Below, one piece after another: positions 1-25,901 of a stretch of DNA of 25,901 nt (the stretch's first letter is position 1; every line of letters starts with the position of its first letter). The position numbers were made by a program, and so were the translations under genes. Where the stretch lies: positions 1 to 25,901 of the forward strand of contig NW_021835661.1 in NCBI RefSeq assembly GCF_006345805.1, read 5' to 3'. The stretch comes from Octopus sinensis (taxonomy: Eukaryota). The notes under the pieces are model-generated. The model ran no database searches. It saw only the letters and a program-made list of their open reading frames with translations, and was not told the DNA's origin.

Positions 1-388
1 AACCCAATTCTGATGAATAAAGATAGCATGCTCATTAAAAAAATACACAACCGCAACAAATATCCAATAATAACACATTAGAAAGAGAAAAATACAATTT
101 TTCACGAGAAACGACCAGACACAACAGATATTATTCGAAAAATTTAAGTAACAGTCCCTCAACCAGGACTCGAAACACCAACTCTAAATTATTATACAAT
201 AACACCACATATTTCTCAAACACCAGTTACTAATGTCATCTCAGACATGACCAATGAAATTTTCCCTCCGTTCGGAACCGGACCCTCAGAAAAAAATATG
301 CGCGGAGTAAAGTAGATATAAGAGGAATCCGGGTGAGCCGGAAATTAAATATCATTATGATGTATATTATATACAGTTATTGTACAGT

Positions 389-428
<40 letters not shown>

Positions 429-429
<1 letters not shown>

Positions 430-1722
430 GAGGGGCGTTCAATAAGTAATGCCCCTGACCCACTTCCCATAGCAGTAGAGCAACGAAACTTGGCACAGTT
501 ATTAGTCTGTTTCTACATAGGAACCACCCAGAGTTACGCATTTCTCCATTGTTTGATGCAGCTCTGGAGACCGTTTTTGTAGAAGACCCCAGCTTGGTCC
601 TCCAACCTCAAGGGACTTCAGAAATCAAGGCTGGATATCATCTGGGAAACGCTTTCCTTTCAAAACAACTTCATGATGGGGAGGGAAGAGGTGAAAATCA
701 GAGGGTGCAAGGTCAGAAAAGTAGTGGGATGGGGGAGGAGTTCATAGCCATACGCCTGTGCTTCTGATCTGGCGACAAGCGAGTTGTGGACCGGAGCGTT
801 GTCCTGCAGGAGGAGGATGCCTTTGCTGATCTTGCCCCGCCTCTTGATTTTGATAACTTCTCTTAATTTCCTCAAAAGTGAAGCATAATAGGCTCCTGCA
901 ATTGTGGTACCCTTTGCCAGGAAATCTGTCATCACTACTTCGTCCTGGTCCCAGAAGACTGTGAGCATGACCTTGCCAGCGGAGGGCTGCACCCTTGCCT
1001 TCGTTGGAGGGGGTGAGTCACGGTGCTTCCACTGCATTGACTGGGCTTTGGTCTCTGGATCATCGTGATGGACCCAGGGTTTCATCCTGTGTAATCAGTC
1101 TTTTGAAAAATTTTGACTCATCTTCTTGGCACATCTCCAAATTCACCCTCGAGCACTCGACGCGTTCTTGCTTCTGGAAAGGTGTGAGCAACCTGGGAAT
1201 CCATCTGGCAGACACCTTTTGCATATGCAAATGGTCATGAATGATAGTTTCCACAGACCCGGTACTAATCTTGACCTCATGGGCTATTTGGCGAATAATT
1301 ATGCGTCGATCTTCCAAAATGGCAGCCTCAACTTGACGGACAGATGCCTCATCAATGGCAGAAGGGGCAACCAGATCTAGGAGCTGTTTCCACAGAGTTC
1401 CGACCATGTTTGAATTCACGATGCCAGCGTTTTACAAGGTCATATGATGGGGCATCATCACCATAAGTTACTTTCATTTCATCAAAAGTCTCCCGTGGTG
1501 TGCGTCCTTTCAAATACAAAAACCGGATCACTGCTCGACACTCAACAGGCTCCATTTCACACTTGACTCGGTTCAAACACCTATAAATCAGAAACCACAA
1601 TTAATTCAGAGCTGTAATTTGCCACTTACTCTATAGAGATATAAATGATTGCACATGCAAAATTTCAGCTAGATCAAACAACTGCAAGTGGGTCAGAGGC
1701 ATTACCTATTGAACGTCCCTCG
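429..1722 (-). mobile_element. Full-length mariner (Tc1/mariner, DD34D) DNA transposon, 1294 bp
   Basis: 37-bp TIRs: cgaggggcgttcaataagtaatgcccctgacccactt (429-465) versus the reverse complement of 1686-1722, with 3 mismatches. TA on both sides (427-428, 1723-1724). Internal transposase on the minus strand. Confidence 0.95.
502..1555 (-). pseudogene. Frameshifted mariner transposase (~350 codons)
   Basis: N-terminal HTH region MEPVECRAVIRFLYLKG...W...FK.GR.S. Motifs SARWIPRLL, ITQDET/WVHH, LLQDNAPVH and, after a small indel, DLAPSDF, giving D-34-D spacing. Split over ORFs 1352-1600, 1060-1419 and 660-1085. Confidence 0.92.
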
Positions 1723-1794
1723 TATATTACCACTTTTACCCCTCCGCAAAAAATCTCAAATTTTATTTAATTTGATTTGCGGGAAGGACCGTTT

Positions 1795-2110
1795 CACAGA
1801 AGTCGTGTCTCGCCTTTACCTTCGAAACACGGAGTAGACGAAACGGAGGTGGCTGAAGAAGGGGAATTTTCCTTGTGTTGTATGTCTTGTACCCTGTTTT
1901 GTCGTTGTTTAAAAAAATGTCCGTTTCCATGGTTCTGTTTTTATGTTTTCGTTTCTCATTGTGTTCGACGTTTTTTGGTGCCCTGTACTTATATATGCAT
2001 GTATATATACATATAGATGAAGGTACGTACATATATGTATGTACATATGCATATGTTTCATTTATTATTTTGTTATTATATGATGAAACACCACGCATCC
2101 TCTTCCAAGT
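1795..2110. repeat. Dispersed repeat, copy 1 (homologous to 5093-5420 in the opposite orientation)
   Basis: Segments such as ggagtaga, ttttatgttttcgtttctcattgtgttc and cacgcatc..ttccaagt recur as reverse complements at 5093-5420. Confidence 0.75.
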
Positions 2111-2606
2111 AAGTTTTATCTTAATAATTATGATGCGCACTCTTAACCTTACTGTCTCTATTTTTCTAACCTTACTGACCCCTCTCGCTCATTCTTCATT
2201 CTTTCTGGTTTTCTCTACCATTCTCTCCCTTTCACCGTTCCCTTTCTCTTATTCCTCCTCCTCCTCCCTCTCGTCGCTGACATGTGACCAGAGTCTTTCT
2301 GTCTTTCTGACCACAGCCTTCAACAAGTATAGATGGCATCCTATCCCTTTCTTATACCGTTGTTCTCACGCGTTTAAAATAATTTTTCTTTCGTTCGGCT
2401 TAACAGCCCTTATATGTATATATATATATATATATATTAATAGTTATCGCCAAGCTAATATGGTAGTCCATAAATATAAGACTAAAGCTGTCGTTGATTA
2501 GCTCCAAGAGGCCATCGCCTCCAGCTAGCTATATGACACACGAACCTGTGTCCATTATAACCTTCGAACAGGGGAGGTCAGCCGCTTCCCCTTGCTGGTC
2601 AGACAT

Positions 2607-2647
2607 CTGCAGATATGTTTCTGGGTATTTGCCCTTTATCAATGCAG
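2607..2647 (-). ncRNA. Minimal type I hammerhead ribozyme A1 (probably impaired copy)
   Basis: Minus strand reads ctgca TTGATAA aggg caaata ccca GAAA catatc tgcag. It has an A-A mismatch at the base of stem II and the stem III palindrome is broken (ACATAT). Confidence 0.7.
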
Positions 2648-2996
2648 AATAGCCAGACCTAGCAGGCGTCGCTACTAACCGTCTGTTCGAAGGATTATTT
2701 ACCTAATTTCAGTGGAATACATCCACTGGTTTTCAAAAATAGAAATATTAAAATTTCTAAGTCTCTCTAAGGGAGACTACGGCAGCGGTACTGGATATTA
2801 ATAGTTATCGCCAAGCTAATATAGCAGTCCATAAATATAAGACTAAAGCTGCCGTTGATTAGCTCCAAGAGGCCATCGCCTCCTTAGAAATTTTAATATT
2901 TCTATTTTTGAAAACCAGTGGATGAATTCCATTGAAATTAGATAAATAATCCTTCGAACAGACGGTTAGTAGCGACGCCTGCTGGGTCTGGCTACT

Positions 2997-3037
2997 CTGC
3001 ATTGATAAAGGGCAAATACCCTGAAACATGTCTGCAG
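2997..3037 (+). ncRNA. Minimal type I hammerhead ribozyme A2 (U3-A8 core variant), predicted cleavage after GUC at 3032
   Basis: ctgca TTGATAA aggg caaata ccct GAAA catGTC tgcag: 5-bp stem I, 4-bp stem II and palindromic ACATGT stem III. Confidence 0.85.
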
Positions 3038-4749
3038 ATGTCTGACCAGCAAGGGGAAGCGGCTGACCTCCCCTGTTCGAAGGTTATAATGGACACAGGT
3101 TCGTGTGTCATATAGCTAGCTGGAGGCGATGGCCTCTTGGAGCTAATCAACGGCAGCTTTAGTCTTATATTTATGGACTGCCATATTAGCTTGGCGATAA
3201 CTATTAATATCCAGTATCGCTGCCGTAGTCTCCCTTAGAGAGACTTAGAAATTTTAATATTTATATATATATATATATATTATTTACTTATTTATTAGGG
3301 AATAAAAATCCCGGCATTACAGGGGTTCAAATTATTCTCAATGAGGAAATATACATGTTATTTAGAGATAGTAGTCCCCTTCATCCCACCATATAAAAGA
3401 ATTTTAATTTAATACTTACTACTCATTTCTCTGCTATACGTGTTTCTTGAGGTTCTTTTACGGTTCCTTAAGCACGCAGTGTTTTACAGGAACCTTTCTT
3501 AAAATGTAACCCCAATTATCAGGCCTCTAAATAACATTATCATAGTTCGATACCAAATACTATATTTTAATTTTAACAGATAAGTATGTGTAAACAGGTT
3601 CACTGGACCTTACTGTGCAAGCCATAATTCAAATCAAATAAAATTAATAAAAATGAAAATATTAAAAAAAATGTTTAATTTACAAAACTAAATTCTCACG
3701 TAACTTATGAATGTAAACATTCATATAAAATTAATAATATGTAGGGATAAAAATAAAATATATACTTGTGATGATATAATAATGAAAGCAATGCCAAATT
3801 CATCAAGCACAAATCACACACACGCACACACACACATACATACACACACAAACGCTCACAAACACACACATATTTACATATATATGTATGTATGTATACA
3901 TAGGTATAAGTTAGAGGTGTTTAAAACCTCTAAGAGATAGTTAAATCCAAAGGCGCTCCTAGTGATTACCTGCGTAGGTATAGTCCTTGGTAAAAGGTAT
4001 ACGGTGATAGGTAATTCGGCGGGTAAAACGTAGTTTAAATTATATGCAAGAAGAAAATGGAGCCCCATTTTCAGCAAGAGCTAGAGTTAACCCCCTTCCT
4101 TTACACCGCTGTTGAAAAGTTTAGCCAGAATAAACACGTGGAAAATATGCGCTTACTTAAACTTGGACTACAGATCAAAATAACCTCCATCTTACATCCA
4201 CTTGACACACACCTATGATATCATGGCGTTTGAATGTTAATATTAAGTTAAAGCTGTCTTGAAACAGCTCTTGAGATAAAACTTTACATGAGTCTTATTT
4301 TCTGCTTTGTTTTATTTTGTCTCTCCTCCTAAAACTAGAAACCCTTAAGTCTTATTCTAGCATAATTACACCACCAATGGAGACAATGGTGCAATATCAA
4401 TATCAATATATGTAATAACAGAAACATCAAAATCATCATAACCGTTGAACCTTTTCACAAGTTCAACAATACAAGAATGAAGAATAACTCAGAATAAGAA
4501 GAATCCAGAATATATAAACCATTCACAGACAACAAGTATATCAATCACATATTCCCATCATCAGCTGCCGAACAGATACCATTATGGTTTCAACAGCTGG
4601 GTAGCACCATTCAGTCAAGTGATGTCAGCAGCTTAAGAATTCATAGAGAGGTAGCAAGAGCGAAACATTAGTGTAATTTACACCAGCAATATATTACAAA
4701 TACTAACATCGAATATAAACAAAATCGTATTAAACCTTAAAAGTGATAT

Positions 4750-4992
4750 ATTATATCAATGAATATATATTTGATATATGTATATATAATATATATATAT
4801 GTACGTATTATGTATGTATGTATCTATGTTTGTATATATGTATGTATGTAAGTATGCATACATACATACATACATACTATATATATTTACATATATATAG
4901 ATATACATATATACATATATATTATATACATATATATTTACATAATATATATATACATATATACATATATATATATATACAATATATATATA

Positions 4993-5023
<31 letters not shown>

Positions 5024-5031
5024 CTATATAT

Positions 5032-5092
<61 letters not shown>
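4750..5092. repeat. Compound (TA)n/(TACA)n microsatellite
   Basis: Read directly from the sequence. Confidence 0.95.
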
Positions 5093-5094
<2 letters not shown>

Positions 5095-5420
5095 CTTGGA
5101 AAAAGATGCGTGGCTTTCGATCATATAATAATATAAATAATATATAAATATATGCATATATACATACACATATGTACATACCTACATATATATGATAGTA
5201 CAATGCATATATGGGTACAGGACATAAAAAAACGTTGAACACAATGAGAAACGAAACATAAAAACAAAAACATAGAAACGAACTATTTTTCGAACAACGA
5301 AAAAAATCAAACAGAGAAACGAGACATACAACATAAAGAATATTCCCTTTCTTAAGTTTTCCCTATTTCATCTACTCCGCGTTCCGATGGCAAAGACAAG
5401 ACGCGACTTTTTTCTGAAAG
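5093..5420. repeat. Dispersed repeat, copy 2 (inverted relative to 1795-2110)
   Basis: Reverse-complement similarity to 1795-2110 along its length. Confidence 0.75.
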
Positions 5421-5757
5421 TTATGAGGAAATAAAGTTGGCGATAAGGGCACAATTGAGTAGGTATGCTGTAGTAGTCGACATGGCGAGATTTCAGTAGT
5501 AAATGGCTTTTAAGTTTTAATATTAGCTTACTTATGACATTATCGAATGTCAAACTTTGTGTTACTCATGTAAAATGTCTGTTGATAATAACACTTTTGC
5601 TTTTGATATCTGGAATAAAGACAGACCAGTCACAAAGCATGCGAAAAGTGCTTGTCGCGTAATACTTTTTGCCTACTTTATCATGATAAATGGTTAAACA
5701 ATTGAACGAGAAGTACAAAATGATGTTACGTCAACTAGGGCGAACAAGCAGCAAATA

Positions 5758-5900
5758 GAGCGGAAACAAGAGTGCTTGAAAATTATTATCTAAACTCTGT
5801 TGTTCACTCCCCTACAAAACAGCTCAACGAGGTCATATAGCTGACCGCAATGATTTAGGTGAAGTTTTCGATATTAACTGTGCTAACTTTCTAGATATTC
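5758..5900 (+). pseudogene. Highly degraded hAT transposase fragment (ZMYM1/DUF4371-like)
   Basis: Manual translation across a stop and a frameshift gives RKQECLKIII*TLLF...QRGH....NCANFLDI. This resembles the LF..RQ..A.RGH...N.GNFL pattern of this group. Confidence 0.35.
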
Positions 5901-6195
5901 CATCACTAAGAGAAAAAAAAATCAGAAAAATCAGGTAAATGCCCAAATGCAGTGGCTTGCACATGTTTAAAACGAAATTTTTGATATCACGACCGAGGTT
6001 CGTTCAGACAGTTTCCTAGTTTGCTGTAGCCATTTTCATTTTTTCTTTACTTTTCTCTTTCTTGTTTTTTTTTTTTTTGCTGTTATAACATCCACAGTCT
6101 TTCTCTGGGGGTATTTGCTGAAGCTGTCTGTTTGACAGTATCATTTTTCGCTCAACCAATCCAATTAAGAAGTCAACATCGCATATGATATTCAG

Positions 6196-6290
6196 GCGAG
6201 CTGGCAGAAACGTTAGCACGCCGGGCAAAATGCTTAGCGGTATTTCGTCTGTCTTTACGTTCTGAGTTCAAATTCCAGGTGCAGTTAATA
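6196..6290 (+). mobile_element. Truncated tRNA-derived SINE (head only)
   Basis: ggcgagctggcagaaacgttagcacgccggg...gagttcaaattcc, matching the head of the 7087-7298 SINE, with A-box and B-box like motifs. Confidence 0.85.
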
Positions 6291-6507
6291 TGCGGTGTTT
6301 ATAGAGGTTTGGCAGCAAGAATAAAAGAATGTCTTCTGCTTGCCATTTATATACATTGATATAGGTACTTTCTGAATCCAAGACACAACTAAAAAATACT
6401 GAATCATGTCGCAATACCCTAGGAACTATTCAGAGCTTCTACAACTTTCTCCAGGTCAGTTCCAAACGACATACTCCCCCCCATCTCTCTCTCTTTCCTT
6501 CTTTCTC

Positions 6508-6540
<33 letters not shown>

Positions 6541-7086
6541 TCTCTCTCTCTTCTCTGACTCTCTGAAAGCATCACTTGTGACAGAGAACAAATCTCATAG
6601 ACACTAAAATTTCAAAGTGTAACGGGATGGTCTTGTATGCATGTGTGTGTGTGTGTTTGTGTGGATAGGTCGATACATAGACAGATAATAAGTAGACTGA
6701 CAGATATGAAGACGCCATGATAAAGCAAACCTCAAACTTCAAAGTATTTCTACGGCCATTGTTCCATCAAAACCTTTAAACGGGTCACCCAATTTTCTTC
6801 CCAGGTTCATCGTTTCTCTGTTGAAGTTACTGTTAGTCATAAGTCCTTTTATTCCAGTAGCTTTTTTCCTCAAACTGCTGCTCTCTAGAACTCATAACCA
6901 TCGTATTTTTTTTTTTTTTACTTCTGGTCTGATATTCAGTCCTCTAAGTTTCCTATTAATCGACATCTTTTGAATTTGTAGACTCACTCTTTTTTTTTTT
7001 TCCTTCTCGTTCCTTACACCATTGTGACTTCATGCCTGTTTAGAACATATTCGTTCCAAGAAAGAGAAACAGATATAGGAAGCAGT

Positions 7087-7298
7087 GGCGAGCTGGCAGA
7101 ACCGTTAGCACGCCGGGCGAAATGCGTAGCCGTATTTCGTCTGCCGTTACGTTCTGAGTTCAAATTCCGCCGAGGTCGACTTTGCCTTTCATCCTTTCGG
7201 GATCGATAAATTAAGTATCAGTTACGCACTGGGGTCGACTTAATCCGTTTGTCTGTTCTTGTTTGTCCCCTCTATGTTTAGCCCCTTGTGGGTAATAA
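7087..7298 (+). mobile_element. Full-length tRNA-derived SINE with 23-bp target-site duplication
   Basis: A box tggcagaaccgttagc, B box gagttcaaattcc. TSD agaaacagatat(a/c)ggaagcagtg at 7065-7087 and 7299-7321. Confidence 0.9.
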
Positions 7299-7486
7299 AG
7301 AAACAGATATCGGAAGCAGTGCTTTATTGAATACTATATACGACTTTGGCATTTGAATTGCTGAATTGGATTGGTTGAGCTAAAATGATAGTCAAACACA
7401 CACAATCACAGAAGATGCTTCCAGAGAAAGACTGTAGATATTATAACTATAAAGACAGTCATAGCAACCAAAAAAAAAAATCTTTT

Positions 7487-7680
7487 ATCTTTTACTTGTT
7501 TCAGTCATTGGACTGCGGCCATGCTGGGGCACCGCCTTGAAGGGTTTAGTCGAACAAATCCACTCCAGTACTCGTTTTTTCTCTAAGCCTCGTATTTATT
7601 CTATAGGTTACTTTTTACCGAACCGCTCAGTTACGGAAACGTAAACGAACCAACATTAGTTGTTAAGCGGTGATGGACAT
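7487..7680 (-). mobile_element. SINE-like dispersed repeat fragment
   Basis: tttacttgtttcagtcattggactgcggccatgctggggcaccgcc is a repeat end I recognise from octopus-type genomes. This is recall only and was not searched. Confidence 0.55.
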
Positions 7681-8292
7681 GCGCGCGCACGCACGCACAC
7701 ACGCACACATACACAAACACACACACACACATATGTATGCTTATATATGTCACATCGCTCTTGGGCGCTACTGGTAACTAGTAACCCAATACAACCTGTT
7801 GCATGATTGGATTGTCGGCGACTAAACTGGATCTCATCAAGCTTGCTTGTTGAGGAGGGTAATTGTTAGACACCCTGCAGGACGAAAAATAAGACCTGTC
7901 AATAGGCGGAAGAGCTCATGTGCAGTCAACGGCCATCCAACAATGTGTGTATGTATGCGTGGGGACGTGGAAATACCTGGGTTGGTGTCCAGGTGCACAT
8001 CTGGCCCACAGGGATTGGGAAGCCCCTCTATTGTTATCACACCATCTCCCTAGGAGAAGGAAACTCTGAGAGAAAACCTGCGACACTGACAATATTCGAT
8101 GATGTAGACAAGTTCTTCTTTTTGAGTTTATGTTGTCCATATTCAGAGAGTGGGACTGGATTTGTGCAAATCCTTTCCCCACTACATAAATCATCACGCA
8201 CAGGCATCGCTTGAAAAAACTAAGATCTATCACAAAAACGGTTGGATGTAGCCTTCGTATGTATGGGTCTTTCGATCAAACACGAGTTTGCA

Positions 8293-9700
<1,408 letters not shown>

Positions 9701-9750
9701 CATATATATATATAATATATATATTATATATATATATATATATATATCAG

Positions 9751-9785
9751 GCAGTGGAACTGAACCCGGAACAATATGGTTGGGC
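9751..9785 (-). mobile_element. Short SINE fragment (same family as 16096-16250)
   Basis: gcagtggaactgaacccggaacaatatggttggg is approximately the reverse complement of 16130-16165. Confidence 0.6.
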
Positions 9786-9939
9786 TGAAAAGCTAGGTGA
9801 ACGTATCAATGAAATCGTCTAAGAGTTCCAAAAGGAAAAGAAAAAATACCTATTCCATTAATAGCACGCCCTACTCGGTGACTCAACGACGGAAGAGCCA
9901 CTGGGTCAAACTAAACTACCAAAAGTTTCCTATTGCAAT

Positions 9940-10330
9940 TATTTCAGTCATTTCTGTTACGACAAGGTCATTGAGGATATGAAACGACGATTTAATGGTG
10001 ACAACATAGACCTGCTTTGTACACTCGGCTACATTACCCTAAATCTTAATAGATTAAATGACTCAGACGAGTGCAGTTAAACTGTTTCACGACAAATGGT
10101 GTTGAACCAGATCTTCTAAAACCAGAAATGGTAATCTATACAAAGTTTGTTTTTGACCATATCTACCCATCACTTTCACAGGCAACTGCAATTGGTGATA
10201 CTGAAACAGTTTATAAGAATAATATTCGTGGCATACTACCAATCTTCATGAAAATCGAGCATTCTTGCTACATCATGTCATGTAGAGAATCCCTTCAGAT
10301 GAATGGAGATTATCAGAGGAGTAAAGTGGG
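9940..10330 (+). pseudogene. Degraded C-terminal hAT transposase fragment, possibly from the same old element as 5758-5900
   Basis: DKVIEDMKRRF at 9961-9993 resembles the D.II.EL..RF motif of hAT transposases. The remainder is heavily decayed. Confidence 0.3.
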
Positions 10331-10359
10331 TCGAACATAACTAAAACGGTGGAACTGTT

Positions 10360-10556
10360 GGTTACAAATTTTGGCACAAGGCCAGCAATTTCGAAGGAGA
10401 CGTTAAGTCGATTACATTGTTCAGCTGGTACTTATTTTACCGACCCCGAAAGGCTGAAAGTCGACCTCGGCAGCATTTGAACTCAGAACGTGAAGTCGGA
10501 AGAAATACCGTTAAACACTTTTCCCGGCACAGTAATGAACCTGCCAGCTCGCCGCC
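10360..10556 (-). mobile_element. tRNA-derived SINE
   Basis: Reverse-complement homology to the 7087-7298 family (gtcgacctcggc...tttgaactcagaacgt...gccagctcgcc). Confidence 0.85.
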
Positions 10557-10569
10557 CTAAGGAAATACT

Positions 10570-10796
10570 GGTTTCAAATTTTAGCACAAGGTCAGCAAGT
10601 TCGTGGATGTGGGGTAAGTCGATTACATCGAATCCCAGTGCTCAACTGGTACTTATTTTATCAATCCCGAAAGGATGACAGACAAAGTCGACCTCGGCGG
10701 AATTTGAACTCTGCAGAATTTTAACTCGGCATTTGAACTAAGCATTTGAACTAAGCATTTTGCCCAGAGTGCTAACGATTTTGCCAGCTCGCCTCC
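10570..10796 (-). mobile_element. tRNA-derived SINE with 11-bp target-site duplication
   Basis: Same family. aaggaaatact at 10559-10569 and 10801-10811. Confidence 0.85.
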
Positions 10797-11039
10797 TTAA
10801 AAGGAAATACTAAATATAAAAAGAAACTTTGCCAAGATGACTTTTGGCAAAAATGTCGATGACATAACCCCCCCACACACACACACACAACATACACGCA
10901 TATACATATATGTACGTGCTGAAGTACGTATTATGCGTAAATGATTTGTGTATATACACCTTGATACATATAAATTATTTATAAGCATGTGTTCATATGC
11001 AAGTATGTGTGTATACATAAATATATACATACATGCATG

Positions 11040-11128
11040 CGTACATACATACATACATACATACATACATACATACATACATACATACATACATACATAC
11101 ATACGTACGTACGTACGTACGTACGTAC
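11040..11128. repeat. (TACA)n then (TACG)n microsatellite
   Basis: Read directly from the sequence. Confidence 0.95.
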
Positions 11129-11529
11129 ATCGTAGACAAGTATAACCATTACTGGAATATGTTCACTTGTGAGAGAATGCCAATCTGTTGAGTGGCCTTT
11201 CTTAGGGTGCAGACTAAGATATCAAAGTGCGTAGCAGCAGCGCAGTCTCAGATTGTAGAAATCACTTGAACTTTGTAGGGTTTCATCAAATCTGTTTTCT
11301 TTTTTTGTGCGGCGTGAACGAGATAGCTGAAATATTGTCTGGCCATGAAGTGAAGGGCAAGTCTTTGGAATATGGTGGTCGTTATGCCAAGGATGTGCTT
11401 TTGTGTCATATTTGGAGTGATTGTGAGGGCCCTAGCTGAGTGTCGCTCATGTTTAGAGGTGGATGTAGTGTGGTGGTGCTTTCTTCATATGAATAGTGCA
11501 CCCCTTTTCTTTGGGGGTTTGCTAAAAGA

Positions 11530-11640
11530 CACAGAGTTGGCGTAGGTTCGAAGCGTCAAAGACTTTTCCATTTTTCCCGAACGTCAAATTAATACACCTG
11601 CTTGTTGTTCCCTTACCTGTTTGTCTTTGTTTTTTTGTCT
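11530..11640 (+). repeat. Diverged copy of the Penelope-pLTR-like repeat at 12910-13100, opposite orientation
   Basis: gcgtaggttcgaagcgtcaaagactttt...taatacacctgcttgttgtt matches the reverse complement of 12950-13020. Confidence 0.55.
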
Positions 11641-11869
11641 ACATTTATGTGCGCGCGCGTGTGTGTACAGTGGTGAGCACGATTCCGCTAATCGGCTAAC
11701 AGTTAATTAGCCCGAAGCTAACTATTCTTTTAGTGGATTAGCGTTTTTGCTAATTTTGCGAACCGTTAGCAGACCAATTAGTTTCTGCTAACTTTAAGTC
11801 TGCTAACAAAATTTCTATGTTTGTTTCTGTCTGTTGTGGGCGTGTCTCGAAGAATCCGCCAGGTACGCT

Positions 11870-11908
11870 ATTGGCTGACTACGTGTACACGTGACAAGAC
11901 GTGATTGG
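11870..11908 (+). promoter_or_regulatory. Candidate transposase promoter: two inverted CCAAT boxes plus an E-box
   Basis: ATTGG at 11870 and 11904 and CACGTG at 11888, about 150-180 bp upstream of the ATG at 12053. These short motifs can occur by chance. Confidence 0.3.
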
Positions 11909-12852
11909 TTGACGCAGCATCAGCTAGCTGGGCAGCATTGTGTAATTCTGCAGTTTTGAGCTGTGTTCACTTACGACGTTGTCACATTACCGTCTTACAG
12001 TGTTAGCGACAGCAGTGTACGTGATCGGCTTATCAAGTTGTTGCTTATCGTTATGGAAAGTGATGTTTTTGTTCCGCGTGAGGATGAAGGGTCTGTTGAG
12101 GAGTCTGCAACGGTTGTGGGTGAGATAGAGATCACTCATTTTGAGAGCCAGGAGTCTCAGAACCCGTAGCCCCACATGGAGGACCACTTTATCCTTATGT
12201 AAAAAGATAAGAGGAACGCCAAAATCCTGTACTTCCGGTGCATCATGTGCCAACCCAGAGAGACCACTATCAAGGGGCAAACGGCGAGCCTTTACAACTT
12301 GAAGTCGCATGTCAAGAGGAAACGCCCAGCACATGCCATCCAGTTTGAGGAGAGGATCAAGGCTGGCTGTTTCCGTGGGAAACACAGACAATCTTCTGGT
12401 AGCAGTGACAGTAGCCAGTCGTCACAGCCACGTGCAAGAAAGCATGCCAGCCCAGTATTGGCAAGGCGTTTGCCAAAACTGGTGGCACTGGCATCTCTCA
12501 GTCTATGATAGACAGTAGGGTTGTAGACCTGTTTGTCGACAACATGCTACCGCTGTATGTAGTGGAGTCCTGCACCTTTGTCAACCTGATCAAAATGCTC
12601 AGCAAGACATCGATGTCCCACTCTACCCTGGGCAGGATGATCTTGCCCAGCCATAAACAGCTGGAGATGTGTCTTACTAGGTATTTATAAATAAAAATTA
12701 TACAAGGTTATTAAATTATTATTATGATGTACTTCATAGTTTCTTAATTTAGTTTAATTATTTAATTATTTATTAAAAAATTATTTTCTTAATTAATGTA
12801 ATAAGATGTATAATAGCTAATTGAAATAAAAGTCATAATAAATAATATACGG

Positions 12853-12884
<32 letters not shown>

Positions 12885-12909
12885 ATAATATATATTATAT
12901 ATATATATA

Positions 12910-13100
12910 GTGAGAATTTAAAAAAAAACAAAAGACGAAGACGGGTGTGTAAACAACAAACAGATGTATTAGTTTAACTCTTGGGAAGTGAGAAAGTCTT
13001 TTATGTTTCGAGCCTACGCTCTTCGACAGAAAGGAACACAGAAATAAACAGGGAGAGAAAATAAAATAAGGAGATAAAAATTTTTAAAAAAAGGTTTAGT
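12910..13100 (-). mobile_element. Penelope-like pLTR relic with a degenerate minimal hammerhead (12998-13033)
   Basis: Minus strand reads cttt CTGTCGA a gagc gtag gctc GAAACAT a aaag. Stems I and II are intact, but the core carries A6>U and an extra A. Confidence 0.5.
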
Positions 13101-13560
13101 GGCTATTCCACTCATGATTAAGTCTACACAGCCAAAACAGCAGTCTTTAACAACGAATAAACGAACCTTAAGTTTTGAGCTTCTCAAATTCCGACCATCA
13201 TTCCATCTCTCATTTTGGTTATTCATCACCTCCAACGTGTCATCTATCAAGGTAGTGTCACTATTTTTCAAAAGTTTAATAACAAGGCTTTAAATTATAA
13301 GCAATATTTTTCATGAATTTAGAACAGCCTAGTGACGAATATTAAGCAACAATCTGTGTGATTTCTATAAACAAAATATGGTTATAAGATACTGCGATCA
13401 AATGTCCTGCCGCCTTCCTACCCGTGAAAATTTGTACAAACCACATGCTCACAAAAACCATTGCAGTTTGTGTGGAGATGCCGATAAGAGGCAAATTTTA
13501 TTTATTTATTTTTGTTTTTTACTGTAGGCCTTGATCATACTCTGCGTCAGTTTATATATA

Positions 13561-13972
13561 TAGTGACAGTGAATTATTATTTCCTTGTTGGTTTTAAATT
13601 GCTGCTAGCCACTTTGATTATTGTACAATTTTCACATTGCCATTTTGCGAAATCAGTCACTGATTCCAATGTTATTCTCCATAATATTGACAGATTGAGT
13701 TGGCCTCTACCAGCTGTGATGGAGCGAGCATTAAAGATGAGTATTAATTTTTCATACGAAATTAGTAATGCTAATCTAATGCAACTCGATCAGAGTGGGG
13801 AGGGTTTTATCCCCCTGTCAATACAAAGAACCCATGTACTTTAGTGGCTAAGGTGTCTACGACTCCTATTTCTAGCAATGCTGGTGCTCACTGTACCCCT
13901 GTCACTCTTAGTGACGGTAAACTGTTTCCTTGTTGGTTTTAAATTGCTGTTAGCCACCTTGATTATTATTAT
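13561..13972 (+). mobile_element. Retrozyme-like unit C (~348-bp period, 1.2 units) with a degenerate hammerhead at 13727-13772
   Basis: A ~60-bp terminal direct repeat starts at 13561 and 13909. The putative ribozyme agcat taaaGATGA gtat..atac GAAA ttagt a atgct is enclosed by tattgacag/ctgtcaata (13685/13815). The unit lies between a short (TA)n and an (ATT)n tract. Confidence 0.55.
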
Positions 13973-13986
13973 TGTTGTTGTTGCTG

Positions 13987-14037
<51 letters not shown>

Positions 14038-14048
14038 GATATGTATGC

Positions 14049-14084
<36 letters not shown>

Positions 14085-14085
14085 A
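13965..14085. repeat. (ATT)n/(GTT)n and (GT)n microsatellites
   Basis: Read directly from the sequence. Confidence 0.95.
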
Positions 14086-16038
14086 GAAAATTTTAAGTTT
14101 TTAACTTTGCAATTATATCTCTACAATTTAAAATTTTAAAATTACAGATTGCTTAAGAATGTCCTCTGGGTGGCGACCACCGCGGACAGCTGGTTGACCC
14201 ACAACAAGCCCTACCTTTGAATGACAGTACACCGGCTGGACCCCAAGACCCTGCTCAGAGGACATCACACCTTTGATGTTCTCGCCCAGGCCATGGTAGA
14301 TATCCATTACGAGTTCCATCTGCAAGACAAGGTGACTAGGACCGCGACAGCGGCAAAAACTTTGTTAATGTATTTATGCAGCTTGCTAGACATTCTTGAG
14401 GTTAATGCCGATCCGGACGTGAAGGGCGTCGAGGATGTGAACCTGGACGTGGATCCCAAGACTGGGGATGTGGACGAAGTTGAGTACGTCTCTGTTGATG
14501 TTATCTTTGACAAGTCCAGAGGCCTGGGCTTTCAAGTACAACTCCCAGTGCACATGAAGTTCGCAGCCCATACCATCAACTTGGTAGCCAGCGTGGATGC
14601 CGACAAGGTTTTTGACAGCGCTTCGGCCTACAGGAAGGCCATGTCCAAGGCACAGTGGCTGTGGAATCTGTAGAGCCACAGGAACAGTGGCGGCAGACAA
14701 CATTCTGGACGCGTTGAAGAGAAGGCTGATTGTTCCCAACAGTATCAGATGGCTCTATCTATGACTCTGCTGTTGTCCTCAACAACTTATTGAAGAAGAA
14801 TAGGGGAGCTGTCCACAGGGTGATGGCACAACTGAAGCTGCAGTCCTACATTGATTCTGATGTCGGCTTCCTAACAGAGTACGGCCAGGTGATTTCTAAT
14901 GTTGCCATGACCTTGAATAAAATCCAGTGGGAGGACCAAGCTTATTTCGGCAGCTTTCTATCAACTGTAGCGATTACCGTCTTGAAGCTGAAGGAGGCCA
15001 AGTTGAAACATCTCCTGTACTGAAGTCCTCTAGTAGATGCAATACTGGCAGGCATCCCGAGAAGGTTTGAACTCCTCCTAGGAGACCTGGAGTGGCAGCT
15101 GGCCGCCGCCTTCGACCCCAAGTTTCACCTGTTCTGGCTGGAGCAGCATAATAACAGCCAGATTAGCTGAGTGACGAACGCCATGGAGACCGTCGTAGAG
15201 ACAGCCCTAATGGAGACCAAAGAGGAGGGCAGGAGCACCACTAGCAATGAGGATGAGGAAAATGATTTCTTCAGCAATATCACTCGGTTCCGATAGAGCA
15301 GGAGCTACAGGTCACTGAAATATAAGGCGCAGAACTTGGTGAAGACCTGGCTGGAGCCCGTCTTGAAGGAGGTCCTGACTGAAGTCGCCTTTTTGGATGA
15401 ATAGGGCTTGATCAACCTGTTCACCAAGTATAACACCGCCATTCCATCCAGAGCTGCAGTTGAGCGCCTATTCTCTATAGGCAAAGATATTTTGAGGGCC
15501 AAGAGAGTCAGATGGTAACTTTAAGAGGCTGATGTTTATGAAGAACAACCAGCATCATATAAAGGCAATGGAGAAGGCCTAGTCAGATTAGTACACCTTA
15601 ATCATCATCAGATCTTGGCATGATACCTATGCTATACTATACCTTTATGATTCATCTAATACTTTCTGTACAGTAAATAAGGTGTATGTTGAACAAAAAG
15701 CTAATGATTAATTTCATTTGTTCATTTAATTATTTATGTACACCTTGATCGTCATCTGATCTTGGCATACTGTACCTTTTTGGAAAGCTCTATGTCTAAG
15801 CTACATGAAAGTTTCAGTTCTCTACGTCTGTTTTTAGGGGTTTTAGAGCAAAAAAAAAAAAAAAACAAAACTGAAACTAAATTCATATGACAGAAGTTAG
15901 CGGCTATCATTTAGCGTTAGCTTCCAGTAATCATTTTTTTTTTTTTTACCTTTTTAACGGTTTAGCGTTCGGAAAGCTAACCCTTTTAGTTAGTAGATTA
16001 ATAATGAGGCTAACTTTTTCGTTAGCTGTACCCACCAC

Positions 16039-16095
<57 letters not shown>

Positions 16096-16096
<1 letters not shown>

Positions 16097-16250
16097 GGCG
16101 CAGGAGTGGCTGTGTTGTAAGAAACGTGCTTCCCAACTACATGGTTCCGGGTTCAGTCCCACTGCATGGTACCTTGAGCAAGTGTATTCTACTATAGCCC
16201 TCGGGCCGATCAAGGCCTTGCGAATGGTAGACTGAAACTGAAAGAAGCCC
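16096..16250 (+). mobile_element. tRNA-derived SINE (second family)
   Basis: A-box-like tggctgtgttgtaag, B-box-like ggttcagtccc and central ccttgagcaagtgt..., followed by a (TATG)n tract. Confidence 0.85.
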
Positions 16251-16254
16251 ATAG

Positions 16255-16256
<2 letters not shown>

Positions 16257-16286
<30 letters not shown>

Positions 16287-16470
16287 TGTATGTATGTATG
16301 TATGTATGTATGTATGTATGTATGTTTGTATGTATGCATGTATGCATGTATGCATGTATGCATGTATGTATGTATGTATGTATGTATGTATGTATGTATG
16401 TATGTATGTACGGATGGATGGATGGATGGATGGATGGATGGATGGATTTATATATGTATGTATGTATATA
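16257..16470. repeat. (TATG)n/(GATG)n microsatellite
   Basis: Read directly from the sequence. Confidence 0.95.
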
Positions 16471-16479
16471 TATATAGTT

Positions 16480-16660
16480 AATCCAAACAAGAAAACAAAA
16501 ACACAACAACGCAAGGACGTGGAACAAATAAAGTATTATTGGACGCTCAGGAAAGAAGGGAAGAAGGTGGGTTTGACGTTTCGAGCGGAGCTCTTCGTCG
16601 GAAACATAGGAGAAGGAAAGATCCCGAGAAGGGAAGACAGGGGAAAAAATCGCTAGTGGT
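16480..16660 (-). mobile_element. Penelope-like pLTR relic with a degenerate minimal hammerhead (16571-16605)
   Basis: Minus strand reads gttt CCGACGA a gagc tcc gctc GAAACGT c aaac, with an ACGT palindromic stem III and a U4>C change in the core. Confidence 0.5.
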
Positions 16661-16702
16661 ACAGACGAGGTCACATACTGAAATATATATATATATTATA
16701 TA

Positions 16703-17077
16703 TCTCTCTATATATAAACGGCAGTTTGTCTGTGCGTGTTTCTGTGTGTGTCTGTTTGCTTGTACCCTCACCCTGACCACGGCTTTCAACCGATTTCTGA
16801 TGAAACTTGACACACACATAGCCCAATGTCGTAATTCAAAAACTACGCAGGCGAAAATTTTGAAAAGTTCCCCCAGTTCTGAAAAAAATCGATAAATTCG
16901 ACATGGGGTCGAGAATCAGAAACACAAACCACAAACTGTCTAGGGGACGCAACTCCACCTTTTTAAATCTCAAAAAAAAATTTACCATCATTTTTTTCCA
17001 TTTTTTGGCTATAAATCTCTAAACTGCTTTATAGTTATTTCCCTACAAACCTGAGCAACGCCGGGCGATACTGCTAG
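16703..17077 (+). mobile_element. Non-autonomous Helitron, 375 bp
   Basis: 5' TC preceded by A, 3' CTAG followed by T, and a subterminal GC-rich hairpin cctgagcaacgccggg about 9 nt upstream of CTAG. No TSD. Confidence 0.8.
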
Positions 17078-17698
17078 TATTATATATATATTATATATAT
17101 ATATATAATATATATATTATATATATATATATAATTAAGATTCAGTTGAATTAGGTACTTAAATGAGGCACTTTGCTAGTTCGGTATAGTCCGCACACCT
17201 CAACAATAAATATCATTTGAATATTGAATATGAAGACTTCCTTGTTCCTAATATTCTGTCGTGTGTGCAGACAACTCACCCCAACTAAGTGAAGATATCT
17301 GCTCTTGGTAAATCCGACATGTACTTTTTATATAAAGGTTCTTTCTATAGTATTTCCGAAGTGCAGATTCCAAGTTAGGTGAAGGGAATATAAATAAGTA
17401 ACGAAGATGTACAGGTGTCAATTCATTGACACCTGTATATCTTTGCTATATATATATATATATATGTGCGTGTATGCGTGTGCGCGCGTGTCTATCTATC
17501 TATCTATATATATATATATATATATATATATTAATAATTTATCGCCATACTAATATGGCATTCTTATAAAAATAAGAAAAAAGCTGACCGCTTATTAGCT
17601 CCATGAGGCCATCGCCTTAAGTTAGCTATTTGATACAAACTGTATCCATATAACCTTTGAACAAGGGAGGTCAGTCGCTCCACACTACTTGGCCGGCA

Positions 17699-17739
17699 GC
17701 TACAGACGCGTTTCGGGTATTGCCCCTTTTCAATGCAGC
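17699..17739 (-). ncRNA. Hammerhead ribozyme B1
   Basis: Minus strand reads gctgca TTGAAAA gggg caata ccc GAAA cgcGTC tgtagc. It has one C fewer in stem II than the other copies. Confidence 0.8.
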
Positions 17740-18003
17740 GTAGCCAAACCAGTAGGTGTCGCTTCCTAAATCTTTATTATGATTATAAAAATCTTACAGA
17801 GATAGTACATTACAATACAAAACATAATTACAAAAGTTTACGTTGTTCGTTTGATATTTACATATGTTGATTATTGATTATGATACTAGACTTTACTTTT
17901 CTCCTTTTTTTTTTAAATTAAAAATGATTTTGGCCAGCTAGGTATATCACAGTCAGGATTCTTACCCGACAGCCTAAGAGCCCAGAGACTATTTTCTCTC
18001 CCT

Positions 18004-21000
18004 TCATGATGACCAAGCAGGGTTACTCACACCCACCTTTTTTATCACATCCTTCCATCGATTCACATACTTTTTCTGTGTCAGGTTCCTCTTCTCTAAA
18101 TCCATCTTGCTCTTTAGATGGTATCTGAAGTATTTTAACATACCATATCCAGAGACAAAGGTTCCTGACACCAAACCTTCCAATCTAGTTCTCCACACAC
18201 ACTCTTTCAGTACTGCCACCGTACAGTGAAAACAAGCCTCACCTTCCTTTGAGAGTCCAGCTGGCGGTATCATCTTTATTATAGAACCAGCCGATAGCTG
18301 TACTCGTCCCAGATGCGACAACACGTGTTCTACGTAACTTATTAAGCCTGACAGCTCCTGACAATGTACAAAAGCGTGCTGGACGGTTTCATCATCGTCC
18401 AACCCACATCTTGGACATGTCGGTGGCACTGACATTCCATGCCTATATAACTATCGCGAACAGGTAGAGCATTCCTATAGCACTGCCAAGTCAGGGATTT
18501 TTGGTAATTGTCCAATACCCCGGCTTGAAAGTCTTCTTAAACAGGTCGGATAGTTGATCCTCATCGAACCCCAGAGCCCCTCTTAGGACGTCGTCATTTT
18601 TTGCCTCTACCATCCTTCTATAAAATGTCGAGGTGGTATTCCCGCAGCCGGCTTTGCCTATCTTGTGGATCAGCCAGAGTGCCTGTCGGCACTCTTTCTG
18701 CCATAAAGTCAGGTTCCGTCTTTTAATGAAACCGGGTTTAAATCTCTCCATAGAGTCCGGTTGCGGGAAGAAATTATCTGCCAGCGGACTCCACACCTTA
18801 TCACCTTCCAGGTGAAACCAGAGATGTCTCAGTCTCAGCGCATGCCTGCGCATCATTAACCAAGGCATCCCCAGCCCACCCTTTAGTGGTTCCTGGCAAC
18901 ACACGGAGCGCCTTACAAGTGGCTTTCCTCCCTTCCACAAAAAGCGGAAAAGGAGTCGATCCAACTTGCTTAGCCACAAATCGGGGCAAGGCACGACAGT
19001 CAGGCGATAGGTGATTACAGATGCTATAAACACCTGTACCACCTCCGCCCTCCCTTTCAAGGAAGATGCCTTCCGAACCACTCCCGAACTATGGCTTCGA
19101 CCTTGGTCACTACCTCGCTCCAATTTTTCTCCGTCTGGGAGTCTGAACCAAACCAAACTCCAAGCAATTTAACAGGACCATCTGTCCAGTGTCCAACAAC
19201 ACTGGACGATATCGGCTTGTTCCTCCAGGTGCCGAGGCGCAAACCAGTGGACTTGTCCTTGTTAACTTTTGCCCCAGCCACCGCTTCGTATCTTCGGAGA
19301 GCACCTTCTACACGAGTTAGTTGTGCTTCGTTGGACACGATGAAGGTGACGTCATCCGCATACGCAGAAACGACTTACCGCATCCGATTTCATTAGGATT
19401 GCATCTCACCGTCTCCAACTTCCGCAGCAATGGCTCAAGAGCCAAAACGTACAGGAGAGGGGACAGGGACATCCTTGACGAACTGAACGCTTAATCGAAA
19501 ACGGTTCCGTTAAGTAACCGTTTATCTGGACTGTGGACTTGATACCGCTGTACATAGCTGATATCCACCCGCGAAAGTCAGGACCTAGCCCAGCCGCTTC
19601 GAGAACCGTCGCCAGGTACTGATGATCTACCCTATCAAATGCTTTACTTTGGTCTAAATGGACCAATGCCCCTCCTTTGCCGGCTAATTGCCCAACCCTG
19701 TCTATAGTGTAGCGTAGAAGGTGAAGATTATCTTCGATCGACCTGCCTGGGATTGCACATGTCTGTGCCTTTCCGACAAGTTTTTTCCATGACGACCTTC
19801 AACCTTTCTGCTAACACCTTGGCCAAAATCTTTAACTCTACATTAAGTAGAGTTATGGGCCTATAATTACTAATATTATCCCCCTTGCTCGGGTCTTTCT
19901 GGATCAGCGTCACAACTCCCCGCTCACAGAACTGGGAATCCTCCCATTCTGTTGCCAGTTTGCGTAGACGCTTGCCAGTATGTCCCCGAACAAGTCCGGC
20001 ATACAACAATAAAACTCATAGGGCAGACCATCCAGTCCCGGCGACTTTTCCCGGGCGCATTCAGCCAAAACCCCTCTTACCTCCGCGGGAGTAATCGGTC
20101 CTTCACAGCGTTTCCGCTCTGCTTGGCGAGAGCCGAGGCCCACCAGCTAGGAAGTTCTGTAAGTCCTCCCCTCGCTCGAGTGGATCGCCCTCCCCAAACA
20201 ACCGAGCGAAATGCTGTTGAAAGACCTTCTGTATCTCCTCCTGTCCATAGATTTTGCGTCCCTGTTCGTCAGTTAAAGACTTAATAGTGGACTTTTTGCC
20301 CTTCTGACTCTCCACACGACGTGCCCATCCGGCAACATTAATACCTTCTCGTTTCACTGCACGTAGCTTAGCTCTGACTCTACATCCTTCATGCTTGGCA
20401 TTGAGGTGACGGTACAAGATCGTTCTCTCTGCTAACACTCTAGATGCACAGCCAGATCCCATTGCCTCGTCTAAGTTCTTAACTAAATCGCCCTCTATTC
20501 TAGTCCTATCTAAACTTAGCTGGTTGCTAAATCTAATGGACTCCAAACGGATGGCTCTTTTGAGGGCGATCCACCATCTATTATTAATGATGGTTCCACA
20601 TAATGCCCTCTGGACTAATTCCATAATCCGTTACGGAAAGCTTCACAAGCCAAAATAGACTTGTTCATTTTCCAGTATCCGGTCCCTGTCTATGGCATTT
20701 ATCTACATGTACCTCACACGTCACTAATTTGTGATCCGTGTAAGGCACAATACAAAATTGTGGACAGCTAATGCTATTCCTATCTCGTTCTTTAACAAAT
20801 ACCCTATCTATATACGATCTGCGTGAGCCGTCATTGTTACTCCACGTCCACTGTGGAATGCTCGGCTCATCCATTCGAAACCGATCTACTAGATTAAAGC
20901 TCGTCAGTAGACCCTTAAGGCAAGGATTCCCCCTTCTATCAGACGAGCCCACACTATCTATCCGCGCATCGATGATAGTGTTGAAATCCCCTACCAATAC

Positions 21001-21399
21001 TACCGTTTTAGACGTCACTAGAAAGTGCTCCAAGTTCCGATAAAACCAGTCTGCCTACCCTCATTAGGAGCATAAACAGCTACCAACCTGAAGGACTGCT
21101 TACTTACGTGAATTACATCGAGGACAACCAGCCTACCTTCTGGGTCCATAAAGACAGTACTTACCTGTAAGTCCAAGTTCTTCCTGATAAGGACTGCCAC
21201 GCCTGCACTTCCTCCTCGGCTAGGAGAAATAAATTTCTCGTAACCATTGAGAAGATGCGAGAACGCTTGGGTTCCTCTCATCTTGGACTCGGTGACAATG
21301 GCTACATCTATTCTGTGTGTCCTGAGGTCGTCCAGCAAGCAAGCCTGTTTTCCATTTCGACCCCATTCCACGCACATTTATACAGCCCAACTTAATCAT
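18004..21399 (-). pseudogene. Tx1 ORF2: APE endonuclease, reverse transcriptase and C-terminal Cys/His motif (~1130 codons, about 10 frameshifts as assembled)
   Basis: INVRG, VYAPN, VGDFN, SYIDRVF, TDHKLV, GYWKMN, KSPGLDGLPYEFY, NYRPITLLNVELKILAK, DQSKAFDRVDH, VRQGCP, YADD (19351-19362), GAKVNKDKS and CPRC...ETVQHAFVHC. Confidence 0.95.
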
Positions 21400-21422
21400 C
21401 GATGAATGAAGAAGTTTGTTAC

Positions 21423-22908
21423 TTACGGTTGTGAGAGGGAGCATGGCAGCTTTTGTCTGCCTGCTTCCCCCACACTCTCCGTTGTTGCTGGGCATTTAAC
21501 CGGCGTTGCCACCGGGCTCTGGGATGGAGTGGCTGCCGGGCTAATATTCAATTTTCCAGCTATCACCTCTTGTGTGACATCTTTAATCAGGTTGTCCCTC
21601 ACGTGTAGTTGGAAGAGTCTCTCCTTCCATTCCTCCTCTCCAACCTTCGCATACCTCCAATCCGGGTTTTTTTCCGATGGTTTGAAACATTTTATGTTTG
21701 GTTTCGCCTTTATGTACCAAACTACTCTCTCGTTTTTTGTGTTATAAGCAATGCACCTGTCGGTTTTTTTGAATCCTTTTAAAGTTGGGGGCTGGGGTTT
21801 AATGAAATGCTGGCCTACAAAAGTAGTGCCAGCGGGGTGGGATTGGATATTTTTTTGTGTTGTTCTGCTGCGTTTGTTTTTCTTTTTGTTTGGGGTGGGG
21901 AGTCCGGGGTATTGGATTTCTTCCTTTTGTTGGTTACGGTCGTATATTCCATTACTTCCAGTTCTTTTCCATTTGATAATTATTTTCCACCTCGTTTTCG
22001 TTTTCGCTTTGTTTTCCATTCATTTTCTTTTCCTCCTTTTTGACTTTCATTTTGCTTTTTCCGGGTATTCTCTTTTGTTGTTGCTGTGATGTCTGCTTTG
22101 TTCTCCACAGCGGTTTTGAATGGGGGCATTAACGGGTTTTTTTTTTTTTGCACTCTGAGCGGACGTGACCCTTCTGCCCACATTTGAAACATCTGGGCCT
22201 ACGTCCCTCAACCGATACCCGCGCAGTGTGTCCATCCCCCACGAAGACCCTGTCTGGCAAACTCTCCAGCGTTGCATTGTCAGCTTGAACGATCATTTCA
22301 AGCTGCTGACCTTTCCAAAATTTTGCCTCTTTCATCCTCATGTTTAAAATGTTTAATTTCTCTTCTACGTCGAATACGACCGCTGTTGCTGCCCACATTA
22401 CATCGTAACCTGTTGGTATATCCTCTATTGTTATCTTAGCTGTTCTGCGCCCTAAGTACGTGGGCAGCAACAGGATGTCTGCACTCTTCAACGTTTGAGT
22501 TGAAATTTCCTTCGCTATGCTAGCCGACTCGAAATGCGCTTCAATAGTAGCGCTTCTCTCACTCCTCGGCCAACATAGCGAACCTTGTTCCAAATTGGTG
22601 CCATGCACCGTTCTACCAATTCATTTCTTACATCTGCAATCTTTTTTTCCTTAATATTATATACCTTATAAATTACCGTCTTCTCACGGATTGCTTGTAA
22701 GGTGTCAGGGGGCGGTATTATTCTCGTTTCTTCTTCCATTCCTTTGTATGAACTTTCTGAACTTGAAGAGATCCTCCATTGTTACTTCCAGTTCTATAAC
22801 ATTGCCTCCAACGGCTTCCGAAAAACTTTGTTTCTCCTTTGTATCCTTTTGCTTTATAACTTCTCCCATCTCGGGAAAATCAGAATTTGACGTTAAGTCA
22901 AGATCCAT
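21423..22908 (-). pseudogene. Tx1 ORF1 (gag-like, CCHC zinc knuckle), frameshifted as assembled
   Basis: CFKCGQKGHVRSEC (CX2CX4HX4C) followed by a basic, Lys-rich region. Ends 23 nt before the ORF2 ATG. Confidence 0.85.
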
Positions 22909-23430
22909 AATAAATGCAAGTGACTTGTCACAAGAGACAAGATAAAATTAGATCCACACTGAATTAAAGTTCATATATAAAAAGAAATTTTCTACCCCGA
23001 AGGGCGAAAATTACTTTGTTTCACAGTTAATACTCCAAAAATTGTACGTGTAAATCCAGAACAGAACGAACTAACATAACAGCTTACAGCGTAAAATAAT
23101 CCGACGTAATCCAAGAAAAATCAGTAGTTGTCGCTTCCGACAATCTCTGTTCAAAGGTTTTATTTACCTAGCTTCGGTGGAATACATCCACTTGTTTTCA
23201 ATAATAGAAATATTAAAATTACTAAGTCTCTCTAAAAGAGAACAACGGCAGCGTTCCCGGAAAATATTATTTATCGCCATACTAATATGGCATTCTTATA
23301 AAAATAAGAAAAAGCTGACCGCTTATTAGCTCCATGAGGCCATCGCCCAAGTTAGCTATTTGATACACAAACTGTATCCATATAACCTTTGAACAAGGGA
23401 GGTCAGTCGCTCCACACTACTTGGCCGGCA

Positions 23431-23471
23431 GCTACGACGCGTTTCGGGGTATTGCCCCTTTTCAATGCAGC
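23431..23471 (-). ncRNA. Hammerhead ribozyme B2
   Basis: Minus strand reads gctgca TTGAAAA gggg caata cccc GAAA cgcGTC gtagc, with a 1-nt deletion in the stem I 3' strand. Confidence 0.8.
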
Positions 23472-23785
23472 GTAGCCAAACCGTAGGTGTCGCTTCCGAC
23501 AATCTCTGTTCAAAGGTTTTATTTACCTAGCTTCGGTGGAATACATCCACTTGTTTTCAATAATAGAAATATAAATTACTAAGTCTCTCTAAAAAGAACA
23601 ACGGCAGCGTTCCGGAAAATATTATTTATCGCCATACTAATATGGCATTCTTATAAAAATAAGAAAAAAGCTGACCGCTTATTAGCTCCATGAGGCCATC
23701 GCCCCAAGTTAGCTATTTGATACACAAACTGTATCCATATAACCTTTGAACAAGGAGGTCAGTCGCTCCGCACTACTTGGCCGCA

Positions 23786-23827
23786 GCTACAGACGCGTTT
23801 CGGGGTATTGCCCCTTTTCAATGCAGC
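23786..23827 (-). ncRNA. Hammerhead ribozyme B3 (intact)
   Basis: Minus strand reads gctgca TTGAAAA gggg caata cccc GAAA cgcGTC tgtagc. Confidence 0.87.
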
Positions 23828-24062
23828 GTAGCCAAACCAGTAGGTGTCGCTTCCGACAATCTTGTTCAAGGTTTTTATTTGAATGCCATATTAGTATGGC
23901 GATAAATATATTTTCCGGGAACGCTGCCGTTGTTCTCTTTAGAGAGACTTAGTAATTTTAATATTTCTATTATTGAAAACAAGTGGATGTATTCCACCGA
24001 AGCTAGGTAAATAAAACCTTTGAACAGAGATTGTCGGAAGCGACACCTACTGGTTTGGCTAC

Positions 24063-24103
24063 GCTGCATTGAAAAGGGGCAATCCCCGAAACGCGTCTGT
24101 AGC
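24063..24103 (+). ncRNA. Hammerhead ribozyme B4, predicted cleavage after 24097
   Basis: gctgca TTGAAAA gggg caat cccc GAAA cgcGTC tgtagc. Confidence 0.87.
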
Positions 24104-24356
24104 TGCCGGCCAAGTAGTGTGGAGCGACTGACCTCCCTTGTTCAAAGGTTATATGGATACAGTTTGTGTATCAAATAGCTAACTTGGGGCGATGGCCTCA
24201 TGGAGCTAATAAGCGGTCACTTTTTCTTATTTTTATAAGATGCCATATTAGTATGGCGATAACTATTATTTTTCCGGGAACGCTGCCGTTGTTCTCTTTT
24301 AGAGAGACTTAGTAATTTATATATTTCTATTAAATATATATATAGATATATATATA

Positions 24357-25901
24357 GGCAGGCATCAGTCTTCTCGAGAGGCCATGGATCTGCGCCCCAA
24401 GAAATCGTGTCAGCTGCTGATGGTGGTGCAGCATCTGTTATAGGGCTCACGCAGAGTGGCAGTGACTTATACACCGGTTGCATTTGAAGAGCTCTCTGCC
24501 GGCGCTCCTGAATTTTCCTTCCGTCGAGTGCGTTTTTCTTTGGTGGCGAGTTCCTTCCGCTTTCTTCATCCCCTTTTGCAGTATTTGTCTTCAGTGTGGG
24601 CAATCATTTGCAACCTTAACCCATCTCAGGACGACCAGATCAAGCGATTTTATATCCCTTTAACAGACGTCCTTGAAACGAAGATGAGATCGTTCTCCTG
24701 CTCAGGCGCCGGTGGCCAATTCCCCATACGGGAGTCTTTTGAGATCCTTCTGTCTGGCATGAGACGTACATGACCAAGCCAACGCAAACGACGCTGCTGG
24801 AGCAGGGTGAGTATGCTGGGTATCTTGGCTCAGTTGAGGACTTCGGTAATGTGGTCAGCCCACTTGATATCCAAGATGCGTCTCAAATTACGAAAGTGAA
24901 AGACGTTGAGACGCCGTTCCTGTCTGGAGTAGAGATTCCACGTCTCACTACCATAAAGTAGCGTAATAAGGACGCACGACCTATAAACAGCAATCTTGGT
25001 GTTTGCAGCCAGATTTTTGTTTTCTCAGACTCTCTTTGTGAGCCTGGCAAATGTGGAGGATGCTTGTCCGATTCGCCTGTTGATCTCAGGGTCCAGAGAG
25101 AGGTAATCAGCGATGCTAGAACCGAGATAGGTGAATTGATGGACTACCTCCAGCTTGTTGACGGTAATGGTAAAGGCATGGGGCGATTGACACGTTGGCC
25201 CATTACTTGGGTCTTTTTCAGACTGATAGACAGACTGAATCCCTGACAGACCTTTGAAAGTTTGTCCACGAGGTGTTGCATTTGCTCGTCAGGGTGCGCT
25301 GTCAGTGCTGCATCGTTCGCGAACAGCGTTTCTCTGATGAGTGCTTGGCGAACCCTGGATTTTGTTTTCAAAATCTGGCAAAACCTGGCGAACTCTGGAT
25401 TTTGATTTTGTCGACAGACTAAACAGTTTGCCTCTTGATCTGGTGTGGAGGTGAACACCATCAGTTGATGTCCCAAATGCATGTTTCAGCTTGACTGCAA
25501 AGAAGATGCCAAACATGGTCAAGGCAAGCACATGGCCTTGCTTCACATCGCTACGTATGTTGAAAGCCTCCGAAAAGAACCATCAAATTGAACGACGCCT
25601 TTCATGTCCGCGTGAAATGATTGGACAATCCTAAGGAGTCTTGGGGGGCAGCCAATCTTGAAAAGGATTTTGAACAGGCCATCTTTGATGACTATGCCAA
25701 AAACCTTTATGAGATCGATGAAGGTGATAAAGAATGGTTGCCTTTGCTCTCGGCACTTCTCCTGTAGCTGTTGGCGAGAGAAGATCAAGTCGATGGTGGT
25801 GGGTTTTGATCGGAAACCGCACTGAGATTCGGGTATCCTCTCAGCGATTTCTCTGTAAGCCTGTTTAGGGACACGCGGTCAAAATCCTTCCCAGCGATGC
25901 T
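24357..25901 (-). mobile_element. RTE-clade LINE, 3' portion (RT domain to 3' end), degenerate and cut by the window edge
   Basis: SQCGFR..TTIDLIFSRQQLQEKCREQ, FIDL..V...GLFKILFKIGCPP, VKQGHVLALTMFGIFF, LFANDAAL, ISLKKTQVM, FTYLGS and downstream RLRWLGHV. Ends in (TGCC)2 followed by (TA)n. Confidence 0.9.

Follow-up and report, generated by a model that had tools for sequence, protein, structure and literature searches.

A Tx1-like LINE nested in a predicted hammerhead retrozyme monomer of Octopus sinensis

Results

Retrozyme-type repeats at the locus

The window, by which we mean the whole 25,901-bp stretch of Octopus sinensis contig NW_021835661.1 that was analysed, carries two arrays of one repeat family and a non-LTR retrotransposon of the LINE type, which splits one unit of an array. 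The repeat that hosts the LINE has a period of 356 bp with 95% matches, as found by TRF, and a GC content of 0.413. The part of the split unit A on the LINE 3′ side lies at 17537-17766 on the minus strand and contains hammerhead A (17699-17739), in which the assembly lacks one helix II C. Units B and C, together with the remainder of unit A, occupy 23139-23880, and the ribozyme sense is again minus according to TRF, the empty-site alignment and the descriptor. Hammerhead B (23431-23471, minus strand) has one base missing after the cleavage site, and hammerhead C (23786-23827, minus strand) lies within the same 356-bp array. Retrozyme copy D (23880-24335, plus strand) was identified from inverted repeats I1-I5 and a descriptor match as an inverted, head-to-head copy, with hammerhead D at 24063-24103 (plus strand) and its predicted cleavage between 24097 and 24098. 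The descriptor finds one hammerhead motif per unit, and the copies are arranged in tandem and, head to head, in inverted orientation, with (TA)n at either outer border.

A second array of the same family, about 78% identical, was identified at 2444-3266 by blastn, the descriptor, alignments and pair counts. It runs in the plus orientation at 2444-2880 and is inverted at 2883-3266, and it carries an intact U3-A8 hammerhead found by the descriptor (2996-3038, plus strand) and a degenerate hammerhead copy found by alignment (2606-2648, minus strand). This array is diverged and holds no LINE; its two diverged target sites are both empty.

By the published definition, the units of animal non-LTR retrozymes are repeated in tandem, measure about 170-400 bp, are low in GC and contain a single type I hammerhead each (PMC7229834). 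The 356-bp tandem period, the single type I motif per unit and the GC content of 41% agree with this definition, and the single-pair helix III with its palindromic tetraloop and the rod-like fold of the 356-nt monomer (z = -5.1) are further features shared with these elements. The assignment of the repeat to retrozyme-type elements is supported. Unlike the animal retrozymes described, the window arrays are very short (about two and about four units), each has a head-to-head inverted copy, and the hammerhead core is U3-A8, not C3-G8, so that it is missed by Rfam models. Penelope-like elements show a tandem/inverted layout and a (TA)n bias (PMC8557442), and a 2026 preprint groups vertebrate retrozymes with Penelope pLTRs. 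The retrozyme looks like a Penelope-type non-autonomous element, a link that we infer, and a derivation of animal retrozymes from Penelope elements, as recently proposed, agrees with the tandem/inverted, (TA)n-flanked layout of both arrays.

A predicted type I hammerhead with an exchanged core pair

The type I descriptor matched the window three times, as against at least one match in just 1 of 300 simulated windows. The conserved core of the type I hammerhead is CUGANGA ... GAAA ... UH. In the window, the core reads UUGA(A/U)AA ... GAAA ... UC, with C3 and G8 jointly replaced by U3 and A8; the remaining core positions are canonical, and N7 is the only core difference between the two arrays. 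Helix I has 6 bp, helix II has 4 bp, and helix III consists of one pair with a palindromic tetraloop. When the 17 pairs were compared between the two arrays, 97% of the cells were paired and four compensatory changes were identified, while slid controls gave none. These changes map to distal helix I, proximal helix I, helix II and the palindromic loop 3, and they represent only two independent lineages. A canonical-core reading, CUG...UGA from GGCUACG, was also considered and rejected, for it needs a 12-nt 5′ core segment in place of the 7 nt of a hammerhead; the UUGAAAA reading is preferred because all helices and the covariation fit it.

Neither the gathering score nor a cut-off of E<=10, applied to 1.26 kb and to 101 nt, gave a match to the Rfam hammerhead models, and the sole Rfam matches were spurious ones of miRNA models to the inverted repeat. 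The initial annotation had called the motif a hammerhead. The descriptor and the covariation fit a type I fold, but the motif goes unrecognised by Rfam at the thresholds tried because its U3-A8 core is non-canonical; surveys relying on Rfam models would therefore under-count animal hammerheads. Taken together, these results support a predicted type I hammerhead in the repeat, one that has a U3-A8 core and a fold backed by covariation.

The U3-A8 exchange is a published natural covariation in Penelope-associated hammerheads (PMC4209133). The hammerheads of Schistosoma Penelope-like elements described there show the same compensatory C3-G8 exchange with the rest of the core conserved, and the same association with a Penelope-type repeat architecture. 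They are 'minimal', with a long helix II and a short helix I, and are mostly single motifs, whereas in the window hammerhead helix I (6 bp) and helix II (4 bp) are of the canonical metazoan kind and the motif lies in tandem retrozyme units. For hammerheads whose helix III is a single pair of this sort, cleavage as dimers has been reported (PMC4209133, PMC7229834), and the window hammerhead may do likewise.

Structure and relatives of the LINE

The LINE spans 5,355 bp (17767-23121, minus strand), as delimited by Pfam domains, the frame map and the empty-site alignment. Its 5′ UTR (22909-23121, minus strand; 213 nt) precedes the ORF1 ATG at 22908. The ORF1 region (21426-22908, minus strand), defined by its frames and a Pfam zf-CCHC match (E = 1.8e-5), is frameshifted; the CCHC zinc knuckle, CFKCGQKGHVRSEC, lies inside 22132-22608, and ORF1 gave no match to RRM or to Transposase_22, the latter being the mammalian type. 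ORF2 (18004-21401, minus strand), delineated with Pfam and tblastn (P0001, P0002), comprises an APE endonuclease (about 21377-20668, minus strand; Exo_endo_phos on two pieces, E = 1e-5 and 1.5e-6), a linker, an RT (about 20000-19060, minus strand; RVT_1, E = 7.5e-7) with YADD at about 19360, and a C-terminal CCHC finger (18435-18007, minus strand) visible in the translation as CPRCG...H...C. The zf-RVT match to the ORF2 C-terminus is weak (E = 0.005, below the Pfam cut-off), and PF13966 is present in database relatives. The 3′ UTR (17767-18003, minus strand; 237 nt) has AATAAA 6 nt from its end, where there is neither an A-tail nor a simple-repeat tail, and the sense-strand terminus is ...AATAAAGATTTA, without poly(A). 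The element had been described as full-length. This holds for its layout, with 5′ UTR, ORF1, ORF2 and 3′ UTR complete and in order, but the reading frames are broken as assembled by at least 11 frameshifts: ORF2 has 11 frame changes, without a clear nonsense codon, and ORF1 has at least two.

The best solved-structure match was LINE-1 ORF2p (E = 2.4e-57), with R2 reaching only 1e-22; judged from this match, the LINE is a member of the L1 superfamily. Membership in the Tx1 clade is plausible, and ORF1s of the CCHC type are consistent with that clade (PMC5203782). The ORF2 arrangement of APE, RT and C-terminal CCHC finger is the same as in Tx1-clade and L1-superfamily LINEs such as Tx1L, Keno, Kibi, Koshi and the crocodilian Tx1-Mar. 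Shared with Tx1-clade LINEs are also the gag-like CCHC knuckle in ORF1, TPRT with a TSD, the lack of poly(A) and residence in a multicopy repeat, the candidate target here being a ribozyme-bearing retrozyme monomer. When proteins were searched with the stitched ORF2, none of the relatives exceeded 57% identity over ORF2, and with the RT region alone none exceeded 65% over the RT; an Acanthosepion pharaonis protein shares 47% identity with the RT region. Exact-product look-ups with two window ORFs matched no record.

The insertion site

The LINE is bounded by a 17-bp TSD, with CAGTAGGTGTCGCTTCC (plus strand) on its 3′ side at 17750-17766 and CAGTAGTTGTCGCTTCC on its 5′ side at 23122-23138; the two copies are identical at 16 of 17 positions, with one G>T difference. 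When the flanks were joined without 17767-23121 and one TSD copy, they rebuilt a normal 356-bp repeat unit, colinear with the sibling units and gap-free at the junction, confirming the initial annotation of a clean insertion in a single unit. The empty site that it had pointed out in three sibling units is present in all three as the exact 22-mer GTAGGTGTCGCTTCCGACAATC, at 23483-23504, at 23840-23861 and, inverted, at 24029-24050. A further copy of this 22-mer bridges the LINE 5′ junction (TSD copy plus right flank, 23124-23145), and no match to the sequence is expected by chance (100 shuffles). The LINE runs on the minus strand, as does the ribozyme, and the LINE 3′ end (17767) lies 27 nt upstream of the start of helix I (17739), so the co-orientation and spacing given earlier agree with the coordinates; the predicted cleavage site (between 17705 and 17704, at GUC^U) is 62 nt downstream of this end. 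The 17-bp TSD and the exact sibling empty site are the footprint expected of TPRT, which supports insertion of the LINE by this route.

We also looked for further copies, targets and relatives. The window contains no second LINE copy, and its other target sites, three identical (23483, 23840 and, inverted, 24029) and two diverged, are all empty. Contig scans (genome_contigs, viral_contigs) with the hammerhead core, a degenerate core, a 3′ UTR 32-mer and the target site returned no match, and a metagenome scan with the last 24 nt of the LINE identified seven contigs, all of unrelated AT-rich DNA. L015, the closest relative with a readable 3′ junction (65% amino-acid identity over the RT query), adjoins (ATT)n, and the 3′ flanks of the relatives L004 and L005 (about 40% identity) bear no relation to one another or to the retrozyme. 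No hammerhead was detected by the descriptor in the relatives' loci L001-L007; in L015 and L016 it gave one non-palindromic canonical-core match, at 10826-10870 of the Sepia locus L016, which is probably due to chance. Moreover, blastn with both retrozyme unit types identified no retrozyme unit in the loci of the LINE relatives or in two 20-kb loci surrounding close mariner copies. In the literature searched, we found no report of a LINE targeting a ribozyme-bearing retrozyme monomer.

Discussion

We propose, with a probability of roughly 0.6, that the locus records a nested TPRT insertion of an L1-superfamily, Tx1-like LINE in a retrozyme monomer, the element having landed by chance in an abundant repeat. 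Judging from TPRT geometry, the LINE endonuclease would have nicked the plus strand at GCTTCC^GACAAT, and the freed 3′-OH would have primed cDNA synthesis from the RNA end ...AAUAAAGAUUUA. A second nick, presumably 17 bp away, would then have given rise to the 17-bp duplication. The insertion falls in the long arm of the predicted helix I, with its 3′ end 62 nt before the predicted cleavage site, and leaves the ribozyme motif intact. Retrozyme sequence accounts for 11% of the window once the LINE is set aside, so landing there by chance is not a rare event, and as the analysis brought no new support for a site preference of this LINE family, such a landing is the default reading.

Alternatively, the family might be target-specific, using retrozyme monomers as a multicopy landing site through an endonuclease that recognises the GCTTCC^GACAAT region in the helix I arm. 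The L1 endonuclease consensus is TTTT/AA. The nick site is GC-rich and unlike this consensus, in a surrounding unit that is AT-rich with many T-rich runs, suggesting that the endonuclease may have its own sequence preference. The absence of poly(A) makes it probable that 3′-end recognition is sequence-based, and this argues for specificity, as do the precise junctions on both sides, the shared orientation of LINE and ribozyme, and a target that is a multicopy repeat, since many Tx1-clade families are reported to be target-specific and satellites are among the targets in a Tx1 phylogeny figure (PMC4494074). However, a single insertion cannot prove retrozyme specificity, and the other sites in the window, of which three are identical and two diverged, are unoccupied. 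L015, L004 and L005, in which the 3′ junction is readable, are embedded in unrelated DNA, and no hammerhead was found in loci L001-L007. Selection bias also weighs against this explanation, as such findings are noticed because the host sequence is a recognisable repeat. Specificity is possible but doubtful; if true, it predicts that most 3′ junctions of the family fall at GGAAGCGACACCTACTG in the same orientation. Two other explanations have far less in their favour. A role of the LINE as autonomous mobiliser of the retrozyme, in a LINE/SINE-like association from a shared life cycle, would accord with the description of animal retrozymes as non-autonomous non-LTR retroelements (PMC7229834), but blastn at word size 9 found no match between the LINE, UTRs included, and the rest of the window, retrozyme units included. 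A partnership via a common 3′ tail was rejected on account of this lack of similarity. The array also ends at (TA)n with the head-to-head tandem/inverted layout typical of Penelope-like elements, the 2026 preprint places vertebrate retrozymes with Penelope pLTRs, and the LINE clearly breaks a pre-existing unit, so we consider such a partnership highly improbable. We give equally little credence to a LINE falsely joined into a collapsed repeat by the assembly. The assembly does look indel-prone, with sibling units differing by as many indel events as substitutions and 11 frameshifts in ORF2 without a clear nonsense codon, but a false join would not duplicate exactly 17 bp flanking the break, nor would it leave flanks that add up to one intact unit.

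Beyond a chance landing, it is conceivable, though unlikely, that the family homes into retrozyme monomers and uses the hammerheads of its target to form its transcript ends. If a LINE copy were cotranscribed with the array, cleavage would fall 314 nt before its 5′ end and 62 nt past its 3′ end, releasing an RNA of 5,731 nt with a 3′ tail of 62 nt of target sequence. Annealing of this tail to the nicked strand in a different monomer could lead to precise insertion, and the 5′-OH and cyclic-phosphate ends could be ligated to a circle, as reported for retrozyme RNA. If true, this would be the first LINE reported with a ribozyme-repeat target and the first in which the ribozyme of the target is borrowed to form the ends. 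R2 in 28S rDNA offers an analogy only: both LINEs are co-oriented with a multicopy host unit, transcribed in the case of R2 and possibly so here, and have a self-cleaving ribozyme, here a predicted one, near their ends, but R2 carries its own HDV-like ribozyme for co-transcript processing, whereas the ribozymes in the window are those of the target. Should the LINE family recur in retrozyme monomers, the known targets of site-specific LINEs would come to include ribozyme-bearing repeats, and the locus would be a natural case of target-supplied self-cleaving RNA that could set the transcript ends of an element.

A mariner element also neighbours these repeats; its identity is 87% with an Oratosquilla oratoria protein and 63% with one from Octopus bimaculoides.

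The LINE interrupts a retrozyme array

The non-LTR retrotransposon (LINE, 5,355 bp, minus strand) at 17767-23121 is flanked by the 17-mer CAGTAGGTGTCGCTTCC at 17750-17766 and by a second copy with a single G>T change at 23122-23138. We deleted 17767-23121 together with one copy of the 17-mer and aligned the joined flanks with the sibling units of the host repeat, which has a period of 356 bp, and found them colinear with a gap-free junction. The empty site GTAGGTGTCGCTTCCGACAATC was seen at 23483-23504, at 23840-23861 and, inverted, at 24029-24050, and the same 22-mer was also present at 23124-23145, across the LINE 5′ junction, where a copy of the target-site duplication (TSD) meets the right flank. 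Shuffling the sequence 100 times showed that no match to GTAGGTGTCGCTTCCGACAATC is expected by chance. The coordinates of the initial annotation were all correct. Insertion of a LINE into a repeat, with a clean TSD around it, is commonplace.

The steps of the insertion were inferred from the geometry of target-primed reverse transcription. The first nick would fall on the plus strand of the window at GCTTCC^GACAAT, the resulting 3′-OH at 17766 would be extended by the cDNA of the LINE 3′ end, and the minus strand would then be nicked at CCTACTG^GTTTGG, 17 bp from the first nick. The insertion point, within the long arm of helix I of the hammerhead, precedes proximal helix I by 27 nt and the predicted cleavage site (17705|17704) by 62 nt. 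Since the duplication restores this arm, the ribozyme downstream of the insertion is left intact. Going upstream, the nearest further predicted cleavage site is 23436|23435, and the two flanking ribozymes bracket 5,731 nt.

The repeat carries a U3-A8 hammerhead

The Rfam hammerhead models detected nothing, whether run at the gathering score or at E<=10, the latter on 1.26 kb and on a 101-nt stretch. Reading the minus strand of each unit in the first array (17537-24335) by eye, we identified GCUGCA-UUGAAAA-GGGG-CAAUA-CCCC-GAAA-CGCG-UC^UGUAGC, with the cleavage site predicted. It has a 6-bp helix I, a 4-bp helix II, and a helix III that is a single A-U pair with a palindromic tetraloop. This is the architecture of the standard metazoan type I hammerhead (PMC4209133, PMC7229834), from which it differs solely in the joint replacement of C3 and G8 by U3 and A8. 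The identical U3-A8 covariation is described in Penelope-associated hammerheads of Schistosoma (PMC4209133). We wrote a type I descriptor permitting either core (C3-G8 or U3-A8), and it matched the window at 24063-24103 (+), 23786-23827 (-) and 2996-3038 (+), while only 1 of 300 simulated windows had any match. The hammerhead copies of unit A, which is split by the LINE, and of its sibling B escape the descriptor through single-base gaps.

The unexpected match at 2996-3038 (+) falls in a second array of the same family, which is LINE-free, has about 78% identity, and consists of direct copies (2444-2880) and an inverted copy (2883-3266). It carries this intact U3-A8 hammerhead, UCUGCA-UUGAUAA-AGGG-CAAAUA-CCCU-GAAA-CAUG-UC^UGCAGA, and a degenerate one at 2606-2648 (-). 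Covariation could be assessed because the second array gave a diverged hammerhead for comparison. From the first array to the second, G-C becomes U-A in the outermost pair of helix I, A-U becomes G-C in a distal pair of helix I, and G-C becomes A-U in the closing pair of helix II. Loop 3 is palindromic in both arrays, as CGCG in the first and CAUG in the second. The cores differ at N7 only, the one free position of hammerheads. Across 17 pairs, 97% were paired with 4 compensatory changes, each counting as one event between the two lineages that the two arrays represent; sliding the partners by 1-3 columns as a control gave 0 compensatory changes. The 356-nt monomer, folded from cleavage site to cleavage site, took the form of an extended rod with helix I closing it (z = -5.1). 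We therefore assign the repeat to the retrozyme-type elements, with a U3-A8 hammerhead predicted to self-cleave. It adds a new member to the animal non-LTR retrozymes, one whose core variant is already published.

Both arrays are bounded on the outer side of each end by (TA)n (2412-2437, 3262-3282, 17493-17531 and 24338-24357). At the left, the direct copies begin at an identical unit position in both arrays; the orientation then flips, head-to-head, to an inverted copy ending on the right at unit position ~293-295. These (TA)n bounds and the head-to-head layout match the pattern described for insertions of Penelope-like elements, for which tandem and inverted copies in head-to-head arrangement and a bias toward inserting at (TA)n are reported (PMC8557442). 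A 2026 preprint traces animal retrozymes to Penelope pLTRs. The LINE was also considered as the partner of the retrozyme and was ruled out, since it has no sequence in common with the rest of the window, retrozyme units included; it just interrupts the array.

The LINE is a new L1-superfamily member, putatively Tx1

On the minus strand, the LINE opens with a 5′ UTR of 213 nt, continues with ORF1 (ATG at 22908) and ORF2, and closes with a 237-nt 3′ UTR; its sense strand ends in ...AATAAAGATTTA without an A-tail. Pfam was run on successive pieces of the element and identified, all on the minus strand, a zf-CCHC knuckle of ORF1 within 22608-22132, Exo_endo_phos in two pieces (21377-21021 and 21033-20668), RVT_1 at 19666-19409 and weakly at 20009-19731, and a weak zf-RVT match at 18435-18007 on the C-terminal CPRCG...H...C motif. 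The best solved-structure match of a stitched ORF2 was human LINE-1 ORF2p (E 2.4e-57), with R2 proteins at 1e-22, which places the LINE, by predicted protein, in the L1 superfamily. ORF1 has a CCHC knuckle and is not of the mammalian Transposase_22 type, consistent with the Tx1 clade (PMC5203782); candidate Tx1 membership is a reasonable label. We count the element as an addition to the L1/Tx1 group.

In the assembled sequence, 11 frame changes are required to read through ORF2 and at least 2 for ORF1, and the LINE ORFs contain no unambiguous nonsense codon. Among the sibling repeat units (17537-24335), 1-bp indel events are about as many as substitutions, a ratio unusual for real divergence. 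Together with a LINE frameshifted without a clear nonsense codon, this suggests an indel-prone assembly, and the LINE may therefore be more intact than the assembled sequence shows.

Does the LINE family target retrozymes?

The initial annotation had proposed that the LINE family uses retrozyme arrays as its specific target. The insertion in a hammerhead repeat holds, and the interpretation as a whole is partly supported; we regard targeting as rather improbable (about 0.3). The window offers three identical and two diverged vacant target sites, and retrozyme DNA makes up 11% of it outside the LINE, so a chance landing there would not be rare. Two points speak for a degree of preference: a GC-rich nick site within an AT-rich unit, dissimilar to the L1 consensus TTTT/AA, and the target specificity of many Tx1 families, whose listed targets include satellites (PMC4494074). 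The window contains no further LINE copy. Protein searches found no relative closer than 57% identity (ORF2) or 65% (RT region), DNA scans of metagenome, prokaryote-genome and viral collections yielded no match or AT-rich chance matches, and exact-product look-ups for two window ORFs came back empty.

The indirect evidence, from the relatives as well as from the window, ranges from neutral to slightly negative. Among relatives whose 3′ end can be read, the closest (L015 1746-2105; JGI 3300045642, Ga0486131_03187; 65% amino acid identity over the RT query) ends in ...AATAAAAGAAATC, followed directly by (ATT)n up to the contig end; the (ATT)n is a microsatellite that served as target or else a tail of repeats. 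Two others of ~40% identity (L004, L005) end in ...GAAATAAA, with flanks unrelated to each other. By blastn, no retrozyme unit was found at the relatives' loci L001, L002, L004-L006, L015 and L016, nor in the two 20-kb loci around close mariner copies (L017, L018). The hammerhead descriptor, run on L001-L007, L015 and L016, gave a single match, in L016, which is probably chance.

This match (10826-10870, minus, Acanthosepion pharaonis CAHIKZ030005532.1) has a canonical hammerhead-like core, CUGAUGA...GAAA...UC, and a non-palindromic helix III insert; it lies ~2.5 kb downstream of a LINE relative, came from a relaxed descriptor and may be chance. Relatives of ~40% amino acid identity also occur in head-to-tail tandem arrays on two contigs from different samples (L002/L003, ERZ21867824 ctg88761c; L006/L007, ERZ25071366 ctg14421c), with periods of ~6.8 kb and ~6.5 kb, and in neither array did a hammerhead turn up between the copies.

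If targeting were true, most LINE 3′ junctions, 5′-truncated copies included, would read ...AAGATTTA|GGAAGCGACACCTACTG in ribozyme orientation. In the literature searched we found no report of a LINE with a hammerhead repeat as its target, and the hypothesis would be new if a census of LINE copies confirmed it. The value of the finding lies in the putative targeting and in a hammerhead family missed by Rfam.

Other elements in the window

A fragment of another non-LTR reverse transcriptase, unrelated to the LINE, runs off the window at 24400-25901 (minus strand, weak RVT_1 match), its 3′ side adjoining the (TA)n beside the retrozyme array. ORFs at 14221-15023 (+) carry a hAT-transposase-like motif, KFAAHTINLV, and had no Pfam match at E<=0.01. 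A frameshifted mariner transposase lies at 660-1419 on the minus strand; among named proteins, one from Oratosquilla oratoria is the closest to it (87% identity, with 54% of the query aligned), and mariner copies of ~92% DNA identity are present on ENA contigs.
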